Shown one piece after another: positions 1 to 64,000 of a DNA stretch of 64,000 nt (its first letter is position 1; each line of letters begins with the position of its first letter). A model generated the notes under the pieces. The model was not told where the DNA came from. It did not search any database and saw nothing but the letters and a program-made list of their open reading frames with translations. The stretch comes from a virus, in IMG/VR virus record IMGVR_UViG_3300005253_000193, positions 32,001 to 96,000 of that record; one strand, written 5' to 3'. The translations under genes and the position numbers were made by a program.

Positions 1-70
1 GGTTCCCTTGCAAATCGTTTAATAAAATAATTATCCTTATTTGGGACCCAAATGTTGCAGATATATTTCA

Positions 71-892
71 TTATTTTCCTCCAATCGCTCTCCAACAAAT
101 CCCATCACTGATTTCATCCAGGGTCCATTGATTGTTGGCCAAGGTACACGCCCATTTATATCTCCCGTGTGGTTTCCTTGGGTTGTTGATTTCCCTTATA
201 TTTAGAAGTCCCATTGTTGAAGCCGAGCATTGTCCTGTGCAGATGACCGGGATACCAGCAAGCACGGCTTCCACCGCTGAATTGCTTACATAGGTGACCA
301 AGGCCCAAGCCCCTTTGAGATCTTCTGAGAGTGGATTGTGGATATTGAGCCGTTTGCGAATCTTTATTGGGCGGTCGGTGTATCTTTGAATACATTCAAC
401 AGCGTTTTTCTCCCACAGCGTCCCATCAAATTGAAACAGAGCTGAGAAGATATCATCCGGGGGGCATAATATGATATGTCTTTTGTCGATGCGTCCATTG
501 AGAGGTTTGTTAACTCTCCAAGGTTTTATATTTATTCCGAAATGGTTGAATCTCTTTCTATATGGTCTTTTGGATATTCCGGTGTGCATATAGGCGTTCT
601 TTGTTATCCTATAATATTCGAATCTTCCAAAATAGGCGTGATCTCCATAGTACCAGTCTCGACCTTCGGCTTGAGCCTGCTTTAGATTGGGCCATAGATG
701 AACGCTTCCAAATAAGGCTATTGGTCCAGGCCAAAGATTGTCATGTTGGGTCAATTTCTTGCTCCCACACCCTTTGGCAAAGGCTTCACACCATCTTGGA
801 GATGTGGATTCGGTGGTGACTTCATAGACGTTTGGGAGGAGCATCATATTGTTCCAATATGTTGAATTGTGTAGAGTATACAGCGGGGCCAA
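71..892 (-). CDS. Putative glycosyltransferase-like protein (capsule-synthesis/GT-B-like phage protein)
   Basis: 273-aa ORF; C-terminal 'LVTYVSNSAVEAVLAGIPVI' resembles the GT-B nucleotide-sugar-binding segment; real start may be downstream (MMLLPNV). Confidence 0.45.
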   Translation of the reverse strand: MAPLYTLHNSTYWNNMMLLPNVYEVTTESTSPRWCEAFAKGCGSKKLTQHDNLWPGPIALFGSVHLWPNLKQAQAEGRDWYYGDHAYFGRFEYYRITKNAYMHTGISKRPYRKRFNHFGINIKPWRVNKPLNGRIDKRHIILCPPDDIFSALFQFDGTLWEKNAVECIQRYTDRPIKIRKRLNIHNPLSEDLKGAWALVTYVSNSAVEAVLAGIPVICTGQCSASTMGLLNIREINNPRKPHGRYKWACTLANNQWTLDEISDGICWRAIGGK

Positions 893-946
893 GCCTCAGA
901 CCATAAAAAAATAAAGAAGGCTTTCACGACATTCTAAACCTTATTG

Positions 947-975
947 TTGACTTTTCCACCTTCTTCCAGTAAATG
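947..975 (+). promoter_or_regulatory. Possible sigma70-like promoter for the head operon
   Basis: TTGACT at 947-952, 17-bp spacer, weak -10 TAAATG, AT-rich upstream; lies in the divergent intergenic gap. Confidence 0.3.
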
Positions 976-1021
976 ATTGAATGGTCAGTAGCTACGGGCC
1001 ACGGAACACCCGAATCCCGGC

Positions 1022-2434
1022 GTGGTGACGCATCATGTCGGGTTTGTGTCTTTAACCAGAGTGAGATGGCAAATGAACACCCCAGCTCGGCACCTCAGCG
1101 TCGAAGATTTCAAAGAAGCCACCCGCGAAGATGGACTCTCCGGGGAGTCAGTGATTCTTCGAAAGCAATTTGCCTGCGATGAGGTGAGAGCTATCAACGA
1201 AGAGAAGAGACTCGTCGATTTTGTTATTTCCACCGGCATTGTCGATCGTATGGGAGATACGATTGATCCCGCTGGTTGGAATCTCAAGCCATACAAGAAA
1301 AATCCTGTTGTGCTCTGGGCGCACGATTCCAGACAACCCCCAGTTGCCCGTTCCATTCGTATTCGGAGAGAGGGTGACGCTTTGGTTTCCCGTGCTGAGT
1401 TTACGGACCAGGAGCTCAGTCCCTTCGGTTTTTCTATTTTTCAAATGTACGTCCAAGGCTTCATGAAGGCGGTCAGTGTTGGCTTCATACCCACCAAATG
1501 GGAACGTGTTGAAGACGACGATGACCGCCCTTGGGGAGTCGATTTTCTGAAGCAGGAGCTACTCGAATACAGCACCGTCCCCGTACCAGCCAATCCGGAA
1601 GCTCTCATTTCTGCGAAGGACGCGGGGATTGATCTTCGCCCGATTAAGCAATGGGCTGAGGATTTGCTTAGTAATTGGGACGAAAGAGGTGACCTGCTTG
1701 TTCCCAAGGACGTTGTTGAGGAAATCAGGAAGGCAGCGGATCGCACCGGCAAGTCTACTTTTGTTGTGCCGGTTGAGGTGCAAGATGATCTTCTTGCCAG
1801 GAACCTTGCCGCCGTCAAGCACGGAGAGATGGGCTCCGATCAGCTCGATGGGGAGAGGGAAAGCAAGGAATTCGATGATCCTGATCTTGTTCCTTTGGAT
1901 TCTGATGAAGAGGAAAAGGGGGAAACTCCCGTGACCATCACAGGAACAGAAGAAGACTTTGAGTCGGTTGAGCTGGATGACGATCTCGAGGAGGAAAAGG
2001 ATGGAGACGATCTTGATCCGTTTGACGAGAGCGACATCAGCCCCGAGGCCTTCTTAGAGTCAGCAATTTCGGCTACCGACTATATTTCGGATGCCATCGA
2101 GGATGGCACTCTGGAGATCGAAAGTCGTAGTGGACGGAGGTTGGTGGACAACGCTATTTCCGCCTTCCGTTCCGCCGCCGATGACTTGGAAAAGCTCATT
2201 GGCGCGGAGAAGGAGAAGGAGGAAGACCCCCAGCCTTCAAGCAATGATGCATCCTCCGATGTTGAAATCAAGGAAGATAAAGAGACACCGGAGATTCCCG
2301 CAATCAGACAACCCAAGGTGGACCCCCAAGCGGTCGCGGAAGCGATCAAGGAGGTTTTGCCAGGTCTCATTTCCGAAACCATCAAGAGGAAGGTTCGGGA
2401 CAGTGTCAACAAGTTGAGCGGCAAGCTCGACTAA
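1022..2434 (+). CDS. HK97-family prohead protease with long acidic C-terminal (scaffold-like) extension
   Basis: Motifs 'VDRMGDTI', 'NPVVLWAHD', 'AVSVGFIP', 'LLEYSTVPVPANPEA'; likely start ATG 1073. Confidence 0.9.
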   Translation: MVTHHVGFVSLTRVRWQMNTPARHLSVEDFKEATREDGLSGESVILRKQFACDEVRAINEEKRLVDFVISTGIVDRMGDTIDPAGWNLKPYKKNPVVLWAHDSRQPPVARSIRIRREGDALVSRAEFTDQELSPFGFSIFQMYVQGFMKAVSVGFIPTKWERVEDDDDRPWGVDFLKQELLEYSTVPVPANPEALISAKDAGIDLRPIKQWAEDLLSNWDERGDLLVPKDVVEEIRKAADRTGKSTFVVPVEVQDDLLARNLAAVKHGEMGSDQLDGERESKEFDDPDLVPLDSDEEEKGETPVTITGTEEDFESVELDDDLEEEKDGDDLDPFDESDISPEAFLESAISATDYISDAIEDGTLEIESRSGRRLVDNAISAFRSAADDLEKLIGAEKEKEEDPQPSSNDASSDVEIKEDKETPEIPAIRQPKVDPQAVAEAIKEVLPGLISETIKRKVRDSVNKLSGKLD

Positions 2435-2482
2435 ACCCCTTGCAATGATGTCCCTTTGGGGGCAACAGAAAAAGGAACTACA

Positions 2483-3739
2483 ATGAGTGACAACGAAAAA
2501 GACAAGGGCGGAGAGGCTGCGGACACCTCCGAAGCTCCCGACCTTTCGGCTGTGGTCCGTGACGCGGTTGCAAGCGCCATGGAAGGAGCCGAGGATCTCA
2601 TCCAGGCGAAGATCGACGAGTCTTTGGCCCCTTTGAAGGCTCAGCAAACCGACTGGATGGAGCAGATCCGTGAGCGGAGCGACAGCGCACCAAAGACCTA
2701 TGAGAAGGGTATTGGTGCGGCTCGCTTCGTCCGCGCCATGGCTTTTGGCAGGGGTGACGTTGCGCGTTCAGTCTACTTCTGCGAGAAGGCGTGGGATGAC
2801 GATCTCAGTCGTTCCATCGCCAAGGCTCTCCAGGCCGGCGACTTCACCGCTGGTGGTGCTCTCATTCCGCCTGAGTTTGCGGCGGAGATCATCGATCTGC
2901 TTCGGTCGCGTTCCATTGTTCGTGCAGCCGGTGCTCGTGTGCTGCCGATGAACAGTGGCACCCTTACCATCCGCAAGGCGACTGGAAGCTCCACGGCGTC
3001 GTATGTTGGGGAGTCGACCGACATCGCCAAGACGGAACCGACTGTCGGCCAGATCGTGCTGAACAGCAAGAAGCTGGCTGCCATCGTTCCGATCTCCAAT
3101 GACCTCCTGACCTTCTCGAGCAGCCCCGCTGCTGACGAGTTCGTCCGGGATGACTTGGTGCTGTCCATTGCCACCCGTGAAGACCAGGCATTCCTCAGGG
3201 ACACCGGCCTTCAGGATACCCCCAAGGGTCTACGCTACTGGGCGCAGGCGGCCAACGTCTCCGGGACCAACGGCACTTCCGCGGCCAACGTCGAGTTGGA
3301 CTTCAAGGAGCTCATCGACGATTTGGAAGGCAACGACGTCAAAATGATCAGGCCCGTGTGGTTTATGGCACCGCGTTCCAAGAACCATCTGATCAACCTT
3401 CGCGACACCAACGGCAACTTGATCTTCCCGGACGTCCGTGGTGCCAGCCCAACCCTTTATGGCTACCCGGTCTTCGTTTCAACCAACATCCCGGTTAACC
3501 TGGCCGGTGCCGGGAACCAGTCCGAGGTTTACTTCGTCGACATGATCGATGCAATCATCGGTGAAGCCACGGCTCTCGAAATTGCTGTGGATGCTTCCGG
3601 TGCCTACATGGAAAGCGGGACCTTGAAGTCGGCCTTCTCCCGCGACGAGACGCTCATCCGTGCGATCTCACGGCATGACTTCGCCGTGCGGCATGAGGAA
3701 AGCGTCGCCATCAAGACCGCCGTTGTTTGGGGCACGTAA
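2483..3739 (+). CDS. Major capsid protein, HK97 fold
   Basis: 'GGALIPPEFAAEIIDLLR', 'YVGE', 'KKLAAIVPISNDLL', 'TLYGYPV'; SD AAGGA before ATG 2483; strong codon bias. Confidence 0.95.
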   Translation: MSDNEKDKGGEAADTSEAPDLSAVVRDAVASAMEGAEDLIQAKIDESLAPLKAQQTDWMEQIRERSDSAPKTYEKGIGAARFVRAMAFGRGDVARSVYFCEKAWDDDLSRSIAKALQAGDFTAGGALIPPEFAAEIIDLLRSRSIVRAAGARVLPMNSGTLTIRKATGSSTASYVGESTDIAKTEPTVGQIVLNSKKLAAIVPISNDLLTFSSSPAADEFVRDDLVLSIATREDQAFLRDTGLQDTPKGLRYWAQAANVSGTNGTSAANVELDFKELIDDLEGNDVKMIRPVWFMAPRSKNHLINLRDTNGNLIFPDVRGASPTLYGYPVFVSTNIPVNLAGAGNQSEVYFVDMIDAIIGEATALEIAVDASGAYMESGTLKSAFSRDETLIRAISRHDFAVRHEESVAIKTAVVWGT

Positions 3740-3811
3740 GCCTAGCGTTCTAGCAGAACTCAACATGGGGCATATGGGGGCGAACCACCCCCGCCCCAAA
3801 GAGACAAGGAA

Positions 3812-4306
3812 GTGACCATGACCAACAAATCTTTCCAGCAGGACGTCGGCGCATACCTTCATGGTGTCAATGCCCTCAACCCGGCTGTTGTCACGGCTAC
3901 CACCGTGGCGGCAGGTACGGAACTGGACGGCGTCGATATCAACCGCCTGTCCGATCCAGTCAACCTCACCGTTTCCGCCAAGGTTATCATTCCCTACAGC
4001 TACTCGTTGGCTGCGGCGGAGACCGCCACCCTCAAGTCGAACGCGCAGGACGGCGCCTCGACCACGGCATATACAGACTACGACGACAAGGACGGGAGCA
4101 CCGCCAATTCCGTGACTGTCGGTTCGACGGCCACTACCGCCGCGCAGACCGGCAACGGAGTTCTGGAATACGATCTGGATCTCGCCGCCGCACGTCAGTA
4201 TGTGCGAATCCAGCTCACTCCCACCTTCTCCGCCACCTCAGCCGATACTAACGATGTTGGTGGGGTGATGGTCTTTGGTGGTGGGACCGTGCTTCCCGCC
4301 GCCTAG
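3812..4306 (+). CDS. Capsid-associated/decoration-like protein, Thr/Ala/Ser-rich
   Basis: Follows MCP with the same high-expression codon bias; C-terminal 'RQYVRIQLTP' is typical of post-MCP proteins. Confidence 0.55.
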   Translation: MTMTNKSFQQDVGAYLHGVNALNPAVVTATTVAAGTELDGVDINRLSDPVNLTVSAKVIIPYSYSLAAAETATLKSNAQDGASTTAYTDYDDKDGSTANSVTVGSTATTAAQTGNGVLEYDLDLAAARQYVRIQLTPTFSATSADTNDVGGVMVFGGGTVLPAA

Positions 4307-4337
4307 ACCGTGACCGTGCAAAGGGGGTAACAACAAG

Positions 4338-4374
4338 GAAGGCATGGGCGAACGAACCCATGCCTTCTTTTGTT
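4338..4374 (+). terminator. Rho-independent terminator
   Basis: 11-bp stem GAAGGCATGGG/CCCATGCCTTC, 8-nt loop, followed by TTTTGTT. Confidence 0.8.
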
Positions 4375-4439
4375 GGTGAAGGATGTAGTTTCACTTGGTA
4401 TAATCGAGGCACAGAAACACGCATAGAAAGGGGATACCC

Positions 4440-4520
4440 ATGCAAAAGAGAACAAGAAAGCCTCCGAGGCAAAAGAGAACGAGAAAGCCTCCGATGCAAA
4501 AGAGAACAAGAAAGCCTCCG
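4440..4520 (+). repeat. 3 x 27-bp tandem repeat encoding (M/R)QKRTRKPP
   Basis: atgcaaaagagaacaagaaagcctccg / aggcaaaagagaacgagaaagcctccg / atgcaaaagagaacaagaaagcctccg. Confidence 0.95.
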
Positions 4521-5222
4521 ATCAAAAAATTGGCTTTGGTTGGTTCCGCTTCAAATACCAAGGACCTTGTTCCTTGGGAGGATGATTCGGTCGAGATTTG
4601 GGGGCTTGCCTGGAGAAAGGATCTTATCAGGGTTAATCGCCTTTTTGAGATGCATCCCTTTGCAAAGCATCGTTACAAGATTCCCAAAAACTATGTTGGG
4701 TATCTCGCGAGTCTCAGAACGCCAGTTTACCTTCTCCAAGAACACCACCGGATTCCCAATGGGGTTGTTTATCCCATTGATGTAGTTATCCAACGCCTTG
4801 GCCCCATGTTGGATAAAAACTCCGATGGGGATTATTTCGCATCCTCCATTGCTTATCTGTTGGCTCTGGCCATTGTGGAGGAATATGATGAGATCCAACT
4901 GTACGGGATCGACTTCATTGATACCGATGAGTACGGACATCAGCGTCCAAACATGGAATATCTCATTGGGGTTGCTCGCGGCTTGGGGATCAGCGTTTAC
5001 ATTCCACGGAAGGCAGCTCTTTGCTACTTCCCATATCGTTATGGGTATGAGCTTCCTGATTTTGGCCTCATCGATTCTGGCATTCTCAAGGAGAGAGAGA
5101 AGCAATATAATGAACAATGGGAAAAGGCCAGATGCGAGTTCTACACGGCTGATGGTGCTCGTCAGGAAGTGCGGCAGCTTCTGAAGATCACCGAACAAGC
5201 AAAGAAAGGACGCAGAGAATGA
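4440..5222 (+). CDS. Hypothetical protein, possibly sialyltransferase/Maf(DUF115)-like
   Basis: 'LALVGSA' and 'SSIAYLLALAIVEEYDEIQLYGIDF' resemble the I-x-L-x-G-x-D motif of GT29/GT42/Maf-like folds. Confidence 0.4.
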   Translation: MQKRTRKPPRQKRTRKPPMQKRTRKPPIKKLALVGSASNTKDLVPWEDDSVEIWGLAWRKDLIRVNRLFEMHPFAKHRYKIPKNYVGYLASLRTPVYLLQEHHRIPNGVVYPIDVVIQRLGPMLDKNSDGDYFASSIAYLLALAIVEEYDEIQLYGIDFIDTDEYGHQRPNMEYLIGVARGLGISVYIPRKAALCYFPYRYGYELPDFGLIDSGILKEREKQYNEQWEKARCEFYTADGARQEVRQLLKITEQAKKGRRE

Positions 5223-5647
5223 GCAATAACAAAGTCGTAAAGTTCATTATGCCTTGGCGTCAGTACAATACTGGAGAGCTTGCCAGGTTTGCGGGACCGA
5301 CGGCAGATGGACTGGTCAGAAGTGGCTTCGCCGAGTATCACAAATCCGGTGACGCTCCGGCTGCCACCCGCCCAAAACTGAGGCCCGAGCTCGGCGTTCG
5401 GGACAGGCGTGAGACGCCCGATGGCTTACCGGATGACCTTCGGGAACTTCCAGAGGGAGAAGTTCCAGGCGGCGTCATCGTCGAGGATGAGAACGAGGGC
5501 CTCGAAGCCCAACATGCGGGATTTGGCAAGTGGTTCATCTACCGTGATGGTGAACAGATCTCTGGTCCACACACGAGGGCTGCGGTCGTGAAGATGGGCC
5601 TGCTCGAAGAGAAAGCCAAATCCAAGAGGAGGGGTAGGCTCAAATGA
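5219..5647 (+). CDS. Hypothetical head-module protein
   Basis: 142-aa ORF with ATGA overlaps on both sides; 'YNTGELARF...ADGLVRSGFAE' resembles small post-capsid proteins. Confidence 0.6.
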   Translation: MSNNKVVKFIMPWRQYNTGELARFAGPTADGLVRSGFAEYHKSGDAPAATRPKLRPELGVRDRRETPDGLPDDLRELPEGEVPGGVIVEDENEGLEAQHAGFGKWFIYRDGEQISGPHTRAAVVKMGLLEEKAKSKRRGRLK

Positions 5648-5826
5648 TGAAGGCCAAGAAAACGAAGACCGTGAAGACCACCCGCTCACCACCGCCGCCT
5701 CCGAGGTCCGTCCGGTGGCCCCGGCGACATGGGGGGACAGAAGTTCTCCCACGAGAGGTCAAACCCAAGGACCGAAAGACCCGTCAGCTTGAGGCTGGCA
5801 GGTCCGTGGGGTACGAAACCAAATAA
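5644..5826 (+). CDS. Small basic protein
   Basis: 60 aa, K/R/P-rich, coupled to the upstream ORF. Confidence 0.45.
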   Translation: MMKAKKTKTVKTTRSPPPPPRSVRWPRRHGGTEVLPREVKPKDRKTRQLEAGRSVGYETK

Positions 5827-5909
5827 TACGTTCTCCTTGGTGGTCTGGAAGAAATCGGTTAGTCTGTTGGCTGACGGAACCGTAAGGTCTACGCCCGAAG
5901 GGAATTTAG

Positions 5910-6245
5910 ATGGTTCATACAAAGAATCTCGCATTTTATTCGGGAGATGACGTAACCATTAATTCTTCCGCTAAGGATATAAATGGAAACGACATCAATG
6001 TTACTACTGGCGCTTCCTTCAGTTGGAAGATGGCTGTGGATGAATATTCCGCAGCCATAGTTACGAAAACATCAGGTTTTGATACTGCGGGTTCAACTTC
6101 TAACGCTGGTTATTCTTTTACTATTGCTTCGTCCGAGTCGGCCGCTTTGGATGGTGTTTATTATCATGAAGCTCAAGTTACAAAGGCCTCTGTGACTACA
6201 ACCATCCTTAAAGGCTACCTTACCATCATTAGAGATCTTGCGTAG
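5910..6245 (+). CDS. Small beta-rich virion protein (BppU N-terminal-like)
   Basis: 'FYSGDD...GVYYHEAQV...TILKGYLTI' pattern. Confidence 0.5.
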   Translation: MVHTKNLAFYSGDDVTINSSAKDINGNDINVTTGASFSWKMAVDEYSAAIVTKTSGFDTAGSTSNAGYSFTIASSESAALDGVYYHEAQVTKASVTTTILKGYLTIIRDLA

Positions 6246-6253
6246 GTGCTCAA

Positions 6254-6907
6254 ATGCTAACCATTAATACAGCCGCAGTTTCCACGAAGCTCACGACCCT
6301 TTCCAGGGTTAAGAGAGAAATGGATATTGATACAACGGCTTCCTCATCTGATAAGATCTTGGACGAAACTATTCAAGAGGCTTCCGATTGGATTACTAGA
6401 TATACGGGCCGCACGTTTGCTCTTGAAACAGTTACAGAGACAATGGATACGGCTGGTAGGTTTAAGGTCGTTCTGGAAAAGACCCCTATAGTTTCTATTG
6501 TTCAGGTGACTCGTGATGGCACCACCATTTCCTCAACGGTATATGAAGTGGAAAATGCCAAGGCCGGTATTGTTTGGAATGAATCCGGTTGGACCCCCAC
6601 TCAGCTTCTAGCTAATTACATTGAAACCTTTCCAACTCATGAAGGACGTCGTGATTGGTCTTTCAATTATATTGCTGGCTATCAGATGCCTGGAACCACT
6701 GCTTCTACCCACGGGTTGGAGGAAACTCTTCCTAAGGACCTGGAACGTGCTTGCATCGATCTGGTCAAGACCAATTACTTCCGGCGCGGTGACGATCCTC
6801 GGGTCGTGAGGCAGGGAGTTGGTGATACCTTTGAGCAACTCTCCAGAGAAGCCATTCCACCCACAACCTTGCAAATACTGGATAGATGGAAGAGAATTGA
6901 CATCTAG
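6254..6907 (+). CDS. Head-tail connector/adaptor (gp6/gp15-like)
   Basis: 'LTTLSRVK', 'ASDWITRYTGRTF', 'YIAGY', 'LPKDLERAC', 'ILDRWKR'. Confidence 0.8.
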   Translation: MLTINTAAVSTKLTTLSRVKREMDIDTTASSSDKILDETIQEASDWITRYTGRTFALETVTETMDTAGRFKVVLEKTPIVSIVQVTRDGTTISSTVYEVENAKAGIVWNESGWTPTQLLANYIETFPTHEGRRDWSFNYIAGYQMPGTTASTHGLEETLPKDLERACIDLVKTNYFRRGDDPRVVRQGVGDTFEQLSREAIPPTTLQILDRWKRIDI

Positions 6908-6943
6908 CCGGTAGGACCGCAACCGAACAACGGAGGTCGTGCC

Positions 6944-7810
6944 ATGTTCAGAATCCCCGCAAATAGATGCTTCATGGTTGCTGAGATTGGTATCAATCAC
7001 AATTCCGATTTGGATATTGCCTTCAAACTTATCAAGAAGGCAAAGGAAGCTGGTTTTGATTGCGTCAAGTTCCAAAAGCGGACTGTTGATGTGGTCTACG
7101 GCAAGGAAGAGCTCGACAAGCCAAGGGAAAGCCCTTGGGGGACCACCAACAGGGAACAAAAAATGGCCCTGGAACTTAGCCGGGATGATTACGACGAAAT
7201 CAATTCATATTGTGCCTTTCATGACATTTTGTGGACGGCAAGCCCGTGGGATGAGGAATCGGTGGATTTCCTCATGCAGTATGATCCTCCCTACATCAAA
7301 ATTGCCAGTGCTTGTCTGACCGATGCCGGGCTTTTAAGGCGCGCTGCTGAAACCGAGAAGCCGCTTTTTCTGTCCACAGGCATGACAACCCTCGATATGA
7401 TATATCATGCTATGGAGGTTATAACCAATGCTGGCGGGGAAGTTGGTCTTATCTATCATTGCACGAGCACCTATCCGTGCGCTCCGGAGGACATCAATTT
7501 GTTGGGGATCAAGACATTGATGGAAGCCTTCCCTCGCATCCCAATCGGGTACTCAGGTCACGAACCGGGTTTGCCCCCTTCGGTAATGGCGGCTGCCTTG
7601 GGGGCAAGGTCCATCGAAAGGCATATCACATTACAACGTTCCATGTATGGAAGTGATCAGGCGGCATCTCTTGACCCCGAGGGCTTCCGCAGGCTGGTCC
7701 GAGACGTTCGTCTGTGGGAGGCTGTTAGAGGGGATGGCATCCTTCGCATATGTGAGTCCGAGAAGGCAGTTGAAAAGAAGCTACGCCGAAAAAACAATTT
7801 GGGGAACTGA
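6944..7810 (+). CDS. neuB: N-acylneuraminate/nonulosonate(-9-P) synthase, short form without SAF domain
   Basis: 'AEIGINHN', 'VKFQKR', 'KIASA', 'STGM', 'HCTSTYP', 'GYSGHE', 'IERHITL', 'GSDQAASL'. Confidence 0.95.
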   Translation: MFRIPANRCFMVAEIGINHNSDLDIAFKLIKKAKEAGFDCVKFQKRTVDVVYGKEELDKPRESPWGTTNREQKMALELSRDDYDEINSYCAFHDILWTASPWDEESVDFLMQYDPPYIKIASACLTDAGLLRRAAETEKPLFLSTGMTTLDMIYHAMEVITNAGGEVGLIYHCTSTYPCAPEDINLLGIKTLMEAFPRIPIGYSGHEPGLPPSVMAAALGARSIERHITLQRSMYGSDQAASLDPEGFRRLVRDVRLWEAVRGDGILRICESEKAVEKKLRRKNNLGN

Positions 7811-7811
7811 T

Positions 7812-8279
7812 ATGACTGTGATACGAGTTCTGGTTCTTGACTTTGACGGTGTCCTAACTGACAATTTGGTCCATGTTGATTCCGAGGGGAAGGAGTCCGT
7901 GTGTTGTTCCCGAGCGGATAGTCTTGGGATTGCTATGGTGGTGGAGAGTGGTATAAAAGTTTTTGTTCTTTCATCAGAAAAGGATCCGGTTGTTGCCCAC
8001 CGTTGCCAGAAAATGGGACTGGACTATGCGAAGGGTATAGAGGACAAGAGAACGTTTCTTGGGAGTTGGTTGGCCCACAATAATTTCAGTTCGCGGGAGC
8101 TCATGTATATAGGGAATGATATCAATGATATTGGCTGCCTTGAACTGGCTGAAATTGGCGCTGTGGTGCCTGGGTCGCCTCCTGACGTGGTAGCGGTGGC
8201 CAATTGTTTTTTGAATGCACCAGGGGGGCGTGGGGCGGTGCGAGAGGCCTGCGACTTACTGCTCTCCGGGGACATTTAA
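7812..8279 (+). CDS. kdsC: KdsC-family HAD phosphatase (KDO-8-P/KDN-9-P phosphatase-like)
   Basis: 'LDFDGVLTD', 'YIGNDIND', 'GGRGAVRE'; ATG 7812 directly after the neuB stop. Confidence 0.9.
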   Translation: MTVIRVLVLDFDGVLTDNLVHVDSEGKESVCCSRADSLGIAMVVESGIKVFVLSSEKDPVVAHRCQKMGLDYAKGIEDKRTFLGSWLAHNNFSSRELMYIGNDINDIGCLELAEIGAVVPGSPPDVVAVANCFLNAPGGRGAVREACDLLLSGDI

Positions 8280-8929
8280 TGGTCACTGCCATAATTCCGG
8301 CTCGGGGGGGTTCTCAGGGCATAACTCGCAAGAATGTTCAGCCCTTGGGTGACAAGCCTTTGTTTGCTTGGAGCATAGAAGTTGCTCATGAAGCTGGGAT
8401 GCGCGTCGTGGTAAATACGGACGATGCGGAAATAGGCCGTATGTGCGAAGACTTTTGTGTTGAGGTAGTCATGGCCTCATCCTCTGTACATTCTGGCCAT
8501 GCTATTAATCCAACACTTCACACTATTAGTCAATTGGATCTCCTACAAGAGGAGAAGATATTTTTACTCCTTCCTACAGGGCCTCTCAGAAAGGTTGATG
8601 ATTTGATCATGGCCTTGAAAATAATGAAGGCCATGAAGGCTCCTTCTGTAATAGGAGTTTCCAGGACGAAGCCAAAACACAGTTTGAGGTGGATTAGGGA
8701 TGGTAAACTGGTCCGCCTTGAAACGGGAAATCCAAATAAACAAAGACAGGAGGTTGAGCAGCTTTACACTGTGAACGGAAATCTTTTCTTGTCCAGTGTT
8801 GAGGTCCTGGAAAGGGAGAAAACTTTTCATGTTGATGGAGCAGTACCGATTGTCATGAGTGGACCTTGTGTTGACATAGATGATTCTGGTGATTTGGATC
8901 TGGCTCGTATTTTGAAGGAAAGAGAATGA
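8279..8929 (+). CDS. neuA: CMP-nonulosonate synthetase (acylneuraminate cytidylyltransferase)
   Basis: 'IIPARGGSQGITRKN', 'NTDD', 'PTGPLR', 'NGNLF', 'DIDDSGDL'; TAATG overlap. Confidence 0.9.
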   Translation: MVTAIIPARGGSQGITRKNVQPLGDKPLFAWSIEVAHEAGMRVVVNTDDAEIGRMCEDFCVEVVMASSSVHSGHAINPTLHTISQLDLLQEEKIFLLLPTGPLRKVDDLIMALKIMKAMKAPSVIGVSRTKPKHSLRWIRDGKLVRLETGNPNKQRQEVEQLYTVNGNLFLSSVEVLEREKTFHVDGAVPIVMSGPCVDIDDSGDLDLARILKERE

Positions 8930-10026
8930 AAAGGATATTCCATCTAGTTGGTTTTGGGAGAAATTTTGGTGATATGGCCATTCAACTTTCGATGATGGAC
9001 ATGCTTCAGAAAAAGTCCAAGGAAGCACTCCAGTTCATTCCCATCGATTTGAAGACCAACACCCCAATAGACAGAGATCTTGTTGAATATATCAATGAGG
9101 TTGGGGATATGCTTTTGGTTGGTGGTGGTGGTATGATTATGAAGGGAGATGGTTTTGATACTCTTTCCGGTTGGCAGTTCAACATTTCATTAGAGGATCT
9201 AAAACTGCTTCAGGTCCCATTGGTCATTTATGGAATAGGATATAACGATTTTCAATTGGAGGAACTTTCCAGTAGGGTGAACAGTCATCTGATGGCTACT
9301 TTATGGAAGTCCTCCCTGTTTTCTGTTCGCGATGAGGGGACCAGACAACAACTTCTAAAGAGGGGACTCGACATAAGAGATGTAATCCCCGATCCCGCCA
9401 TGTTTTGTCCAAGCCATCCTGTTACCCTTCCTAATATTACTCAAGACTCGTTTTGCATCGGACTTAATTTGGCCGGAGATAGATTGGACCAGAGATTTCC
9501 TCCAATGGGTGATTATTTTGCTGTGATCGAGAAGTTGTGTAGTTCTCTTTCAGTCTTTTCCAGAAGCAAGTCCGACGTAAGACTCTTTTACATCCCGCAC
9601 ATTGATATTTATGACCACAAATTGTGGAAAGTAGTTAAGTCAAGATTTGATGGGAGGTGTCAGAGCATTGCTGATATCTTCCCAAATATGTTCCCCGAAA
9701 GCCTTGCCAGGGTTCCTATGCTGGCTGGTATCTATCAAAGGATGGATATTGTTGTAGGGATGAGAGGTCATTCCAACATCATTCCATTTGGTCAAGGAAC
9801 TCCAGTTGTTGGCTTTGGGTCCCATGACAAGAACAAGTTTTTTGCACAGCAGGCGGGAACAAAGGTGGTTGGGAATGACTGTGATGGTCTTTTGGAGTGT
9901 CTGTCTGAGGAACTGGATTGTGTCAAGAGAGCAGTCAATGTTGATACCTTAGACGATTTGTGGATCAAGATAGACAGATTTAATGAGAAGGTCATTTCCC
10001 TCTTGGAGAACAGAGATGCCACTTAG
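8926..10026 (+). CDS. Polysaccharide pyruvyltransferase-family (WcaK/CsaB-like) protein
   Basis: 'NFGDMAI', 'VGGGG', 'YGIG', 'SVRDEGT', 'PDPA', 'GMRGHSNI'. Confidence 0.85.
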   Translation: MKRIFHLVGFGRNFGDMAIQLSMMDMLQKKSKEALQFIPIDLKTNTPIDRDLVEYINEVGDMLLVGGGGMIMKGDGFDTLSGWQFNISLEDLKLLQVPLVIYGIGYNDFQLEELSSRVNSHLMATLWKSSLFSVRDEGTRQQLLKRGLDIRDVIPDPAMFCPSHPVTLPNITQDSFCIGLNLAGDRLDQRFPPMGDYFAVIEKLCSSLSVFSRSKSDVRLFYIPHIDIYDHKLWKVVKSRFDGRCQSIADIFPNMFPESLARVPMLAGIYQRMDIVVGMRGHSNIIPFGQGTPVVGFGSHDKNKFFAQQAGTKVVGNDCDGLLECLSEELDCVKRAVNVDTLDDLWIKIDRFNEKVISLLENRDAT

Positions 10027-10648
10027 TGAAAGATCAAAAACCCTTTTCGGTTCTCTTTCCTCGAGAGCAATTAATGGGGATAGGTTGGCTATGGATGCTG
10101 TCAAGTATTTGGAAAGACATCATGGATGGGCTGGCAAGAGTAAATTCTTTTTTAAGCCTGCTATCGATAGAACAAATATCTATGATTTTTTTGTCAGAGA
10201 TTTTGTGAAGAAGAATCCAAAGGCCAACATTCTGAATATAGGTTGTGGCTTTTGCACTCGCTTTTATAGAGTGGATAATGGTCATATTATATGGACAGAA
10301 CTTGACGTTCCTGAAGTTATGGATCTCCGAAAAGATTTCTTTGATAAATTAGATAAGGGTCCGAGGCACAGGAACACTAGTTTTGATCTGAAGGGTGGGC
10401 TTGATGCCTCCAATTATGACCTTATTATTGCTGAAGGGGTTCTTGTATATCTACCCCTTGAGTGTGCCCAGAAATTGGTTCAGGGTCATATGATATTTGA
10501 TGCGTTTACGTTAAAAAGAACTGTGAAGCTAGGCGACGACCAGCTTTGGCTGTATAATCCCAAGGATTGGGGATTCCTGAACATTATTCAGGAATGGGAT
10601 TATGACCGCCCTGGTAGGGAAGCCAAGGTTTTTGAGGTGATCCAATGA
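10016..10648 (+). CDS. SAM-dependent methyltransferase (leucine carboxyl methyltransferase-like)
   Basis: 'LNIGCGFCTRFYR', 'WTELDVPEVMDLRK', 'IIAEGVLVYL'. Confidence 0.85.
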   Translation: MPLSERSKTLFGSLSSRAINGDRLAMDAVKYLERHHGWAGKSKFFFKPAIDRTNIYDFFVRDFVKKNPKANILNIGCGFCTRFYRVDNGHIIWTELDVPEVMDLRKDFFDKLDKGPRHRNTSFDLKGGLDASNYDLIIAEGVLVYLPLECAQKLVQGHMIFDAFTLKRTVKLGDDQLWLYNPKDWGFLNIIQEWDYDRPGREAKVFEVIQ

Positions 10649-10980
10649 GCTTTGTTCAAAGAATGCTTAAACAACAAGGAACCTACTGGGCACCCCCAAC
10701 CGCTATCGATGCCTTTGAGGGTTCAACATATGTTGAACCCATAGCTATTAAGACGCGTTGGGAGGACAAGGCCATTCTTTTTCGGGATGAGGCCGGTGTC
10801 GAAGTGACGAGTAGTTCTGTGGTCTACGTTGACAGGGACGTGGTGACACGTGGTTATTTATACAATGGCACGTCAACCGCTGCTGATCCAACCACGGTGG
10901 ATGGAGCAAGAGAGATTCGCCGGTTTGAGAAATGTCCTACGGTCAGCGCCAAAGACTTTGAGAGGAAGGCATTACTGTGA
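10645..10980 (+). CDS. Head-closure/stopper-like protein
   Basis: 'TYWAPP', 'RWEDK', 'GVEVTSSSVVY'; position in the head-tail module. Confidence 0.65.
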   Translation: MSFVQRMLKQQGTYWAPPTAIDAFEGSTYVEPIAIKTRWEDKAILFRDEAGVEVTSSSVVYVDRDVVTRGYLYNGTSTAADPTTVDGAREIRRFEKCPTVSAKDFERKALL

Positions 10981-11537
10981 CGGGCAATCTTCCCACTGCT
11001 GATCTTCAAATAAGGGTTTCTGTTGATACCAAGAGGCTGAAACCCGCCATGGGTAAAGTCTCCAAATTTCTGAGAGAGCTTGATGATTTGTCCAATAAGA
11101 GAACCAGGAGAAAGACATTTAGAGTTGTCCGCCATGGAGGCCGAGAAAGTCTCAAGAAGGTCGAAAAGAAAATAGCCAAGGAATTTGAAGCTATTGAGGA
11201 TGGGACCAAGAGGGCATTGGAAAGAGTGTTGGCTCGGGTCCTGCATACGTCCAAGGGCCTTGTGCCGGTTGATACAGGTCTTCTAAAGAGGACTGGATTT
11301 TCAATGGCCGTAAGGTTGAAGACCAAGGTCGTAGGCATTGTAGGTTACAACATCATTTCCGGCAACGTCCCTCCCGGTGTGGATACGGGTGCTTATTACG
11401 CTGTATATGTTCATGAGATTAATGCTATACATGATCCACCCACTCAGTGGAAGTTTCTATCAGCGGCCCTTGACCAACATAAGAGTTCCATCTCAAGTGA
11501 TATGCAAACGGAGCTTAAGAAGAGGCGCAAAGGATAA
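10977..11537 (+). CDS. HK97 gp10-like neck protein
   Basis: 'VPVDTGLLKRT', 'YAVYVHE', 'KFL'. Confidence 0.75.
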   Translation: MTGNLPTADLQIRVSVDTKRLKPAMGKVSKFLRELDDLSNKRTRRKTFRVVRHGGRESLKKVEKKIAKEFEAIEDGTKRALERVLARVLHTSKGLVPVDTGLLKRTGFSMAVRLKTKVVGIVGYNIISGNVPPGVDTGAYYAVYVHEINAIHDPPTQWKFLSAALDQHKSSISSDMQTELKKRRKG

Positions 11538-11549
11538 AGGAACATTCGA

Positions 11550-11978
11550 ATGGCAAATGCTCCCAGCAAGGACGTGGTTGACGAATTGGTCTCCGCTGGT
11601 GTTGCTACTTACAAGAATACGAGTGGTTGGGGGCTTTGGCTTGCCAGAGAACCAGTAACACCCGATACTGCTATTAGCGTATTTGATGCCGGAGGAGATT
11701 CTCCCAATCCAAAGTATCGCTTGAACGAGCCGACCGTTCAGGTTCGCATTCGTGGAGCGAAGTGGGGTTATAAGGCTGCTTATACCAAAGCCCAAGCCGT
11801 TGTTGATGCCCTGCTTGGGATTGGTAAGAAAACGATTAATTCAACCGTATATGTTGGTATTTGGCAGCTTGGGGATATTATTTTTATTGGCTTTGATGAC
11901 AACAACCGCCCAGTCTTTACCACGAATTGGCGTGTTGTTCGGGAGGTTTCGACGAGCACCTATAGGGCTCAAGCGTAG
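11550..11978 (+). CDS. Tail terminator (minor capsid 3-like)
   Basis: 'PTVQVRIRG', 'GFDDNNRPVFTTNW'. Confidence 0.75.
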   Translation: MANAPSKDVVDELVSAGVATYKNTSGWGLWLAREPVTPDTAISVFDAGGDSPNPKYRLNEPTVQVRIRGAKWGYKAAYTKAQAVVDALLGIGKKTINSTVYVGIWQLGDIIFIGFDDNNRPVFTTNWRVVREVSTSTYRAQA

Positions 11979-11996
11979 GGCTGGAGGCCTTTTGAA

Positions 11997-12155
11997 ATGG
12001 ATATTATCGAGAAGTGGGTAATGGGTCTTCTAAAGGATTTGCGACTCAAACGCTTCTACGGTAAAATTGTTTTCGAAATGAAGTTTGGGAAGATTGTTTT
12101 GGTGAGAAAGGAAGAAACCCTCAAGCCTCCAACTTCCGACGCAAATACTGGGTAA
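11997..12155 (+). CDS. 52-aa protein, DUF2292/YezD-like (not in the ORF track)
   Basis: MDIIEKWVMGLLKDLRLKRFYGKIVFEMKFGKIVLVRKEETLKPP...; GGAGG SD upstream. Confidence 0.55.
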   Translation: MDIIEKWVMGLLKDLRLKRFYGKIVFEMKFGKIVLVRKEETLKPPTSDANTG

Positions 12156-12167
12156 CGGAAGAACCGG

Positions 12168-12206
12168 CCCCGGCCTGCTGAACTAGCAAGCCGGGGTGTC
12201 TTTTCT
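12168..12206 (+). terminator. Hairpin/possible terminator upstream of tail tube genes
   Basis: CCCCGGCCTGCT/AGCAAGCCGGGG stem (one mismatch) then TGTCTTTTCT. Confidence 0.45.
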
Positions 12207-12227
12207 AACAGATGAAGGGTTCGAATA

Positions 12228-12626
12228 ATGTCACAGGCATCGTATGTGAAGGTCGTCAACATCAAGACCACGGGGTCCACCGTCTGGACCGAACTCAAGG
12301 GCATCAGCGGTTCTTTCGGATTGTCTGGCGAGATGTTGGATGACACTGAGTTCTCGAGCACCGGCTACCGCAGCCGTATTCGAGGGCTCAAGGACTACAA
12401 CGTCAGCCTTTCGGGAAACTACACGTCCACAGCTTCATGGTACTCCACGGTCTTCTCGGCTTGGAATGCAGGCACCAAACTGGACTTCCAATACTTGCCG
12501 AATGGCACCAAGGGCTTCCAAGGTCGAGGTATTGTGGATAACTTCTCCCACTCTGGTGATGTTGGAAGTCTCGAGACTGTCGAGGTGTCCTTGCAGTCCG
12601 AAGGGACGGCGCTCACCACGGTCTAA
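12228..12626 (+). CDS. Tail tube protein 1
   Basis: 'LDDTEFSSTGYRSRIRGLKD', 'SLSGNY', 'VSLQSEG'; high-expression codon bias. Confidence 0.8.
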   Translation: MSQASYVKVVNIKTTGSTVWTELKGISGSFGLSGEMLDDTEFSSTGYRSRIRGLKDYNVSLSGNYTSTASWYSTVFSAWNAGTKLDFQYLPNGTKGFQGRGIVDNFSHSGDVGSLETVEVSLQSEGTALTTV

Positions 12627-12655
12627 CAACCCAAAGAGTGGAGGGAGAATAGACT

Positions 12656-13285
12656 ATGAGCGCACCAGGATATCTCACTACCATCAAGAAGTCCGGAACC
12701 GCCACTTCGATGACATCGGAAGCGATGTCGACGAACAGTACGGTGTCAAATACGTTTCAGCTCGACGCGGCTGCCAAGCGAATCCTGAATCGGGACGGTA
12801 CTTTCGTGGTCAGGGAAGCGGGAACTACTGCTCCGGTATCGGCTGCTTCCGTCGTCATTGATTATCTTTTTGGGAAAGTTACTCTCTCGTCTGCAACGAC
12901 TTCGGCGATCACCTTGTCTGGTTCGTACATGCCAATGACAGAAATCGCCGGGGCAAATAGCTTCACTCTTGAACAGATTAGGGATTCTTTGGACGACACC
13001 GACTTTACGAGCGTCGGCTGGCGCAGTCGGATTGTTGGCATCAAGGATGTTTCTCTGACCCTCGGACGATGGCAGACCCTTGGTGATGATTTCTTTTCCC
13101 TCATCGACAGTGGAGAATCAGTCGTGGCCGAAATTCAGCCGGGTGGAGCTGGTGATGTGGGCCGTGGTTGGTTCAAGATTGAGACGGAGGGATTCTCCGG
13201 GGACATTGGCTCCCTCGAATCGGCGGACGTAACCCTTCAGGTCGACGCCTCAACTTTAACCGATTTCAGTTGGGGGTCTGCTTGA
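12656..13285 (+). CDS. Tail tube protein 2 (paralog with an extra inserted domain)
   Basis: 'LDDTDFTSVGWRSRIVGIKD' and 'SGDIGSLESADVTLQ' align with tube protein 1. Confidence 0.7.
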   Translation: MSAPGYLTTIKKSGTATSMTSEAMSTNSTVSNTFQLDAAAKRILNRDGTFVVREAGTTAPVSAASVVIDYLFGKVTLSSATTSAITLSGSYMPMTEIAGANSFTLEQIRDSLDDTDFTSVGWRSRIVGIKDVSLTLGRWQTLGDDFFSLIDSGESVVAEIQPGGAGDVGRGWFKIETEGFSGDIGSLESADVTLQVDASTLTDFSWGSA

Positions 13286-13317
13286 TACTACAACACACTT
13301 GAAAGGGAAAACCTGCT

Positions 13318-13692
13318 ATGACTAATTCCAAAAGAGATGAGATCCGCGCCGCCCTTTTCTCCTCCAAACAGTTCAAACGGAAAAAGGTCAAGATCCTCGA
13401 ACAGGATGTTGAGATAAAGCAACCTTCCGTCGGGGAGCTCACCGGCATTGGAAAGCTGGATGAGGATAAAGACAAGAACTCGGTCTGTCTGCTCATGATC
13501 GAGTATTGCTATGTCCCCGGCACCAATGAAAAGATTTTCACCAAGGAAGACTATGATGGTATCATGGGCTTTCCTTCTGGTGACTGGGTACAAACCTTCA
13601 ATCGGGCTTGGATGGAACTTGCCGGTATCGATTGGGAGGAAGCGGAAAAAAACTTGCTGGAGATAACTTCCGCGTCCTCCTCTTCAGAATAG
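13318..13692 (+). CDS. Tail assembly chaperone (gpG-like)
   Basis: Lies between tube and tape-measure genes; slippery site near its 3' end. Confidence 0.75.
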   Translation: MTNSKRDEIRAALFSSKQFKRKKVKILEQDVEIKQPSVGELTGIGKLDEDKDKNSVCLLMIEYCYVPGTNEKIFTKEDYDGIMGFPSGDWVQTFNRAWMELAGIDWEEAEKNLLEITSASSSSE

Positions 13693-13862
13693 CGGAGGTC
13701 TTGGGGAAATTTGTATGGGAGGTTGAACAACAAATAACTCCAAAGGAAGTCGCCGAGTGGGCTGCTTACTTCACGCTCCAGAGGAAGGCCGAGGAGGAAG
13801 CTTACAGAAAAATGGAGCGGAAGAATAGACCAAGAAAGCCTAGACATCTAAGGGGCAAATAA
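13647..13862 (+). CDS. -1 frameshift extension (gpGT-like) from slippery heptamer A AAA AAC
   Basis: GAA AAA AAC in frame at 13645-13653; -1 frame is open to 13862 and encodes 'IAEVLGK...ITPKEVAEWAAYF'. Confidence 0.8.
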   Translation, partial: KKLAGDNFRVLLFRIAEVLGKFVWEVEQQITPKEVAEWAAYFTLQRKAEEEAYRKMERKNRPRKPRHLRGK

Positions 13863-13865
13863 TAG

Positions 13866-16800
13866 ATGGTAACCACACTCGACGAACTGCAACTGGTACT
13901 TGGCGCAAATACGAAGAGCCTCGATAAAGCGGCTCAGACAATCAGATCTGTCGGTACGTCCATGGATAGGGCGGCTGATAGGATTGATAAAGCCGTCAAG
14001 AAGATCGAGCAAGGCTTCCGCTCCGTGGAAAAGGCAACCAAGGGCGCGGCTGTTGCTCAATCCTCATCTACCAGCAAAATACGTGCTCAACTCCTGAGGC
14101 AAGAAAAGGCCGTTGCATCTGCCAGGGAACAATTCCTGAACATGACAGCGTCCATCAAGCGTGCTGGACAAACAGATCCATCCGCTTTGGGAAGGATTTC
14201 CAGATCTTTCAAAGCTCTTGAGGCCAGGATGCGTTCCGGGGCTATGTCTAGTAGACAATTTGCCGAGGCTCAGATGAAATTCAGGGCAACCCTTGGAAGG
14301 TCAAGAAGGTCCTTGGCTGATTTTAGGGCTACTCAGATGGGGGCAACGGCGGCGACAGTTAAAGGAAGGGGCGCATTGGGAGCCTTTTCTTCCCGTTTTG
14401 ATGAGTTTGGTAGAGCTGTCCGAGTCATTGAAGGACCGCTGGGTGGGATAGCCGCTCGTTTCCAAACTTTCGGTGCTGCTATTAAGACTGTCAATCTCAA
14501 GATGTTGGCATTTATTGGTATCATTGCTGGTATGATTCTTGGATTTGTGAAATTATTTCCTGCTATTATAAGGGCACATTTGGAATTAGATAAAATAAGA
14601 AGGACGTTGAAATTCGCCACAGGGTCGGCGGCATTAGCGGGGGAGACATTTGAGTTTTTGCGGGAGGTGACAGGTAGGCTTGGATTGAATTTTGTTGCTG
14701 CTGCTGAACAATTTTCAAAATTTGCGGCGGCTGCAAGAGGGACCAGTCTGGAGGGAGAAAAGGTAAAGGAAGTCTTTGAAAGTGTCTCGATGGCGGCGAC
14801 AGTTCTCAGCCTTACCGCTGACGAGACTGCTGGCGTTTTCAGGGCTCTCCAGCAAATGGTTTCCAAGGGTACAGTGCAGGCTGAGGAATTGAGGGGGCAG
14901 TTGGGTGAAAGACTTCCTGGTGCTTTTATACTTGCTGCAAAGGCTATGGGGGTCACCACCCGACAGCTTGGGAAGATGCTTGAGCAGGGCGAGGTTTTGG
15001 CTGAGGAGCTTCTTCCCAAGCTGTCCAAGCTCTTGAAGGAAGTTTTTGGACCAGACGTTATTGGTGCATCTAACAGTTTACGTGCTGCTATAGAAAAACT
15101 GAAAAATGAATGGATATTTTTGCTTGACGCCACCAATGCGTGGACTGGTGCCAGTGGTCTTGTCAAGAGCGTTATGAATGGTATTTCGTCGACGATGAAG
15201 GATATGTCCGACACGATTAATATGTCCCTGTTGGAGAATAAAAAGTTCATGGAGCTTTTGCCTTATGAACTCTCTAAGATGCTTGCTTCAATGCAGAGGC
15301 GGCTTGTCCAATTAAAAGCTGCGGATAATCCCATTAAAGATTGGATTGTTGAGCTTTTTGGCGGAGGGACAATGAAGGAAGCTGTTGCCAAATTTGAAGC
15401 AGAGATACTTAAATTACAGAAACGTATTGGTGAGTTGAAGAAGCAGGGATTTGTTTTTGAGGACATGATAGATTTTGAAGTTGATAAACTCATGAGATCA
15501 TTTTTCGACATTCGAGATGAACTATTGGAGAATGAAAAGGCGATTCGAGATTACAATATTGGGATGAAGAAGCTTCTTGACATACTTGCAAGAGCACCAG
15601 AGGTAGCCCATGCCGCTGGAATGAGTCTAGAGGAACTCCGGGAAGGAGCTGAGAGAATAAGGGATGCATGGATAGCTTCCCTACCTCCGGCAATAAGGTA
15701 TGTAGAAGCTTTGGAAGCAATGGCCAAAGCGGAGGCAAAACTTTCTAAAATCAAAAGAAAGGAGTTGAAGGTTGCTGATCCAAGGGCGGCTTTTATTGCG
15801 TCAGGGATGGCAGAGTTAAATGATATATTGAAGGATATTCAATTTACCGCGAAGGAACTCCCGGCCGTCCTGAATATGGTCAGTGCTTGGGGCGTTGCTC
15901 TTGCGGATGCTTTCGATGCAAAAGCCCTTGCCAAGTATAATGAGGAATTGGCGAAGACCGAGAAAAGAATTGCAAAGATGATGTCTGCGTTTGAAGGACG
16001 TCTGGCTGCCGCAAGTGGTCAAGCAACGGGAACTGAGAAGGAGCAGTTTATTGATAAGGAAATAAGGAGATTCATGAAGGGTCTTGATGCAGCTACATTT
16101 ACTATTAGAGAACTGGAAGAGGCATGGGACAGGGCTGGGATTGCTGCCCTAAGATCATGGAATAAGAAGGAACTCCTAAGCTATACTGAGGCCTTGGAAA
16201 AGGCCAGGGCAAAAATAGAGGAGTTTGCGGGGAAGGAACTGGCTACCACTGACCCCCGACAGAAGGCGTGGAATGATGCTGCAAGGCAAGTCGCTTCTTA
16301 TTTTGCCAAGCTGGAACTGCTTCCAGAACAGCTTGCTTTGGTTGGGGATCTTATCAGACAAGCTGGGAATGCAAATGCTAAAGCCTGGGATGTGAAGAAT
16401 CTTGCCGCTTTTATTGAAGAGTTGGAGAAGGGAAGGGACAGGCTGGCAAAGATGATGTCTGCGTTTGAAGGACGTCTGGCTGCCGCAAGTGGTCAAGCAA
16501 CGGGAACTGAGAAGGAGCAGTTTATTGATAAGGAAATAAGGAAACTCCTAAAAGGTCTGGATACAACAAAGTTTTCCATTAGGGAGATGGAAGAGGCGTG
16601 GGATAGGGCCTCCGTCTCAGCCAATAGGTCTTGGAGCAGAAAGGAGCTTGACAAGTACAACACGTCTTTGGACAAGGCTGTAGTATCCGTTGATAAATTA
16701 ATAGCTGGTTTCCAGGCACAGATTGATACTGCCGGAATGACCGAAAGAGAAAAGGCTGTTCATGCTGCTGGCTTGGCGGCTAAAGCGGCGGCGAAGGACT

Positions 16801-17669
16801 ATGTGGAGCTCGGTACTGAAGTGGAGAGGGCTGCGAGACTTTCTGGGGATGCTTGGGATGCTGTGCGATTGGACAAGATTTTTGATGAGACCAGAACCCC
16901 ACTTGAGGCTTTTAACATAGAAATGAAAGAGCTGAGTAGGCTTTCCGATGAATATAGTGATACCTATGGGCCAGCTCTTGAACGCGCCATGAAAAAATTG
17001 CGAGTGGATCTTGGCAAGACCGATCCTGTTTTAAAGTCCATTTCGAAGGGATTTGGTGATTTGGCGGATGGCATTGTAGATGCTATGAATACGAGTGGCA
17101 GTGCGATGGAGAAGTTTGCCAATGTTGTTGATTCAATTTTCATAGATATTCAGAAAGCATTTTTAAGAATGGCTATAATTAAGCCTCTTCAAGAAGCCAT
17201 ATTTGACTTTGGATCCTCTTTTTGGGATTCAGGAAGTGGTGGTGTTCAGACAGAACTTGGGCCGGGTGCCCAGATGAACAGTGCTCTTGGCAATGTTTTT
17301 AATAGGGGAAGGGTTGCCGCGTTTGCTGCCGGGGGTGTAATAAACACTCCGACTGTGTTCCCTATGGCGAAAGGTGCCGGACTCATGGGCGAGGCTGGCC
17401 CCGAGGCGGTTATGCCCCTGAGGCGCACTTCGAGCGGCCGACTCGGCGTTGAAATGGCTGGAGGGGGTGGTTCACAGGTAGTAACGGTAAACATAATCGA
17501 CAATGCTGGCAATGACATCAATGCTGAAAGCAGTCCAGACGGCCGTGGGGGTGTCAGATTAGACGTTGTCATTGATAAAGCTGTGGCTAACAAAATCCGT
17601 AGTGGGGGTTCAACCTTCCGAGCTATCAAGGACACGTTCAACACCACCGTAAGGACGTCCAGGAGATAA
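13866..17669 (+). CDS. Tape measure protein
   Basis: 1267 aa; 'ALQQMVSKGTVQAEELRGQLGERLPGA' tape-measure motif; C-terminal 'FAAGG...MGEAGPEAVMPL'. Confidence 0.95.
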   Translation: MVTTLDELQLVLGANTKSLDKAAQTIRSVGTSMDRAADRIDKAVKKIEQGFRSVEKATKGAAVAQSSSTSKIRAQLLRQEKAVASAREQFLNMTASIKRAGQTDPSALGRISRSFKALEARMRSGAMSSRQFAEAQMKFRATLGRSRRSLADFRATQMGATAATVKGRGALGAFSSRFDEFGRAVRVIEGPLGGIAARFQTFGAAIKTVNLKMLAFIGIIAGMILGFVKLFPAIIRAHLELDKIRRTLKFATGSAALAGETFEFLREVTGRLGLNFVAAAEQFSKFAAAARGTSLEGEKVKEVFESVSMAATVLSLTADETAGVFRALQQMVSKGTVQAEELRGQLGERLPGAFILAAKAMGVTTRQLGKMLEQGEVLAEELLPKLSKLLKEVFGPDVIGASNSLRAAIEKLKNEWIFLLDATNAWTGASGLVKSVMNGISSTMKDMSDTINMSLLENKKFMELLPYELSKMLASMQRRLVQLKAADNPIKDWIVELFGGGTMKEAVAKFEAEILKLQKRIGELKKQGFVFEDMIDFEVDKLMRSFFDIRDELLENEKAIRDYNIGMKKLLDILARAPEVAHAAGMSLEELREGAERIRDAWIASLPPAIRYVEALEAMAKAEAKLSKIKRKELKVADPRAAFIASGMAELNDILKDIQFTAKELPAVLNMVSAWGVALADAFDAKALAKYNEELAKTEKRIAKMMSAFEGRLAAASGQATGTEKEQFIDKEIRRFMKGLDAATFTIRELEEAWDRAGIAALRSWNKKELLSYTEALEKARAKIEEFAGKELATTDPRQKAWNDAARQVASYFAKLELLPEQLALVGDLIRQAGNANAKAWDVKNLAAFIEELEKGRDRLAKMMSAFEGRLAAASGQATGTEKEQFIDKEIRKLLKGLDTTKFSIREMEEAWDRASVSANRSWSRKELDKYNTSLDKAVVSVDKLIAGFQAQIDTAGMTEREKAVHAAGLAAKAAAKDYVELGTEVERAARLSGDAWDAVRLDKIFDETRTPLEAFNIEMKELSRLSDEYSDTYGPALERAMKKLRVDLGKTDPVLKSISKGFGDLADGIVDAMNTSGSAMEKFANVVDSIFIDIQKAFLRMAIIKPLQEAIFDFGSSFWDSGSGGVQTELGPGAQMNSALGNVFNRGRVAAFAAGGVINTPTVFPMAKGAGLMGEAGPEAVMPLRRTSSGRLGVEMAGGGGSQVVTVNIIDNAGNDINAESSPDGRGGVRLDVVIDKAVANKIRSGGSTFRAIKDTFNTTVRTSRR
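15972..16542 (+). repeat. 97-bp identical direct repeat within tape measure (15972-16068 and 16446-16542)
   Basis: gcaaagatgatgtctgcgttt...gataaggaaataagga occurs twice, 474 bp (158 codons) apart. Confidence 0.95.
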
Positions 17670-17672
17670 CCA

Positions 17673-18023
17673 ATGCCAGCTTGGCCCGCAAATCTTCCAC
17701 AGAATCCTCTGCTCGAGGGATATCAGGAGCAGGCACCGAATCTATCAATTCGGACCCAAATGGATTCTGGTCCGGCGAAAGTCAGGAAACGATTTACTTC
17801 CGGAGTGCGAAGTCTTGTATGGAACTTTATTCTTGGTTCAACGGAAGTGGACAATTTGGATGCTTTTTATCTGACCACTATAGAAGGGGGTTCATTGTCC
17901 TTTACACATACCGACCCAAGAACCGGGACTACTGGAGTATCCTATCGCATTGTAGAGGCTCCAACGTATGTTACGTTCAGTAATAGATTCAAAACCTCCC
18001 TAAAATTGGAGATGCTGCCGTGA
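17673..18023 (+). CDS. Distal tail/minor tail protein
   Basis: 'WPANLP', 'IRTQMDSGPAKVRKRFT', 'GGSLSF..TDP'. Confidence 0.75.
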   Translation: MPAWPANLPQNPLLEGYQEQAPNLSIRTQMDSGPAKVRKRFTSGVRSLVWNFILGSTEVDNLDAFYLTTIEGGSLSFTHTDPRTGTTGVSYRIVEAPTYVTFSNRFKTSLKLEMLP

Positions 18024-18484
18024 CCACTCAAGCTCTAAAGGAACTCCTCTACGATCAGGAGACGGAAGAGGTCTTGGTGGTACTCATAACCATCAGTCAT
18101 GATGATTTGGCCTCTCCAGTTCGGGTTTGCAGTGATTCCGAAAACATTACGAGCAGATCCGATCTTTTTGTGGCTTATCCTTTTGAAATAACTTTGCCCA
18201 CTGATGATCCTGAAGATCTTCCCAGTATTAACCTGCGGATTGATAATGTAGACAGAACAATTGTTCAGAATGTGAGGTCCATTACCTCTGCCCCATCGGT
18301 GCTTGTGGAAGTCATTAGAGCTTCAGCTCCAGATACGGTTGAGGTTTCATTGCCGGACTTCAAGATTGAAAGAATCAATTTTGATGCTTTAACAGTTTCC
18401 GGGAGTCTGACTCTTGAGAGTTTTTTGCAGGAGCCTTATCCGACAGCCACATTTGACCCTGCTAGATTTCCAGGGGGATTTTGA
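18020..18484 (+). CDS. Tail tip protein (DUF1833-like)
   Basis: 'LITISH', 'AYPFEITLP', 'LRIDNV', 'FDPARFPG'. Confidence 0.75.
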   Translation: MTTQALKELLYDQETEEVLVVLITISHDDLASPVRVCSDSENITSRSDLFVAYPFEITLPTDDPEDLPSINLRIDNVDRTIVQNVRSITSAPSVLVEVIRASAPDTVEVSLPDFKIERINFDALTVSGSLTLESFLQEPYPTATFDPARFPGGF

Positions 18485-18933
18485 TGGTAGCATTCCCCTC
18501 CTGGACTGAAAAGTATGTTGGGATACCTTTTGTCCTCCGTGGTAGGAGTATCGAGGGGGCGGATTGCTGGGGTTTGTTTGCCCTTATTTTGAAGGAGCAA
18601 TTTGGGATTGAAATTCCCGCACACGACACTGATCATTACGAGGAGTTGGCTGCAAAGGAAAGATGGAAACGTCTTGCCGCTCTCATTGTGGAGCAAAGGG
18701 AACGGGAGAAACAAATTTGGATACCTATAGATATCTGTGACGCTACGATTGGAGATGGTCTCATACTCAGAATGCTCAATCTTCCTTTACATGTGAGTTT
18801 TGTTGTTGCTCCTGGATGGATGATTCATACTGAGCTTGGGATAGATTCTGTTCTTGAGAACTTTGAAAGGTCCAATTGGAAAAATAGAATTCTTGGTGCA
18901 TATAGACATGAGCAAATTGCTTCCCATTCTTAA
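18481..18933 (+). CDS. NlpC/P60 tail-associated peptidase
   Basis: 'YVGIPF..RGR...GADCWGL', 'HVSF', 'MIH'. Confidence 0.85.
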   Translation: MMVAFPSWTEKYVGIPFVLRGRSIEGADCWGLFALILKEQFGIEIPAHDTDHYEELAAKERWKRLAALIVEQREREKQIWIPIDICDATIGDGLILRMLNLPLHVSFVVAPGWMIHTELGIDSVLENFERSNWKNRILGAYRHEQIASHS

Positions 18934-21900
18934 CATACCAGAGTCGGAAATCATACTTCCTTCTGACAAAGGGGTCATGATCTCGGCGGCTCCCCATCCC
19001 TTTAGAGCGAGCAATGAAATTTTCTTTGTTCAAGAAGGTGATACTATCGGTGAAATCTTTGAGAGGGTTCAACCAGATAGCGTTCTAAGAAAATACGCCC
19101 ACATTTTTGTGGGTGATGTGTACATTCCAAAAGCATATTGGGGAAAGGTAAGGCCCAAAAACGGAGCGACGGTTTCTATACGAGTAGTTCCGATGGGAGG
19201 TGGTGGTGGGGGGAAAAAGAATCCGCTTAGAACGATTCTTACCATTGCTGTTATTGCCGCTTCATGGTGGGCGTCTGCTGCTTGGGGTCCAGCTATGGCC
19301 CAGTCTATGTTTGGCCCCGGTTTTGCTGGAATGTCGTTTGGAGGAATTTCTGCTGCTAGAATAGGTGGTGCGATTGTTGGTGGCATGGTCTCCATGGCTG
19401 GCAATCTGTTGATAAATGCCATCGCACCCCCTCCAATGCCAAAGATGAGGAGCATGACCACTGGGCGTATATCATCGGAAAGGGATAGCCCAACCCTGTT
19501 TATTCAAGGAGCAAGAAATCAATTTCACCCATTTGGGGTTATTCCGAGAGTGCTTGGAAAGCATCTGATGGTTCCCCCCTATGGTGCCAGGCCCTTCACT
19601 GAAACAGTTGGGGATGATCAGTATGTTCGGATGATTTTTTGTTATGGATATGGCCCTATCACTATTGAGGATAGAAGAATTGGTGAGACTACTATCTCAG
19701 CTTTTGAGGAGGTGGAACGTGAGTTCCGCCGTGGGTTTAAAACGTCTCAAATAACGGACCAGGGCAATTGGGCTGCTGGGGTTCAGAAAACATTTTCTAC
19801 TGGTGATGTGAATACTGCAACTGATGTTATCACTGTGACCAGCCACGGTTACAACGATGATGATGAGGTGTTCTTTCTCTCATCGGAGGTGCCAGAGGAT
19901 CTTCCGGCGCCTCTAGTCGAGGGAAAGCCTTATTATGCTTCCAGTACCACAACTCATACCCTCAAATTGGTTACGGCCGTGGAAGACCCGGTGCTGACCG
20001 AAATTGATCTATCGGATGTAGGAACAGGAACACATACCATTACAAAGTCCGATTCTGTTTCATATCCAAGCTCCCCCGACTTCGGAGACAAATATACTGT
20101 TACAACTCCGGGAAGAGTTGATGGTGTAGATTACATAACGGGGGATGTTATTATCTTCAATGATACCGCTGCTGATAGTTCAAGCGATTCTTGGGACAAG
20201 AATGGGGATCAACCGTTAAAACTCTACACGGATGATGTTTACGAGGAATCCTTATCAATCCTTCTTACTCAGGCATCAGGTTGGTCCTTGAGGACTACCC
20301 AAGCCTCCACGGATGATATTTCGATTGACATTACGTTTTACAGAGGTCTTGTTCAATTCAGTGGTGCTGGAAGCAAAGGGGATCAGACAGTAGAACTCGA
20401 GATTGAGTCGAGCCTTACTGGTGTGGGCGATTGGAAGAAGCACGAGGTCACCTACGACGATGATGGAGAAGAGATTTCTTATTCTGTTACTGCTCGCCAA
20501 ACAAACGCTGTTCGTAGGAGTATTCATTGGCGGGTAGATACTCAGGGACAATATGATGTTCGTATTAGACGAACAACCGCTGATACGGAAGATACAAAAA
20601 TCTTTGACGAGATGACCTGGTCGGCTTTGAGGTCCATCACTGACCAGGATCCTATTAATATGTCCGGGATTGCTCTTGAAGCGGTTCGCATTAAAGCTAC
20701 GGACCAATTGAGAGGTGTTGTTGATCAGTGGAATGCAATAGTTCAGAGTATCATTCTTGATTGGACCGGCTCTGCATGGGTTTTGGCTCCGACGAGTAAT
20801 CCCGCTAGTTGTTATAGGGAAGTTCTTCAAGGGTCGGCCAATGGCAAACCTGTTGCTGATTCCAGGATGGACCTTTCTAATCTTCAGGACTGGCATGATT
20901 ATTGTGCCACCAATGGTTTTGAATTTAATATGGTCAGGGACTTTGTTTCCACTGTGCATGAAACCCTGATGGATATTGCAGCCGTTGGAAGATCAGCCAA
21001 GTCGGTTATTGATGGAAAGTGGGGGGTGATTACAGATCAGGTTCAGTCTACTTCCGTCCAACATTTTACTCCACGAAACTCCTGGGGATACGAAGGCACA
21101 AGAAATTATTATGATCTTCCTCATGCGTTCAGAGTGCGTTTTATAAACAGAGACAAGAGATGGAGGGAGGATTCTAGAATCGTCTATGATGATGGTTATG
21201 ACTCCGACAGCGCAACAGAGTTCGAGGAGCTGGAGCTTTCAGGTATCACCGATTCGGACCATGTTTGGAAGGACGGACGTTATCATATTGCTTCCATTAG
21301 GCTCCGCCCGGACGAACACAAGTTTAGCACCGACTTTGAATATATCATTGCAACTCGTGGACAGAAGATTCTTTTCACTCATGATGTTATCAATATTGGT
21401 ATTGCGGCGGGGAGAATTAAATCTGTTGCTGTTGATGGGGGAGACGCTACTGATATTACAGTGGATGAAGCCTTGGATATGGAGCTTGGAAAGAATTATG
21501 GAGTATCTATCCGGACAGATGATGACAATGAGTTGACTGAGCAAATTATTACCAATGCCGGATCTCAGACTACCGTCACTTTTACTACTCCTATTCCTGC
21601 TGCCAATATACCAACGGCTGGAGACCTCTTTGGTTTTGGTGAATTGGGATCAGAAACGATTGATTTGGTGATTAAGAGCATCAATCCTTTAGGTGATTTT
21701 GCTGCTCAGCTTACTTGTGTTGATTATAACAGTGCCCTTTACACCGCTGATTCTGGGACTATCCCCCCATGGACAAGTAACGTCACTATCCCGGTGGAGA
21801 TTTCCTATCCGGCCGTGACGGATATTGTTTCTGATGAATCGGCGATGGCTTTGTTCCCAGGCGGCCTCCTTATTTTGAGGGTCCAGGTTATTTTTGGATT

Positions 21901-23137
21901 CTTCGAAAGACGTCCCACCGAGGTTACATCGATAGAAGCGCGTTTCCGCCCGTCTGGTTCTGAGGGGGCGTGGCTTAATACGATCGCAAACGGTCAAGCC
22001 CCGGAGATTTTTCTCGAGCCAGTTGAGGAAGGAGAAGTGCTTGAGTTTCAAGTACGCGCAAGGACTGGTACAGGTGATGGTCCTTGGGGTCCCCTTCTGA
22101 TCCATACTGTGATTGGAGGATCTACGCCGCCGGATGAGGTTGACTCTGTTTATATTGAGAGTGGATCCCTTCATTGGGTGTTTGCCGATCCTCCACGAGA
22201 TTTTGATGGTTATATTCTCAAAACTCGTGGCGGCTTCTCCGTAAACTGGTCAGACGCGATGCAAGTTCATGATGATATATACAGAGAGCAGTCATTTGAA
22301 ATAAATAAGCTTCCCTCTGGTCCAAGAACTTTCATGGTAGCTACCATCGACAAGTTTGGAAATGAGAGTACGTCAAAGCCATTTGTGTTTCTTACCGTTC
22401 CGGATGCTTCAACAAACAATATTCTTGAGACGTTCGACTTTAAGGCGTTGGGTTTCCCAGGCACCTTAACAGACTGTACCATTGTGTCTGGAGATCTGAA
22501 GGCTGATAGTCATGGTGATTTATATCTTCCTATAGATTCGGCCCTTTATTTGAGCGATGGAGCTGCTTTGTATCTTCCCATAACCTACAAAGATATGACC
22601 TATCAGTCGTCCTTAGTTCCAAATTATTGGCCTTCAGAAATTTCATTTGAAATCACCATAGCCGGTAATTCCTGGACGATGGAATATCGTACACAGGGGG
22701 ATTCGATTTATCTTCCAGCAGGAGCCAACATATATCTTCCTATAGGAACTGATCCTTTTTTGGAAAGTCCTTCTTCTTGGCGAGTAATGCCAGTGAAATT
22801 CAGTGCAGCGAGACAAAAATACGACATTCGAATTTCCATTTCTGGTGGTTCAACGAGAGGAGTTATTTCCGAGGATATTGCGACGATGGATGTTGAGGAT
22901 ATTGTTGAAAGATTTACAGATGTAGTTCTATCTTCTGGAGGAAGTAGATTGCCTATTACGAAAACATACCGTAGTATCGTTTATGTCGAGGATATAGTTC
23001 TTCAGAGTGCGGCCAATGTGGCTTCAATTCAGGTTGTGGATATGAATGCGACACTTGGACCTTTGGTTAAACTTTTGGACTTCTCCGGTTCTGACATTGG
23101 GGGAACCCTTAACAATGCAGCCGTAAGAGGTTACTAA
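18908..23137 (+). CDS. Tail tip attachment/host specificity protein (J-like, with N-terminal I-like region)
   Basis: About 1410 aa; 'GARN...PFGVIPRVLG', 'TSNPA', FN3-like C-terminal repeats. Confidence 0.9.
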   Translation: MSKLLPILNIPESEIILPSDKGVMISAAPHPFRASNEIFFVQEGDTIGEIFERVQPDSVLRKYAHIFVGDVYIPKAYWGKVRPKNGATVSIRVVPMGGGGGGKKNPLRTILTIAVIAASWWASAAWGPAMAQSMFGPGFAGMSFGGISAARIGGAIVGGMVSMAGNLLINAIAPPPMPKMRSMTTGRISSERDSPTLFIQGARNQFHPFGVIPRVLGKHLMVPPYGARPFTETVGDDQYVRMIFCYGYGPITIEDRRIGETTISAFEEVEREFRRGFKTSQITDQGNWAAGVQKTFSTGDVNTATDVITVTSHGYNDDDEVFFLSSEVPEDLPAPLVEGKPYYASSTTTHTLKLVTAVEDPVLTEIDLSDVGTGTHTITKSDSVSYPSSPDFGDKYTVTTPGRVDGVDYITGDVIIFNDTAADSSSDSWDKNGDQPLKLYTDDVYEESLSILLTQASGWSLRTTQASTDDISIDITFYRGLVQFSGAGSKGDQTVELEIESSLTGVGDWKKHEVTYDDDGEEISYSVTARQTNAVRRSIHWRVDTQGQYDVRIRRTTADTEDTKIFDEMTWSALRSITDQDPINMSGIALEAVRIKATDQLRGVVDQWNAIVQSIILDWTGSAWVLAPTSNPASCYREVLQGSANGKPVADSRMDLSNLQDWHDYCATNGFEFNMVRDFVSTVHETLMDIAAVGRSAKSVIDGKWGVITDQVQSTSVQHFTPRNSWGYEGTRNYYDLPHAFRVRFINRDKRWREDSRIVYDDGYDSDSATEFEELELSGITDSDHVWKDGRYHIASIRLRPDEHKFSTDFEYIIATRGQKILFTHDVINIGIAAGRIKSVAVDGGDATDITVDEALDMELGKNYGVSIRTDDDNELTEQIITNAGSQTTVTFTTPIPAANIPTAGDLFGFGELGSETIDLVIKSINPLGDFAAQLTCVDYNSALYTADSGTIPPWTSNVTIPVEISYPAVTDIVSDESAMALFPGGLLILRVQVIFGFFERRPTEVTSIEARFRPSGSEGAWLNTIANGQAPEIFLEPVEEGEVLEFQVRARTGTGDGPWGPLLIHTVIGGSTPPDEVDSVYIESGSLHWVFADPPRDFDGYILKTRGGFSVNWSDAMQVHDDIYREQSFEINKLPSGPRTFMVATIDKFGNESTSKPFVFLTVPDASTNNILETFDFKALGFPGTLTDCTIVSGDLKADSHGDLYLPIDSALYLSDGAALYLPITYKDMTYQSSLVPNYWPSEISFEITIAGNSWTMEYRTQGDSIYLPAGANIYLPIGTDPFLESPSSWRVMPVKFSAARQKYDIRISISGGSTRGVISEDIATMDVEDIVERFTDVVLSSGGSRLPITKTYRSIVYVEDIVLQSAANVASIQVVDMNATLGPLVKLLDFSGSDIGGTLNNAAVRGY

Positions 23138-24285
23138 TGACCAGCATTCCGGCAGAGGGCTACTTCACTGTTGAAGCTCGAACGAATGCAGAGGCAAAGA
23201 CAGCCCATGACGATGGGCTTGAAATTCACCGAGAGCATTTGGGTGGCAATGCCATAGCTGAACTCACTATTTCATCTGGCTCTGTGACAGCAACCCAGGG
23301 CTTCCATTCGATTGATACGGAGATTGATGCGGGCAGTGACTTTCTGGACAACATTGTTCAGACCAATCTGGATGCAGGCCATCTCCTTCTTATTCGTGCT
23401 CAGGATTCCGGCAGGACTGTCAACGTAAGGGATATACAGGGAGGTGCTGGTGAGATTCTCACCGCCGACGGTGCCACTTTTGCTCTTGACAATATTGATA
23501 AGTGGCTTCTTCTTGTTCGAGAGGGTGCTCAGTGGTTGGAGGTTTTACGATCCTATGGAACGGATTCTGCCAGCGCGGCAGCCTTTTTGGGTGCGGCCGT
23601 TCTAGGAGCAAATATTTTTACGGGGGTCCAAAAATGGGATAAGGGTGGTGATGTAGCAAGCACCGCTTCGATGTCCTTGGGTACAGATGGGAATTCCTTC
23701 GACATCACTGGTACGGATGCCATAACCTCGATCGCCACCCTCGGTCTTGGAACGTGGGTACTGCTCCGATTTACTGGAATATTGACATTTACACATCACT
23801 CTACAGATCTGATTTGTCCTGGGGGACAGAACATAACGACAGCGGTGGATACTCGCATACTGCTGTGGGAATATGCTGTCGGAGATTGGATGGTGATGGG
23901 CCATGAGCAGGCTGGAGCGAGAAATTATGAAGACCGCACACTGCAAAGGGTCAACTTCAAGGACACTGGCGAGATCACCGTCGCCAAGGGGAACCTCGGG
24001 GCCACTCCGGATTTCGATATGGAGGACGGTAACAGTTTCCTCGGGACCCTCGACCAGGCCGCGAGCCCGACGTTCAGCAACCCGACGGCGAGCGACGAGC
24101 TGTGCGGGTTCGCCCTGGGCCTGACGAACGGCGAGGCGTTCACCATCACCTGGCCCGCCAGCGTAGACTGGGAGGGTGGGTCGCCACCGACGCTCACCGC
24201 CTCGGGCTACGATGAATTGATCTTCTGGACCCGCGACGGTGGGACCATCTGGCATGGTGCCGTCGTGACCACGGACAGCAGTTGA
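23137..24285 (+). CDS. Tail fibre/accessory tail protein A
   Basis: N-terminus paralogous to 26271..27725; C-terminal 'ITWPASVDWEGGSPPTLT...DGGTIWHG'. Confidence 0.7.
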   Translation: MTSIPAEGYFTVEARTNAEAKTAHDDGLEIHREHLGGNAIAELTISSGSVTATQGFHSIDTEIDAGSDFLDNIVQTNLDAGHLLLIRAQDSGRTVNVRDIQGGAGEILTADGATFALDNIDKWLLLVREGAQWLEVLRSYGTDSASAAAFLGAAVLGANIFTGVQKWDKGGDVASTASMSLGTDGNSFDITGTDAITSIATLGLGTWVLLRFTGILTFTHHSTDLICPGGQNITTAVDTRILLWEYAVGDWMVMGHEQAGARNYEDRTLQRVNFKDTGEITVAKGNLGATPDFDMEDGNSFLGTLDQAASPTFSNPTASDELCGFALGLTNGEAFTITWPASVDWEGGSPPTLTASGYDELIFWTRDGGTIWHGAVVTTDSS

Positions 24286-24983
24286 TGACGATCCTTCGTA
24301 GGATGATGATGGCGGCGGCGGGTGGGGTAACTCCTGACTTACCCGTGACCTCTGATCTGGTGATGCACTTCCGGGCCGATCTGGGAATAACCAAAGATGG
24401 GAGCGATTACGTTTCCCAATGGGACGATCAGAGCGTCAACAATCGCCATCTGACTGAGGCGACGAACAAGCCTTTGTGGGTCGATGGCTTGGTCAATGGT
24501 CGCCCAGCCGTCCGGTTCGACGGGGCGAACGACCAACTCTCGGAGGCTGGAGGGACCGTAGCCCAGCCGGTACACGTTTTCACTGTCGCCAACTACCTGA
24601 CTTGGACCAATGGCGAGACTTCCTTCGGGTACAGGACCGTTCCGGGGGCCATGATACAACAACGAACATCCACCCCCCGCGTGTATCAATTGATCGACAA
24701 TATTTCGGGTGGTTACGTGTCCCCGACACTTGGCACGTTTTTTCTTATCCATCACGTCATCAGCAATGCCTCGTCATCGCTCGCACTCAACGATGGGGGG
24801 GACGTTGGTGGGGCCACTGGGACACGCACAATGAATGGTGGTTTCACTATGGGGGCGGAATTTCCGGGCGCCGGCTGGTGCAACGTGGAGGTCGCCGAGG
24901 CCATTGTCTACGACGCGATCAAGTCCGGCGGTGATCTGACCTCAATCAAGAATTATCTCAACGATCTATACGCCCTTTGGTAG
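24282..24983 (+). CDS. LamG/concanavalin-like (lectin-fold) tail protein
   Basis: 'VSQWDDQS', 'NGRPAVRFDG', 'VAEAIVYD', 'IKNYL'. Confidence 0.65.
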   Translation: MMTILRRMMMAAAGGVTPDLPVTSDLVMHFRADLGITKDGSDYVSQWDDQSVNNRHLTEATNKPLWVDGLVNGRPAVRFDGANDQLSEAGGTVAQPVHVFTVANYLTWTNGETSFGYRTVPGAMIQQRTSTPRVYQLIDNISGGYVSPTLGTFFLIHHVISNASSSLALNDGGDVGGATGTRTMNGGFTMGAEFPGAGWCNVEVAEAIVYDAIKSGGDLTSIKNYLNDLYALW

Positions 24984-24994
24984 GAGGTTGAAAC

Positions 24995-25459
24995 ATGACT
25001 GATTATTGCCACATCGATGACGGCGCCATCGACGATGGGCCGCGAGCTTTGCCAAGAGCCTGGCGCAACGTTAGTGGCTTGCGTCGGGGGACACCTGAGT
25101 TTTTGAAAGACAAGGGCTGGTTGCCCGTGCGCTACGTCGATGAGTCCTTCGACCCCGCAACGCAAGTGCGGACGGGGCCTGTTGGGTGCAACGTCGGTGA
25201 CCCGGTGCCACCTGATGCCGACGAGGTTGTCGGGATCTACACCGTCAAGGACAAGACGCAATTGGAGCTGGATGACGACCAGCAGGCCGTCGACATCGCC
25301 AAACTTTCAACATCGGTGGACAAGATCGCGTTCATTCTGACCGAGCTGACTCAGAAGTTGTTCGAGAAGAACGTTATCATCCCTGATGATTTTACCCAAC
25401 CTGTGCGGCAGATTTATCGGGAAATCGAAGAAATCGTGGGTAGAGCCAAACCAAAGTAG
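24995..25459 (+). CDS. Tail fibre-associated protein
   Basis: 'LPRAWRNVSGL...LKDKGWLPV'; GGAGG SD. Confidence 0.5.
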   Translation: MTDYCHIDDGAIDDGPRALPRAWRNVSGLRRGTPEFLKDKGWLPVRYVDESFDPATQVRTGPVGCNVGDPVPPDADEVVGIYTVKDKTQLELDDDQQAVDIAKLSTSVDKIAFILTELTQKLFEKNVIIPDDFTQPVRQIYREIEEIVGRAKPK

Positions 25460-25467
25460 GAACAAAC

Positions 25468-25770
25468 ATGGTCGAAGAAGTACTTACCGACTGGCGCTTT
25501 TGGATCGTTGCCGTTGGAGTCATCCTCGCCATCGCCGAGACCCGGTGGACGGTGAAGCGACATAACAATATCCTGAACGGTGGCAAGCCTGGCGAGAACT
25601 TGGCGACCATAGTCATACTCACCGCAAAAGCTGTTGAAAGGCTTGAGAAAGACATCCGTGACTTACGTAAGGAGTTCACGGAGGAGCGCGGTGTCCGTAG
25701 CTTATGTGCAAGACGCGTACACGATAGAATCGACAATTTAGGGGTGGAAAACCGATCCGATAGCGGGTAA
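25468..25770 (+). CDS. Small membrane protein (holin/antiholin candidate)
   Basis: N-terminal hydrophobic segment plus coiled-coil. Confidence 0.4.
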   Translation: MVEEVLTDWRFWIVAVGVILAIAETRWTVKRHNNILNGGKPGENLATIVILTAKAVERLEKDIRDLRKEFTEERGVRSLCARRVHDRIDNLGVENRSDSG

Positions 25771-25799
25771 TTAGAATTATAACAATTGGGGAATGAGTC

Positions 25800-26153
25800 A
25801 TGCGTGCGCGAGACAAGGCAAAAGAGTGGGCAACGTCGGTTAAGTTCTGGATCACATGCGCGGTCCTCGTTGTAGGAACATTGGGGGGCCTTGGATATGC
25901 GTTTGATCGCCCGGTGTGGCTTAGTGAATTAAGAGCGCATGAGGTGGCGGCTGGAGAGGTAATGGATAACCTCCAGCAGCAGACTACCATCAACGTGGAA
26001 AATATTCTTGAGATCAAAATTGATCAGATGCAACTTCGTATTTGGGATCAGGAAGATCGCCTCGAGGATTACAATACTAAGGATGGTTGGAGCCGACTTC
26101 GCGATCTGAACCAACAATTGAAGAGGTTAATTCGTGAACGGAAAGATAAATAG
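25800..26153 (+). CDS. Membrane-anchored coiled-coil protein
   Basis: TM 'FWITCAVLVVGTLGGLGYAF' then helical domain. Confidence 0.45.
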   Translation: MRARDKAKEWATSVKFWITCAVLVVGTLGGLGYAFDRPVWLSELRAHEVAAGEVMDNLQQQTTINVENILEIKIDQMQLRIWDQEDRLEDYNTKDGWSRLRDLNQQLKRLIRERKDK

Positions 26154-26154
26154 T

Positions 26155-26274
26155 GTGCTTGTTGCTGTATTTGCTTTTATGGCAATGTCACTCGCCACAC
26201 AGACTGTATGTGGCTCCTACAATGACGTGGTGGTCAACTTGGCGAATGACAAATTTAGGAAAAAAGTAAAATGA
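26155..26274 (+). pseudogene. Truncated 39-aa paralog of the 27732..28028 gene
   Basis: 'AFMAMSLATQTVCGSYNDVVVNL' versus 'FFMFLATLPATAQMLCGPRADVLTNL'; ends in ATGA overlap with fibre B. Confidence 0.45.
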
Positions 26275-27725
26275 CCAGTATTCCGACAGCAGGCTATTTT
26301 ATAGACGGGGCAAGGACAAATCTTGAGGCAAAGACAGCTCAAGATGAAATGCTTGAGGTCCTCCGGGAAGAATTGGGTGGCAATGCCATAGCTGAACTCA
26401 CTATTTCATCTGGCTCTGTGACAGCAACCCAGGGTCTTCACTCAATTGATACAGAGAGTGATGCAGGCGACGATTATCTGGACAATATTATTCAAACTAA
26501 TCTGGATGCAGGTCATCTCCTTCTCATCCGTGCCGAAGATGCTGGTAGGACCATCAATGTAAGACATTCTCAAGGTGGTGCTGGAGAGATCATCACTGCC
26601 GAAGCTTCAACTATTGTCCTTGATGATACAAACAAGTGGATTCTCTTGGTCCGTAAGGGAACCCAATGGTTGGAAGTGTTTAAATCTTATAGGGCTGTCA
26701 AGGGCGCGGATATCACTTCGGCCTCGCCGCTGGTGATCGGGCCGGTCGGCAATTATTTCGACGTGGTGGGTGCCGTGGACTTCGCCGTGATGACAGTCGC
26801 GGCCGACCGTTGGTTCATGCTCCACTTCGACTCCGCGCTGACGATCACACATGGCGGCTCCCTAGCCCTCCCGAACGGTAGGGATATCGAGACCGCCGCA
26901 GGTACTGAGCTCACGTGCATGTCGATCGGCGTTAACTCCGTCCGTGTGTTGTCCGTGTCCCCCCCGGTCACCCAGCCCGTCTTCTTCGAGGAGAGCTCCG
27001 ACATCACCCTCGTGGAGACGGACCACGGGCGGACCCTCCATATCACCGATACTGCGACCGTCACCCTGCCCGACGCGGCCGCCGCCGGTCCGGGGTGGAC
27101 GATCCGCGTGATGAAGTACAGCGCCGGTGTTGAGCGCCCGGCGACTATCGTTCCTGCCGGTGCCGACACCATTGAGCTTTGGGCGGACCCCGGCCTGACA
27201 TCGATCCTGCTGTTCACCTCGGGCGACTACCTCGACCTGATATCCACCGGGTCGGGCTGGGTCGCGTCGGGTGAGGTGATTGTCAAGATGAGCGTGATTC
27301 TCAACGCGGAGACCCAGGTGGTCGCCAACACCACCAACACCGTGGTGGAGTTCGATGCCGTCGGTGCCGACACGCACTCGGGCTGGGAGGGGGTGCAGCC
27401 TTACCATTACGAGATACCTTTCTCGGGCTACTACCTACTGAATACCGTGGTGATCGTGGACGAGGGCTCTTCGCCCCACGGGTGGGATGTGTCCATCAGG
27501 AGGGTCGTATCCGGGCCGTCTACAGAGTGGATCGCGCTGACCCGTAACCTCATGCCTGGGACCGGTGATGAGGATAATCTGTCATTGCTCAGTATGTGGA
27601 ACTGGTTGGCCAAGGGAGAAGAGGTGCTTGTCATGGTGCGGCAGGACAGCGGCGGCAACCTGAACATACAGGGATCGACTGTTAGGCAGGAACAGACTCA
27701 GTTCGAAATCGTCCGGCTGGGATGA
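26271..27725 (+). CDS. Tail fibre/accessory tail protein B
   Basis: First ~140 aa paralogous to fibre A; distinct C-terminal region ending in a C1q/TNF-like beta domain. Confidence 0.7.
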   Translation: MTSIPTAGYFIDGARTNLEAKTAQDEMLEVLREELGGNAIAELTISSGSVTATQGLHSIDTESDAGDDYLDNIIQTNLDAGHLLLIRAEDAGRTINVRHSQGGAGEIITAEASTIVLDDTNKWILLVRKGTQWLEVFKSYRAVKGADITSASPLVIGPVGNYFDVVGAVDFAVMTVAADRWFMLHFDSALTITHGGSLALPNGRDIETAAGTELTCMSIGVNSVRVLSVSPPVTQPVFFEESSDITLVETDHGRTLHITDTATVTLPDAAAAGPGWTIRVMKYSAGVERPATIVPAGADTIELWADPGLTSILLFTSGDYLDLISTGSGWVASGEVIVKMSVILNAETQVVANTTNTVVEFDAVGADTHSGWEGVQPYHYEIPFSGYYLLNTVVIVDEGSSPHGWDVSIRRVVSGPSTEWIALTRNLMPGTGDEDNLSLLSMWNWLAKGEEVLVMVRQDSGGNLNIQGSTVRQEQTQFEIVRLG

Positions 27726-27731
27726 TTCTAT

Positions 27732-28028
27732 ATGGTACGAGCATTAGCCTTTTTCATGTTCCTTGCCACCCTGCCAGCGACCGCACAGATGCTGTGCGGT
27801 CCCCGCGCCGACGTGCTGACCAACCTGACGGAGGGCCATGGTGAGTATTCAGCGTCGATGGGCCTGGCCAGCAACGGCGCGGTGATTGAGGTATTCGTAT
27901 CCGCGATCGATAGGGATGTCGGTGGGCGATCCTTTACCATCGTCATGACCCGGCCCGACGGTTTGAGCTGTTTGATGGCGGCGGGCAACAACTGGGAAGA
28001 CCTACTGATAAGGATGAACGGGACATGA
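27732..28028 (+). CDS. Small secreted protein
   Basis: Signal peptide; 'CGPR...GE...E.F.S...SFTI...CL.AAG.NW'. Confidence 0.55.
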   Translation: MVRALAFFMFLATLPATAQMLCGPRADVLTNLTEGHGEYSASMGLASNGAVIEVFVSAIDRDVGGRSFTIVMTRPDGLSCLMAAGNNWEDLLIRMNGT

Positions 28029-28510
28029 TCCCCCCAATTCAATTTCTCCAGGACGTTATTGGCCCAACGCTCACGCATCTGGCCGCCATGGAGCCCCGGC
28101 TGGACACACCAGCGGCTCGAGCACTTCTTCTTGGCACGGCGATCCAGGAATCCCATCTGTCGGCTTATAAACAACTCGGCGGCGGACCCGCAATGTCGTT
28201 TTTCCAGATCGAGCCGGCGACATTTGAGGACATCTTCGACCGCTACCTCAGCCGCCCTGATAAGTCCGCTCTACGTGGTGCTGTTCGCGCCCTACTGATT
28301 CCAGCATTCGAGCCCGGCGAGCAGTTGGACACGAATCAACACTTGGCCTGTGCGATTGCCAGGATCCGGTATTGGATGGTTCCCGAGAGGATGCCCCGCC
28401 CGGATGACATCGATGGCTTGGCGGTCTACTGGAAGCTCCACTACAATACGACCGGCGGCGGCGGCTCTGCGTCGGAATGGGCACTTAATTTTCGAAAGTA
28501 CGCCAGTTAG
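28025..28510 (+). CDS. Endolysin candidate (lysozyme-like fold)
   Basis: 'LLLGTAIQES', 'QLGGGPA.SFFQIEPAT', 'YWKLHYNT..G.G'. Confidence 0.7.
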   Translation: MIPPIQFLQDVIGPTLTHLAAMEPRLDTPAARALLLGTAIQESHLSAYKQLGGGPAMSFFQIEPATFEDIFDRYLSRPDKSALRGAVRALLIPAFEPGEQLDTNQHLACAIARIRYWMVPERMPRPDDIDGLAVYWKLHYNTTGGGGSASEWALNFRKYAS

Positions 28511-28519
28511 GAAAAAATC

Positions 28520-28777
28520 ATGAAACGCCTTCTTATCCTCGCCTCCCTCCTCCTCATCGCTGGCTGCGGGCTGACACCTGTTGGTGATCAGTACAGGGAA
28601 GCCGCTCGCATGGCCGCTAAGACCGTCGCCGATCAAACCCTGGCCAACGTCGAATGGGCATTGTGCAATGCCATGACGATTGGTGCTATCACCCGTCGCT
28701 ACGGCCGCATCCCGACAAAGGCTACGGCCTATCGGAATCTGTGCCGCGAGGCCCCGACTTTATTGTTGACGCCATGA
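28520..28777 (+). CDS. Lipoprotein (spanin-like candidate)
   Basis: Lipobox LIAGC after a basic/hydrophobic signal; follows the endolysin. Confidence 0.6.
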   Translation: MKRLLILASLLLIAGCGLTPVGDQYREAARMAAKTVADQTLANVEWALCNAMTIGAITRRYGRIPTKATAYRNLCREAPTLLLTP

Positions 28778-29415
28778 TGGATCCGCTGGCCCAGGTCTGC
28801 GCGTCGCTGTCGCGGCGGGCTTACGATGACAATCCGGATTTTGCTGGCCTTGGGTTTGATCTGCTTGCCACGTTCGATCGCTTTGGCACCCAGGCGTTCC
28901 TGATTACAGATGGTATCAAGGTGATCCTCGTCTTTCGAGGCACCGAACCCGACGAGCCAACGGACCTGATTTCCGATGTATGCTACGTCAAGACCGACTT
29001 CCCCGGTGGTGGGCGGGTTCACTTGGGGTTTGAGCGGGCGTTCGAGCGCGTCTCAGAGGCCATCGGGGCAAGCCTGCCGTCTATCCCCCTGATTATCGTT
29101 GGACACTCCCTGGGGGCCGCTTTGGCGCTTGAGGGGGCCGCTACGTGGAAGACCGAGGCGGTCTATCTGTACGGCTGCCCGAGAGTCGGCAACCGGGCCT
29201 TCGTCAAGCGCATCACCTGTCCGGTATTCCGCTTCGAGAATCACGCCGACCTCGTTACCCACATCCCGCCGCCGACATCGTTTTTGCAGGTCGCATGGTC
29301 GCTGGCCCACTGGCGTCGACCAACCCTCTACCGCCATGCCGGGAAACGGATTCGCCTGTCCGGCCTGGGCCACCGCTCGGCCGCCTACGAGGCGGCGGCG
29401 ATGGGAGCGGGCTGA
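28774..29415 (+). CDS. Class 3 lipase (alpha/beta hydrolase)
   Basis: 'VFRGTE', 'VHLGF', 'GHSLGAALA', 'YGCPRVGN', 'DLVTHIP'. Confidence 0.9.
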   Translation: MMDPLAQVCASLSRRAYDDNPDFAGLGFDLLATFDRFGTQAFLITDGIKVILVFRGTEPDEPTDLISDVCYVKTDFPGGGRVHLGFERAFERVSEAIGASLPSIPLIIVGHSLGAALALEGAATWKTEAVYLYGCPRVGNRAFVKRITCPVFRFENHADLVTHIPPPTSFLQVAWSLAHWRRPTLYRHAGKRIRLSGLGHRSAAYEAAAMGAG

Positions 29416-29445
29416 CGCTCCTCAATCAAACACATCCACCCTTGA

Positions 29446-32256
29446 TCAGTAATCTTCCAGGATTTCTATTGACGAGCCTTCCACGGTTTTAGTGACACGT
29501 ATCACTTGCTGGAATCCTCCATAATCCAGGCTGTGATGCTCAACAACCCAAACTTGTCGCTTCAGTTCCTCGGCCCGTGATTGGAGAAGCTCAAGTAAGT
29601 CTTCTACCCCCTCCGGGTTGAGATGTTGAGTTGGTTCATCAAAGACCTCAATGTTGGACTTGATTCCACTCTTTCCTAGAATGAGATTTGCAAGGCCCAT
29701 GGTTCCCGCCAACCTCAATCTTTGTGACTCGCCGCCCGACCAGGCTTCCCAAGGAACGAGGTCTTCATTGTAGGGGGACTTGATAAAGACCGTGAAGCCC
29801 TTTGTTATGGAACCAGATTTTGTTTCCCGTTCTACATCAAACGCAATCTCCCAATTGTGAAGCCCAAGCTGCATCAGACTGTTGCTGACCTCGACTTCCA
29901 ATTGGTTGAGAGCCTCTTCAATCATGAATAACCTGACTTCCTTGAAGCCCTTTATCCAATACTTGTTACACTCATGTTTGGTCAGGAGATCGTCCAAATG
30001 AAGTACGAGCAGTTCGAGTTCCTTTTCAAAACCAATGAGCTGTTCTTCTGCAGTCGCTATTAAATCCTTGTGGGGGTTTTTTTCTTCCAAGACCTGGTCT
30101 AGATCCTCCTGCGCATCATCCACTTTTTCGGAGAGGTTGTTTAATTCATTTTCATATGTCCTTTTTTCAAGGATGAGTTCTCTTATTTTGTTATCGACCT
30201 TCATCCTGTCATTTTGAAGGTCCTTCTTTTCCTCCTTGAGTTCCTTCAGTTGTTTTTGGATGTGTTCCAAATCCTCGTTTTCATCAGATAGTTTATCCTT
30301 TAATTTATTACCTTCACTTTCAATCCTTTTCTTTTCGTCACGTAAATGCTTGGCGGAGACCTTCTGCCCACAATGGGGACAAGTGTTGCCGACTCCATCC
30401 AGTTTTTTCCATTCCTTTCTGCTTGCATCGATTTTGGTCTCTAGCCGGGTGATTTTTTGTTCCACAAAACCCCTGCTTGTGTTTTCTTCATCAAGATTGT
30501 CCTGCACTTCTTTCACTGCGAGATCAAACTCGGCCAGATCATCCTCAACTGTTTTCATTTCCTTGTTATGGGAGCATCCTTTCCCTTTCTTTTCCTCGAG
30601 CTTGTTCTTGTGGTCCTTTAGAACGTTCTTCAATACTTTGACACGTTCCCTCTCAGTTTTTAAATACCCTTCATTGCTATCATAATAATTTTCCAGATTG
30701 GTCTCGGTGAGGGTTATGTTTCCCTCCAAGGTTGCTATATCAGATTCGCAGGAACTTATCTTGCCAGCGATCTCGGTTGTCCACTGGGTTGCTTCCTGAC
30801 TTTTGTCCAACCAAAAGTCAAGTTCAAACATGTCGGAAAACAAGGACAGTTTTTGAGCCGGTTTAAGATCAAAGAACATGGGGGAGAATTGTCCGGTAAT
30901 GATAGAGTGTTGAAAGGATTCTGAATTGAGGCCAATCAAATCTTCCACAACTTGTTGGTCCACGGTCTCACCGTCAAGCTCCAGATTATTTGGGTTCCAT
31001 GTACGGATCAGTACGTGCTCCTCCCCTGACCTCTCAAAGAAGAGATGACCTGCACATCGTCCTTTAACACCCCAGGTGCAAACGTCCCCTGCCTTGAGAT
31101 TGCGAAGGGTCTTTCCGTAGATGATCCAAAACAATCCATCCCAAATGGTACTTTTGCCGCTATTATGAACAACGATTCCATTTGCCACAAAATTATGACA
31201 ATCTTCAACTTCCATATCGTATACATCTTCATACCCATAAAACTCGACGCTGATAACTTTATGGTTTGTCTTTCTTATGACTACTCCAAAATCAGACAAT
31301 CTATTGTAGACGGTCTGTGTGCTGCATTCACAAATTTTGGCTATTTCTTTTCCGGTTGCACCGGATTTGTAAATATTTTCAAGCCATGCTTTATTATTTA
31401 TTTTTTTCCCCGATTTATTTCTTTTTGCGATCCCAGCATTTTTAATAGCAAGAACCCTTCTTTGCCTATCTTCTTTCCATTGATATTTTATTGTGCTACT
31501 GATTTTAGCTTTTGTGGTAGAGCTGTGTTTCTTTCCCTTCATCCCTTTTGGATGTATGTTCCACATGAAATTTTCTTTTTCATGATTCTTATAAGCATGA
31601 AGGCTTTGATGCTCCACAGAGGATAAACCCTCCAAATTTTCTATTGAATTGTCCCATTTTTTATGATTTTTGTGGTGATGAACATCGTATTGACCACAAA
31701 CCAGTTCACCAATGAATTTATGTTCATATTTTGATTTACACTTAGAATCGTTCAGAACTAAATGGACATATCCATCATATGTTTTTCTATACAAAGATCG
31801 TAAGCTATCACCTCTCTTTAATTCCCCCAATTTACAGTATGATCCGTCGGTCTTTAGAATTGGATGGTCATAAGTTCCTATAATGTAATCATATGAATGA
31901 AAATGCTTATAATCTTTGCCCTCATATGACAGTTTGTAAACTGGCTTTCTTATTCCTGTCTTGCGAACGTCCTTTGCCCTTTTCAAAGTAAAACAATTAT
32001 TTATTTTGTCATAACAGAAAACGTGAAATGTTTTCCCAATAAGCTCGCGGATTGGGATTCCTCTAGTTGAACCAGACAAATCTCTTGGAACATCTACTTC
32101 GGTTGATCCAATTAGACATCCATTGGCTCCGAGAGAGGGTTCGGCTTTGTTATCCCCGATGAGGAAATACAGCCCTGGTGCCTGGTCAGGAAACTCGAGT
32201 GTATGCTTACCCCTAAAGGACTTGAAGTTCTCAAGAACTAGTTTTTGCATCTTCAT
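29446..32256 (-). CDS. sbcC: SbcC/Rad50 (gp46-like) ATPase, intein-containing
   Basis: 'LENFKSF', Walker A GANG|SGKS, zinc hook CPHC, 'WSGGE', 'VFDEPT', 'VEH'. Confidence 0.92.
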   Translation of the reverse strand: MKMQKLVLENFKSFRGKHTLEFPDQAPGLYFLIGDNKAEPSLGANGCLIGSTEVDVPRDLSGSTRGIPIRELIGKTFHVFCYDKINNCFTLKRAKDVRKTGIRKPVYKLSYEGKDYKHFHSYDYIIGTYDHPILKTDGSYCKLGELKRGDSLRSLYRKTYDGYVHLVLNDSKCKSKYEHKFIGELVCGQYDVHHHKNHKKWDNSIENLEGLSSVEHQSLHAYKNHEKENFMWNIHPKGMKGKKHSSTTKAKISSTIKYQWKEDRQRRVLAIKNAGIAKRNKSGKKINNKAWLENIYKSGATGKEIAKICECSTQTVYNRLSDFGVVIRKTNHKVISVEFYGYEDVYDMEVEDCHNFVANGIVVHNSGKSTIWDGLFWIIYGKTLRNLKAGDVCTWGVKGRCAGHLFFERSGEEHVLIRTWNPNNLELDGETVDQQVVEDLIGLNSESFQHSIITGQFSPMFFDLKPAQKLSLFSDMFELDFWLDKSQEATQWTTEIAGKISSCESDIATLEGNITLTETNLENYYDSNEGYLKTERERVKVLKNVLKDHKNKLEEKKGKGCSHNKEMKTVEDDLAEFDLAVKEVQDNLDEENTSRGFVEQKITRLETKIDASRKEWKKLDGVGNTCPHCGQKVSAKHLRDEKKRIESEGNKLKDKLSDENEDLEHIQKQLKELKEEKKDLQNDRMKVDNKIRELILEKRTYENELNNLSEKVDDAQEDLDQVLEEKNPHKDLIATAEEQLIGFEKELELLVLHLDDLLTKHECNKYWIKGFKEVRLFMIEEALNQLEVEVSNSLMQLGLHNWEIAFDVERETKSGSITKGFTVFIKSPYNEDLVPWEAWSGGESQRLRLAGTMGLANLILGKSGIKSNIEVFDEPTQHLNPEGVEDLLELLQSRAEELKRQVWVVEHHSLDYGGFQQVIRVTKTVEGSSIEILEDY
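31162..32118 (-). mobile_element. Intein (319 aa) carrying HNH endonuclease, NUMOD3-like and HTH motifs
   Basis: Starts CLIGSTEV, ends 'VYDMEVEDCHNFVANGIVVHN' before Ser; internal 'VHHHKNHKKWDNSIENL' and 'KGKKHSSTTKAKIS'; AT-rich. Confidence 0.92.
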
Positions 32257-32467
32257 TTGCTAATTCCTCGAAGTTGGTCCACTTGTAATACTCATGATCA
32301 CATTCAGGACATCTTGTATCTGGACCCCGTGGTTTCTCACGCCATTCGTGTCCACAGCCCAAGCATTTATAAGCCACGATGGTTAGTTCGGTTATTTTAG
32401 GGGCCATGGTACTAGGGTTAATGGGTGAGTCGCGCGTGTCGGGGCTGATATCAGCCCCCAGGACCAC
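32231..32467 (-). CDS. Small zinc-ribbon protein
   Basis: CLGC...CPEC. Confidence 0.55.
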   Translation of the reverse strand: MVLGADISPDTRDSPINPSTMAPKITELTIVAYKCLGCGHEWREKPRGPDTRCPECDHEYYKWTNFEELANEDAKTSS

Positions 32468-33473
32468 CCCCCAACAACCTCAATCCAGCCTTGAGCACAT
32501 CTGACCCCACCTCCTCGCGTTCACAGTAGGCTTTTAGGATATCGACTGGGTCCGAAATAACCATATCCCTGTCGGACTTTTTGGGTTCACCTTTGGCTTT
32601 TAATTTGTTGCGGACCATCTCTTCAAGTTCCACTGTGTAGAGATCCAATCCCATTTCGGAGCAGATCTCCTCCACTCTACGTTTTAGGGATCTCCATTCA
32701 ACAAAGGAGGACCTTGGGAGCAGCATCCGAACTTTGACCTGGTCTCCCTCAACAAGTTGCTTCATGTCCCACAACTTTTCTGGATCTTTGATGCTGACCG
32801 TATGCTTCTTGATTGTGGGGAAATGGATATCATGGGTTTCGCCGTATTCATCAATGTGGATGACCCTTGGTTCAAAATTATCCCCGAAGCGGATTTGATA
32901 GGGTGAGCCAACATATTCTATCTTTCCAATTTTTTGTGGTACGTGAATATCACCGCTGTATATTTTGGACTTAACGCCTTTGAATATATCCTCTGATGTT
33001 CCCTCTAACTGCTTGCCATTGGAAGCAATTGCCCCAGAAATGGTTTGGTGGAGGAAAACATATTCAACATTCTCAAAGTCCAAGTCTTTCCAGTCCTCCT
33101 CCGGACAAGATGTGTGGGGGAGAAACCATCCCAACTCTTCATATTCAAGGTCGTGAAATTCTGGCTTGTTGATGAATCGAACTCTTGGCACACTACTCAC
33201 AAAACGGAAAAAGGGATTGTCCTGGTCGACATAGTCGTGATTGCCTTTGAGTAAAAAGAGATTGATCTCCTTATCGGTTAGGCTACAAATCTCCCGCATG
33301 ATACGATTAACCAGATAACTCGAGTGCTTGTCTTTTTCGTCTGTGAGATCCCCAAGAAGAATGATTGTGGATGCGTTGAGTTTATCACATTGTTTTAGCA
33401 GCCAGGGAAAAAGCTCAAAGCGATAGTCATCTCGTGCCCTGCTGGATAAGTGAAGGTCACCTGTGATCAACAT
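32451..33473 (-). CDS. sbcD: SbcD/Mre11 (gp47-like) nuclease
   Basis: 'GDLH', 'LGDLTD', 'GNHD', 'SGDIH', 'YVGSP'. Confidence 0.92.
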   Translation of the reverse strand: MLITGDLHLSSRARDDYRFELFPWLLKQCDKLNASTIILLGDLTDEKDKHSSYLVNRIMREICSLTDKEINLFLLKGNHDYVDQDNPFFRFVSSVPRVRFINKPEFHDLEYEELGWFLPHTSCPEEDWKDLDFENVEYVFLHQTISGAIASNGKQLEGTSEDIFKGVKSKIYSGDIHVPQKIGKIEYVGSPYQIRFGDNFEPRVIHIDEYGETHDIHFPTIKKHTVSIKDPEKLWDMKQLVEGDQVKVRMLLPRSSFVEWRSLKRRVEEICSEMGLDLYTVELEEMVRNKLKAKGEPKKSDRDMVISDPVDILKAYCEREEVGSDVLKAGLRLLGGGPGG

Positions 33474-33660
33474 ACTTTTTCCAATCACCAGATTTGAGTA
33501 ATATGTAAAAGAAGTAAGGATACAATAGTACGAACACCAACACTGTGACATAAGAAACGATCTTGCCACGTTTTTTAAGAAGCTTGATACTCATACGGGG
33601 AACACCAAACCAAGCAAGAACGATTCCGATGGTTAGATATATAAGAATGCCGGTTCTCAC
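33457..33660 (-). CDS. Small two-TM membrane protein
   Basis: Two hydrophobic segments; coupled to neighbouring ORFs. Confidence 0.5.
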   Translation of the reverse strand: MRTGILIYLTIGIVLAWFGVPRMSIKLLKKRGKIVSYVTVLVFVLLYPYFFYILLKSGDWKKYVDHR

Positions 33661-34235
33661 TTCAATAACTTCCTTCTAGTCCTTTTTGTAGTATAGTCAG
33701 AACAGTCGACGTGCCTTGCTTTCTCCAGGAACTCATCCCAAATGTAGATAAACAAATCCCACTCTGGGAAATAGGCCATCAGAATATCGTCAATATGTGA
33801 GTCGTGGTTATCGTTCTCATAAATTTCGGAACCTCTGGTATCAAGACAGAGTATGGTTGGCATGAAGTTTTGCTTGGCAACCATGAAGGGGACCTTTCCA
33901 TGAGCTTTGGCTTCTTTTTTGGCCTTCCACCAGAAAGATACAATCCCGGTTTTGCCCCCAAAGAATAGTTTGTGAAGTTCCAGATCCTTGTAGAACTTGC
34001 ATTCCACAACAAAGGTTCCAATAAACAGATGACCAAGGACATCGATAGCACTAACATCACCCGCCTGGGAGGATGCCAGCTTATCCTTTTTGAGGGATAA
34101 CGTGGCCCTGCCTCCTGACATGGCAGAGCGCCAAAACAGATCATCTCTTTCACCATCACTGATCCAAAGGGAGAGTTCTTTGCAGGTCTTTCTTTCAAAT
34201 TCTCCACCTTTTGGATTACCCCCTCCTTTTCTCAT
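33657..34235 (-). CDS. PD-(D/E)XK nuclease, Holliday junction resolvase-like
   Basis: 'KGGEFER', 'WRSAMSGG', 'GDV', 'VECK'. Confidence 0.75.
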   Translation of the reverse strand: MRKGGGNPKGGEFERKTCKELSLWISDGERDDLFWRSAMSGGRATLSLKKDKLASSQAGDVSAIDVLGHLFIGTFVVECKFYKDLELHKLFFGGKTGIVSFWWKAKKEAKAHGKVPFMVAKQNFMPTILCLDTRGSEIYENDNHDSHIDDILMAYFPEWDLFIYIWDEFLEKARHVDCSDYTTKRTRRKLLK

Positions 34236-34636
34236 TTAAGTGTCCCCCGTTTTTGTCTAAGCCTGGGCCTTACTTTCTTTCTCTTAAACTTCTTGAGCTC
34301 GGCTTTTTCCAGGAGTATCCAGTCCCCAATGTTGGACGAAAGTCTGCTTCTAACCCATCTATATTTGGGGGTAAATCTCTTTCCCCCATAGTATTTCATG
34401 ATGATGTAGTGTTTCCTTGAGTAGCCCCTATTTTCTTGCATTGCTTGGTGAGCAAAGCTGAAAGGACCTTTTACGATTTTAAACTCGTCGTCTTCCCACA
34501 GCCCTATATAGAACTGTTTTTTGTCGGCGTCGTTCATATCAGAGAGAATCCAATCGAATCCAATCGGATTGCTAAAATCAAGAACATCACTGCTGCAATT
34601 GCTATAACAATGACGAGAGGATTTCTTGCCACCCAC
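34232..34636 (-). CDS. Hypothetical protein
   Basis: ORF in operon; real start probably MNDADKK. Confidence 0.45.
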   Translation of the reverse strand: MGGKKSSRHCYSNCSSDVLDFSNPIGFDWILSDMNDADKKQFYIGLWEDDEFKIVKGPFSFAHQAMQENRGYSRKHYIIMKYYGGKRFTPKYRWVRSRLSSNIGDWILLEKAELKKFKRKKVRPRLRQKRGTLK

Positions 34637-34655
34637 ATACGAAAATATGGTTCCT

Positions 34656-35243
34656 TCATGATAGAGAAAGCTCCTTGGCTCGGGCCTTGAATTTTCTTTT
34701 GGCCTGATGTGGGGTCAGAAGCTGGAGGCCTTTTGCAATTGGCTTCTCCACGAAGCTCGGATGCATCACAGACGATCCCCATTCATCTCGGGGGTCTTGC
34801 ATGGGTTTCATTAATTGGTTTTTTTCCACATGCAGCATATAGGTGTCAAGTTCTTTTACCCTTCCGGGAATTGTGGGGGGAAGATAAAAGTGCTTCGCTA
34901 TCCGTAGAAGCAGTTCCTTTTCCAACTTCACAAACCATTCAAACTCGGGCAGCCTTTTGAGTGGTGTTTGTAAATCAGGAAGATATGCTTCGGATGCGTC
35001 ATGAAGTAGACCCCATTCCCTACAATTATTGGGGCAAAGATCGCTAATGTGTATGGAATGTTCAGCTATCGAATAAAAACTTTGGCAATGGCCATTGAAA
35101 CGACATTTCATTGACAGGACGTGAGCAATTTCTTCGATTGTGATTATGAGGCTGTCCAAATCCAAGAGGTCTAGTTTTCTTCCCTCGTAGGTTTGGATCC
35201 ATTCTTTAGTATTTCCTTTTGGTTGGCAGGAATCCAATTTCAA
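34656..35243 (-). CDS. HD-domain phosphohydrolase (YfbR-like nucleotidase)
   Basis: 'IAHVLS..CRFNGH...FYSIAEHS', 'LLHDASEAY..D...PLK'. Confidence 0.85.
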   Translation of the reverse strand: MKLDSCQPKGNTKEWIQTYEGRKLDLLDLDSLIITIEEIAHVLSMKCRFNGHCQSFYSIAEHSIHISDLCPNNCREWGLLHDASEAYLPDLQTPLKRLPEFEWFVKLEKELLLRIAKHFYLPPTIPGRVKELDTYMLHVEKNQLMKPMQDPRDEWGSSVMHPSFVEKPIAKGLQLLTPHQAKRKFKARAKELSLS

Positions 35244-36222
35244 TCTCCTTCCATGCGTCTTGCACTAAGGATGCAATATCAGATAGAAGCTCCTTGTATT
35301 CCTCATCGGGAAGGTCCCAAGCATCCGTGCAAATTTTCACAATATCCTTGTCGTCCAAACCGATCTCATCCAATTTCTTGACTGTCTTCAGCCACTCTAG
35401 ATTTGCTTTGAGATCGTCTATTCCATAACCAAACAGGATGGGGAACTCACATTCCCTAAAAGGCAATCCGATCTTGCACTTGTCACACTTGGCCTTGATA
35501 TTAATGCCTATGGGCCGCTCTACGCCCTTACGTGTACGCTTGAGCGTTTTGATGTGGGAGAGGTACACGACTTGGCTGGCGTAGAAGTCAAGGGCCTTGC
35601 CGCCGCTGCGTGCCGTTTTCCGCCCAAAGGACACTCCTATCCTGTCCCTCACCTGGGAAATAATCATAACGTGTAATTTTTTGCTTTCAATGTTCTTGAT
35701 CTGACGTCGGAATAACTCTGACAACTTCTTGGCCTTAGCAGCGCCATAAGATCCTTCTCTTACATCACGATCAAGTTCGGCCTGGTCCGACAATGCGTCG
35801 AGAGAATCAAGAATGTAAAAGGCCGGGGCATCAGTGTTGAGTTTTTGAAAGATCTCTTCCAGGTGGTCACATAAATCCTCGACGGTGTAACAGTCACTTA
35901 CGAATGTTACTTTGTCAATGGGCATACCCAAGGCGGCAGCATAATCTTCATCAAATGCAGCCTCCGCTTCGTTGAACCAAATACCTCCGTTGTCCGGGAA
36001 CTGATGAGCAAAATTGGAGACGGCTTCGATTCCGAGCAGGGTTTTTCCGGTCGACTTGTCACCGACGACATTTGAGATCCTGCCAAGAGGCCAGCCGCCC
36101 CCAATTATGCAGTTTAGAAGTGTACTTCCGCTGTGGACAAACTCAACATTGGGAGAGGGATTTGAGAAATAGAGTCCGCTCTTACCGGCGCCTCTTTTCA
36201 GTTTTCCTCTTTTTGCCATCAT
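35206..36222 (-). CDS. recA: RecA/UvsX recombinase
   Basis: 'SGSTLLN..IGGGWPLGRI', 'GDKSTGKT', 'SQVR', 'GGKALDFYAS'; likely start MMAKRG. Confidence 0.92.
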   Translation of the reverse strand: MMAKRGKLKRGAGKSGLYFSNPSPNVEFVHSGSTLLNCIIGGGWPLGRISNVVGDKSTGKTLLGIEAVSNFAHQFPDNGGIWFNEAEAAFDEDYAAALGMPIDKVTFVSDCYTVEDLCDHLEEIFQKLNTDAPAFYILDSLDALSDQAELDRDVREGSYGAAKAKKLSELFRRQIKNIESKKLHVMIISQVRDRIGVSFGRKTARSGGKALDFYASQVVYLSHIKTLKRTRKGVERPIGINIKAKCDKCKIGLPFRECEFPILFGYGIDDLKANLEWLKTVKKLDEIGLDDKDIVKICTDAWDLPDEEYKELLSDIASLVQDAWKEIEIGFLPTKRKY

Positions 36223-36301
36223 CCCTCTCCCATTTGTCGTAAGGGATATTATCCCCGTTGAGTGTTTCGTCCAGGGATTCAGCGTCCTGACGCTGTGGCC
36301 T

Positions 36302-37636
36302 TCATTTGCGTGACCGGCGACCCTTGAGTCCTTGAAGTTTCTTGTTGACCCGGCTTCTGCGGTTCTCGTCCGGATCCTCCTCGGGCTCCTCCTCATCCCG
36401 ACGACTCCGACCTCGACGAGGTTTCTCAACATCGTCCTCGTCGTCATCCTTCAGACGACTGCGGCGACGAGGTTTCTCATCCTCGTCCTCATCCCTCCCA
36501 CGGCGGCTGGAGCGCCGCCTGGGCTTTTCCTCAGGCTCGGGCTCCTCCTCTGGCTCGGGTTCATCTTCCTGAAGACCAAGGTCCTCGATGATTTTCTCGC
36601 ACAGCTTCTCCATGCCACGTCTGGTGTCAGGAAACTTGGAAAGGTCGAGGTCGATACCTTCCCTGTTCACGGTGTCCTCGAGGGCGTCATAGTCCATTTC
36701 CCCAATCTCTTTCGCCGTATAGGGATCGTCCTTGGGCTCAGGCTCAGGCTTGGGCCAGGGACCGGGCTCAGGCTCTTCCTCGGGCTCCTCATCCCGACGA
36801 CTCCGTCCCCGGCGACGAGGTTTCTCATCCTCATCCTCAGCCTCGTCCCGGCGACCCCGACCAGGCTTTTCATCCTCGTCCTCTGATTCCTCCTCGGAAG
36901 ACGAATCGCTGGTGCCCATGTGAACCGACGAAATGTGTTCGTAGTCAAAGTAGTTCAGACAGTCGGGGATGGGATGATCGACGACGAAGTCAACCCACTC
37001 GTCGAGCAGATCTTCGTCATCGCAAAGATCCGACGGCTCGCGGGCGATGTCGACCTGAGAGTATTTTGTCTTGAGACCGGACCCCGCCTTGTGAAACTCA
37101 ACGTCGTATCCTTCGTAGGGGTTGTCGATCTGGAGGATTTTGCCGGTTCTCTTGTGGGTCATGCGACCGGCGATTTCCTTGTTGATGGTCCAAGGCATGG
37201 CCCAAAGCAGGGGACCTTTATCTTCCGCCTTGCGGTCGATGACCCACATGACGCACTTCTTGGTTGGTGAGTACTTCTTGGCCAGTTTGCCCTCACCCTC
37301 CTCCTCGGCGCGGCGGCGATCTTCGGCGATGGGATCCTTCTCACCCAGCATCTTGTCCAGGGACAGATATGCTTGCTTGTCAGCGCCGATGCCATAGTGG
37401 ATGAAAATGTTGAAGCCAAAGTGATCGGCGTCGTCCCAGGTGGGAGGAAGGATGCGGATGTCATTATCCCCCTCGTGGGGGACAAACGTGTCGACACCAT
37501 CCACGAAGATGCTGTCAAAGACGCCGCCCTTTTGGGTAGCCTGCTTCCGAACCTCCTCCTTGGTACGAGGCCGGTACTTGAATTTGGGCCGGTCGCCGGA
37601 ATCCCGGCTTCGGCCTCTACTCGGTTTTCTCGCCAT
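36302..37636 (-). CDS. ssDNA-binding protein (gp32-like) with long charged repeat tail
   Basis: 'IRILPP', 'GYDV.F.K.G.GLKTKY'; C-terminal DEDEKPRRR repeats. Confidence 0.75.
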   Translation of the reverse strand: MARKPSRGRSRDSGDRPKFKYRPRTKEEVRKQATQKGGVFDSIFVDGVDTFVPHEGDNDIRILPPTWDDADHFGFNIFIHYGIGADKQAYLSLDKMLGEKDPIAEDRRRAEEEGEGKLAKKYSPTKKCVMWVIDRKAEDKGPLLWAMPWTINKEIAGRMTHKRTGKILQIDNPYEGYDVEFHKAGSGLKTKYSQVDIAREPSDLCDDEDLLDEWVDFVVDHPIPDCLNYFDYEHISSVHMGTSDSSSEEESEDEDEKPGRGRRDEAEDEDEKPRRRGRSRRDEEPEEEPEPGPWPKPEPEPKDDPYTAKEIGEMDYDALEDTVNREGIDLDLSKFPDTRRGMEKLCEKIIEDLGLQEDEPEPEEEPEPEEKPRRRSSRRGRDEDEDEKPRRRSRLKDDDEDDVEKPRRGRSRRDEEEPEEDPDENRRSRVNKKLQGLKGRRSRK

Positions 37637-37781
37637 TTTCGTGTCCTTTCCTGTACTGGTTTAGAAACTCCGTTTTAGCTTTGAAGTAGGCTGTGGAAAC
37701 AGCCCTTGCCACAAGGTAAGCAACGGGAATGCAGATTACAATCAAGATAATTGCGGTCACCCAATTTGTGATATTACTCAT
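37617..37781 (-). CDS. 54-aa membrane protein (not in the ORF track)
   Basis: MSNITNWVTAIILIVICIPVAYLVARAVSTAYFKAK...; GGAGG SD. Confidence 0.55.
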   Translation of the reverse strand: MSNITNWVTAIILIVICIPVAYLVARAVSTAYFKAKTEFLNQYRKGHENGEKTE

Positions 37782-38323
37782 TTATTCCTCCTCCTTTTCA
37801 GAGGAGGTCTTTTCTTCCTTTCCTCAGTTGCTACACGTATGTTGCGTTGGGCTACTCGTTCTCCGGCTTCACCTCTTGATACAGACTCGGTTGCAAAGTA
37901 ATTGGCCATAAATAGATTGACCATTTCCCGAAGCATGTAGGCCCTTTGGGAAAACGCATCCCTCAGAGCCCCCAACTCATCGGCTTTGCGTTTTGTTTCA
38001 AGGTAAGCCTGCATATCGGCCCCGTGATCTTTGTGAGCTTGTACTTCGGCGGCAACCAAGTCCATAGTAGCTTTCGTGCCCTCTTTTTCCAACGCATTAC
38101 GAACCTCGAAGTTAAGGCTTGCGTCCGTGACAGCCAAATCCTCCTTGGCTCCATCCCTTTCGGATATAGCCAAAGCGTGAGCTTGCCCGACCCTAAAGAA
38201 AAGCTCAGGCTGTCTGATTAGTTCCGTGTCCAGGTCGTTCGGATTAATCTGGAGCATGTCTCCAAATTCCTTAATGTCCATTTTTATCGCTCCTTCAATC
38301 GTAGATTGCCCGGCCGATGGCAA
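37778..38323 (-). CDS. UvsY-like recombination mediator
   Basis: 'LQINPNDLDTELIRQP', helical, 'AFSQRAYML'; next to SSB and RecA. Confidence 0.55.
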   Translation of the reverse strand: MPSAGQSTIEGAIKMDIKEFGDMLQINPNDLDTELIRQPELFFRVGQAHALAISERDGAKEDLAVTDASLNFEVRNALEKEGTKATMDLVAAEVQAHKDHGADMQAYLETKRKADELGALRDAFSQRAYMLREMVNLFMANYFATESVSRGEAGERVAQRNIRVATEERKKRPPLKRRRNK

Positions 38324-39236
38324 TCATGATGGGCGCTAACTTCTCGGACGAATTACAAGGCAGGCTAAAACAATCCAAGATCTCGAGGACCCTCCCCGCC
38401 GCATCATCATTGTCCGTCCTCAAAAGAACGGGTTGGAAGTAATTGATAACTGTCAGACGTATACTTTCCGGGTCCATATCCTTCAAACCCTTCAAATGTT
38501 TGCACGCCCCTTCCCAATTTAGATTTTTACCCTTGAGAAGCCATCGGCAAAGTTCCAGTACATCCTCCGACCCGGTAGCCGTGCGAAGTATTTGAGCAGC
38601 TTCCTTCTTGTTCTTGCAGCCGGAGCATTTTTCCAAATAGACCAAAGCCCTTCTTGGACTGCCAAAAGATTCCTTGCTGATGAGGTCGATTACATCATTC
38701 CCAATGTCCATTCCCTCTCCATCACACACGTCCTCCAAGAGAAGGACAATGTCCTTTCTGCTGACGGGGTCAAGCACATAGGCGAAGGATCTCGTTTTTA
38801 TTGTTTCCGGGACTTTGGCAACCACGGTGGTGCAAAGAATGAAATAGACATGGGAGGGAGGCTCCTCCAATGCCTTCAACAGTGATTGCCACGCTTGTTT
38901 TGACAAGGCGTGAACCTCATCAATAATAATGGCTCTGTTGGGATGTTTCCCCATTGCCCTGTATTTAAGAAGATCAGTGACACTCCTCATAGCGTCAATG
39001 CCGGTGTAGGTTGCCGCATCAATTTCGATTAAATTTTGTGAGTCGCATCCGATGGTATTGGCAATGATCCTGGCAATGGTTGTTTTGCCCACACCGCTTG
39101 GGCCTGTTAAAAGAAAAACATGACCTTTGTCATCAGCCAACACCTTCTTTATTGATTGGATAGCCGTCCACTGCCCCAAGACATCATCAAAGTTGTCTGG
39201 CCGATATTTGACGTGCAGGTCGTCGTTCGTTCGCAT
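38295..39236 (-). CDS. dnaX: Clamp loader AAA+ subunit (DnaX gamma/tau-like)
   Basis: 'KYRP..FDDVLGQ', 'GPSGVGKTT', 'EIDAA', 'IIDEVH.LS', 'LLKALEEPP'. Confidence 0.9.
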   Translation of the reverse strand: MRTNDDLHVKYRPDNFDDVLGQWTAIQSIKKVLADDKGHVFLLTGPSGVGKTTIARIIANTIGCDSQNLIEIDAATYTGIDAMRSVTDLLKYRAMGKHPNRAIIIDEVHALSKQAWQSLLKALEEPPSHVYFILCTTVVAKVPETIKTRSFAYVLDPVSRKDIVLLLEDVCDGEGMDIGNDVIDLISKESFGSPRRALVYLEKCSGCKNKKEAAQILRTATGSEDVLELCRWLLKGKNLNWEGACKHLKGLKDMDPESIRLTVINYFQPVLLRTDNDDAAGRVLEILDCFSLPCNSSEKLAPIMIAIGRAIYD

Positions 39237-39442
39237 TTCAATCTCCCGTCTCTTTGGGTTTAATTCCTTGGCCTGTAGATTCCCTAATAGAAAAGCCTTC
39301 GAATAAGATGTGCCGTGTGTAAATAGGTAGTTGGATAGTGACTTTGCGTTTGTATGCTTCTGCCATCACATCAGTTGGGGTAGCAAACGGTTCGCTAATC
39401 TGCTGTCCTTCTTTGAACAAGGCGTACATCAGAAGATATCTC

Positions 39443-39682
39443 TCATGGTAGTGGTCCTCCATAGTCGCAGATGAATCTGACACCCCTGGGCATCCGATCG
39501 CAAACTTCCTTGGCCTCGTCGAAGGTGTAGGGACCCGAGACCTGAGGCCTGCCATCCTGGATGTTTTCCGCTACCATGAATCTTTCGTGCCCTTTCAACT
39601 CGGCACGTTCTATTTCATGGGCTTGTGCGTCCAAGGCTTTTGCCTGTTCCCTCAATTCTGCGGGTGTGGGTACATCAACCAT
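39443..39682 (-). CDS. Hypothetical protein
   Basis: 79 aa; AAGGAG SD. Confidence 0.5.
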   Translation of the reverse strand: MVDVPTPAELREQAKALDAQAHEIERAELKGHERFMVAENIQDGRPQVSGPYTFDEAKEVCDRMPRGVRFICDYGGPLP

Positions 39683-39693
39683 GGCTTCACTCC

Positions 39694-42222
39694 TTAATTT
39701 GATTTGAAGGTGCCAACCTTTTTCATGGCGAACCAGTTGTGTCCGACCTCAACTTCAATTGAGATGGGAACATTTATGAAGTCAAAAGGCACGTCCAACA
39801 TTTGATCAATTATATCCTCTAAGTCATCATCCAAGGAATCTACGGGAATATTAAAGGTTAAGTCATCATGGACATTCATGATAGCCTGCAACTGAGGCAT
39901 GTTTTCCTCCTCAGCAAATTCTGATAATCTATCCATTGCATTGATAACGATGTCGGAAGCCGTGCCTTGAATTGGATGATTGAGAAGTTGATTGACCGAC
40001 ATGGGAGCACGGCGGCGTCTATTTGTTAGGGTCTCGGTATATCCATGTTCATTATAGAAATCCAATAGATCATTCTGCCATTGTTTCACTTCGGGGAAGG
40101 TATCCCAGAATTCTTTGAGCAGCCCATTACGTCCGCAGAATATACTTTCAGGTACACCAAGATATTCAGCTATCGACTCACCGGCTGCCCCAAAGAAGGC
40201 TGGGAATACAAACTTGTTTTTGACCTTTTGTCGGAGTTCTTTCATGACGTCATTATCACTAATAAATTTCTTTCCTCCAACAATCTTGGGATATTTATTG
40301 GCGATACGTTTTGCCCAATCTGCGTGAATGTCATAATCCTCCCAAAGGGCTTTACATAGGAATTTATCTTCGGAGGCCATGCCAAAGACCTTGGCTTCAA
40401 TCTGTCCATAATCGGCACTTACCAAGACACAATTATCGGCCGCTACAATTTCTTCTCTGACCCACTTATTTTTGTGCTTGACAAAATTCTGCTGATTGAA
40501 TGCCTCACTGGAAGTACGACCGGTTGCCGTGAACATTGTGTTTAATTGGCTATGTGCCAGACCATCCGGATAGACATCGGAGCCTACCCCCTGTTCAAAA
40601 TTATCAACATATGTGGATTTCAGTTTGGTCAACTCTCTATGCAAGAGAACAAATTTTGCTAATGGGTGTTTTATTTTAGATAGAATTGACTCGCCGACGG
40701 AACTCTTGCCAGTTTTCTCATCGATGACCTCCCCACATTTCAACATATTTTTGAAGACGTAGAGTACTTGTTGATTTGATCCTGGATTAAATTTCTTTTG
40801 CTTTCTTTGTTCATATTCCTTAACAGCTTCAAGCTCAGCTATTTTCTCTTCAAGGGGCTCAATCCTTTTCCGAAGTTTATCCTGAAAACGCTTAACGGTC
40901 TTTTGGTCGATGTTAATTCCTTTTTGCTGGGTGAGAACGATCGTGGATGCCCTTCGTATCTGTACATCATATACCTTTCTCAATCCCTCCGCTTCCACTA
41001 AATCCATTTGCACCAAAGACAGATGGTGGGTGTACTTTGTGTCCAAGGCATTGTATCTTAGAACGTCAGGCAACGGCGCATTGTCAAGATTCTTTCTATC
41101 GAGATTCGATAGTGCTTTGAGATTAAATCCAAAATGCTGTAGACATAGAAAGTCAAGGCTTGAGGAGTTTTTTCTTTCATCAAGCACATAAGCCTGTGCC
41201 ATTGTGTCTCCCCAAGGAGAATTTCGAAGACACTCATTCCCATAGAAAAAGGAAATCCACTCCATCTCAAATGGAAGATTGTGTGCAAACTTGATACACT
41301 TGGAATCCCTGAGGAACTTTCCAAAAATAGCCTCAAGTTTTTTGAGTTCTTTCCCCGGCCACTTATTTCTTTTGTGCCGGAGAGCGAAGGCTATAACCTC
41401 ATCTTTTGTTCCTACGGATGCTGTGATTATTTTTGCCCCTTTGGAATAGGGTCTCAAACAATTTGTTTCGAGATCAACTCCAACACTTTCTTCTTTCCTC
41501 ATTTTATTGAGGAAGGTAGATATTATTTCGAGATCAAAACTTCCTGACCCATCAAAAATTCTAATGTTCTCATAGTGTTTGTTTATGATGACTGGATCGG
41601 GGAGTGTTTTTAACTCATCAAAGGCGCGTTCCATGTCCTTTATGAAGACTTTGCCAAGGTCAGAATTTTCAGGTCTTCTCCGAGAGCCCCTTATAATAAA
41701 GGCGGGATGAAGCATGGGATAGTACCAACAAACATGCTCCCCTATTTTGACGGGAGTTCTACGGCCTCTCCAGGTGAGTATTTTTGATTCATTCAGAGTC
41801 CATCTTAGAGGTATACCACCTAACCCAAAAACTGCCAGGGGTTTTGTTTCCTCAATATCCTTGATTATAGAAGGGCGGCAACTCTCTAATTCATTCCATT
41901 CCGGGTTGCGGTTTTTAGGTGGACGACATCGAACACAGTTACTTAGCCTGACCTGGTCCCTATACTTCCTGGGTATACGCGCACGTAGGAATTGACCGGA
42001 GTCCCCAACGAAGGGTTTGTCCTGATCGTCCTCGACTCGGCCAGGAGCCTCGCCCAGCATGTATACAAGGGGTTTATTTGCCCCCGTGGGGGGCATTTCA
42101 GGCGATCCTATGCGTTCTTTGCCGAGTGAGCACCCCCTACACCCTAATTTGTGGAGAGTGCCCGTGGACACCTTGTGTTTGGGTGCCGTGACAGTCGTGA
42201 CTCCCTTGAAGTAAAAGCTCAT
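39694..42222 (-). CDS. polA: Family A DNA polymerase with N-terminal uracil-DNA glycosylase (family 4-like) and 3'-5' exonuclease domains
   Basis: UDG: 'CRGCSL', 'GEAPG', 'PFVG.SG', 'CRPP.NR', 'HPA'; exo: 'DLET', 'HN..FE', 'YNALD'; pol: 'TGR.SS', 'DYGQIE', 'IQGTA', 'VHDDL'. Confidence 0.93.
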   Translation of the reverse strand: MSFYFKGVTTVTAPKHKVSTGTLHKLGCRGCSLGKERIGSPEMPPTGANKPLVYMLGEAPGRVEDDQDKPFVGDSGQFLRARIPRKYRDQVRLSNCVRCRPPKNRNPEWNELESCRPSIIKDIEETKPLAVFGLGGIPLRWTLNESKILTWRGRRTPVKIGEHVCWYYPMLHPAFIIRGSRRRPENSDLGKVFIKDMERAFDELKTLPDPVIINKHYENIRIFDGSGSFDLEIISTFLNKMRKEESVGVDLETNCLRPYSKGAKIITASVGTKDEVIAFALRHKRNKWPGKELKKLEAIFGKFLRDSKCIKFAHNLPFEMEWISFFYGNECLRNSPWGDTMAQAYVLDERKNSSSLDFLCLQHFGFNLKALSNLDRKNLDNAPLPDVLRYNALDTKYTHHLSLVQMDLVEAEGLRKVYDVQIRRASTIVLTQQKGINIDQKTVKRFQDKLRKRIEPLEEKIAELEAVKEYEQRKQKKFNPGSNQQVLYVFKNMLKCGEVIDEKTGKSSVGESILSKIKHPLAKFVLLHRELTKLKSTYVDNFEQGVGSDVYPDGLAHSQLNTMFTATGRTSSEAFNQQNFVKHKNKWVREEIVAADNCVLVSADYGQIEAKVFGMASEDKFLCKALWEDYDIHADWAKRIANKYPKIVGGKKFISDNDVMKELRQKVKNKFVFPAFFGAAGESIAEYLGVPESIFCGRNGLLKEFWDTFPEVKQWQNDLLDFYNEHGYTETLTNRRRRAPMSVNQLLNHPIQGTASDIVINAMDRLSEFAEEENMPQLQAIMNVHDDLTFNIPVDSLDDDLEDIIDQMLDVPFDFINVPISIEVEVGHNWFAMKKVGTFKSN

Positions 42223-43334
42223 TCGGTTGGCGTTGCGTCTGATCCGTTGGAAATCAGATGAAGGTATGCATCACTTTCACCAGAGAGTAGAATGGTGTCC
42301 TCAGTGACGTAGAACATGTCACATACTGCCAAAGCCTTTTCAAGCATAGTAGTATCGATTGAGGCTACCACATCAGGATGATCGGCTTTGAGAGGAATGA
42401 CGGCGTGTGTGTCTCCCTTATGAGTTTCCGTGTCCATGTGGAGCTTGTTTTTGACGATCTCAAGTCTTACTTCCCAACCATATACCCCAGAAGTGAGAAC
42501 CTGAGAAGCCTTGATGGCTTGTCCGATGCTGGTGGGTAAGGGTACAAGGTCACGGGGGTCGACGTCACCCCACTGCTCGTCGATGACTTCCTCGAAGTTG
42601 ACGGAGGAGTCGTCCTCCAACAATTTTGAGAAGAGGGTAACGCTGTCGATTATCGCTATAACGTGGTCCTCGCCAATGAACAGCTCACCATCTTTTTTGA
42701 GGGATTTCACCGTGCGTACCAGGGTTTTACAGAAATCGGGGGGCAAGATAACCGCCCGCTCCTTCTTGGATTGGATATCGAGTTCAAACCTGGAAACGGA
42801 GACTGTGTCCGAGGAATACAAAACACAATCCTTCTTGCCCAAGGAAAGGGTGATGCCAAGTAATGATGGCCGTGTGCTGTCTATCCCCATTGTGCTGAGG
42901 CACAACTCAATTCCCTTGATGAGAGCATTGTCAATGTTGACCATCAAAGAGCTCTTGATGTCCGGGAGTTCAAAAATGAAATCCTCCGGAGGCAGGGTGG
43001 GGAGTTTGGAATTGCTGCGCCCATATTTCATATGAACCTCACCATCCTTCTGCTTGAACTCTACTTCCTTGGCAGAGGAGGCTTCCAGAAGTCCGATGAT
43101 CCGGGCTCCATCAATGGCGTCGTTCATGTCACACTCATGATCGACCAACACCGCCATCACGTCATTATAGGAAGTGATGGTCACGCCATCGAAACAGAAG
43201 TGTGTGTAGACCGGAAGTATTGATCCCTTGGAAGCAAGTGCGGGCTTGGCAAGGTTCAATTTTTCCAAAAGCAGTTTTCGTTCCATGGTCGGACTCCCTA
43301 TCGTCCTCACTAAGATTTGAGGTCCATGTGCCAA
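42219..43334 (-). CDS. dnaN: Sliding clamp (DnaN beta-like)
   Basis: About 355 aa; 'ILPV', 'LPTLPPEDF', 'RPSLLG', 'SSDT..R', 'ILP', 'SKLL'. Confidence 0.75.
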   Translation of the reverse strand: MAHGPQILVRTIGSPTMERKLLLEKLNLAKPALASKGSILPVYTHFCFDGVTITSYNDVMAVLVDHECDMNDAIDGARIIGLLEASSAKEVEFKQKDGEVHMKYGRSNSKLPTLPPEDFIFELPDIKSSLMVNIDNALIKGIELCLSTMGIDSTRPSLLGITLSLGKKDCVLYSSDTVSVSRFELDIQSKKERAVILPPDFCKTLVRTVKSLKKDGELFIGEDHVIAIIDSVTLFSKLLEDDSSVNFEEVIDEQWGDVDPRDLVPLPTSIGQAIKASQVLTSGVYGWEVRLEIVKNKLHMDTETHKGDTHAVIPLKADHPDVVASIDTTMLEKALAVCDMFYVTEDTILLSGESDAYLHLISNGSDATPTE

Positions 43335-43519
43335 TCATCGCTGAACAGTCCAGTTTTGTTCAAGGACTGTACAATGAGTCTTGCCGTGGTCTCATTCTTT
43401 GTCTCACAGACGTAGCGGCCAGATCCTCTTGGCGTCGTCCCACTGTAGCGGGCAATGATGAATCTGGTGCTAGACATCTCAATATAGGAAAACTCTTCTC
43501 TTGTCGACATTACGGTCAC
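43310..43519 (-). CDS. Hypothetical protein
   Basis: 69-aa ORF coupled in operon. Confidence 0.45.
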   Translation of the reverse strand: MTVMSTREEFSYIEMSSTRFIIARYSGTTPRGSGRYVCETKNETTARLIVQSLNKTGLFSDDWHMDLKS

Positions 43520-44364
43520 TCCCTATTTCTAAAAACCAGCAAATGCTCATGACGCGGGACAAGTTTCATTCCTTTCCAGGAGTTGGCTGCTCTTACGGCG
43601 GCGGACCCCGCGCTTCTCGAAAGGATGATATCCTGCCAGAGAATAAATCCAGCAAGATGAAAATTGATGACCGTATCCCCACGAAAGTCAACCAAGGCTT
43701 TCGATTTATCCCGGAAGTTACCAACATTGACACAGGTGAAGGCATCAGGCTTCAGCTTTTCTTTGATGGCCACTGCCGCCTGCCCCATAGCTTCATCGAA
43801 GTCCAGGTAGTCTTCCAGGTTGGAGATGTCGTCGTCCTGGTCGCTGTAGACTTCCAGGTTATGATAGGGTGGACAAGCAAAACATAAATCAAAAAGCTCG
43901 GAGTCAAGACAGTCCAGTACAGTGCCGTCCCCAAGATGGTAATGAGCGTCCAAACCGAGCTCTTCAATAATCTTTTCGTTCTCAGTAATAGCTTCCTGCC
44001 GCACGTCAATTCCATGATATTCATACCCCATGATGGAAGCAACAACTCCACGAACCGGACCGCCAGCAAATGGGTCGAGGATCCTGTTTCCTTCTTTGCC
44101 ACCGTACCTCAACAAAACCCATTCCACTAATGGTGCAGGATAGACAGAATATGTCCCTGAATAGGCAGTCTCCTCCTTACGCATAGCCCCGGCACGGGAA
44201 CCGGATCGTCCATCCTCCCCGGTAAGTTCCTTCCAATGCTTGGTCCGCTGACTGATGAGTTCATCAGCAGGCCAGATGGTCGTGCTTGTGTGAAAGTTGA
44301 GGGCGGGGCGAATATAGGTTTTCCGAAGATCACTGATGCTACCCCTGAGTTTGGACCTCTTCAT
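43516..44364 (-). CDS. DNA amino-methyltransferase-like protein
   Basis: 'ILDPFAGGPVRG', 'CPPY.NLEVYS', 'HEHLLVF'. Confidence 0.8.
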   Translation of the reverse strand: MKRSKLRGSISDLRKTYIRPALNFHTSTTIWPADELISQRTKHWKELTGEDGRSGSRAGAMRKEETAYSGTYSVYPAPLVEWVLLRYGGKEGNRILDPFAGGPVRGVVASIMGYEYHGIDVRQEAITENEKIIEELGLDAHYHLGDGTVLDCLDSELFDLCFACPPYHNLEVYSDQDDDISNLEDYLDFDEAMGQAAVAIKEKLKPDAFTCVNVGNFRDKSKALVDFRGDTVINFHLAGFILWQDIILSRSAGSAAVRAANSWKGMKLVPRHEHLLVFRNRE

Positions 44365-44647
44365 TTTTCCCCACCTTCTTGACTTTTATTTCGATGTCCC
44401 ATCCTCGATTCCTGGCCTTGACTTTGATCTTGTCGGCCCAGCCAATAGCCTGACCGATGACCTGGATCTCTCTTGGGAAAGGTTCATCTCTGAGGCAATC
44501 GGCACACAGGAGCTCGAAAGCTCCATTCCCATCTACCTGAACAGGATGAACCCCTGTTTCGTTTATTTGTTGAGCTTCGGACGCCGTCTCTTCAGCTTCG
44601 GACGTTGAGCCTTTAGTTTCATATTCGGGATCGTCCGCGATCTGCAC
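44339..44647 (-). CDS. Hypothetical protein
   Basis: 102-aa ORF with CADC. Confidence 0.4.
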   Translation of the reverse strand: MQIADDPEYETKGSTSEAEETASEAQQINETGVHPVQVDGNGAFELLCADCLRDEPFPREIQVIGQAIGWADKIKVKARNRGWDIEIKVKKVGKNEEVQTQG

Positions 44648-45228
44648 GATGCTTCTCCCTTGAGTAACAGTTCCCTTCCCATAAGACGAACATATATTGT
44701 CTTGTCCATCTCAGCAATTATATCTCCCCCTCCCCCATCTAAGTGCCGGACTATTTTAGAAGCCTCTTCCTCACCAAAGATGAGATCTAAACTTGGTCTG
44801 AAAATCTCATAGGCTGGCCTTCCTTCATTATCGTAGCAAGGAAGCCTTTTGTATCTGTTCCTTATTACGAGAGTTCCCCTATTGGTTAACTTGAATGGGC
44901 TTGCAATACAGCCAAAGGGTTTATCAGGGGTATCATGAAGTATGCAAAGTCCTTTATCCTTGAAGGGACAACCTAGTTCTTCTGGTACGGGTTGCAATTC
45001 CCCGTTTATGACCCTGACCCCAAGCCTCTTAATTCTTTCCTCTTCAAAGGGAAGGATAGTGACTTTCATGCCCCCTGGAAGTGTGGGGGCATCACAGCAC
45101 TTTCCGGTACAGCCCTTCTTTTTGATGCAGTCTGGCCCGCAACTGATGAACAGAAGGCGGGCCATTTTTGAAGATATTCTGACTGGGACTTTGTCACTAA
45201 AGATGTTTCCTTTTACCCTAATTGTCAT
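44563..45228 (-). CDS. Cys-cluster (YkgJ/CxxCxxCC-like) protein
   Basis: 'C...GCTGKCC', 'CPF...LCILH..KP.GC..SPF'. Confidence 0.65.
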   Translation of the reverse strand: MTIRVKGNIFSDKVPVRISSKMARLLFISCGPDCIKKKGCTGKCCDAPTLPGGMKVTILPFEEERIKRLGVRVINGELQPVPEELGCPFKDKGLCILHDTPDKPFGCIASPFKLTNRGTLVIRNRYKRLPCYDNEGRPAYEIFRPSLDLIFGEEEASKIVRHLDGGGGDIIAEMDKTIYVRLMGRELLLKGEASCRSRTIPNMKLKAQRPKLKRRRPKLNK

Positions 45229-45244
45229 TTTGTTCTCCCCAGGA

Positions 45245-45278
45245 AAGATAAGGGCGGGACATAATCAAGTCCCGCCCT
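45245..45278 (-). terminator. Terminator-like hairpin after the 45304 gene
   Basis: 10-bp perfect stem AGGGCGGGAC/GTCCCGCCCT; TATCTTT follows on the minus strand. Confidence 0.6.
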
Positions 45279-45303
45279 CATTCACTCGCCGGCTGTCTCC
45301 GGC

Positions 45304-45837
45304 TTACTTGACGGTGAGAGTGATGACGCCGTCTTCCTTCGTGACCTTGTGACCCTTCTTTTCGAGGTTGGTCAGGAGATTGTAGTGGGTGGTGCCGGTG
45401 GTTTCCTTCACGTCCTTCATCTTGGCACCTTTGGCAAACAACGCTGCCGCCTCGGAAGCCTTGGTGCCAACCTTCAGGCCGAAGTCGTCGCGTTCCACTT
45501 TGGTCTTGCCGCTGCCTTTGGCTTTGTCCTTGGGGGCTGAGCGCTTGGCGGCGGATTTCTTGGCTGGCGACCGGCTACGTGGCTTTCCTTCCTCGGTTCC
45601 CCCCTCGGATTCCTCGTCGGGAAATTCCTCCGGGTCCTTGTTGTCGTTCATGTCGTCGATAGCTTGGATGACCCACTTCTGGGCACCGTCGGTGAGGCCG
45701 AGGCTTTCCCAGTCGTCTTCGCTCAGGTCAGCACAGTGACGAACAAGGCGGGCACGGTAGGCGATGTCCTTCTCGCCACGCTTGCGTTTGATCTTTGTCA
45801 CGCTTTCGAGTTCTTCTCTCAAGCTCTTTTTAGCCAT
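45304..45837 (-). CDS. Charged, probably DNA-binding protein (C-terminal wHTH-like)
   Basis: Strong codon bias, K/A-rich linker, own terminator. Confidence 0.5.
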   Translation of the reverse strand: MAKKSLREELESVTKIKRKRGEKDIAYRARLVRHCADLSEDDWESLGLTDGAQKWVIQAIDDMNDNKDPEEFPDEESEGGTEEGKPRSRSPAKKSAAKRSAPKDKAKGSGKTKVERDDFGLKVGTKASEAAALFAKGAKMKDVKETTGTTHYNLLTNLEKKGHKVTKEDGVITLTVK

Positions 45838-45896
45838 AGTTTGAACCTCTCGCTTCAAGTTGGTGGTTGAAAACTGTCGGATGGATATACGTCGTG

Positions 45897-46088
45897 TCAA
45901 TCCATCCTATCTGCCAAGTTTAGTGCCTTCACAATCTTCTCCGCACAATCTCGACTAAAAGTCTCGGCAATTTTCCCATCAAGACCTCTTTTATGATCCA
46001 ATATTTCGTAGATACCACGATCGCGATGGTCTATGTACTGGTAATCATAACGCAGTGACTTTTTCTTCGGAGCTTGTGAAGTAATCAT
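45897..46088 (-). CDS. Hypothetical protein
   Basis: 63-aa ORF. Confidence 0.4.
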   Translation of the reverse strand: MITSQAPKKKSLRYDYQYIDHRDRGIYEILDHKRGLDGKIAETFSRDCAEKIVKALNLADRMD

Positions 46089-46674
46089 GGCACAACCTCA
46101 ATATATTGATATTTTCTGGATCCAATCCCAGAATACGACAAAACTTTTCATTTGTAGTTTCCCTGTTGAAGCGTCTGTTCCCCTTCCTGTATCTCAGGTA
46201 CGGCTTTCTAAATTCCTTTAGCTTGGCTTCATCAAGAAGGGAAAAAAGTAATAGTTTTATCTCCGCTGGGGCCTTTAGAAGTAAAATGCTTAATGAGCCC
46301 TCATGATAGCTTATCGTATTTGCCCTTTCAAGCAATTCCTCAAAGTCCAACTTGGGGAGGGAGATCTCAGCACTTTCGGTTCGTTGATTGGCTAAGTTAT
46401 GAATATGATTTTCGAAGGATCTCTTAAACAGGGACATGAAATGTTTTGGGTTTGTAACCTGAGGATATTTCTCCTTGCATTGAAGAAATTTTAGATAAGC
46501 GTCTTGATGGAGATCTTCGAATTCGTGGTAAGCTCCTACCCTCCAATAATTTCTTGTTATGTGATTGATTGCCCAACCTTCGATGGCTCCCTTAAATACA
46601 GGAGTGAAGTGAAGACTTCTCCTCTTCAAGCGCAGCTTATTTCGCTTCATGAAGATGCTCCCCGTAAACCTCAC
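46045..46674 (-). CDS. Sigma-factor-like protein (region 2-like)
   Basis: 'EFEDLHQDAYLKF', 'FMSLFKRSFENHI'. Confidence 0.55.
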   Translation of the reverse strand: MRFTGSIFMKRNKLRLKRRSLHFTPVFKGAIEGWAINHITRNYWRVGAYHEFEDLHQDAYLKFLQCKEKYPQVTNPKHFMSLFKRSFENHIHNLANQRTESAEISLPKLDFEELLERANTISYHEGSLSILLLKAPAEIKLLLFSLLDEAKLKEFRKPYLRYRKGNRRFNRETTNEKFCRILGLDPENINILRLCHDYFTSSEEKVTAL

Positions 46675-46715
46675 CGCCCATGATAGGGGCTTAAAAAGAG
46701 AGGAGCAAATGATTT

Positions 46716-47720
46716 TTATGGCAGTTGCAGGACTTGTTTCTTCGACAAATCCCCAGGGTCAGTGACGCCTTTTGGAAGAGAAGATATCTTAACTCCAAGA
46801 TGTGACAGGTCGCTGGCAGCTACAAAGGAGTTCACAAGCTGGCCCGCATCCAGAAGAAGTCTGGTCTGTCCAAACTTGGGAACAAGCTCCGATAGAAGCC
46901 AGAGTTGTTCGTCAGTAATGTCCGTGCTAAAAATGCAGGTAGCCCGAACTCCCAGTTCCCTAGCATAGAAATCAATTTTGGTTGCATCAAAGAATCCCTC
47001 GGTGATGTAGAGCGTTCGTCCTCCTCCTTTTTTGAGGTTTGTGAAATTGTACAGGATGTCCTTCACACTCATTAGGGCTACTGGGTCCCCACGAAGGTTG
47101 GCTTTTTCTGGCTCGTGTGACAATGATTGGTATCTGAGCTCCTCGTCCTTTCTGATGGTTCTGCCCGTCCAACCAACCAGTTCTCCTTCCATGTAAAAAG
47201 GAATAATGATTCGCCATTCCCATCTATCCTCCATGCAGTAATGAAGTTTGTACTGGCGGGAGAAACGTAGAGCCTCGGGAAGTGAGAATCCTCTCTCCCT
47301 CCTGAGATATGAAATGAAACGCTTCCCAAATCCCTTATTGATTATTCTTTTGAAGTTGCTGGGCATCTCGAGCCTTGCTGTCTTTTCCACTTTCTTGTCC
47401 GCTCCTTTCAATTTGGCCAGTGTCATTTCGAAGTCAGTAAGATCCGGTTTTGGCCCCTCGCCTACAATATGATTGGCCTGGTCATGGGAACAACTCAGAA
47501 TTTTCATTATGAGTCGTTGGGGTCTCCTCCCACGATGAGACTTCACGCGCCAGCAACCCCACATGATCCCTTTCCTTAACAGGCCCATATGTTCTGAAGG
47601 ATCACTATCTCCGCAGAAGGGGCATTGGATGGCTATGTGTCCCCTGGACACGTTGGATCCGCTTTCCACGTAGCGGATTTTATTTGTATCACAAAATTTT
47701 TGCCAGTTGAATTGCATCAA
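46716..47720 (-). CDS. DNA primase
   Basis: Zn finger CPFC...CW, 'RIIIPF...G.LVGWTGR', TOPRIM 'TEGFFDA', 'DPGDL'. Confidence 0.85.
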   Translation of the reverse strand: MMQFNWQKFCDTNKIRYVESGSNVSRGHIAIQCPFCGDSDPSEHMGLLRKGIMWGCWRVKSHRGRRPQRLIMKILSCSHDQANHIVGEGPKPDLTDFEMTLAKLKGADKKVEKTARLEMPSNFKRIINKGFGKRFISYLRRERGFSLPEALRFSRQYKLHYCMEDRWEWRIIIPFYMEGELVGWTGRTIRKDEELRYQSLSHEPEKANLRGDPVALMSVKDILYNFTNLKKGGGRTLYITEGFFDATKIDFYARELGVRATCIFSTDITDEQLWLLSELVPKFGQTRLLLDAGQLVNSFVAASDLSHLGVKISSLPKGVTDPGDLSKKQVLQLP

Positions 47721-48004
47721 AACTTTCCAATGTTTTGTTCAATTTTTAGTGCTTGTTTAAAAGTAAGAGCTATTAAAACCCTCATCAAACTGACAAGTAA
47801 GATGAAGAACGCGGAAATGGACGCGACAATTTTATACTTCAGATCGATTTCATTGGTGGCTGTAACCGTTCCAACTGTAATTGCGAGTAAGTTTGTAAAA
47901 CCCATTAATACTTGAAATTTGGACATGGTCCACCCATTCCAAAAGTCTTTTCTCTTATGCGTAGCGTAGACAAACAAAATCCATCTACTCCTGAGACTCT
48001 TCAT
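47717..48004 (-). CDS. Small membrane protein
   Basis: Two hydrophobic segments. Confidence 0.45.
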   Translation of the reverse strand: MKSLRSRWILFVYATHKRKDFWNGWTMSKFQVLMGFTNLLAITVGTVTATNEIDLKYKIVASISAFFILLVSLMRVLIALTFKQALKIEQNIGKF

Positions 48005-48306
48005 TAATCGTCCTCTCTTGTGAAGGTGTCTTTTGGAAGCCCTATCAGTTCCGCTACCTCTTCCCAGGCAAAATGATACCCATCACCAAAACTGGTTCCG
48101 TCACCGCGATCATACGCGGTTTTCTCCTCACGGAGATGTATCCGCGTGGCCTCAATAACGGAGCGGGCTTGCTTACGATGGTCTTCCCATGCTGGATAGC
48201 TATGACTAGAACGGCCATATTCTTGGATTCGGCGTTCGGGTTGGTCACCGGCAGCGACACACAAAGCTCGCGCCAGCCTTTCTTCCAAGGACATTTCCAT
48301 GGTCAT
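48004..48306 (-). CDS. Hypothetical protein
   Basis: 100-aa ORF, coupled to neighbours. Confidence 0.55.
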   Translation of the reverse strand: MTMEMSLEERLARALCVAAGDQPERRIQEYGRSSHSYPAWEDHRKQARSVIEATRIHLREEKTAYDRGDGTSFGDGYHFAWEEVAELIGLPKDTFTREDD

Positions 48307-48671
48307 TTTTTGTCCTCCCTCACAATCGTCAGCTCAACGCCAACGATTTCCATATCCTCGACATTGCGCTCAGGGCAAGATGTGGTCTCCCACCTTTCAT
48401 CATCATCACCATCAAACGAATCATAGATATGAACCACCTTTACTTTACCCTTCAACCACCAACCCAAAGCACAATAAGCAGCATGTGATGTGCTAAACAA
48501 TCGAGGCTTGCGATTGTCTGTTGGTTCGCAATGGGTGAAGCCACGATTTCCACGGCCAGGACCTTCCGGCATCAGTTTATCAGTTGGCCTGTGCAAGATG
48601 GCATACATCATCATGTTAACTCTCCCGCTGAGATAGATACGTGAATGTCTTCCAACCAGCCCAAAGGGCAA
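48303..48671 (-). CDS. Hypothetical protein
   Basis: ORF; likely start MMMYAI. Confidence 0.5.
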   Translation of the reverse strand: MPFGLVGRHSRIYLSGRVNMMMYAILHRPTDKLMPEGPGRGNRGFTHCEPTDNRKPRLFSTSHAAYCALGWWLKGKVKVVHIYDSFDGDDDERWETTSCPERNVEDMEIVGVELTIVREDKK

Positions 48672-48731
48672 TCAGGATAACTCCCGTCAAATAAGCTGGC
48701 CACCAGAGATTAATCCAGAAGTCGATCATGA

Positions 48732-49118
48732 TCATCCTTCCTCATCAAGATTGATGACGGCCAGCTTTTTGGCCCCAGCTCTTTCAAGCATATCCCTAGT
48801 ACCCCTGTCCCCAGGGAAAGCTATCAAGGCGTCAGCACAGTCAGCCATGGCCTTATTGCGGATGGGACCTGCTCCCCTACCAAAGCGACCCCAATTTGCC
48901 ATGAACATTTTGACAGGTATGCTATTTTCTTCGGCCCATACCTTCCCAAAACTGTCGGCCCCTTTTGCACCCCCACAGACAACCTCAGTTATTTTCATGT
49001 GTTTGTGAAGTAAGTCCAGAACTTTGTGGGCGTCACGATGCCCCGTACTCCAAGAAAAAACTCTATATTCACTTGGTTGGAAGTCCCTGCCCCCGGCTAT
49101 GATGACTTTCATATTCAC
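48732..49118 (-). CDS. SLOG-family (YspA/DUF2493-like) protein
   Basis: 'KVIIAGGRDF', 'GGAKGAD', 'AGPIRN..MA', 'AFPG..GT.DM'. Confidence 0.85.
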   Translation of the reverse strand: MNMKVIIAGGRDFQPSEYRVFSWSTGHRDAHKVLDLLHKHMKITEVVCGGAKGADSFGKVWAEENSIPVKMFMANWGRFGRGAGPIRNKAMADCADALIAFPGDRGTRDMLERAGAKKLAVINLDEEG

Positions 49119-49124
49119 AATTTC

Positions 49125-49415
49125 CTATTTTTTAAGAGTACTCCTTTCAAAAACTTTACGTCCATTAATTACTTTGCTTTTGTAGAGCCCCCTTCTCCTC
49201 ATCACTCTTAAATTGTGATGGTATTCACTGTATAATCCTTGGATAGCTTGTCGGACACTTGGTTTGTGTTCATCATCGTAGTGAGGTAATTTACCAAGAT
49301 CTTCACCACCATTTATTGGAGCCACATATGCCGGTGGACATTTGGTCACTCCTTGTACTTCAACATATTGTTCTATCAGGTCGAGCTCCTCCTTCCGTTC
49401 TTCCTTATCTGTCAT
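49125..49415 (-). CDS. Hypothetical protein
   Basis: 'GVTKCPP' small phage protein. Confidence 0.5.
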   Translation of the reverse strand: MTDKEERKEELDLIEQYVEVQGVTKCPPAYVAPINGGEDLGKLPHYDDEHKPSVRQAIQGLYSEYHHNLRVMRRRGLYKSKVINGRKVFERSTLKK

Positions 49416-50206
49416 TTTCTACCCCTTCCTGCTCCGTGCTCAAGAAACATCACGTTACCATCGTCTGTCCAACATTTTGTGCAGTTACCACAGAATGAGG
49501 AGTCACGCTTTTGGGCCGAGCATAGAAAACTTCCCGGTCTCCACTTCAATGCATCAAATAATCCGCCCTGGATTGTGATTGCTTCCCGCTTCCCCTCTGA
49601 TGGTTTTTCCAAACTCGTTCGGATTGCAAATTTATCCCAATTCCGATCCGACCAAGAACGTATTTCCTTGCCGATCTCACCCTCCACGCTATGGGCCGTA
49701 CTTCCATAGGCACGGAGTTGTGGGATTGTTCCGATCCAACACTCCCAGGCAAGGGCGTATTCTATGCTGTAGAAATCGCCCAATACGTGGAGACGAACGA
49801 CGAAGCCCTCCGCGTGCTTAATTGCAAGTTCCGTCAATTCGACTTGTAGTTGGGGGATAAGGTGGTGGTCGTTTGCCGTTCGGATCGCCCACGGCATTCC
49901 GTGTCCATAGCATGTCCTCCAATGATGGCATGTCCGAGGGCACGTTGCTCGCTCTTCCAACGTCAATGTGTAGATTGGCATTTCAGCCCAGCGCCCCTTC
50001 AGAACCTTACGTCCAATCTTTCGATTGCTGTAGCCCGAGCGGAGTATATTCGTTTGATCGTGGGCGCTTATTACTTTCTTTGGAAAAATGGTCCGTCCAT
50101 CGATGACGGCAAGTAGGTCACCCCTCAATATCATAAGTCCTCTTGGTCGATAACCTTTCGGGAAGCGCCTATGTGCGTGTGATTCTTTCCTTTTCACCAA
50201 TCTCAA
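49412..50206 (-). CDS. gp88-like Cys-cluster (radical-SAM-related) protein
   Basis: 'TCPRTC.....CY', 'VRLHVLGDF', 'CGNCTKCW'. Confidence 0.65.
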   Translation of the reverse strand: MRLVKRKESHAHRRFPKGYRPRGLMILRGDLLAVIDGRTIFPKKVISAHDQTNILRSGYSNRKIGRKVLKGRWAEMPIYTLTLEERATCPRTCHHWRTCYGHGMPWAIRTANDHHLIPQLQVELTELAIKHAEGFVVRLHVLGDFYSIEYALAWECWIGTIPQLRAYGSTAHSVEGEIGKEIRSWSDRNWDKFAIRTSLEKPSEGKREAITIQGGLFDALKWRPGSFLCSAQKRDSSFCGNCTKCWTDDGNVMFLEHGAGRGRK

Positions 50207-51777
50207 AATACGTCCTTCCCTGATACGATTGCTTTGTACAAATCCCTTCCCTCCTTCAGGTAGGCTTTGATACGAAAATCAATGGTCCCTATACCAAGTA
50301 TGTCGAAAAAGAACACTTTCTTTGTTTGGCCGGTTCTGTGACACCGTTTCTCTGCCTGTTTCCTTATTCTGGGAGACACTGGAGATTCAAAGAACACAAC
50401 GTAATTAGCCACCTGTATGTTAAGGGATTTTGATCCGGTTTGACTGTTAAGAACGAGGATAGTAATCTTTGGGTCCGTCTTGAATTGCTTAAGCGTACCC
50501 CCTTTGTCCTTTGTGCCGCCCCAAAGTCTTACAGAGCCTACTCCAAGTTTGTCAAGAGATTTTTTAATCAATTCTCCTGTGTGTGTAAAATCATGAAATA
50601 CCACCATCTTTGAAGTGGTGGGCAATTCCTTAACAAGCTGTATGAGTGCTTCAATTTTTGGGTTCTGTTTGAAGTCAACGTATACCTTTTTTCTTTTCCT
50701 GCCCACAGGCTCATCTGTCTCCTCCCGAAGTCCCAGAAAACCAGAGGTTATAGTCCTCATGTTTGTGTAGGCATTGTCAAGCATGGTGAAGTTTCCACGG
50801 ACCATTTCTAGGTCACCTTTTATGTTGTCGTGGAACTTTTGGGCTTCAGTCGAGAGTCTGACTTTTATTATCTGAAATGACTTTTTGGGCAGGTCCGAAC
50901 ATTCACTCTCGTCATAAAATATTGACCTGTTTTTTATAAATTTATGAAGCTTGTTCTTTTTACGCTCGTCAAATACCCACTCCCCATAAGGATTCCAGAA
51001 ACTTTCCTCTTCAATAAAGAATGCCGATCGATACATCCCAAGAGTTTTTCCAAGGGTGTCACCGTGGTCAATACAATAGAATTGAGCCCAAAAATCTATG
51101 GGGTCCCGACCCATGGGAGTCCCAGTAAGGGCAAAACGGATTTTGCAGGACCGAGATAGAATCCGACATATCTGATGTGTTAGACTGAGATGGTTTTTTA
51201 CTTCATCCGACTCATCCCACACGACAGCATCAAATTGACGGCAGAAGTCGCTAACCAATTTCCAATCAAATTGTCGCTCTCTTCTTTTGCCCTTTTTCTT
51301 TTTGATAGGAACTCTTAATTCAGTTACCATGGCAACCAAGCCACCGTAATTTAGAACACAAATGTCAAAGTCCTGTTTGAGAAGCTCCCAACGCTTCTTG
51401 CTTTTTCCGTGGAATAGAACGTATTTCAGATGGGGGGCGTGAATTTGAATTTGCTCTTCCCAACCATCTATAGTTACGATGTTTGGAACAAGAACCAAAG
51501 CCCTACCTGTTTTCCCGGCCCGTTGAAAATAGGAGATCAAATCGAGAACAATCTTTGTCTTTCCTGTTCCAAGATCGAGCAAGAATAGGAAACTTGGGAA
51601 ATGCACCCCAATTAAGAAACAAGCCTTTTGATGGAGGAAGGGTTTTGTGTGAAAATTGGGGGCTAGGGGGAGCTCAGCCAGAGCCTTGTCAAGCTCCTTG
51701 CTTGATTCCTTTTTTATCCAGTCGAAGTCATCCAGCTCCCTATCAAGAAAGTCCTTTATGGCAAATTCAGAAATCAT
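50203..51777 (-). CDS. SNF2-family helicase
   Basis: 'DLGTGKT', 'WDES', 'LTGTP', 'QAEKRCHRTGQ'. Confidence 0.9.
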   Translation of the reverse strand: MISEFAIKDFLDRELDDFDWIKKESSKELDKALAELPLAPNFHTKPFLHQKACFLIGVHFPSFLFLLDLGTGKTKIVLDLISYFQRAGKTGRALVLVPNIVTIDGWEEQIQIHAPHLKYVLFHGKSKKRWELLKQDFDICVLNYGGLVAMVTELRVPIKKKKGKRRERQFDWKLVSDFCRQFDAVVWDESDEVKNHLSLTHQICRILSRSCKIRFALTGTPMGRDPIDFWAQFYCIDHGDTLGKTLGMYRSAFFIEEESFWNPYGEWVFDERKKNKLHKFIKNRSIFYDESECSDLPKKSFQIIKVRLSTEAQKFHDNIKGDLEMVRGNFTMLDNAYTNMRTITSGFLGLREETDEPVGRKRKKVYVDFKQNPKIEALIQLVKELPTTSKMVVFHDFTHTGELIKKSLDKLGVGSVRLWGGTKDKGGTLKQFKTDPKITILVLNSQTGSKSLNIQVANYVVFFESPVSPRIRKQAEKRCHRTGQTKKVFFFDILGIGTIDFRIKAYLKEGRDLYKAIVSGKDVF

Positions 51778-52033
51778 TTGCTAGTTCCAGAAGGACGTCT
51801 CCGTGGCAGGCTAATGGAGCACACCAACAGACAAGGTCTTTGCCACGTAGCTCATGAAGGGCTGCCATTAGCTTTGGACTCTGAAGCAAGTAAGCACGAT
51901 ATTTCCTGATGACCTCTTCTCTGGTTCCATCAGGACCGATCCTGTAAGGATTGCCCCACTTGCTCCCCCGTCCAATATAAACGGCGTTCTTTGGTATATC
52001 GCCGTGGCGTCTGTTAAGAACCTCAATTACATT
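51767..52033 (-). CDS. DUF4326-family protein lacking a canonical start (not in the ORF track)
   Basis: 'VYIGRGSKWGNPY', 'ELRGKDLVCWCAPLACHGDVL'; in-frame TAG at 52034-52036 immediately upstream. Confidence 0.75.
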   Translation of the reverse strand, partial: NVIEVLNRRHGDIPKNAVYIGRGSKWGNPYRIGPDGTREEVIRKYRAYLLQSPKLMAALHELRGKDLVCWCAPLACHGDVLLELANDF

Positions 52034-52081
52034 CTACTCCTCAGAGTAAAAATTCCTTATGGCAAATTCAGAAATCACTGC

Positions 52082-52531
52082 TCAACCAGATACCACCTTC
52101 AACTGTGGTTGAGACATTGCTTCATCAATCCATTCTCTAATCTGATTTGGTGTAGTAAATCCTTCAGCGATGCGGTTGGCAATGTTTACCTTTTCATCAT
52201 CCAGTAGAGGGAGTGATTCCAAAGCTGCCAATACCCTACCAAAGTTTCCGCCTCCATCCTCCCCTGTTTGGGCATTGTAGGCACCCCACATCACACCATC
52301 AAGATCAAGTTTCAAAACCTTCTCCAAGACTTGCATCCCCTCTTCAAACGAGGGTGTTTTGTCCAGAGCTGCCGTAAGAGTGCAAAAACGAGAGTGCATA
52401 CCCGGCACCACACATGATTTGCAGTGCATACGATCAACCTCACCTAGTTCCGTTGCTGGCCTGTGATCATACATTGCATCACTGAGGGCCTTATGTTGTT
52501 CCTCTGTCATCGTATGTGTCCAATGTGGCAT
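52082..52531 (-). CDS. Hypothetical protein
   Basis: 149 aa; GGAG SD. Confidence 0.55.
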   Translation of the reverse strand: MPHWTHTMTEEQHKALSDAMYDHRPATELGEVDRMHCKSCVVPGMHSRFCTLTAALDKTPSFEEGMQVLEKVLKLDLDGVMWGAYNAQTGEDGGGNFGRVLAALESLPLLDDEKVNIANRIAEGFTTPNQIREWIDEAMSQPQLKVVSG

Positions 52532-52608
52532 GATTGCTCTCCCTTAATTGAGGCACCAACAAATAAGGCCCTTCCCCGTGGACCCAAACTGTCCATCCAG
52601 GACAATGT

Positions 52609-52884
52609 TTAACTTGCCCCTCCTGATGAACAAGTATTAGAACTTCGGATCTCGTTGGGGGCCGCCGGATTTTTTGGGCTTAGGGGGGCATTGGCCGATT
52701 TGACAAGTGTGAGTCTCTTCTCGTCGAGCCACTCCTCCTCCAGAACCTTGCCCTCCTTCGTGAGCTTCTTCGACTGGACCGCGAAACGTGTGCATCCATT
52801 GTGTCAGTCCGTTCTGGCAACGACGACCCCGGTGAACCCGGTGACTGTATCCTTCACCATATCGTTGAGGCGAATGTCGGTCAT
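52609..52884 (-). pseudogene. Small conserved-looking phage gene with in-frame TGA (codon 27) and probable C-terminal frameshift
   Basis: MTDIRLNDMVKDTVTGFTGVVVARTD*HNGCTRFAVQ...WLDEKRL; GGAG SD; -1 frame ends SGGPQRDPKF*. Confidence 0.65.
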
Positions 52885-52937
52885 GTCTTAATCTCCTTCA
52901 GCCCTGTTGTCTCTATCAAGTTTCCTAATCGCCGGAC

Positions 52938-53939
52938 TCACATCTTGAAGGACGGAGCCTGCATCCACACCCCATCCTTGAACCAAGTATGGGTGGTGAC
53001 TAGGCTGATGTAATGAACCCGCGCCCCGTCGACGACGATCTGTCCAACGAACTGATCGTTCTTGATCGTGATGAGCACAACGTCGGGGAAGGTGGTAGAT
53101 GCTTCCTCCCGCTTCTCCGTGAATTCATCGTCCAGGAGGCCGATGATGATGTTTTTCGTGTCCTCCCGTTCCGCTTTGGAGACGGATTCAAGCGCATCCC
53201 CCAAGCCCCCCAGATTGTCGACTTTGGGGAGAGGACGACGCTGCGGCTCCTTGCCGATGCCCAGCTTGATTTGACGGACTGCTTCACTTCCATAGCACTC
53301 CCTGATGAGAGCTTCCCAAATCTCACGGAAGTACCGTCGGGAGGGGGAACGCTCAATGCCAACCAGCCGCCCACCGATGATGATAAGAGCCCCAACCTGT
53401 TTGGGCACACGCTCGAACTCGGCCACAAACAAGTCCAGTTCCTTTTGGAACTTGTCCATGAAGTCGATCAGGTCTCCAGGGCCGCTTAGTCCAGCCTCGG
53501 TCTTGAAGTTCCTGATGTTACCCCAGATGGCGGAGAAGTCGGGGTTGGCATTGGTGAGAGCTGCTTCCCTGAGGGACCAAGGGAGCAAGGAAAACTTGTG
53601 CTCACCACGCGGGATAGTTCCGCCTTGGGTTTCCTGGACACACAACGCATTGTCGAAGACTCGCCTGCCCTTGACGAAGCCACCCTTGCGGAGAGCATGA
53701 TCTTGAGCTCTCTCGCGGACGAGGTAGGCGGTTTGTGGCGGGACCAGGATCTCCTCGTCCGGGGACCTTGCGTCGATGTTCAGGTTTCCATAGGTGCTGT
53801 TATGAACCGTGGCCCCCTCAGGGCTGACAAATCTGTCATCCTCCAGGTCACTCAGCAGGGGAATGACCTGCATGATGCCGACGGTCTGCATCCGCCCAGG
53901 GGTGCATCCCCTGAGCATTTCGGAAATGTTGCGGGTCAT
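52938..53939 (-). CDS. ARPP-like (DUF6569/ARPP-1 or ARPP-2-like) protein
   Basis: 'MQVIPL', 'AQDHAL', 'CVQETQGG', 'FVAEFE.VP.QVGA', 'GIE..PS'; family recalled from memory. Confidence 0.55.
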   Translation of the reverse strand: MTRNISEMLRGCTPGRMQTVGIMQVIPLLSDLEDDRFVSPEGATVHNSTYGNLNIDARSPDEEILVPPQTAYLVRERAQDHALRKGGFVKGRRVFDNALCVQETQGGTIPRGEHKFSLLPWSLREAALTNANPDFSAIWGNIRNFKTEAGLSGPGDLIDFMDKFQKELDLFVAEFERVPKQVGALIIIGGRLVGIERSPSRRYFREIWEALIRECYGSEAVRQIKLGIGKEPQRRPLPKVDNLGGLGDALESVSKAEREDTKNIIIGLLDDEFTEKREEASTTFPDVVLITIKNDQFVGQIVVDGARVHYISLVTTHTWFKDGVWMQAPSFKM

Positions 53940-53960
53940 GATGTTACCTCCTCTTATCGG

Positions 53961-54128
53961 TTAATTCGCATCTGGCGCATCATCGTCGTCGCCGGTCAAC
54001 CAATTGAGCATGGCGACCAAACCATCTTCGTAACTCTTACCTTCGTAATGAGTTCCTTGGTCCTGGCCTTCATTTGCCCAATTCGCTACCCTATCGATCT
54101 CATCATCAGAGCGTTTGATGACACGCAT
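53961..54128 (-). CDS. 55-aa acidic protein (not in the ORF track)
   Basis: MRVIKRSDDEIDRVANWANEGQDQGTHYEGKSYEDGLVAMLNWLTGDDDDAPDAN; GGGAG SD; fills the gap in the operon. Confidence 0.7.
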   Translation of the reverse strand: MRVIKRSDDEIDRVANWANEGQDQGTHYEGKSYEDGLVAMLNWLTGDDDDAPDAN

Positions 54129-54140
54129 TTAACGTCTCCC

Positions 54141-55778
54141 CTATTCAAACCACCCAAGATCACCAAGCCGATGCTCCTTGATGGTGCTGGTGAGGATCAT
54201 GGTGATAGCTTTCTTGATGTCCGTATTGATGAACAACTTCAGGGCGGAACTCACCAAAGCTTCGGGGCTGACTACGGGTATGGCTGCGCTGACCCCACCA
54301 AGGACCCGGATACCCTCGGACTCGGCCCCTGTAACCGGCGAGACTTGGATCACAGGCGTATCTATGCCCATGTCCCTAACTCGCTCCAGGGTGTCGCCGA
54401 AGCGGCCAGCCGGGGCATTTTCGTAGCCGTCGGTAATGACGAAGACTGCATCGGGTTCGTGCTCCAGGAGACCAACCAAGGAAAGTGCCAGATTGGTATC
54501 ACCCTTGGGCTGAATAAGGGCACCCTGACCATTCCCTCCGACGTAGTGGACAGTGGACAGATTCGACGCTGCACGCAATACATCCTCGACTGCCAGAGCG
54601 ACGGCAATGGGATGAAGCTTTTGGGTCTTATGTCCATACATGGACGCCGATGCATCGACTATGATACCGACGTTCTCATAATGGAAGGGAAGCGTTTTGG
54701 CAACGTCCTCAGCCTTCTTGTCTAGGGCTTTCCTGATCTCAGCCGTCATGCCCATCTCGTAGGCGTAGATGTACAGCTTGACGGCATCATGCTTGAGAGG
54801 ATCGAAGGCAACCTCGACACCTTCCCGTTTGGCTTGGGCCTGTACGTTGATACGTTGCTTGGAAGACATCTGGTCCTTAGCCAGCTCAAGGACTTCCCCA
54901 CTTTTCACTTCCTTGTGGAACTGTCCACGGATTCCCTCCAGGACCTCTGGGGGAAGCCTTTCACCCTTGCTCAGATCATTACGCGCCTTGCGTACAGCCG
55001 CAATGATTGGAGCATCAGGATTTTCCGTTACATAGGGAACGGAAGATCCCAAGGCGTAGGCGATGGCCAAACGAGACTCGATGCCGGGGGAAGGAAAACC
55101 AGGAATATATCTGTAAACATTTTCCCTGATCAGTTTGGTCTCATCCGGCTCCCACTCCTGATAAGGGCGTTGAAGAATGGAGCGAATGACACCGGACAAC
55201 TTCTGGCCCCACACATGTCGGAGGATTGCCCCGTACTTGCGTCGATACCTGACTGCCCTCATTTCGAGGGAACCCACCGCCCCGGTATGGAGAAGGTGGC
55301 GGAGGATCAGCTTCCTCGTCCGCATGTTGTTGATCCTGGCCTGCCCAGCCATGACAAACGTCCTGAGCTGGCGCGGGACGGTGATCCCGTCGCACAGATA
55401 TTCCAGGAGATTCCGCTCCATCTCGGCGTGATGCTTTTTGGTGGTCTGAAGCATCCCTCCGCTGTGCTTATCCGAAAGCAGGCGAAGGATGCCTTGCTGC
55501 CTCGACCTGTCCATGACACCCGGCAGGGCCAAGACCGCACCATATAGGAGGCGGTCGTACAGGAACATCTTTTTGTGCGCCTCCAACTCGGCGGCTTCCT
55601 GTTCCTCCTTGGAGTTGTAGAAGGTCGCTCGGCCCTTGGCGGTGATCACGAAGTCCAGAAAGGACTCCAGGTCCTTTGAAAGACTGACGAACTGGCTGTT
55701 GGGAAGATGGATGGGAACCATAAGCTGGCTCCTGACGGCGGGCAGAGACGCGGACACTGCGGGGATGTTCTGGTTCAT
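54141..55778 (-). CDS. Helical N-terminal + vWA domain protein (Ro60/TROVE-like architecture)
   Basis: MIDAS motifs 'IVDASASM', 'GDTNL', 'ITDGYEN'; about 370-aa basic helical N-terminus; 545 aa, similar in size to Ro60/Rsr. Confidence 0.65.
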   Translation of the reverse strand: MNQNIPAVSASLPAVRSQLMVPIHLPNSQFVSLSKDLESFLDFVITAKGRATFYNSKEEQEAAELEAHKKMFLYDRLLYGAVLALPGVMDRSRQQGILRLLSDKHSGGMLQTTKKHHAEMERNLLEYLCDGITVPRQLRTFVMAGQARINNMRTRKLILRHLLHTGAVGSLEMRAVRYRRKYGAILRHVWGQKLSGVIRSILQRPYQEWEPDETKLIRENVYRYIPGFPSPGIESRLAIAYALGSSVPYVTENPDAPIIAAVRKARNDLSKGERLPPEVLEGIRGQFHKEVKSGEVLELAKDQMSSKQRINVQAQAKREGVEVAFDPLKHDAVKLYIYAYEMGMTAEIRKALDKKAEDVAKTLPFHYENVGIIVDASASMYGHKTQKLHPIAVALAVEDVLRAASNLSTVHYVGGNGQGALIQPKGDTNLALSLVGLLEHEPDAVFVITDGYENAPAGRFGDTLERVRDMGIDTPVIQVSPVTGAESEGIRVLGGVSAAIPVVSPEALVSSALKLFINTDIKKAITMILTSTIKEHRLGDLGWFE

Positions 55779-55804
55779 GGTCAGTTCCCTTTATCCAAAC
55801 AAGA

Positions 55805-55881
55805 GGCCCGGTAAGGTCGTTCGTCAGTTTTGCGTAGACACTCCTGAAGTGTATGCTGTACTGACAGACTAGTTCCGGGCC
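55805..55881 (-). ncRNA. Structured RNA unit 1 (Y-RNA-like stem with mini hairpin payload)
   Basis: GGCCCGG/CCGGGCC end stem, AACUAG/CCUUA internal loop, GUCAGU/ACUGAC stem, UACAG, hairpin ACAC-UUCAGGA-GUGU. Confidence 0.75.
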
Positions 55882-55904
55882 ACTTGGTCGTTCATTTTAT
55901 TACA

Positions 55905-55985
55905 GTCCGGTAAGGTTGTTCGTCGTGGTGCGTCATTGATCGACTTCAACGTCGAGGATGCTGTAACGGCGATCTAGTTCCGGAC
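55905..55985 (-). ncRNA. Structured RNA unit 2
   Basis: GUCCGG/CCGGAC end stem, same internal loop, CGCCGU/ACGACG stem (one mismatch), UACAG, hairpin UCGAC-GUUGAA-GUCGA, payload ends ACCA. Confidence 0.75.
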
Positions 55986-56010
55986 CTTTTTTAACAATTG
56001 GTTTAGGCGA

Positions 56011-56132
56011 GCCGGTAAGGATGTACGTTGTATTTGGTGGATGTGATTGGAATCGAACCAATTACACACTGATTGAAGTCAGTTGCTCTACCGAATGAGC
56101 TACATATCCTGTAACAACGTTCTAGTTCCGGC
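56011..56132 (-). ncRNA. Structured RNA unit 3 enclosing a complete tRNA-like cloverleaf
   Basis: GCCGG/CCGGC end stem, same internal loop, ACGUUGU/ACAACGU stem, UACAG. Confidence 0.8.
56035..56109 (-). tRNA. tRNA-like element (75 nt, encoded CCA) with non-canonical 6-nt anticodon loop CUUCAA
   Basis: GGATATG TA GCTC ATTCGGTA GAGC A ACTGA CTTCAA TCAGT GTGTA ATTGG TTCGATT CCAAT CACATCC A CCA. Confidence 0.85.
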
Positions 56133-56210
56133 CCTCCCAGCAACAAAGGAGTTGAAAATGGCGGGAGCCACTTCCATTGGGATGGTCTGCCAAAACCACC
56201 ACCAAAAATG

Positions 56211-56240
56211 ATACTACTACGCCCCCAAATGCTTTGGCAA
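56211..56240 (-). promoter_or_regulatory. Putative sigma70-like promoter for the RNA array/vWA operon
   Basis: TTGCCA-18 bp-TAGTAT on the minus strand, with a very AT-rich tract upstream (56245-56275). Confidence 0.45.
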
Positions 56241-56277
56241 CAGATTTTTTTAACTTAATTTATATACACTATAGTTC

Positions 56278-57714
56278 CTAATCCACATCTGACTTGGGGC
56301 ATACTTCTTCAAGTAGATCCCAGTAATCGCTCATCATCATATGGGAACTAAGAACAAACTGACCAAGTGTATAGTTCTGGGAAATCAGAATTGTAAAGTT
56401 ATCCATGTCGGTTCTTGCATTGGACACGAACAGGCGGGCCAAACCCATCCTTTTCTCTTGTGGTGACTGACTATATGTTATGACACAATCAACAGTTGCT
56501 ACCTTGGAAATGTCTTCCGCCGCATGTATGTCACGCACCTTGGATGATTTTACTCCTTCCTTGCTAGACTGAGAAGCCACCACGGCAGCAACATTTAATT
56601 CTACGGCCAGTCCCCTTATATCGACATAGATGTTCCCAAGGTCCCTCCGATAGTTTCGTGGGTCAATCTTCATGAGATCCGGATAATCAATGAGCAGCAG
56701 GTCTGGCCTCCACCCTTCTATTACACTAAGGAGGTCTAGGAATCCTCTCAACTCATTGACAGTTAGTTGTCCCGTTGGGAATTGCTTAACCAATAATTTC
56801 CTTTTTAAACGGTCTTCCCAGAAGTCCATTTCGTCCCTTATGTGCTTCTCAATTTCAGGGTCTTGAAGGGCTATATCTGGATTTATTTTCACACGTTCAA
56901 AGTCCAAGAACTCCCCGGTTCTGCTATCTTCCTTGAGAATTGTATTTACTATGGGTTCCCTTGAGCTTCCATATCTTTTGGGAATAGAGAATAGACTCTG
57001 AAAATACCTTCCCATAATTTTCTTTTCAGACATTTCCATGGTAACATGACAGACGCGCTTGCCTTGCAGCATGGCCATCTTTGCCAAATGCATCAGCCAC
57101 CAAGTTTTTCCTCTTTTCATGAAGGCTATAAGCAGAAGGATTTCCCCCGGCGACGGACCAAGCTCGTGGAAGTCAAGTTCCTTAATACCAGTAGCGATAG
57201 CTTGGCTGGAAGCATCCAGGAAGCTCAGACTCTTGTTCAGATCTGTGAACCAAGTACCGGGGGTAAACAAATCAGCTCTCGGCTTTGCTACCTTGGTGAG
57301 TATTTCCTCCACTTCGGTTAAGTTTTTGTCGTCTTCCTCCTGTAGCATTTCGCCAGCTTCAATAATACTGGCCTTGAGCCGCTGTCTTCTGATGAAGTCG
57401 TTGACACGATTGAGGGTATAGTCTGCCTGAACCGAGTCCTGGGATTCGTAAAGATTTTGTAGGATGAGATCGTAGGCTGCCGCCTTGCGTTCATTTTTTC
57501 CCTCAAGGATAGTATCAAATACAGTGGCAAGCTCTCCTTCAGGAGCTTTACCCTCGGTATCAAGGAAATCATATATCCCCGCCGCAACCTGTCTATATTC
57601 CCCCTCGAAGAGGGATAGTTCAACCGTATTGCGAATGATCTTCCCACTCTCATAGTCAAATGCGAGCAGGATGAGAAGGTTCTGCTGTAGTAGATTGCCT
57701 AGCCCGTCAGGCAT
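56278..57714 (-). CDS. dnaB: Replicative DnaB-like helicase
   Basis: 'IATGIKELD', Walker A 'AFMKRGKT', 'TMEM', 'IDYPDLM', 'ASQ', 'AEDISK'. Confidence 0.85.
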   Translation of the reverse strand: MPDGLGNLLQQNLLILLAFDYESGKIIRNTVELSLFEGEYRQVAAGIYDFLDTEGKAPEGELATVFDTILEGKNERKAAAYDLILQNLYESQDSVQADYTLNRVNDFIRRQRLKASIIEAGEMLQEEDDKNLTEVEEILTKVAKPRADLFTPGTWFTDLNKSLSFLDASSQAIATGIKELDFHELGPSPGEILLLIAFMKRGKTWWLMHLAKMAMLQGKRVCHVTMEMSEKKIMGRYFQSLFSIPKRYGSSREPIVNTILKEDSRTGEFLDFERVKINPDIALQDPEIEKHIRDEMDFWEDRLKRKLLVKQFPTGQLTVNELRGFLDLLSVIEGWRPDLLLIDYPDLMKIDPRNYRRDLGNIYVDIRGLAVELNVAAVVASQSSKEGVKSSKVRDIHAAEDISKVATVDCVITYSQSPQEKRMGLARLFVSNARTDMDNFTILISQNYTLGQFVLSSHMMMSDYWDLLEEVCPKSDVD

Positions 57715-58689
57715 TTACTCCCCCGAGTCGTCATAGAGTTGATCTATAAAGTCCTGAATTTTGTCTTTGCCGTGGTCTTCATCCGCTACCGCCTCGTTCC
57801 ACAGAGTATTATCTCTTATTTTCAGAATAGCATCCTTAATGAGGGCATTGATGACACCTGGGTCCAGAGCATCAAGCTCCCAAGAATCTGTTCCAAAATG
57901 ATCAACGTAGTTCTTGACTCTCTTATCGGCAAACTTCACATAATTGGGCGGCGGGTTATATCGGCTTATCTGACTAAAGTTGAGTCCAAGGCGACGAATA
58001 ATTGGAGCGTCATGAAGGAGTCCATCACCATCAAATTCAATTATAGTATAGGCAGTCTCCGATTTATAAAATTCTTTTATCTGATCGTAATCGTACCCGG
58101 TAAAGACCGCGAGCCTCTTCCAAAGATCCCAGGTCATGTCCAACCCCGAAGGATCGTGATCCCCAAGATGCAAAACAACGACCTTTTGCCCATCCTTTAT
58201 ATACTGGTTAAATCTCTGTCCGGCTTTCCACACTTCGGAAGCTGAGGGATACCCTCGACATGAAAAATAAGGGACATCCAACTGTACACAGATGCCTTCG
58301 ATAACACCCACCAACGCATCCTTCTCAATCCAAACTTCAATTCTGGTGGTCTGATTGGCCCATTTGTCGATAGCGTAACCACGGCGAGCAGACTCAAGAA
58401 TTTCCATTGGGTTGTCCCAGTGTTGGTTCTCCCTGACAAATCTGGTCCTATCCTCGAGGGAGGTCCAATTTATGAACCCAGCCATCCGAGCATTCTTGAT
58501 GATGTCTCCCAACTTGTTGTAGGATTCCTGGTCGTTTGGAAGAAGGTCCCTGGACACAAACTGATAGAAAAGCTGCCGCAGGGTCAGGATATATCCCTTT
58601 GCTTCATACTCATCAATGATATCTATAGCCTTCGCCACAACGCCAGCGGTTTTGGCTTGCGGCTTCCATTCCTTATAGGATATTTTCAT
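57715..58689 (-). CDS. TOPRIM protein resembling Topo VI-A/Spo11-like (DUF2399-like) family
   Basis: 'TLRQLFYQ', 'EVWIEKDAL', 'RGYPS', 'GDHDPSG', 'WELDAL'. Confidence 0.75.
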   Translation of the reverse strand: MKISYKEWKPQAKTAGVVAKAIDIIDEYEAKGYILTLRQLFYQFVSRDLLPNDQESYNKLGDIIKNARMAGFINWTSLEDRTRFVRENQHWDNPMEILESARRGYAIDKWANQTTRIEVWIEKDALVGVIEGICVQLDVPYFSCRGYPSASEVWKAGQRFNQYIKDGQKVVVLHLGDHDPSGLDMTWDLWKRLAVFTGYDYDQIKEFYKSETAYTIIEFDGDGLLHDAPIIRRLGLNFSQISRYNPPPNYVKFADKRVKNYVDHFGTDSWELDALDPGVINALIKDAILKIRDNTLWNEAVADEDHGKDKIQDFIDQLYDDSGE

Positions 58690-59210
58690 GGCTTCCTCCT
58701 CGCAAGATCATAGTCCATGCTTCCCCCCATGGAGTCGAGCAGTACGTGAAAAAGCCCCGCTCTTATATATCCAGGGAACGCTTTACCAAACAAGGAAGGG
58801 ATCTTGCTTGCGTTTGCCGACACAGTTTTGATGGTGACTATAACACCAAGCATGTCCAAATGATCAACAACCAATTGAGTTGTTATGACGTAGAGGGAAT
58901 ACCTCTGTACCTTTTTTATACCTGGGAAATTATCTTCAACAAATTGCTCCACCACCTCCCAATTTTTCTGGAACACGGGGTAGCCCCTCGTCCTTTTGAA
59001 CTGTTGCCAGGGGCCGGGCCGGATATTGCTGGCCTGGGAAACTGCCTGAGCCAAGGCTTTGTAGAAGAGTTCTACATCCTCCTGGTCAGAGGATTCCTTC
59101 TCAACCAAGCCCTGATGTTTGAGCAAGTGCTCAACGGTAGCCTTGACTTGAAGGAGATCTTGTTTGCCAAGAGTGCTCAAAACATCCAACAATTCCGATG
59201 CTTTGGTCAT
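58686..59210 (-). CDS. Hypothetical protein
   Basis: 174 aa, coupled; 'FPGY..AG'. Confidence 0.6.
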   Translation of the reverse strand: MTKASELLDVLSTLGKQDLLQVKATVEHLLKHQGLVEKESSDQEDVELFYKALAQAVSQASNIRPGPWQQFKRTRGYPVFQKNWEVVEQFVEDNFPGIKKVQRYSLYVITTQLVVDHLDMLGVIVTIKTVSANASKIPSLFGKAFPGYIRAGLFHVLLDSMGGSMDYDLARRKP

Positions 59211-59392
59211 TTTAACAGGCGTGCAGTTATAGATTTACTTATATCACGTATTGGCTTGAATCCAAATAGCCGCCATAACCAACCAACACGCTTCAGTGGC
59301 GCGGTAATTTCAATAACATCTGGCGATGTGGAAACCACCCTCGTTCCCTCCTACCACTTGATATTTGTGGGCCACTTGATTGTTTTATTCAT
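59207..59392 (-). pseudogene. 61-codon ORF interrupted by in-frame TAG
   Basis: AAGGAGG SD, MNKTIKWPTNIKW*EGTRVV...; read-through frame ends in ATGA overlap with the next gene. Confidence 0.5.
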
Positions 59393-59402
59393 TTCGGCCT
59401 CC

Positions 59403-62115
59403 TTAATGCAATGCCCAAAGGATGTTTCCTTCGAAATCCTCAACCCGGATCGTGCCAGGGTTTAGTTCCGCGTTATCCCGTGCGACCTCCTCGGGGGTTC
59501 TGCCAATCAGGACTTCATCGGGGACCTCAATTGGGTAAAAACGTTCCTTACCCTCGAACAATCGAAAAAAGATGTAAATTTGCATCACTTCTGCCCCCAA
59601 GCCTTGATGCAGGCTATGCTGAGGGCGAGGGCGGGGGTGGGGGCATAAGTGGGTATGTATATTTCATCTGGCTCACCCCAATCCCTTAAAACCGCGTGAT
59701 TCTTGGGTATCCCCGTATCAGGTGCGTCGCTCTCGCCGACCCTCCAATCCCACCCCTCCGGCACCAGCGTTCGGGCGGCGTCGAGGAAGGCACCAGCAAC
59801 AACAAACAGTACAGCCTTTTGATGTACGGTCTTAGTTATCCACCCTCGGGTGTAGGCGTACTCCACGGCGTCCATGAGTGTAGTACTCTGATCTGCTTCC
59901 GTCGCCGCTTCCAGCTGTGTGATGATGTCACTTGTCATAGCTCTATTTCCCTTAACACCTTAATCAATCGCTCCAAATTACACAGGTCGCCCCGATTTAC
60001 TTGCAGGTCGAACACCCCGTCCGCTTCGATGCAGAGCCTCTTGATATTGAACCCTCCATCGTGTTCTACCGGCTCTGGTAGAATACCGCCGCACGCCTCC
60101 CTCTTCTTCCAGCTTTCCTGGGTGTTCAACACGAAATGACAATCCGGATGTGGACACCATCCGGGGCGTTCATGACTGCGAAAGGTAGAGTCACTTGTCA
60201 TGGCCTCTATCCCTCTCTATCGAAACAAGTCGCGAAAGAAGAATAGTATGCCGCTCACAAGGAACAGATAGATCAGAATGTCCCCAGTGGGGCCTAAGAT
60301 AAAGTCCATCGTCTTTCCCTCCCTATCGATCAGCCTGAAAGTATCCGTCTGGGTTGACTATCCGTACCCGAACCCAAGTCCATTTTGCGCCTCGACACTC
60401 CTTGATTCGTATCCACCGCCCCCGGCTCGAACTTCTCATTTTTGCGGACACGGACGACGGCGGGCACGGTGCCGATCTTGCACGGGTGGTCAAATTGTTC
60501 AGGGCCTTGGGTTCGCATCTTCGGCTCCTTTACGTTACATCCATTTCGGCGAGATATGCGTCAATCTTTGGACTTCGTTCAATACTCTTAGGACCGTCGA
60601 AGGCAACCGATTCGACCCAGTCGAGATAATCGAGGTATCTGCAAACCTGACACTCGCCACAGCCGTCACCTTTGCAGTCAAATTTTCTCGTCATGACGGC
60701 CTCTTCAGTGAGACGCCACGGCGGCGAGGCCAGCGTCGGTAACGTCGTATCGGTATTGCTGGCGACCATCCCACCAACCAACATCGTTGATTACGATCAG
60801 CCCCTTCCTCTCCAACGCCCTCGCTGTGCGTTCCTCTCGGGTCCATCTTGAGAAAAATGGGCGACCATGATCTTCGAGGAACAAAAGTTGGGTGTTACTC
60901 AGCTTCATGGTGGCTCCTTCTGCGTGGGCCGCCCCAAAGGCGAAGCCCTATTGCTGTATTCAGGCTTCCGCCCTCCGTAGAGGGACGGTATCTGACCCCA
61001 GGGCGACCCAACCTCATTCGCCGTCTCCTGTCCGCTTGGGGCACACGGCTGGGATTGCCTCAGTAGAGGCTAGGCTGGCAACGGTGCGTTTGTATAAGGC
61101 GCTATCGCTGTATTCGGCCCCATTGTCGATTTCTACCCATCCACCACTGCCATCGGGCAAGCCGATAGTTCCCTTCCGCATATGGTGTAGGTGGTGTTCT
61201 GTCAGCAGCAGCATCAACTGGGCGATCTTGACGTCCTTTTCGGTCACCATTTCATCGTGGATTTCCTCGGTGACATAACCTTCCGGGCAGATGTTCCCTT
61301 CGTCGCCGAATGTGTCCATCATTTTCCGTCTCCATCTGTACGCTTGGGGGACGCCTTCGCCTTGCGCTTTCTTTTAAGCGCAGCGACTAGTGCTCTCGGG
61401 GCAACGTGTTCCAACGTATCCCGAAGGTCTTGAGCCAGAAGTGCGAGCGACCAGAACCGCTGCTCGTCGTAATCAGCCTGGATGTCTTTGTCGAATTTAC
61501 CCATTGGATTCTGTCCGCTTGGGGGACCGGGGGTGATCGCGCCCGCAGGCAATTAACGGCCCGACCATGTCGTGAAACGTCAAGCCATTGCAATGCCATA
61601 CAGGGTTGCCGAATCTTTCTCCTGCAACCAAATGACCATCACAATGCGGATCAGGACACCGGCTGGGAAGGAAAAGTCCGGTTTCTCCATCCTTCTTTGG
61701 TTCACGATACATCACTCTCTCCTGTTCGCAAGAGGGACCAAGCCGCATACCGCAGCCGCTTGTTCTCCTTCGCCAGCGTATCACATCTGTCATAAAGTCC
61801 TTCATTCTCTTCCAGGAGGTCTGCGTTAATCTTTGCCATCTCTATGAAGCACTCGGACTTGGCCGCTAGTTCCCGCGCCAGCGCGGAGTGGTCGGCCTCG
61901 ATGGCGGTAAGAGCAACTCGTCTTAAATCACCAGGCGATACGTTGTAGCAACTAAGAACGAGATAAAGCCTATCTATCATCCGCTCCACGCGCTCGTCAA
62001 TGGTGGAGGATGCTTCTGGCTTTGGTTTGCCGCATTTAAGACAGGTCTGCCCTCCATCGTTATCGCTCACAACAGGAAGCCAATCTTTGCATTGGCATTC
62101 ATCCATGGTGGTCAT
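59403..62115 (-). other. Run of small hypothetical early-type genes (59403-59600, 59585-59938, 59935-60201, 60705-60908, 61014-61322, 61319-61552, 61497-61805, 61702-62115)
   Basis: Closely packed or overlapping minus-strand ORFs, several Cys-rich; no function recognised. Confidence 0.5.
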
Positions 62116-62306
62116 CGCTCGGTTCCTCCAAAACCAACAACTTGATCTCCATACGATCTACTCAGAAGGCAACGCCGGGACCCCGATTACGGCCAGCACC
62201 ACACGGGACGGGCTCGGAGCGTTTCTGGTGTGGTTCCATGTCGCCGAGAAGATTGGTCATACTCTTCTCCATCGCAATCCACCACACCCCCACCACTCAT
62301 CAAAGG

Positions 62307-62714
62307 TCATACTGGTTCTCCTTCCTCTGGAATCTGAGGGGTCCGTTTTATATTCCAACTATCGACGGCTTCTCTTTCCCCCTGCGCACGAGGACCAACC
62401 GCTCTGCATTCTGTACACGCGACCCAGGTCAAATTACCTTCCGTCGAGATATGCAGAGTTCTAGAACCACAAATGCAGGGTAGCAATTCAACTGCGGGCT
62501 CGCTATCTCCCAAGCGCCGTGTCGGCTGCATCGAGGATATTCCAGGTCGATCCAGAAGCTCCCGCGCTTCCTGCTCGGCTTGATAATCACCCCCACATTC
62601 ATCACCTCGCATCCAGGTCCAAATCAGATCAACCTTGTGTCGCCAGTGAGCCAATTCTGTTCGTAGTAGTTTGTTTTCTTCTTTTAGGTCGTCCGGCATT
62701 TCAAATATCTCCAA
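62307..62714 (-). CDS. Protein with C-terminal Lar-like restriction-alleviation zinc finger
   Basis: 'LLPCICGS...VACTECRAVGP...EAVDSWN'. Confidence 0.65.
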   Translation of the reverse strand: MEIFEMPDDLKEENKLLRTELAHWRHKVDLIWTWMRGDECGGDYQAEQEARELLDRPGISSMQPTRRLGDSEPAVELLPCICGSRTLHISTEGNLTWVACTECRAVGPRAQGEREAVDSWNIKRTPQIPEEGEPV

Positions 62715-63381
62715 ACAGTATTGGCAACTCCTTCTTTAGTACCTTGAGGAGTGGTAGCATTAGGTCCCGCATCTGCGGATGGGCTGCCTTGGACGTACGC
62801 TGTGTCAGGATGTGCATCCACTCGCGGATGTTAGCCATCACGTCCAACTCGGTTTTCAATGACTGTGGAAGTTGCTCACGGGCTTCTTGCGGGGGGGCTC
62901 CAAGGGCAATGTCGACGAAGTATCGTTTTTCACAATCAATCATGCCCTTCAGCCAATTATCTTCGCGCTCACTAAAAGATGCCTCAGGGATTTTCCACCG
63001 CTGGATAAGGCCAGGGAACCAGCAGGGCTCGATGAATGTAATTTGAGAGCCGTGCTTCCCTTTTGAATAATTACAGTAACGGGTGCTCTCCATCGCAAAA
63101 GAACCGCACTCCCAACTTCCGCACATATGACAAGGGCGATGTCTTACCAACTCGTGGGAAACGCCCCGATTGGTGATGAAGCGAATCTTTATAACTCCCC
63201 CAAGTTCTATCATGGGGTAATGACCGCGTTCAGTAAGGGAGGTGACCAACTTATCGGCCGAGCCAGGACCGATCTTGTCCTCGGATTTATAACAAAGGCG
63301 AGCCGAGCGTTCAATCTCACGCATAATGACATCACCATCGAGGGGTGAAAGAATCTCGAAACTCTGTCGGATTAATTTCAT
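62701..63381 (-). CDS. thyX: FAD-dependent thymidylate synthase
   Basis: 'RGVSHELVRHR', 'ESTRY', 'PQEARE.LP', 'N.REW', 'AHPQMR'. Confidence 0.93.
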   Translation of the reverse strand: MKLIRQSFEILSPLDGDVIMREIERSARLCYKSEDKIGPGSADKLVTSLTERGHYPMIELGGVIKIRFITNRGVSHELVRHRPCHMCGSWECGSFAMESTRYCNYSKGKHGSQITFIEPCWFPGLIQRWKIPEASFSEREDNWLKGMIDCEKRYFVDIALGAPPQEAREQLPQSLKTELDVMANIREWMHILTQRTSKAAHPQMRDLMLPLLKVLKKELPILFGDI

Positions 63382-63796
63382 TGATTCGTCTCCCTTACCT
63401 GCCGCCGGGACTCCCTGCGGGCTTCCCTATCAGCCTTCCGAGAAGCTATATCACGTTGAAAGGCTTCATGTCCTTGCCGCTCTTCGTGGGTCCAGTATTT
63501 GTGCCCACGATGAGATACTTGTTTGCCGTCGCCTTTGAAATTCTTGGAGGAGTTCTTTCCTTTGCTCATTCGTAATCTCCATTGATCTGAGACATCACAT
63601 CTATCAAATATTCAGTTGCCTGAACCTGCGTCTCCTGACGCAGCACCAACAAATCCATGTGTCTGCGTATTTTTTCCTCGCTGTAAAGATTGGCCTCACT
63701 CATTATACATGCGGGTGACGCTCCTCGTCCTATAATGTACCCAAGGACAAAACCAAGAATCAACACACCCATCGACAGCTGAAGGATTCTACTCAT
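63378..63796 (-). other. Two small ORFs (63378-63569 basic; 63566-63796 with N-terminal TM)
   Basis: Coupled ORFs upstream of thyX. Confidence 0.5.
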
Positions 63797-64000
63797 GAGT
63801 TTTTACCCTCTTCTGTTCGAGCCAAATCCGTCTATACTTCTGAACAGTACTCAGATTAAATCCAGTCTTCACTGCGACCTTCCGCTGCGACAATCCTGCT
63901 TCAAGCCTTCGGATTATTTTGCCGATGTCCATTACTGTAAGCCCTGGCGGGCCGGGGCGGCTGCCAGGGCTCTTCCCTTTACTGCTTACCTTCTTGACAG

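What the first reader, a model, noticed from the sequence alone, without database searches (positions are those of the whole stretch)
52938..56240. Candidate new RNP system: tandem Y-RNA-like/tRNA-mimic RNA array driving a Ro/TROVE-like vWA gene, a 55-aa gene and an ARPP-like gene
Seen in the sequence: on the minus strand a putative promoter (56211-56240) is followed by three units with the same scaffold, 5'-CCGGAACUAG-stem-UACAG-[payload]-stem'-CCUUACCGG-3'. After 26 nt come a 545-aa helical+vWA gene, a 55-aa gene and a 333-aa ARPP-like gene. Established knowledge: Ro60/Rsr (helical ring + vWA) binds the bulged terminal stem of Y RNAs. Bacterial YrlA RNAs are tRNA mimics encoded beside rsr, also in some phages, often near RNA-repair genes. 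Inference: this is a divergent Ro-like RNP in which a constant protein-binding stem displays interchangeable tRNA-derived payloads. Possible roles are decoys or repair guides against host anticodon nucleases, or adaptors that deliver the ARPP partner. I do not recognise this scaffold or the triple-cassette layout as a described family.
Basis: partly seen in the sequence, partly recalled or inferred. Interest (0 to 1): 0.95.

Follow-up and report, generated by a model that had tools for sequence, protein, structure and literature searches.

The report
Phage Ro60-like protein with tRNA-mimic RNAs
A complete 106-kb marine-sediment phage encodes three small RNAs that share one conserved "handle" but carry different tRNA look-alikes, followed by a very diverged structural cousin of the RNA-surveillance ring protein Ro60 and an enzyme-like ARPP partner. 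The same three-part module recurs in about 130 phage and bacterial loci, and I found no paper that describes it.

Summary
Three tandem RNAs (56135-56008, 55987-55903, 55882-55804, minus strand) share a handle and lie 26 nt upstream of three genes of 545, 55 and 333 aa. The handle is a 7-bp terminal stem, an AACUAG/CCUUA internal loop, an inner stem and UACAG.

- **545-aa protein:** no Pfam TROVE match, but its confident model aligns over about 410 residues with Ro60 (Z 18.4). All top hits are Ro60/Rsr, and it has a complete MIDAS site.
- **333-aa protein:** Pfam ARPP-1. A homologue lies directly downstream in 140 of 155 homologous loci.
- **RNA family:** a covariance model built from 22 units finds full-length handles upstream in 52 of 64 genome loci and 80 of 81 viral loci. 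All 550 hits are on the gene strand, and 27 of 28 pairs covary.
- **Known RNA families:** Rfam's YrlA and Y RNA models do not match.
- **Payloads:** normal-order tRNA mimics, circularly permuted ones and mini-hairpins. Many bacterial loci sit inside co-oriented tRNA arrays.

Best reading: a new, widespread branch of Ro60/Y-RNA particles. RNA binding and function are inferred, not shown. Earlier notes of this scan report the same module on other DNA (27 findings, at least 20 genomes).

The parts
56211..56240 (-). Sigma-70-like promoter match (TTGCCA-18-TAGTAT) downstream of the DnaB-like gene
   Evidence: 9 of 12 consensus positions. The number of such sites in the region is not above shuffled controls. 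Weak.
56153..56176 (-). Hairpin followed by a U-rich run, between the promoter-like site and unit 1. Role unknown.
   Evidence: a terminator-like consensus match. The number found is not above chance.
56008..56135 (-). RNA unit 1: handle plus a full tRNA-like payload joined at its acceptor end
   Evidence: model R1, 97.3 bits; this unit is a seed member. MFE z-score -3.4.
56035..56109 (-). tRNA-like cloverleaf inside unit 1. It has a 6-nt anticodon loop CUUCAA, one A-C mismatch in the acceptor stem and an encoded ACCA.
   Evidence: ARAGORN reports a 2-base 'anticodon'. Rfam tRNA 58 bits against a gathering score of 29. It is not a close copy of the phage's own Lys, Thr or Pro tRNAs.
55903..55987 (-). 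RNA unit 2: the same handle with a short payload (a hairpin with a 6-nt loop, then GC-ACCA)
   Evidence: R1 gives 25.1 bits, E 1.8e-5, with filters off. Not in the seed.
55804..55882 (-). RNA unit 3: the same handle with a short hairpin payload (UUCAGGA-type loop)
   Evidence: z-score -3.8. R1 gives 33.3 bits, E 4e-6 over the whole window. Not in the seed.
54141..55778 (-). 545-aa Ro60-like protein: helical ring (about residues 27-362) plus a vWA domain with a complete MIDAS site (D375, S377, S379, T428, D450)
   Evidence: No Pfam, PHROG, NCBIfam or PDB sequence hit. AF2 pLDDT 91.2. The Foldseek top 13 are all Ro60/Rsr/TROVE. VIA-align Z 18.4, rmsd 4.2-4.3 A, about 410 residues. Invariant residues.
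53961..54128 (-). 55-aa acidic ORF between the two core genes. It is specific to this phage and not part of the conserved module.
   Evidence: Weak phrog_6680 hit, E 1.7e-4. No tblastn match in any of 155 homologous loci.
52938..53939 (-). 333-aa ARPP-1 family protein, the invariable partner of the Ro60-like gene
   Evidence: Pfam PF20208, 76.6 bits against a cut-off of 27. A homologue lies directly downstream in 140 of 155 loci. Invariant Q18, Y50, Q79, H81, C100, E176, R213. AF2 pLDDT 94.2. No solved fold relative.
56278..57714 (-). DnaB-like replicative helicase directly upstream (context). It is the commonest neighbour of the module in phage loci.
   Evidence: phrog_19, E 3.9e-46. DnaB_C in 21 of 137 neighbouring ORFs of viral loci.

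Best explanation
The stretch encodes a three-part ribonucleoprotein module of the Ro60/Y-RNA kind, from a branch I found described nowhere.

The three RNAs are probably transcribed together with, or just ahead of, the operon. They share a two-helix handle: a 7-bp terminal stem, an asymmetric internal loop (5' AACUAG, 3' CCUUA), an 8-9-bp inner stem and a near-invariant UACAG junction. Each carries a different tRNA-derived payload. Unit 1 carries a whole tRNA look-alike with a 6-nt anticodon loop. Units 2 and 3 carry mini-hairpins.

I propose three steps:
1. The handle is the docking site for the 545-aa Ro60-like ring protein, as the Y-RNA stem is for Ro60.
2. The payload presents a tRNA-shaped surface that recruits or distracts tRNA-recognising factors.
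3. The ARPP-1 protein, with invariant Cys, His, Gln and Glu, is the catalytic or effector subunit held by the ring's vWA/MIDAS domain.

The particle would then act on the tRNA pool during infection, in surveillance, repair or protection.

**Shown:** the RNA structure and its covariation, the strict three-way genomic linkage and shared orientation, the Ro60-like fold with an intact MIDAS site, and the link to tRNA arrays.
**Inferred:** RNA-protein binding, ARPP docking, and any activity on tRNA.
For: **Protein fold.** The AF2 model is confident (pLDDT 91.2, pTM 0.89). The Foldseek top 13 PDB hits are all Ro60/Rsr/TROVE, E 2e-8 to 3e-4. VIA-align gives Z 18.4 (rmsd 4.2-4.3 A, about 410 residues, model 35-519) to Xenopus Ro60. 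It gives 17.7-17.9 to RNA-bound human Ro60, 15.2-15.4 to Thermus phage phiLo Ro60 and 11.9 to D. radiodurans Rsr. vWA-only chains score 10.1 or less. DxSxS, T and D of the MIDAS site are invariant or nearly so in 41 homologues.

**RNA.** RNAalifold, run on a MAFFT alignment of 22 units, predicts the two handle helices and the cloverleaf on its own. 27 of 28 pairs show compensatory changes. 92.5% of cells are paired against 70.7% in shuffles, and the covariation score is 0.598 against 0.202, reached by 0 of 500 shuffles. Slid controls pair in at most 53% of cells.

**Linkage.**
- ARPP is directly downstream in 140 of 155 loci.
- Model R1 gives 200 and 350 hits in the genome and viral loci, all on the gene strand. 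Full-length handles lie upstream in 52 of 64 genome loci and 80 of 81 viral loci, by my count.
- Window units 2 and 3, which were not in the seed, score E 1.8e-5 and 4e-6.

**tRNA connection.**
- Payloads are tRNA mimics in normal or permuted order.
- ARAGORN makes 681 tRNA calls in the 155 loci, all co-oriented with the genes. 21 loci hold 10 or more.
- Canonical Rsr genes of Myxococcota also sit in tRNA arrays beside YrlA-like RNAs.

**ARPP docking.** The complex prediction gave weak support: ipSAE 0.57, best control 0.00, at least 78% contact agreement between runs, partner pLDDT at least 84. The mark was reached by 58 of 80 solved complexes and 2 of 110 mismatched pairs. Scores of 0.60 or less came from only 7 of those solved complexes and from both mismatches that passed.
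Against: - No sequence-level link to TROVE. The Pfam TROVE model misses the protein, all 41 homologues and the whole phage genome.
- Profile-profile comparison with 10 canonical TROVE proteins aligns only the vWA part (84.8%, E 6.5e-6). Common descent of the ring therefore rests on fold alone.
- The handle lacks the GNCGAA / GGUCCGA motif that Ro60 and Rsr recognise (PMC4201824), and no Rfam Y-RNA model matches.
- ARPP has no solved structural relative and no tested activity (PMC9503650).
- The promoter match is no better than chance.
Confidence: 0.7

Rival explanations
1. Caged or precursor tRNAs. The handle is a leader-trailer duplex that holds real tRNAs or tRNA fragments inactive until they are processed. 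Unit 1 would then be a UGA-reading suppressor, with UCA in its loop, released for a phage gene that carries an in-frame TGA.
For: - Unit 1 scores 58 bits on the Rfam tRNA model and encodes ACCA.
- The small gene just downstream (52884-52612) has an in-frame TGA at codon 27, inside a match to phrog_16275 that spans residues 2-66.
- UCA-type loops recur in at least 9 and UUA-type in at least 3 of 109 distinct units.
Against: - The loop has 6 nt, not 7, and the acceptor stem has an A-C mismatch.
- Units 2 and 3 are not tRNAs.
- In many relatives the payload lacks an acceptor stem or is circularly permuted with a closed acceptor hairpin, so it cannot be charged.
- Anticodon-like loops cover many identities, and several lack U33.
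- The phage uses TGA as a normal stop, including for ARPP itself, and its long genes have no in-frame TGA.
Confidence: 0.1
2. Cis-acting leader. The structured repeats are a 5' untranslated region through which the Ro60-like protein, or a tRNA-related signal, controls expression of its own operon. They would not be free-standing small RNAs.
For: The last unit ends about 26 nt before the start codon, with no clear terminator in between. In most loci the units lie within about 500 nt upstream on the same strand.
Against: In many loci, units lie 1-3 kb upstream, separated from the gene by tRNA genes or ORFs, and there are up to 4-6 units with different payloads. Closed terminal stems flanked by A/U-rich spacers look like excisable modules. 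The two readings do not exclude each other.
Confidence: 0.1
3. Chance or selfish repeats: tRNA-derived repeats or insertion scars with no link to the neighbouring proteins.
For: Phage genomes do hold tRNA-derived repeats, and the three units are tandem.
Against: All 550 model hits lie on the gene strand across loci whose proteins are only 26-47% identical. Both handle helices covary, and the junction nucleotides are near-invariant.
Confidence: 0.02

Closest known systems
Bacterial Ro60 (Rsr) with YrlA/YrlB Y RNAs (Salmonella, M. smegmatis, mycobacteriophages; Chen et al. 2014, PMC4201824; Rfam RF02553)
   Same: - A ring plus vWA protein of about 530 aa.
- One or more small RNAs encoded beside it on the same strand.
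- Each RNA combines a terminal stem that has a conserved internal loop with a tRNA-like module.
- Found in both bacteria and phages.
- Canonical Rsr genes of Myxococcota also lie in tRNA arrays.
   Different: - The ring has no detectable sequence similarity.
- The handle motif is AACUR...UACAG...UUA instead of GNCGAA.
- The handle joins the tRNA mimic at its acceptor end or variable loop, not in place of the anticodon arm.
- Payloads are swappable, and units form arrays.
- The obligatory partner is ARPP-1, with no RtcB/RtcA neighbourhood.
Thermus phage phiLo Ro60 with Yrl1/Yrl2 (PDB 9KOP, 9L5Y; PMC12135203)
   Same: A phage-encoded Ro60 with two Y-like RNAs just upstream of the gene. Structural match Z 15.2-15.4 over about 400 residues.
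   Different: The authors identify phiLo Ro60 as an Ro60 homologue, and its RNAs carry the CGAA motif. It has no ARPP partner and no tRNA-mimic payloads are described.
Deinococcus radiodurans Rsr-Yrn1-PNPase (RYPER) particle
   Same: The logic of a Y RNA that tethers the ring to an effector. Yrn1 also has a tRNA-like part with a 6-nt 'anticodon loop' (PMC4201824), as unit 1 does here.
   Different: The effector there is host PNPase bound through the RNA. Here a dedicated ARPP gene always accompanies the ring. Structural match is lower (Z 11.9).
ARPP domain in ARG-centred ADP-ribose systems (Iyer, Burroughs, Anantharaman, Aravind 2022, PMC9503650)
   Same: The same Pfam family, ARPP-1, with the conserved Cys and Gln that the authors took to suggest an enzyme. 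That paper also lists vWA domains among chaperone partners in those neighbourhoods.
   Different: That paper lists ARPP with ARG, HIRAN, WYL and deacetylase partners. It does not describe a Ro60-like ring or associated RNAs. No ARG, Macro or Nudix gene accompanies the module here.

Membership tests
Ro60 / TROVE proteins (Pfam PF05731 + PF25045) | Match to the TROVE profile above its cut-off | tested here: not met
   No hit at E <= 0.1 for the protein. None for 41 homologues at E <= 1. None in six frames of the phage genome. The same model hits canonical Rsr genes in controls.
Ro60 / TROVE proteins (Pfam PF05731 + PF25045) | HEAT-repeat ring followed by a vWA domain (whole-chain fold) | tested here: met
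   The top 10 VIA-align chains are all Ro60/Rsr, Z 11.4-18.4 over about 400-410 residues. vWA-only chains score 10.1 or less. Foldseek probability 1.00.
Ro60 / TROVE proteins (Pfam PF05731 + PF25045) | Intact MIDAS motif in the vWA domain | tested here: met
   D375, S377, S379 and D450 invariant, T428 nearly invariant in 41 sequences.
Ro60 / TROVE proteins (Pfam PF05731 + PF25045) | Profile-profile similarity to canonical Rsr over the ring | tested here: inconclusive
   hhalign of A1 against 10 canonical TROVE proteins gives 84.8%, E 6.5e-6, over the vWA part only. The template profile is shallow.
Ro60 / TROVE proteins (Pfam PF05731 + PF25045) | Binds Y RNA stems and misfolded RNA ends | not testable with these tools
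   Needs pull-down, gel shift or a structure.
YrlA / Y RNAs (Rfam RF02553, RF00019) | Match to the Rfam covariance model | tested here: not met
   No Y-RNA family matches at E <= 10 in 55700-56300. RF02553 does give hits beside divergent TROVE genes in the control.
YrlA / Y RNAs (Rfam RF02553, RF00019) | GNCGAA(N)G / GGUCCGA motif in the 5' strand of the stem | tested here: not met
   The 5' strand reads CCGGAACUAG. The family consensus is GGR-A-(C/A)-U-R.
YrlA / Y RNAs (Rfam RF02553, RF00019) | Encoded next to the ring-protein gene, with a closed terminal stem, a conserved internal loop and a variable module | tested here: met
YrlA / Y RNAs (Rfam RF02553, RF00019) | tRNA-like domain in which the protein-binding stem takes the place of the anticodon arm | tested here: not met
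   Unit 1 keeps its own anticodon arm and is joined at the acceptor end. Relatives are joined at the acceptor end or, in permuted units, between the anticodon and T arms.
ARPP-1 (Pfam PF20208) | Profile match above the cut-off, with the conserved Cys and Gln | tested here: met
   76.6 bits against 27. C100, Q79 and Q18 invariant in 40 sequences.
Functional tRNA (unit 1 payload) | Cloverleaf with a 7-nt anticodon loop and a fully paired acceptor stem | tested here: not met
   The cloverleaf is present (58 bits), but the loop has 6 nt and the acceptor stem has one A-C mismatch.

The most novel reading that the evidence does not exclude
The handle-plus-payload design is a programmable tRNA-directed particle. 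Phages and mobile tRNA-array islands would swap anticodon-arm or whole-tRNA mimics on a constant Ro60-like docking stem. The mimics would either soak up host anticodon nucleases and other tRNA-targeting defences, or aim ARPP-catalysed chemistry (for example removal of a ribose adduct, or repair) at particular tRNAs. That would be a new class of RNA-guided counter-defence.
Probability: 0.2. Interest if true: 0.9.

Novelty: new variant of a known kind. Interest (0 to 1): 0.75.

Why it matters
Why bacterial Y RNAs mimic tRNA, and what Ro60 particles do in bacteria and phages, are still open questions.

This branch offers a natural experiment:
- one constant handle;
- many payload designs (whole, acceptor-less, circularly permuted and mini tRNA mimics);
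- an obligatory enzyme-like partner of unknown fold;
- a strong physical link to tRNA gene arrays.

The family is sizeable, with 738 cluster representatives at 50% identity. It spans phages, Planctomycetota, Myxococcota, Bacteroidota, Actinomycetota and candidate-phyla contigs.

If binding is confirmed, it would enlarge the Ro60/Y-RNA world beyond what sequence profiles can see. It would also give ARPP its first RNA-linked context, and point to a role of Ro-type particles in conflicts over the tRNA pool.

Tried and rejected
- **Sequence searches of the 545-aa protein.** Pfam, PHROGs, NCBIfam, PADLOC and PDB sequences gave nothing, either with the single sequence or with a 41-sequence profile.
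- **hhalign against one canonical Rsr.** Probability only 4%.
- **nhmmer with the unit alignment.** It found near-full-length units in 82 of 148 loci, far fewer than the covariance model, so I did not use it for the census.
- **My first regular-expression descriptor.** It demanded pairing and was therefore circular for covariation. I used it only to collect seeds.
- **ARPP fold searches.** Foldseek against the PDB gave no match at E <= 1e-3. VIA-align over 48,161 chains gave a best Z of 3.8.
- **Sequencing runs.** No RNA holder is listed for this stretch.
- **Phage DNA search.** Only a 54-nt tRNA-like match.
- **Unit 1 as a copy of a phage tRNA.** It is not a close copy of the phage's own Lys, Thr or Pro tRNAs.
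- **RNA-repair neighbours.** I looked for RtcB, RNA ligases and Pnkp. They did not appear among the recurrent families.
- **The 55-aa ORF.** I considered it a conserved third subunit and rejected that: it has no match in 155 loci.


Full report
**What is in the window.**
The window is bases 32001-96000 of a 105,963-bp virus record that CheckV rates 100% complete. The DNA occurs in marine-sediment metagenome runs. The stretch lies in the replication module. A DnaB-like helicase (56278-57714) and a topoisomerase-family gene are upstream, and an SNF2-type helicase is downstream, all on the minus strand.

Downstream of the helicase gene, after a promoter-like site and a hairpin, come three RNA units, a 545-aa gene, a 55-aa gene and a 333-aa gene. 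The decamer CCGGAACTAG occurs exactly three times in 64 kb, all in this stretch. Each unit reads 7-bp terminal stem, AACUAG, inner-stem strand, UACAG, payload, inner-stem strand, CCUUA, terminal stem. The two stems differ in sequence between units but stay paired.

- **Unit 1.** It contains a cloverleaf that scores 58 bits on the Rfam tRNA model. It has an encoded ACCA, one A-C mismatch in the acceptor stem and a 6-nt anticodon loop CUUCAA.
- **Units 2 and 3.** They carry short hairpin payloads.
- **Promoter.** The match at 56240-56211 exists but is no better than chance.

**The 545-aa protein.**
Sequence methods see only a vWA domain, and only in some homologues. Pfam TROVE is missed by the protein, by 41 homologues and by a six-frame search of the phage. 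PDB sequence searches give nothing.

The AlphaFold model built on 41 homologues is confident (pLDDT 91.2, pTM 0.89). It shows a helical part (27-362) followed by a Rossmann-type domain. Foldseek's 13 significant PDB hits are all Ro60, Rsr or TROVE entries. VIA-align results were:

| Target | Z |
|---|---|
| Xenopus Ro60 (rmsd 4.2-4.3 A, about 410 residues, model 35-519) | 18.4 |
| RNA-bound human Ro60 | 17.7-17.9 |
| Thermus phage phiLo Ro60 | 15.2-15.4 |
| D. radiodurans Rsr | 11.9 |
| Chains matching the vWA part alone | 10.1 or less |

The MIDAS residues are invariant or nearly so. A profile-profile comparison with ten canonical TROVE proteins aligns only the vWA part (84.8%, E 6.5e-6). The protein therefore has the Ro60 architecture, but common descent of the ring rests on fold, not sequence.

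The family has 738 representatives at 50% identity among 1.84 billion proteins. It occurs in IMG/VR contigs, many of them over 100 kb, and in Planctomycetota, Myxococcota, Bacteroidota, Actinomycetota and others.

**The partner.**
The 333-aa protein is a clear ARPP-1 member (76.6 bits). A homologue lies directly downstream of the ring gene in 140 of 155 loci. Most of the other 15 loci are contigs that end there.

Forty sequences share invariant Q18, Y50, Q79, H81, C100, E176 and R213. This fits the enzyme-like picture of Iyer et al. (PMC9503650). Its confident model (pLDDT 94.2) has no solved relative.

A complex prediction of the pair gave weak support: ipSAE 0.57 against a best control of 0.00, with at least 78% contact agreement between runs and partner pLDDT of at least 84. 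Passes at 0.60 or below are more often wrong than right unless the pair was likely beforehand. The strict operon linkage makes it fairly likely beforehand, but I treat docking as inferred.

The 55-aa ORF is not conserved.

**The RNA family.**
A homologous pair in a 462-kb uncultured phage (39% protein identity) has a unit about 1.5 kb upstream reading GGAGAACUAA-stem-UACAG-tRNA-like-stem-UUAUCUCC. That showed the scaffold is older than the window.

- **Structure.** Twenty-two units from phage and bacterial loci were aligned with MAFFT. RNAalifold, without guidance, predicted the terminal stem, the inner stem and the D, anticodon and T arms. 27 of 28 pairs had compensatory changes.
- **Controls.** 92.5% of cells are paired against 70.7% in shuffles, and the covariation score is 0.598 against 0.202, reached by 0 of 500 shuffles. 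Slid controls pair in at most 53% of cells.
- **Window units.** The covariance model R1 recovers units 3 and 2, which were not in the seed, at E 4e-6 and 1.8e-5.
- **Census.** R1 gives 200 hits in 74 genome loci and 350 in 81 viral loci, every one on the gene strand. By my count from those tables, a full-length handle lies upstream of the gene in 52 of the 64 genome loci that have upstream DNA, and in 80 of 81 viral loci.
- **Consensus.** Across 109 distinct units, the near-invariant positions are the A of the 5' loop (97%), a G-C pair in the inner stem, U-A-C-A-G (100, 63, 95, 89 and 99%) and one U of the 3' loop (94%).
- **Known families.** No Rfam family other than tRNA matches, even at E <= 10. 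RF02553 (YrlA) is in the library and does hit beside divergent TROVE genes.

**Payloads.**
There are at least four designs on the same handle:
1. tRNA mimics in normal order joined at the acceptor end. In Planctomycetota the inner stem replaces the acceptor stem altogether.
2. Circularly permuted mimics: T arm, closed acceptor hairpin with CCACCA, D arm, anticodon arm.
3. Short hairpins.
4. G+C-rich hairpins.

Of the 109 anticodon-like loops, 102 have 7 nt and 4 have 6 nt. The window's CUUCAA recurs in another locus. The loops cover many identities, and several lack U33. This is what a mimic, rather than a decoder, would look like. Many loci carry two to six units.

**Genomic company.**
- **Phage loci.** The commonest neighbour is a DnaB-like helicase (21 of 137 ORFs), as in the window. 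AntA-type antirepressors come next.
- **Bacterial loci.** Protein neighbours are heterogeneous, but tRNA genes are striking. ARAGORN makes 681 calls in the 155 loci, all co-oriented with the pair. 21 loci hold 10 or more tRNAs, up to 39 in 11.5 kb (strand parsing checked).
- **Minicystis rosea.** A canonical Rsr gene (TROVE + vWA_Ro60) lies about 4 kb upstream of the new pair in the same array. Canonical TROVE loci of Myxococcota are likewise flanked by tRNAs and by 125-nt tRNA-like hits.

The two kinds of Ro-type protein thus share a habitat, which supports a functional analogy. RNA-repair enzymes are not regular neighbours.

**How it most likely works.**
By analogy with Ro60 and Y RNA (PMC4201824, PMC12135203), I take the handle as the docking site of the ring, the payload as a tRNA-shaped adaptor or decoy, and ARPP as the effector held by the vWA domain.

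The link to tRNA arrays suggests that the substrate or beneficiary is the tRNA pool. Its presence in phages beside replication genes suggests expression with those genes. All of this is inference.

Rivals:
- **Caged tRNA or UGA suppressor.** It gains some colour from an in-frame TGA at codon 27 of the next gene, inside a PHROG match, and from recurrent UCA loops. It fails on the 6-nt loop, on non-chargeable payloads in relatives and on normal use of TGA stops.
- **Cis-acting leader.** It is compatible with the RNP reading but does not explain distant, multiple, modular units.
- **Chance or selfish repeats.** Excluded.

**Novelty.**
Full-text searches found no paper that links ARPP with TROVE or Ro60, or Ro-type proteins with tRNA arrays. 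The ARPP paper lists other partners, and the jumbo-phage survey mentions only canonical TROVE.

Earlier notes of this scan report the same module on other DNA (27 findings in at least 20 genomes). They agree with what I found here, but they are not independent evidence.

I class it as a new variant of a known kind (Ro60/Y-RNA particles), not as a categorically new system.

Noticed in passing
window 52612-52884 (minus strand): A small gene directly downstream of ARPP has an in-frame TGA at codon 27 (52806-52804). Read through, the 91-aa product matches phrog_16275 over residues 2-66, so the frame continues across the stop. This could be a nonsense mutation, an assembly error or a read-through. 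Unit 1's loop holds UCA, which may be coincidence.
   Followed up: partly
L120 and L161 (Minicystis rosea CP016211.1, about 8.256-8.268 Mb): A canonical Rsr gene (Pfam TROVE + vWA_Ro60) and the diverged Ro60-like/ARPP pair lie about 4 kb apart in one co-oriented array of about 39 tRNA genes. The two Ro-type paralogues coexist in one island.
   Followed up: partly
L071:1423-1571, L077:3502-3652, L080:3557-3706 and similar: Circularly permuted tRNA-like payloads: T arm, acceptor hairpin closed by a loop after CCACCA, D arm, anticodon arm. They are mounted on the same handle at the variable-loop position.
   Followed up: partly
L131 (34 tRNAs in 6.2 kb), L009 (37), L116, L134, L124 and others: Near-complete tRNA sets are packed next to the module in Planctomycetota, Myxococcota and one 192-kb viral contig. 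All 681 ARAGORN calls in the 155 loci are on the gene strand.
   Followed up: partly
L166:396-521, L167:3267-3902, L169:3267-3395, L173:304-437: Beside canonical TROVE genes of Myxococcota, the Rfam tRNA model gives hits of about 125 nt, that is, tRNA-like RNAs with a large insertion. These look like YrlA-type RNAs that score below Rfam's YrlA threshold.
   Followed up: no
window 56153-56176 (minus strand): A 10-bp hairpin with a U-rich tail lies between the promoter-like site and unit 1. Its role (helicase-gene terminator, or part of the RNA precursor) is unclear.
   Followed up: no
genome G000:C1 about 26.8-27.4 kb (outside the window): The phage's only ordinary tRNA genes, Lys(UUU), Thr(UGU) and Pro(UGG), lie about 60 kb from the module.
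   Followed up: yes

What the first reader, a model, noticed from the sequence alone, without database searches (positions are those of the whole stretch)
55805..56132. Covariation among the three repeats indicates selection on RNA structure
The terminal stems differ but stay paired: GGCCCGG/CCGGGCC, GUCCGG/CCGGAC, GCCGG/CCGGC. The inner stems have different sequences yet pair: GUCAGU/ACUGAC, CGCCGU/ACGACG (one mismatch), ACGUUGU/ACAACGU. The unpaired elements AACUAG, CCUUA and UACAG are invariant. Units are 77, 81 and 122 nt, separated by 23-25 nt spacers. Invariant loops with covarying stems fit a protein-recognised RNA motif processed from one precursor.
Basis: seen in the sequence. Interest (0 to 1): 0.85.

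Follow-up and report, generated by a model that had tools for sequence, protein, structure and literature searches.

The report
Y-RNA-like repeats beside diverged phage Ro60
Three tandem small RNAs in a 106-kb uncultured phage share one conserved stem "handle" with covarying base pairs, and they sit just upstream of a highly diverged structural relative of the RNA-binding ring protein Ro60, so they are most likely its partner (Y-like) RNAs in a branch of the Ro60/Y-RNA system for which I found no description.

Summary
Three minus-strand units (55805-55881, 55904-55986, 56009-56134) share an outer stem, the unpaired AACUAG and CCUUA, an inner stem and UACAG. The stems differ between units but stay paired. 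Unit 3 carries a full tRNA look-alike with a 6-nt anticodon loop; units 1-2 carry hairpins.

A covariance model seeded on unit 3 plus 11 units from other phages finds the scaffold upstream of homologous genes, always on the gene strand. It gives 62 strong hits in viral loci and 42 in bacterial genomes that were not in the seed. Cells paired are 92-93% against 65-69% in shuffles, and 15-16 of the 16 scaffold pairs covary.

The gene 26 nt downstream (545 aa) has no Pfam, NCBIfam or PHROG match. Its model nevertheless aligns to Ro60 over 405 residues (Z 18.4). An ARPP-1 gene follows in nearly every locus.

Best reading: Y-RNA-like partner RNAs of a sequence-divergent Ro60-like protein. This is a new variant of a known kind. 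Protein binding, transcription and processing from one precursor are inferred, not shown.

This scan has reported the same module on other phage DNA in at least ten genomes, with the same reading.

The parts
56009..56134 (-). Unit 3: scaffold (outer stem GGGCCGG/CCGGCUC, AACUAG, inner stem, UACAG, CCUUA) enclosing a complete tRNA-like domain
   Evidence: Model R1 111.4 bits, full length 1-126; sequence read; fold z = -3.71
56035..56109 (-). tRNA-like domain of unit 3: 7-bp acceptor stem with one A.C mismatch, D and T arms, 5-bp anticodon stem with a 6-nt loop CUUCAA, encoded ACCA
   Evidence: Rfam tRNA 58 bits, E 6e-12; ARAGORN 'tRNA-???, anticodon (tc)'
55904..55986 (-). Unit 2: same scaffold with a hairpin payload (5-bp stem, 6-nt loop GUUGAA)
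   Evidence: R1 27.4 bits, E 2e-6 through the scaffold with a local end
55805..55881 (-). Unit 1: same scaffold with a short hairpin payload
   Evidence: R1 36.6 bits, E 1e-8 on the minus strand against 6 bits on the plus strand; fold z = -4.25
55882..55903 (-). A+U-rich spacer between units 2 and 1; candidate processing site (inferred)
   Evidence: Sequence; no RNA data
55987..56008 (-). A+U-rich spacer between units 3 and 2; candidate processing site (inferred)
   Evidence: Sequence; no RNA data
56211..56240 (-). Weak sigma-70-like promoter candidate upstream of the array (9 of 12 matches)
   Evidence: 2 sites found against 1.0 expected in shuffles, so not beyond chance
54141..55778 (-). 545-aa Ro60-like gene (helical ring plus C-terminal vWA domain with an invariant D375-x-S377-x-S379 motif); starts 26 nt after unit 1
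   Evidence: No Pfam/NCBIfam/PHROG hit; AF2 pLDDT 91; the 12 PDB hits with E <= 0.001 that Foldseek lists are all Ro60/TROVE; VIA-align Z 18.4, 405 residues, rmsd 4.3 to 1yvr; invariant columns
53961..54128 (-). 55-aa ORF between the two conserved genes; not conserved in related loci
   Evidence: PHROG 6680, unknown function, E 1.7e-4; no tblastn hit in the loci
52938..53939 (-). 333-aa ARPP-1 gene, the conserved downstream partner
   Evidence: Pfam PF20208 E 2.8e-21; a homolog lies downstream on the same strand in 77 of 80 viral loci and 64 of 75 genome loci

Best explanation
The three repeats are minus-strand genes for small non-coding RNAs of the Y-RNA type. Each RNA pairs its 5' and 3' ends into a basal stem closed by a G-C pair. 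Next comes an asymmetric internal loop with conserved sequence (5' AACUAG, 3' CCUUA), then a second stem and a conserved UACAG junction. Together these form a constant handle that carries a variable payload: a hairpin in units 1 and 2, and a full tRNA mimic with a 6-nt anticodon loop in unit 3. Inferred steps: the handle is the binding site for the Ro60-like ring/vWA protein encoded 26 nt downstream; the RNAs are transcribed with or just ahead of that operon and cut apart in the A+U-rich spacers; the payloads recruit or decoy tRNA-binding factors to the particle; and ARPP-1, an uncharacterised enzyme-like protein, is a further partner. Shown here: the structure is under selection, it is strand-specific, it is linked to the Ro60-like and ARPP-1 genes in phages and bacteria, and the protein has the Ro60 fold.
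For: Structure and covariation. Conserved unpaired nucleotides across 62 units (junction U 62/62, C 57, A 56, G 59; AAC after the closing G-C pair). The same scaffold lies upstream of homologous genes on the gene strand, with 62 full-length hits of at least 66 bits in viral loci and 42 hits of 57-104 bits in bacterial genomes; all 160 and 128 listed hits are on the + strand of the gene-oriented loci. Arrays of one to seven candidate units per locus, by a regex scan that includes some nested duplicates, mixing tRNA-like and short payloads. Protein: Foldseek E 1e-8 to 2e-4 to the Ro60 structures (12 rows); Z 18.4 over 405 residues, against about 10 for the best hits outside Ro60, which cover the vWA domain only; MIDAS-type D-x-S-x-S invariant. 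ARPP-1 is coupled in nearly all loci that are not truncated. Precedent: Y RNAs lie next to Ro60 on the same strand in more than 250 bacteria and phages and carry tRNA-like modules, and D. radiodurans Yrn1 has a 5-bp 'anticodon' stem with a 6-nt loop (PMC4201824); Thermus phage phiLo has two Y-like RNAs upstream of its Ro60 (PMC12135203). Ro-like with ARPP-1 co-fold: weak support, score 0.57 with best control 0.00. That mark was reached by 58 of 80 solved complexes and 2 of 110 mismatched pairs, but scores of 0.60 or less came from only 7 of those 80 and from both mismatches. The runs agree in at least 84% of contacts and partner pLDDT is at least 83.
Against: The protein does not match the TROVE HMM, in 0 of 42 family members and in no frame of the phage genome even at E 10. 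The RNAs match no Rfam Y RNA or YrlA model. The canonical Ro-binding motif GNCGAAN0-1G/CGAA is not present as such; the handle has G|AAC instead. The promoter candidate is no better than chance. Most family members have normal 7-nt anticodon loops (57 of 60), so some payloads could be released as working tRNAs.
Confidence: 0.7

Rival explanations
1. Caged tRNA precursors. The scaffold is a leader-trailer duplex that stores or regulates the release of phage tRNAs or mini-tRNAs by RNase P and RNase Z. The Ro-like protein would be a chaperone or quality-control factor for them rather than a stable partner.
For: Unit 3 has a complete cloverleaf with an encoded ACCA. 57 of 60 family payloads have 7-nt anticodon loops with U at the U33 position. 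Loci often lie in tRNA arrays. M. smegmatis YrlA is cut by RNase P and receives CCA (PMC4201824).
Against: The window's loop has 6 nt and cannot decode normally. Units 1 and 2 have no cloverleaf but keep the handle. An encoded CCA occurs in only 8 of 60 units, and there are 44 different loop sequences among 60. In bacterial members the acceptor stem is mostly absent (columns 30-33 are gaps in 32-38 of 42 rows). The sequence-conserved unpaired handle nucleotides are not needed for a simple leader-trailer duplex.
Confidence: 0.12
2. Cis-acting leader. The units are structured 5'-UTR elements that regulate the downstream Ro-like/ARPP-1 operon, for example by sensing tRNA-binding factors, and are not stand-alone RNAs.
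For: Unit 1 ends 26 nt before the start codon on the same strand. The only terminator-like site found on that strand lies upstream of unit 3, not between the array and the gene.
Against: In many loci the units lie 1-2 kb upstream, with other units or tRNA genes between them and the gene. Copy number varies from one to several candidate units per locus. Closed 5'/3' stems with variable payloads are the Y RNA pattern.
Confidence: 0.08
3. DNA-level element: inverted repeats acting as recombination, replication or packaging sites rather than RNA.
For: The stems are palindromic around CCGG, and a DnaB-like helicase and a topoisomerase-like gene lie just upstream.
Against: The model scores 36.6 bits on the minus strand against 6 bits on the plus strand for unit 1. 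All family hits are on the gene strand. G.U exceeds A.C by 42 to 20 in the scaffold helices. A tRNA-like fold is embedded. The element follows the Ro-like gene into unrelated phages and bacterial chromosomes.
Confidence: 0.03

Closest known systems
Bacterial and phage Ro60 (Rsr) with Y RNAs: D. radiodurans Yrn1, Salmonella and M. smegmatis YrlA/YrlB, mycobacteriophage YrlA (Chen et al. 2014, PMC4201824)
   Same: Small RNAs lie next to the ring/vWA protein gene on the same strand, often several per locus. Their 5' and 3' ends pair into a basal stem with a conserved loop next to it. The apical module is variable and often mimics tRNA. Short paralogs without the full tRNA module exist (YrlB-like). 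As in Yrn1, the tRNA-like part is colinear and here has a 5-bp stem with a 6-nt 'anticodon' loop.
   Different: The protein has no detectable TROVE sequence signature. The RNAs do not hit Rfam Y_RNA or YrlA. The handle motif is G|AAC...UACAG...UUA rather than GNCGAAN0-1G. YrlA is a permuted tRNA mimic joined through the anticodon-stem side, whereas here the acceptor side joins the handle. The obligate neighbour is ARPP-1, not RtcB/RtcA.
Thermus phage phiLo Ro60 with Yrl1 and Yrl2 (PMC12135203; PDB 9KOP, 9L5Y)
   Same: A phage-encoded Ro60-type protein with Y-like RNAs immediately upstream. It is a structural match to the model here (Z 15.1-15.4).
   Different: The phiLo protein was identified as a Ro60 homolog in a UniProt search, and its RNAs carry the CGAA motif in the bulge. 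The paper passages read here mention no tRNA mimic and no ARPP-1 partner.
ARPP domain systems (Iyer et al. 2022, PMC9503650)
   Same: The downstream gene is a clear ARPP-1 member (PF20208) with an invariant Cys, Gln and His.
   Different: That paper lists ARPP with ARG/rhodanese-phosphatase systems and with HIRAN, WYL or deacetylase partners. The passages found for 'ARPP' mention no Ro60-like or RNA-linked context.

Membership tests
Y RNA (Rfam RF00019 Y_RNA, RF02553 YrlA) | Match to the curated covariance models | tested here: not met
   Only tRNA (RF00005) reaches its threshold in the window. No Y RNA or YrlA match even at E 10 in 55700-56300.
Y RNA (functional class) | 5' and 3' ends pair into a basal stem with an adjacent conserved internal loop, encoded next to the Ro60 gene on the same strand | tested here: met
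   co-orientation with the gene in all 160 + 128 listed hits
Y RNA (functional class) | Canonical Ro-binding motif (GNCGAAN0-1G or CGAA in the bulged helix) | tested here: inconclusive
   The handle reads CCGG|AACUAG here and (C)GAG|AACU or GG|AAAC in relatives. It is similar in place and partly in letters, but it is not the published motif.
Y RNA (functional class) | Bound by the Ro60 protein in vivo or in vitro | not testable with these tools
   Needs RIP, EMSA or a structure
Ro60 / TROVE (Pfam PF05731) | Match to the TROVE HMM | tested here: not met
   0 of 42 family members at E <= 1. No match in six frames of the phage genome at E <= 10, while the controls D. radiodurans and B. thetaiotaomicron ring.
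Ro60 / TROVE (fold) | Helical-repeat ring followed by a vWA domain with a MIDAS motif | tested here: met
   pLDDT 91. The 12 listed Foldseek hits with E <= 0.001 are all Ro60. Z 18.4, 405 residues aligned, rmsd 4.3, spanning residues 35-520. D375, S377 and S379 are invariant.
Functional tRNA (unit 3 payload) | Cloverleaf matching the tRNA model | tested here: met
   58 bits, E 6e-12
Functional tRNA (unit 3 payload) | 7-nt anticodon loop with a readable anticodon | tested here: not met
   6-nt loop CUUCAA; ARAGORN reports a 2-nt 'anticodon'
CRISPR array | Near-identical short repeats separated by unique spacers, with matches to repeat models | tested here: not met
   The units are 77-126 nt structured modules with diverged stems. 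The only CRISPR-DR matches are at E about 8 and lie outside the units.

The most novel reading that the evidence does not exclude
The handle is a modular display platform. Phages and bacteria mount swappable tRNA or anticodon-arm look-alikes on a Ro60-like ring that works with ARPP-1, a fold with no solved relative and an invariant Cys/Gln/His. Together they would form a previously unrecognised RNP that senses, decoys or repairs attacks on tRNA, for example by anticodon nucleases or RNA ADP-ribosylation. The fast-changing anticodon loops would record an arms race.
Probability: 0.25. Interest if true: 0.8.

Novelty: new variant of a known kind. Interest (0 to 1): 0.62.

Why it matters
Ro60/Y-RNA particles are conserved from bacteria to humans, yet their bacterial and phage roles are poorly understood. 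Earlier Y RNA searches covered only genomes annotated with a TROVE protein (PMC4201824). This family has 737 clusters at 50% identity in a 1.84-billion-protein library, is invisible to the TROVE HMM, and is found in large phages and in Planctomycetota, Myxococcota, Bacteroidota and Actinomycetota. It therefore extends the system. It brings a new, strongly covarying RNA handle, colinear tRNA mimics and an obligate enzyme-like partner (ARPP-1) whose function is unknown. It also gives a defined three-part module that can be reconstituted to ask what Y RNA payloads recruit.

Tried and rejected
- **Rfam:** at gathering and at E <= 10, nothing but tRNA and chance-level CRISPR-DR and plastid-UTR rows.
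- **Sequence searches of the 545-aa protein:** Pfam, NCBIfam, PHROGs and a PDB sequence search (single protein and profile) gave nothing.
- **First motif search:** an exact search for GGAACTAG...CCTTACC in related loci found nothing. The handle is conserved in structure and in a few letters, not as a string.
- **Second model hit in the phage genome:** the hit at genome 26810-26929 is an ordinary tRNA-Lys without the handle.
- **ARPP-1 fold:** Foldseek against the PDB gave no hit with E <= 0.001, and the wide VIA-align search gave a best Z of 4.6. No functional lead came from this.
- **Link to canonical TROVE by sequence:** the profile search lists only its best 150 of 737 hits, so the weak end could not be inspected for canonical TROVE proteins.
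- **Short-payload model:** a MAFFT alignment of 17 short-payload units (A6) was too ragged at the 3' end to build a separate model. I used local-end matches to model R1 instead.

Full report
**What is there**

All neighbouring ORFs run on the minus strand. Read on that strand, window 56134-55805 holds three tandem units.
- Each unit starts with a G+C-rich stem ending in CCGG, followed by the unpaired AACUAG, a 7-9-bp second stem and the junction UACAG.
- A payload follows, then the 3' strand of the second stem, about four variable bases, CCUUA and the 3' strand of the outer stem.
- The stems of units 2 and 3 can be extended by one or two pairs, to 55904-55986 and 56009-56134.

The payload of unit 3 is a complete tRNA-like gene at 56035-56109 (Rfam tRNA 58 bits). 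It has a 7-bp acceptor stem with one A.C mismatch, an encoded ACCA and a 6-nt anticodon loop, which ARAGORN cannot assign. Units 1 and 2 carry short hairpins; the hairpin of unit 2 has a 5-bp stem and a 6-nt loop, like the anticodon arm of unit 3.

**Is it more than chance?**

Within the window, 11 unit-pair comparisons at scaffold positions differ on both sides of a pair, and 10 of them remain paired. One outer-stem position reads C-G, U-A and G-C in the three units. Minus-strand fold energies lie 1.6-4.3 sd below dinucleotide shuffles.

The stronger test comes from relatives. I built a covariance model (R1: 126 positions, 36 pairs) from unit 3 and 11 units found upstream of homologous genes in nine IMG/VR loci.
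- **Viral loci.** In 66 sources R1 finds 62 full-length matches of at least 66 bits. Ordinary tRNAs match only the inner part of the model.
- **Pair counts, viral set.** 91.9% of cells pair, against 64.6% in shuffles (0 of 500 as high) and 41-50% when partners are slid by 1-3 columns. All 7 outer-stem and all 9 inner-stem pairs show changes on both sides.
- **Independent set.** 42 units from bacterial genomes that were not in the seed give 92.8% against 69.0%, with 7 of 7 outer-stem and 8 of 9 inner-stem pairs covarying.
- **Caveat.** These alignments are fitted to the model, which favours pairing. The number of distinct pair types and the slid controls argue that the signal is real.
- **Units 1 and 2.** They match R1 through the scaffold alone, with the tRNA part skipped: 36.6 and 27.4 bits on the minus strand, against 6 bits for unit 1 on the plus strand.

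**Strand, and RNA rather than DNA**

The tRNA-like domain, the flanking genes and every one of the 160 + 128 listed model hits are on the gene strand. In the scaffold helices G.U pairs outnumber A.C pairs by 42 to 20. No expression data could be obtained.

**Context**

The window is bases 32001-96000 of a 105,963-bp virus record that CheckV rates as complete.
- **Ro60-like gene.** A 545-aa ORF (54141-55778) starts 26 nt after unit 1. It has no Pfam, NCBIfam, PHROG or PDB-sequence match. It has hundreds of homologs at about 40% identity, a few of them labelled only 'VWA domain-containing protein'.
- **Its fold.** A confident model (pLDDT 91) has a helical domain followed by a vWA domain. The 12 PDB hits with E <= 0.001 that Foldseek lists are all Ro60/TROVE structures (E 1e-8 to 2e-4). 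VIA-align gives Z 18.4 over 405 residues spanning 35-520 against Xenopus Ro60, and Z 15 against Thermus phage phiLo Ro60. The next, unrelated rows (Z about 10) cover the vWA domain only. D375-x-S377-x-S379, a MIDAS-type motif, is invariant.
- **No TROVE signature.** The TROVE HMM matches none of 42 family members and no frame of the phage genome. The protein is therefore Ro60-like by fold but lies outside the sequence-defined family. A profile search finds 737 clusters at 50% identity.
- **ARPP-1.** Downstream lie a non-conserved 55-aa ORF and a 333-aa ARPP-1 protein (PF20208). An ARPP-1 homolog follows the Ro-like gene on the same strand in 77 of 80 viral loci and 64 of 75 genome loci. Most of the exceptions are contigs cut short after the gene.
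- **What ARPP-1 is.** Its authors describe it as an uncharacterised, probably enzymatic domain with a conserved Cys and Gln (PMC9503650). Here Cys100, Gln79 and His81 are invariant, and the confident model (pLDDT 91.8) has no clear solved relative.
- **Co-fold.** A co-fold of the two proteins gave weak support only: 0.57 against 0.00 for the best control. That mark was reached by 58 of 80 solved complexes and 2 of 110 mismatched pairs, but scores of 0.60 or less came from only 7 of those 80 and from both mismatches. The runs agree in at least 84% of contacts and partner pLDDT is at least 83.

**Distribution**

The trio of scaffolded RNA(s), Ro-like gene and ARPP-1 occurs in large uncultured phages. 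It also occurs in chromosomes or MAGs of Pirellulaceae, Myxococcota, Saprospiraceae and Chitinophagales, and Yinghuangia and Streptomycetaceae, among others. A regex scan gives one to seven candidate units per locus (some are nested duplicates), mixing tRNA-like and short payloads. Anticodon loops of the tRNA-like payloads are very diverse: 44 different sequences in 60, and 57 of the 60 have 7 nt. An encoded CCA is rare (8 of 60). The window's 6-nt loop is an exception.

**Interpretation**

The anatomy is that of Y RNAs: a basal stem made from both ends, a conserved loop next to it, a variable and often tRNA-like effector module, several paralogs per locus, and a position next to and co-oriented with the Ro60 gene (PMC4201824; PMC12135203). 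I therefore read the three repeats as Y-like partner RNAs of the diverged Ro60-like protein, with the handle as the recognition element.

It is not a member of the described RNA families. No Rfam model matches. The published GNCGAAN0-1G/CGAA motif is replaced by G|AAC...UACAG. The tRNA mimic is colinear, joined through the acceptor side as in D. radiodurans Yrn1 (which also has a 6-nt 'anticodon' loop), and is not permuted as in YrlA.

Binding, transcription from the weak promoter-like site at 56240-56211 (chance level), cutting in the A+U-rich spacers, and any role of the payloads or ARPP-1 in conflicts over tRNA are inferences.

**Rivals**

The rivals I considered are caged tRNA precursors, a cis-acting leader and a DNA-level element. 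None is excluded without RNA data. The DNA-level reading is the weakest, given the strand specificity and the embedded tRNA fold.

**Earlier notes of this scan**

After I had reached this reading, the look-ups showed two things. The same module had also been reported and followed up on other phage DNA in at least ten genomes, with the same conclusion. I re-derived the main points independently here.

**Verdict**

This is a new variant of a known kind, the Ro60/Y-RNA particle.

Noticed in passing
L026 2108-2182, L037 2101-2175, L047 1879-1953, L059 1443-1515 (and other loci of the distant clade): In the clade whose Ro-like protein is about 27% identical, a plain tRNA-Met(CAU) gene without the handle sits right after the first scaffolded tRNA-like unit. 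This looks like a conserved neighbour.
   Followed up: no
window 56153-56176 (-): A 10-bp hairpin with a weak U tail lies between the promoter-like site and unit 3. It could be the terminator of the upstream DnaB-like gene or a leader hairpin.
   Followed up: no
genome G000 about 26.8-27.4 kb (L082 1524-2045), outside the window: The phage has three ordinary tRNA genes (Lys UUU, Thr UGU, Pro UGG) without the handle.
   Followed up: partly
alignment A8 (bacterial loci L085-L152): In most bacterial members the tRNA-like payload lacks an acceptor stem (columns 30-33 are gaps in 32-38 of 42 rows), so the inner handle stem takes its place. The window's unit 3, with a full 7-bp acceptor stem and ACCA, is the more tRNA-complete form.
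   Followed up: partly
window 55825-55965 (-), payloads of units 1 and 2: Both payloads start with GCAU and end with ACGC followed by an A/C-rich tail, which resembles the acceptor end ...CCACCAAAU of unit 3. They look like tRNA units stripped to a short closing helix plus one hairpin.
   Followed up: partly
window 56278-58689 (-): Just upstream of the array lie a DnaB-like helicase (PHROG 19, E 4e-46) and a protein of PHROG 6247, annotated 'DNA topoisomerase' (E 1e-99). Of the 80 viral loci, only L002 has a homolog of the topoisomerase-like gene upstream.
   Followed up: no

What the first reader, a model, noticed from the sequence alone, without database searches (positions are those of the whole stretch)
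55825..55965. Payloads of units 1 and 2 look like armless mini-tRNAs
In all three units the payload starts right after UACA. Unit 3 runs GGAU...AUCC-ACCA, unit 2 GCAU...ACGC-ACCA and unit 1 GCAU...ACGC-AAAA. Units 1 and 2 therefore keep an acceptor-like closing helix plus one hairpin. The unit 1 loop UU-CAG-GA resembles a Leu(CAG) anticodon loop; the unit 2 loop is GUUGAA (6 nt). Inference: a small library of different anticodon-loop baits derived from tRNAs by deleting the D and T arms.
Basis: inference. Interest (0 to 1): 0.7.

Follow-up and report, generated by a model that had tools for sequence, protein, structure and literature searches.

The report
Small Y-RNA partners of phage Ro60
The two short RNAs are real, conserved members of a family of small RNAs encoded in front of a hidden phage relative of the RNA-surveillance protein Ro60. 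They are best read as stripped-down versions of that protein's tRNA-shaped partner RNAs; that they act as bait for tRNA-cutting enzymes is possible but untested.

Summary
Units 1 (55882-55804) and 2 (55987-55903), minus strand, read exactly as described. A covariance model built only from other genomes finds them, with unit 3, as the only matches in the window (E 1e-8, 7e-8, 2.5e-13). Each unit has a conserved, covarying two-helix handle and a variable insert. The 545-aa gene 26 nt downstream folds as Ro60 (Z 19.5 to 1yvr), though Pfam does not recognise it. The same handle lies upstream, on the gene strand, of its homologues in phage and bacterial loci (194 of 196 model hits).

The units are therefore Y-RNA-type partner RNAs: unit 3 is YrlA-like (a tRNA mimic) and units 1-2 are YrlB-like minis. 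The commonest array is a tRNA-like unit followed by a mini.

The "armless tRNA" idea holds at family level. Minis are strongly enriched in 7-nt loops built like anticodon loops, and anticodon positions change about 5.6 times faster than the rest of the RNA. Within the window the support is weak: the closing helix is marginal, unit 2's loop has 6 nt, and it is complementary to unit 3's loop. The bait function is untested.

This scan already reported the same Ro60-like/ARPP/RNA system in at least 17 other genomes. I found no paper that describes it.

The parts
55804..55882 (-). Unit 1: small Y-RNA-like RNA (handle plus 29-nt insert), 26 nt upstream of the Ro60-like start codon
   Evidence: Covariance models R1 (52.3 bits) and R2, which was built without window sequences (43 bits, E 1.4e-8). 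Fold -31.3 kcal/mol, z -3.7.
55828..55856 (-). Unit 1 insert: GCAUA...UACGC plus AAAA, with hairpin ACAC/UUCAGGA/GUGU at 55852-55838
   Evidence: Sequence. The fold prefers a 6-bp stem with a CAG triloop. The same 7-mer, UUCAGGA, is a hairpin loop in the mini of locus L083.
55903..55987 (-). Unit 2: small Y-RNA-like RNA (handle plus 36-nt insert)
   Evidence: R1 53.6 bits. R2 40.2 bits, E 7e-8. Fold -22.1 kcal/mol, z -1.6.
55926..55961 (-). Unit 2 insert: GCAUC...GACGC plus ACCA, with hairpin UCGAC/GUUGAA/GUCGA at 55955-55940 (loop 55950-55945)
   Evidence: Sequence and fold. Loop UUGAA is Watson-Crick complementary to UUCAA in the loop of unit 3.
56008..56135 (-). Unit 3: the same handle carrying a complete, non-permuted tRNA mimic (56109-56035) with the 6-nt loop CUUCAA (56078-56073) and an encoded ACCA
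   Evidence: Rfam tRNA 58 bits. ARAGORN reports a 2-base anticodon. R2 62 bits, E 2.5e-13.
54141..55778 (-). 545-aa Ro60-like protein (helical-repeat ring plus vWA domain with MIDAS motif DxSxS at residues 375-379)
   Evidence: AlphaFold2 model, pLDDT 90. Foldseek's top 13 PDB hits are all Ro60. VIA-align gives Z 19.5, rmsd 4.2 A over 404 residues to 1yvr. No Pfam, PHROG or PDB-sequence hit.
53961..54128 (-). 55-aa ORF with an acidic tail, between the two genes
   Evidence: ORF list. Not analysed further.
52938..53939 (-). 333-aa ARPP-1-like protein, the constant partner gene
   Evidence: Pfam PF20208, E 2.8e-21. A homologue lies directly downstream of the Ro60-like gene in 131 of 142 loci. 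The confident model has no solved structural relative.

Best explanation
**What they are.** Units 1 and 2 are small Y-RNA-type partner RNAs of a very diverged phage Ro60 homologue. They are the counterpart of YrlB or Yrn2, while unit 3 is the counterpart of YrlA.

**Anatomy.** Each RNA has an outer 7-8-bp stem formed by its two ends, an invariant asymmetric internal loop (5' ACU, 3' CCU) and an inner stem of about 9 bp ending in U-W-C-A-G. Together these form a handle. By analogy with Ro60 and Y RNA, this handle is the protein-binding site. The variable insert on top is the effector module.

**Origin of the minis.** In units 1 and 2 the insert is a reduced tRNA mimic: a short, imperfect terminal helix plus one hairpin that keeps the format of the anticodon-position arm (a 5-bp stem with a small loop).

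**Proposed working.** The three RNAs are probably transcribed together with the Ro60-like and ARPP-like genes and cut into separate RNAs. Each would load one Ro60-like ring and determine what that ring is tethered to, or what is allowed into it.

**Shown here:** the family, the covarying handle, its linkage to the gene, the protein fold, and the tRNA-derived nature of inserts across the family.

**Inferred:** binding, processing, and any partner or target.
For: 1. **Protein.** The Ro60 fold covers residues 35-515. Foldseek's top 13 hits are all Ro60, and Z is 19.5 to 1yvr and 15.5 to phage phiLo Ro60. The MIDAS residues D375, S377 and S379 are invariant in 44 homologues.
2. **Handle.**
   - On 30 units from many loci, 81% of cells pair against at most 43% when partners are slid.
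   - All 17 pairs show compensatory changes.
   - The covariation score is 0.61 against 0.22 in shuffles.
3. **Linkage.**
   - Of 196 model hits in 142 homologue loci, 194 lie on the gene strand, nearly all within 3 kb upstream.
   - The window's three units are the only hits in the whole 105,963-bp phage genome.
4. **Tie to known Y RNAs.** Some units on the same handle carry the permuted T arm / acceptor stem-loop / D arm order of YrlA. Rfam's YrlA model matches them below its cut-off: L127:2563-2698 at 40.4 bits (E 1.7e-5) and L004 at 33.5 bits.
5. **Minis are a regular part.** Insert lengths are bimodal, 18-66 nt and 70-93 nt. 'tRNA-like then mini' is the commonest array, in 18 loci. This mirrors the YrlA+YrlB and Yrn1+Yrn2 pairs in Chen et al. 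2014 (PMC4201824).
6. **tRNA descent of minis.** There is a continuum of reduced forms and a strong excess of anticodon-arm-like hairpins.
Against:
- The handle does not contain the published Ro-binding motif GNCGAAN0-1G. The window has GNCCGGAACU.
- Rfam's YrlA model does not match the window.
- Pfam's TROVE model matches no family member, so homology to Ro60 rests on a predicted structure.
- The inserts of units 1 and 2 are not significantly structured on their own. They have no close orthologues among the loci I could fetch, so their internal pairing is not tested by covariation.
Confidence: 0.72

Rival explanations
1. One reading: the inserts are a library of minimal anticodon-arm baits, decoys or sensors for enzymes that cut or modify tRNA anticodon loops, displayed on the Ro60-like particle. 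This extends the best explanation rather than excluding it.
For: - Minis across the family are enriched in 7-nt loops with U at position 2 and a purine at position 6: 21 observed against 0.4 expected.
- ARAGORN tRNA-like units. They carry 35 different anticodons on a nearly invariant D arm, and 12 of 60 have A at position 34, which real bacterial decoders rarely use.
- Loop geometry is nevertheless kept: U33 in 52 of 60 and R37 in 57 of 60.
- In 11 close orthologues the loop centre differs at 0.367 per site against 0.066 elsewhere.
- The system sits in phages and often inside tRNA gene arrays.
Against: - No nuclease is linked to the locus.
- Fast loop change can also mean relaxed constraint.
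- Unit 2 has a 6-nt loop, and unit 1's 7-nt loop is not the preferred fold.
- There is no cleavage or competition test.
Confidence: 0.2
2. Unit 2 is a pairing partner of unit 3. Its loop G-UUGAA forms a loop-loop (kissing) helix with the anticodon-position loop C-UUCAA of unit 3. This would join two particles or mask the mimic's loop.
For: - Five Watson-Crick pairs form between the two hexaloops of the window.
- In phage locus L004, a tRNA-like unit with the hexaloop CCUAAA has a neighbouring unit whose arm ends in GUUUAG. That is again 5 complementary bases, with a different sequence.
- In L127, one mini carries both CUUCAA and CUUUGAA loops.
- Phage phiLo Ro60 was seen as a dimer on Yrl2 (PMC12135203).
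Against: - A family-wide permutation test of loop complementarity within arrays is not significant (p about 0.07-0.10).
- In the window and in L127 both loops have the form UU-x-AA, so only the middle base has to match.
- L001 has CUUCAA without a complementary loop.
- I noticed the pattern after looking at the data, so it was not a prior hypothesis.
Confidence: 0.25
3. Units 1 and 2 are decaying duplicates of a tRNA-bearing unit and have no function of their own.
For: The inserts alone fold no better than shuffles. Units 1 and 2 share GCAU...ACGC, as paralogues would.
Against: - Their handles are intact and score like functional relatives under an independent model.
- The three outer stems differ yet all pair: C-G, U-A and G-C at the same position.
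- Minis are a conserved component of arrays in many loci.
Confidence: 0.06
4. The units, unit 1 above all, are a cis-acting leader through which the Ro60-like protein controls its own translation.
For: Unit 1 ends 26 nt before the start codon. Arrays usually lie directly upstream on the same strand.
Against: - In L004 the array lies downstream of both genes.
- Arrays of up to five units, and units as far as 2-3 kb upstream, are hard to explain as an operator.
- This reading is compatible with a trans role.
Confidence: 0.1

Closest known systems
YrlB (Salmonella, M. smegmatis) and Yrn2 (D. radiodurans): the small second Y RNAs bound by bacterial Ro60/Rsr (Chen et al. 2014, PMC4201824)
   Same: A small RNA encoded next to a larger tRNA-mimicking Y RNA, upstream of and on the same strand as the Ro60 gene. 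Its ends pair into a stem that carries the presumed protein site, topped by a short hairpin module.
   Different: - The handle sequence differs: ACU/CCU loop and U-W-C-A-G instead of GNCGAAN0-1G.
- The protein is a Ro60 relative that sequence models do not detect.
- The partner gene is ARPP-1-like, not RtcB/RtcA.
- Many minis of this family carry anticodon-arm-like hairpins.
YrlA, the tRNA-like Y RNA (Rfam RF02553; PMC4201824; bioRxiv 10.1101/312249)
   Same: A tRNA mimic mounted on a Ro-binding stem. Some units of this family have the same permuted T / acceptor stem-loop / D order and get sub-threshold YrlA hits.
   Different: The window's unit 3 and most family units are not permuted. The handle extends from the acceptor end and the anticodon arm is exposed and variable. 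Units 1 and 2 have neither a D arm nor a T arm.
Thermus phage phiLo Ro60 with Yrl1 and Yrl2 (PMC12135203; PDB 9KOP, 9L5Y)
   Same: A phage-encoded Ro60 with two small stem-bulge-stem RNAs just upstream. It is a structural match to the window's protein (Z 15.5).
   Different: The phiLo RNAs use the CGAA motif and carry no tRNA-like or anticodon-like module. No ARPP partner was reported.
D. radiodurans Yrn1
   Same: The paper models it with an 'anticodon arm' of 5 bp and a 6-nt loop. Unit 3 (CUUCAA) and unit 2 (GUUGAA) have the same format.
   Different: A different handle and protein clade. I could not compare the loop sequences because the paper's figures are not held.

Membership tests
Y RNA (partner RNA of Ro60/Rsr; YrlA/YrlB class) | Encoded within about 4 kb of a Ro60 orthologue, on the same strand | tested here: met
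   Units lie 26-357 nt upstream of a gene whose product folds as Ro60. In the homologue loci, 194 of 196 hits are on the gene strand.
Y RNA (partner RNA of Ro60/Rsr; YrlA/YrlB class) | The 5' and 3' ends pair into a stem with a conserved bulge or internal loop | tested here: met
   Two helices around an invariant ACU/CCU loop. All 17 pairs covary, and 81% of cells pair against at most 43% in slid controls.
Y RNA (partner RNA of Ro60/Rsr; YrlA/YrlB class) | 5'-strand motif GNCGAAN0-1G (bacteria) or GGUCCGA (animals) | tested here: not met
   The window has GG(C/U/G)CCGGAACUAG and the family consensus is CG(G/A)G(G/A)ACU. It resembles the motif but does not match it.
Y RNA (partner RNA of Ro60/Rsr; YrlA/YrlB class) | Match to Rfam YrlA (RF02553) at its gathering score | tested here: not met
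   No hit in the window at E <= 10. Sister units on the same handle reach 40.4 and 33.5 bits against a cut-off of 69.
Y RNA (partner RNA of Ro60/Rsr; YrlA/YrlB class) | Bound by the Ro60 protein in vivo or in vitro | not testable with these tools
   This needs immunoprecipitation or a gel shift.
tRNA (decoding) | Cloverleaf with D and T arms and a 7-nt anticodon loop | tested here: not met
   Neither ARAGORN nor Rfam finds a tRNA in units 1 and 2. Unit 3 has the cloverleaf but a 6-nt loop.
Anticodon stem-loop mimic | Stem of about 5 bp closing a 7-nt loop with U at position 2 and a purine at position 6 | tested here: inconclusive
   Unit 1 can form ACAC/UUCAGGA/GUGU, but the fold prefers a triloop. 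Unit 2 has a 6-nt loop. In homologues the feature is common: 21 loops against 0.4 expected.
Ro60 / TROVE protein (for the adjacent gene) | Helical-repeat ring plus C-terminal vWA domain with a MIDAS motif | tested here: met
   Z 19.5, rmsd 4.2 A over 404 residues to 1yvr. D375, S377 and S379 are invariant.
Ro60 / TROVE protein (for the adjacent gene) | Match to Pfam TROVE (PF05731) | tested here: not met
   No TROVE hit in any of 44 family members, even at E <= 1; only weak vWA hits.

The most novel reading that the evidence does not exclude
The handle is a display stand. Phages and bacteria use the Ro60-like/ARPP particle to present a fast-evolving set of anticodon arms, either whole tRNA mimics or bare minimal hairpins such as units 1 and 2. 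These would serve as decoys for, or sensors of, enzymes that attack tRNA anticodon loops. The loops diversify under conflict while the body and handle stay fixed.
Probability: 0.2. Interest if true: 0.8.

Novelty: new variant of a known kind. Interest (0 to 1): 0.55.

Why it matters
Ro60 and Y RNAs are conserved from bacteria to humans, yet what the variable part of a Y RNA does is still largely open.

This branch has hundreds of loci in phages, Planctomycetota, Myxococcota and Bacteroidota. It comes with a fixed unknown partner enzyme (ARPP-1-like). It mounts everything from full tRNA mimics to single hairpins on one handle.

That gives a natural series of minimal modules. Units 1 and 2 are about 80 nt, small enough for binding, structural and swap experiments that ask what a Y-RNA module recognises. 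If the loops turn out to be baits or pairing elements, this would link Ro60 particles directly to the phage-host conflict over tRNAs.

Tried and rejected
**Searches that found nothing**
- Rfam at E <= 10 found only the tRNA of unit 3 in the window.
- Pfam, PHROGs and PDB sequence searches, with the single protein and with a profile, found nothing for the 545-aa protein.
- The ARPP-like model has no solved structural relative: Foldseek best E 0.025, VIA-align wide best Z 3.8.
- GenBank phages hold one unannotated relative, LR756500.1.
- I found no paper on this system.

**Tests that gave weak or chance results**
- An exact scan of IMG/VR for CCGGAACUAG-N8-UACAG gave 11 single matches. The covariance model rejects all of them, so they are chance.
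- Loop-loop complementarity as a general rule of arrays is not significant by permutation (p 0.07-0.10).
- A general closing helix above the handle gives only a weak signal.
- The promoter and terminator scans are no better than shuffles.

**Other classes considered and dropped**
- CRISPR-like array or ToxI-type antitoxin repeats: the units are not repeats of one sequence, and the gene product is a Ro60 fold.
- Retron RNA: none of the neighbouring genes I scanned (Pfam/PHROGs) is a reverse transcriptase.
- Ordinary pre-tRNAs with paired leader and trailer. The evidence against is 6-nt loops, A34 anticodons, mismatched acceptor stems, a nearly invariant D arm, and CCA in only 7 of 64.

Full report
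**What is there.**
On the minus strand, three units lie between the DnaB-like helicase gene (56278-57714) and a 545-aa ORF (54141-55778).
- Every unit opens with GGNCCGGAACUAG, a variable stem strand and UACAG.
- Every unit closes with the complementary stem strand, ACNNCCUUA and CCGGNCC.
- Unit 3 (56135-56008) encloses a complete tRNA (56109-56035; Rfam 58 bits) with a 6-nt loop CUUCAA and an encoded ACCA.
- Units 2 (55987-55903) and 1 (55882-55804) enclose 36 and 29 nt.

**The observation.**
Each mini has one hairpin.
- Unit 2: UCGAC/GUUGAA/GUCGA.
- Unit 1: ACAC/UUCAGGA/GUGU, which the energy model closes further to a CAG triloop.

The proposed acceptor-like closing helix is four Watson-Crick pairs split by an A.C mismatch.
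- The inserts folded alone are no more stable than shuffles (z -0.87 and -0.64).
- A crude family-wide test for such a helix gives only a small excess (3.63 against 3.37 +/- 0.06).
- The first G of the "payload" is the invariant G of the family motif U-W-C-A-G.

So the hairpins are real and the closing helix is marginal. As whole units, both minis are far from chance. Model R2, built only from bacterial-genome loci, finds units 3, 1 and 2 at E 2.5e-13, 1.4e-8 and 7e-8, and nothing else in the window at E <= 1. Model R1, which included the window's units, finds only these three in the whole 105,963-bp phage genome.

**The neighbouring protein.**
The 545-aa product has no Pfam, PHROG or PDB-sequence match.
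- It has at least 262 homologues of about 530 aa; only candidates sharing most words were scored. A few are labelled "VWA domain-containing".
- A model built on 44 of them is confident (pLDDT 90).
- Foldseek's 13 best PDB hits are all Ro60: frog, human, D. radiodurans Rsr and Thermus phage phiLo.
- VIA-align gives Z 19.5 (rmsd 4.2 A, 404 residues) to 1yvr. The top eight rows are all Ro60 and span residues 35-515 or a little wider (31-538), that is, ring plus vWA.
- The MIDAS residues D375, S377 and S379 are invariant.
- Pfam TROVE matches no member. This is therefore a Ro60 relative visible only by structure.

**The RNA family.**
Loci around homologues (80 viral, 62 genomic) carry the same handle upstream.
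- On 30 units from many loci, the two helices pair in 81% of cells against at most 43% when partners are slid. All 17 pairs show compensatory changes. The covariation score is 0.61 against 0.22 in shuffles.
- Model R1 finds 196 units at E <= 0.01 in the 142 loci. Of these, 194 are on the gene strand and almost all lie within 3 kb upstream.
- Some units on this handle carry the permuted T arm / acceptor stem-loop / D arm order that defines YrlA. Rfam's YrlA model hits them below its cut-off: L127:2563-2698 at 40.4 bits (E 1.7e-5), L004 at 33.5 bits and L105 at 27 bits.

Together with the Ro60 fold, this places the units among Y RNAs in the sense of Chen et al. 2014 (PMC4201824). They differ in the handle motif and mostly carry a non-permuted tRNA mimic whose anticodon arm is exposed.

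**What units 1 and 2 are.**
- Insert lengths are bimodal: about 51 distinct minis of 18-66 nt, and a main group of 70-93 nt.
- The commonest array is a tRNA-like unit followed by a mini (18 loci). The window and L001 have tRNA-like, mini, mini.
- This mirrors YrlA+YrlB and Yrn1+Yrn2.

The minis are thus a regular component and not debris.

**Is the "armless tRNA" idea right?**
At family level, largely yes.
- Inserts form a series: full cloverleaves, forms without the D arm (an anticodon-like arm plus a T arm, for example L095:2398-2486), forms without the T arm, and single hairpins.
- Among the minis, 39 of 79 hairpins have 7-nt loops (shuffles 3.6 +/- 1.9). Of these, 21 have U at position 2 and a purine at position 6 without being T-loops (shuffles 0.4 +/- 0.7). 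Examples are CUGUUAA, CUGUAAA, CUUAGAA and CUUCUAA.
- ARAGORN calls a tRNA in 64 of 172 distinct units, with 35 different anticodons on a nearly invariant D arm.
- Of the 60 heptaloops among them, 12 have A34, which real decoders rarely use.
- Four of the 64 have 6-nt loops, and only 7 of the 64 end in CCA.
- U33 (52 of 60) and R37 (57 of 60) are nevertheless kept.
- In 11 near-identical Pirellulaceae orthologues, the loop centre differs at 0.367 per site against 0.066 elsewhere.

The family therefore keeps the geometry of an anticodon loop while its letters change freely. This fits a display function, but relaxed constraint would look similar.

Within the window the case is weaker. Unit 2's loop has 6 nt, and unit 1's 7-nt loop is not the preferred fold. 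Its 7-mer UUCAGGA does recur as a hairpin loop in the mini of L083.

**An extra observation on unit 2.**
- Its loop G-UUGAA is complementary over five bases to unit 3's loop C-UUCAA.
- In phage locus L004, a tRNA-like unit with the hexaloop CCUAAA sits beside a unit whose arm ends in GUUUAG. This again gives five complementary bases, with another sequence.
- In L127, one mini carries both CUUCAA (on the same CUGA/UCAG stem as unit 3) and CUUUGAA.
- A family-wide permutation test is not significant (p 0.07-0.10).
- Two of the three cases share the form UU-x-AA, so only the middle base has to match.

I keep loop-loop pairing as a rival at about 25%.

**Wider system.**
- An ARPP-1-like gene (Pfam PF20208, E 2.8e-21) follows the Ro60-like gene in 131 of 142 loci.
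- Its confident model has no solved relative.
- ARPP was proposed to act on ribose moieties in ADP-ribose-centred conflict systems (PMC9503650). That is all that can be said about its role here.
- The loci often sit in tRNA gene arrays.
- This phage has three ordinary tRNAs elsewhere: Lys-UUU, Thr-UGU and Pro-UGG.

**Known or new.**
- I found no paper describing this branch.
- GenBank phages hold a single unannotated relative.
- The scan itself has reported the same Ro60-like/ARPP/handle-RNA system in at least 17 other genomes, including handles that carry bare anticodon-type hairpins. The system is therefore not new to this project.
- What this report adds is the census of minis, the statistics on their loops, and the complementarity of the loops of units 2 and 3.

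**Limits.**
There are no expression, RNA-end or binding data. Relatedness among loci inflates the family counts. The shuffles preserve only base composition.

**Verdict.**
- Units 1 and 2 are YrlB-like minimal partner RNAs of a hidden phage Ro60, with confidence about 0.7.
- Bait or decoy use is open, at about 0.2.

Noticed in passing
window 56073-56078 (-); L001:2548-2674; L127:2813-2905: The 6-nt loop CUUCAA at the anticodon position of unit 3 recurs in a tRNA-like unit of phage locus L001. It also occurs in a mini of a Pseudohongiella genome (L127), where it sits on the same CUGA/UCAG stem as in unit 3.
   Followed up: partly
L004:5937-6090 and L004:6114-6238: Two neighbouring units have complementary hexaloops, GUUUAG and CCUAAA. 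In this locus the RNA array lies downstream of the Ro60-like and ARPP-like genes instead of upstream.
   Followed up: partly
window 53961-54128 (-): A 55-aa ORF lies between the Ro60-like and ARPP-like genes. It ends in an acidic tail (DDDDAPDAN), which could be a ligand for the vWA metal site. I did not check whether it is conserved.
   Followed up: no
window 52938-53939 (-): The ARPP-1-like partner gives a confident model (pLDDT 91) with no solved structural relative (best Z 3.8). Q18, C100 and Q79 are among its invariant residues.
   Followed up: partly
L127:2563-2698, L004:5981-6056, L105:2704-2818, L026:1124-1211: Units on the same handle with permuted tRNA order get sub-threshold Rfam YrlA hits (27-40 bits). 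One family therefore mixes permuted and non-permuted tRNA mimics.
   Followed up: partly
L020:2702-2828 and L020:2845-2912: The mini of this array repeats the loop sequence ACAUUAAA of the tRNA-like unit beside it. It is the same sequence, not the complement.
   Followed up: no
window 55841-55845 (-): The hairpin of unit 1 contains AGGAG, a Shine-Dalgarno-like sequence, with no usable start codon behind it.
   Followed up: no
genome G000:C1:26833-27354 (outside the window): The phage has three ordinary tRNA genes (Lys-UUU, Thr-UGU, Pro-UGG) about 60 kb away from the Ro60-like cassette.
   Followed up: no
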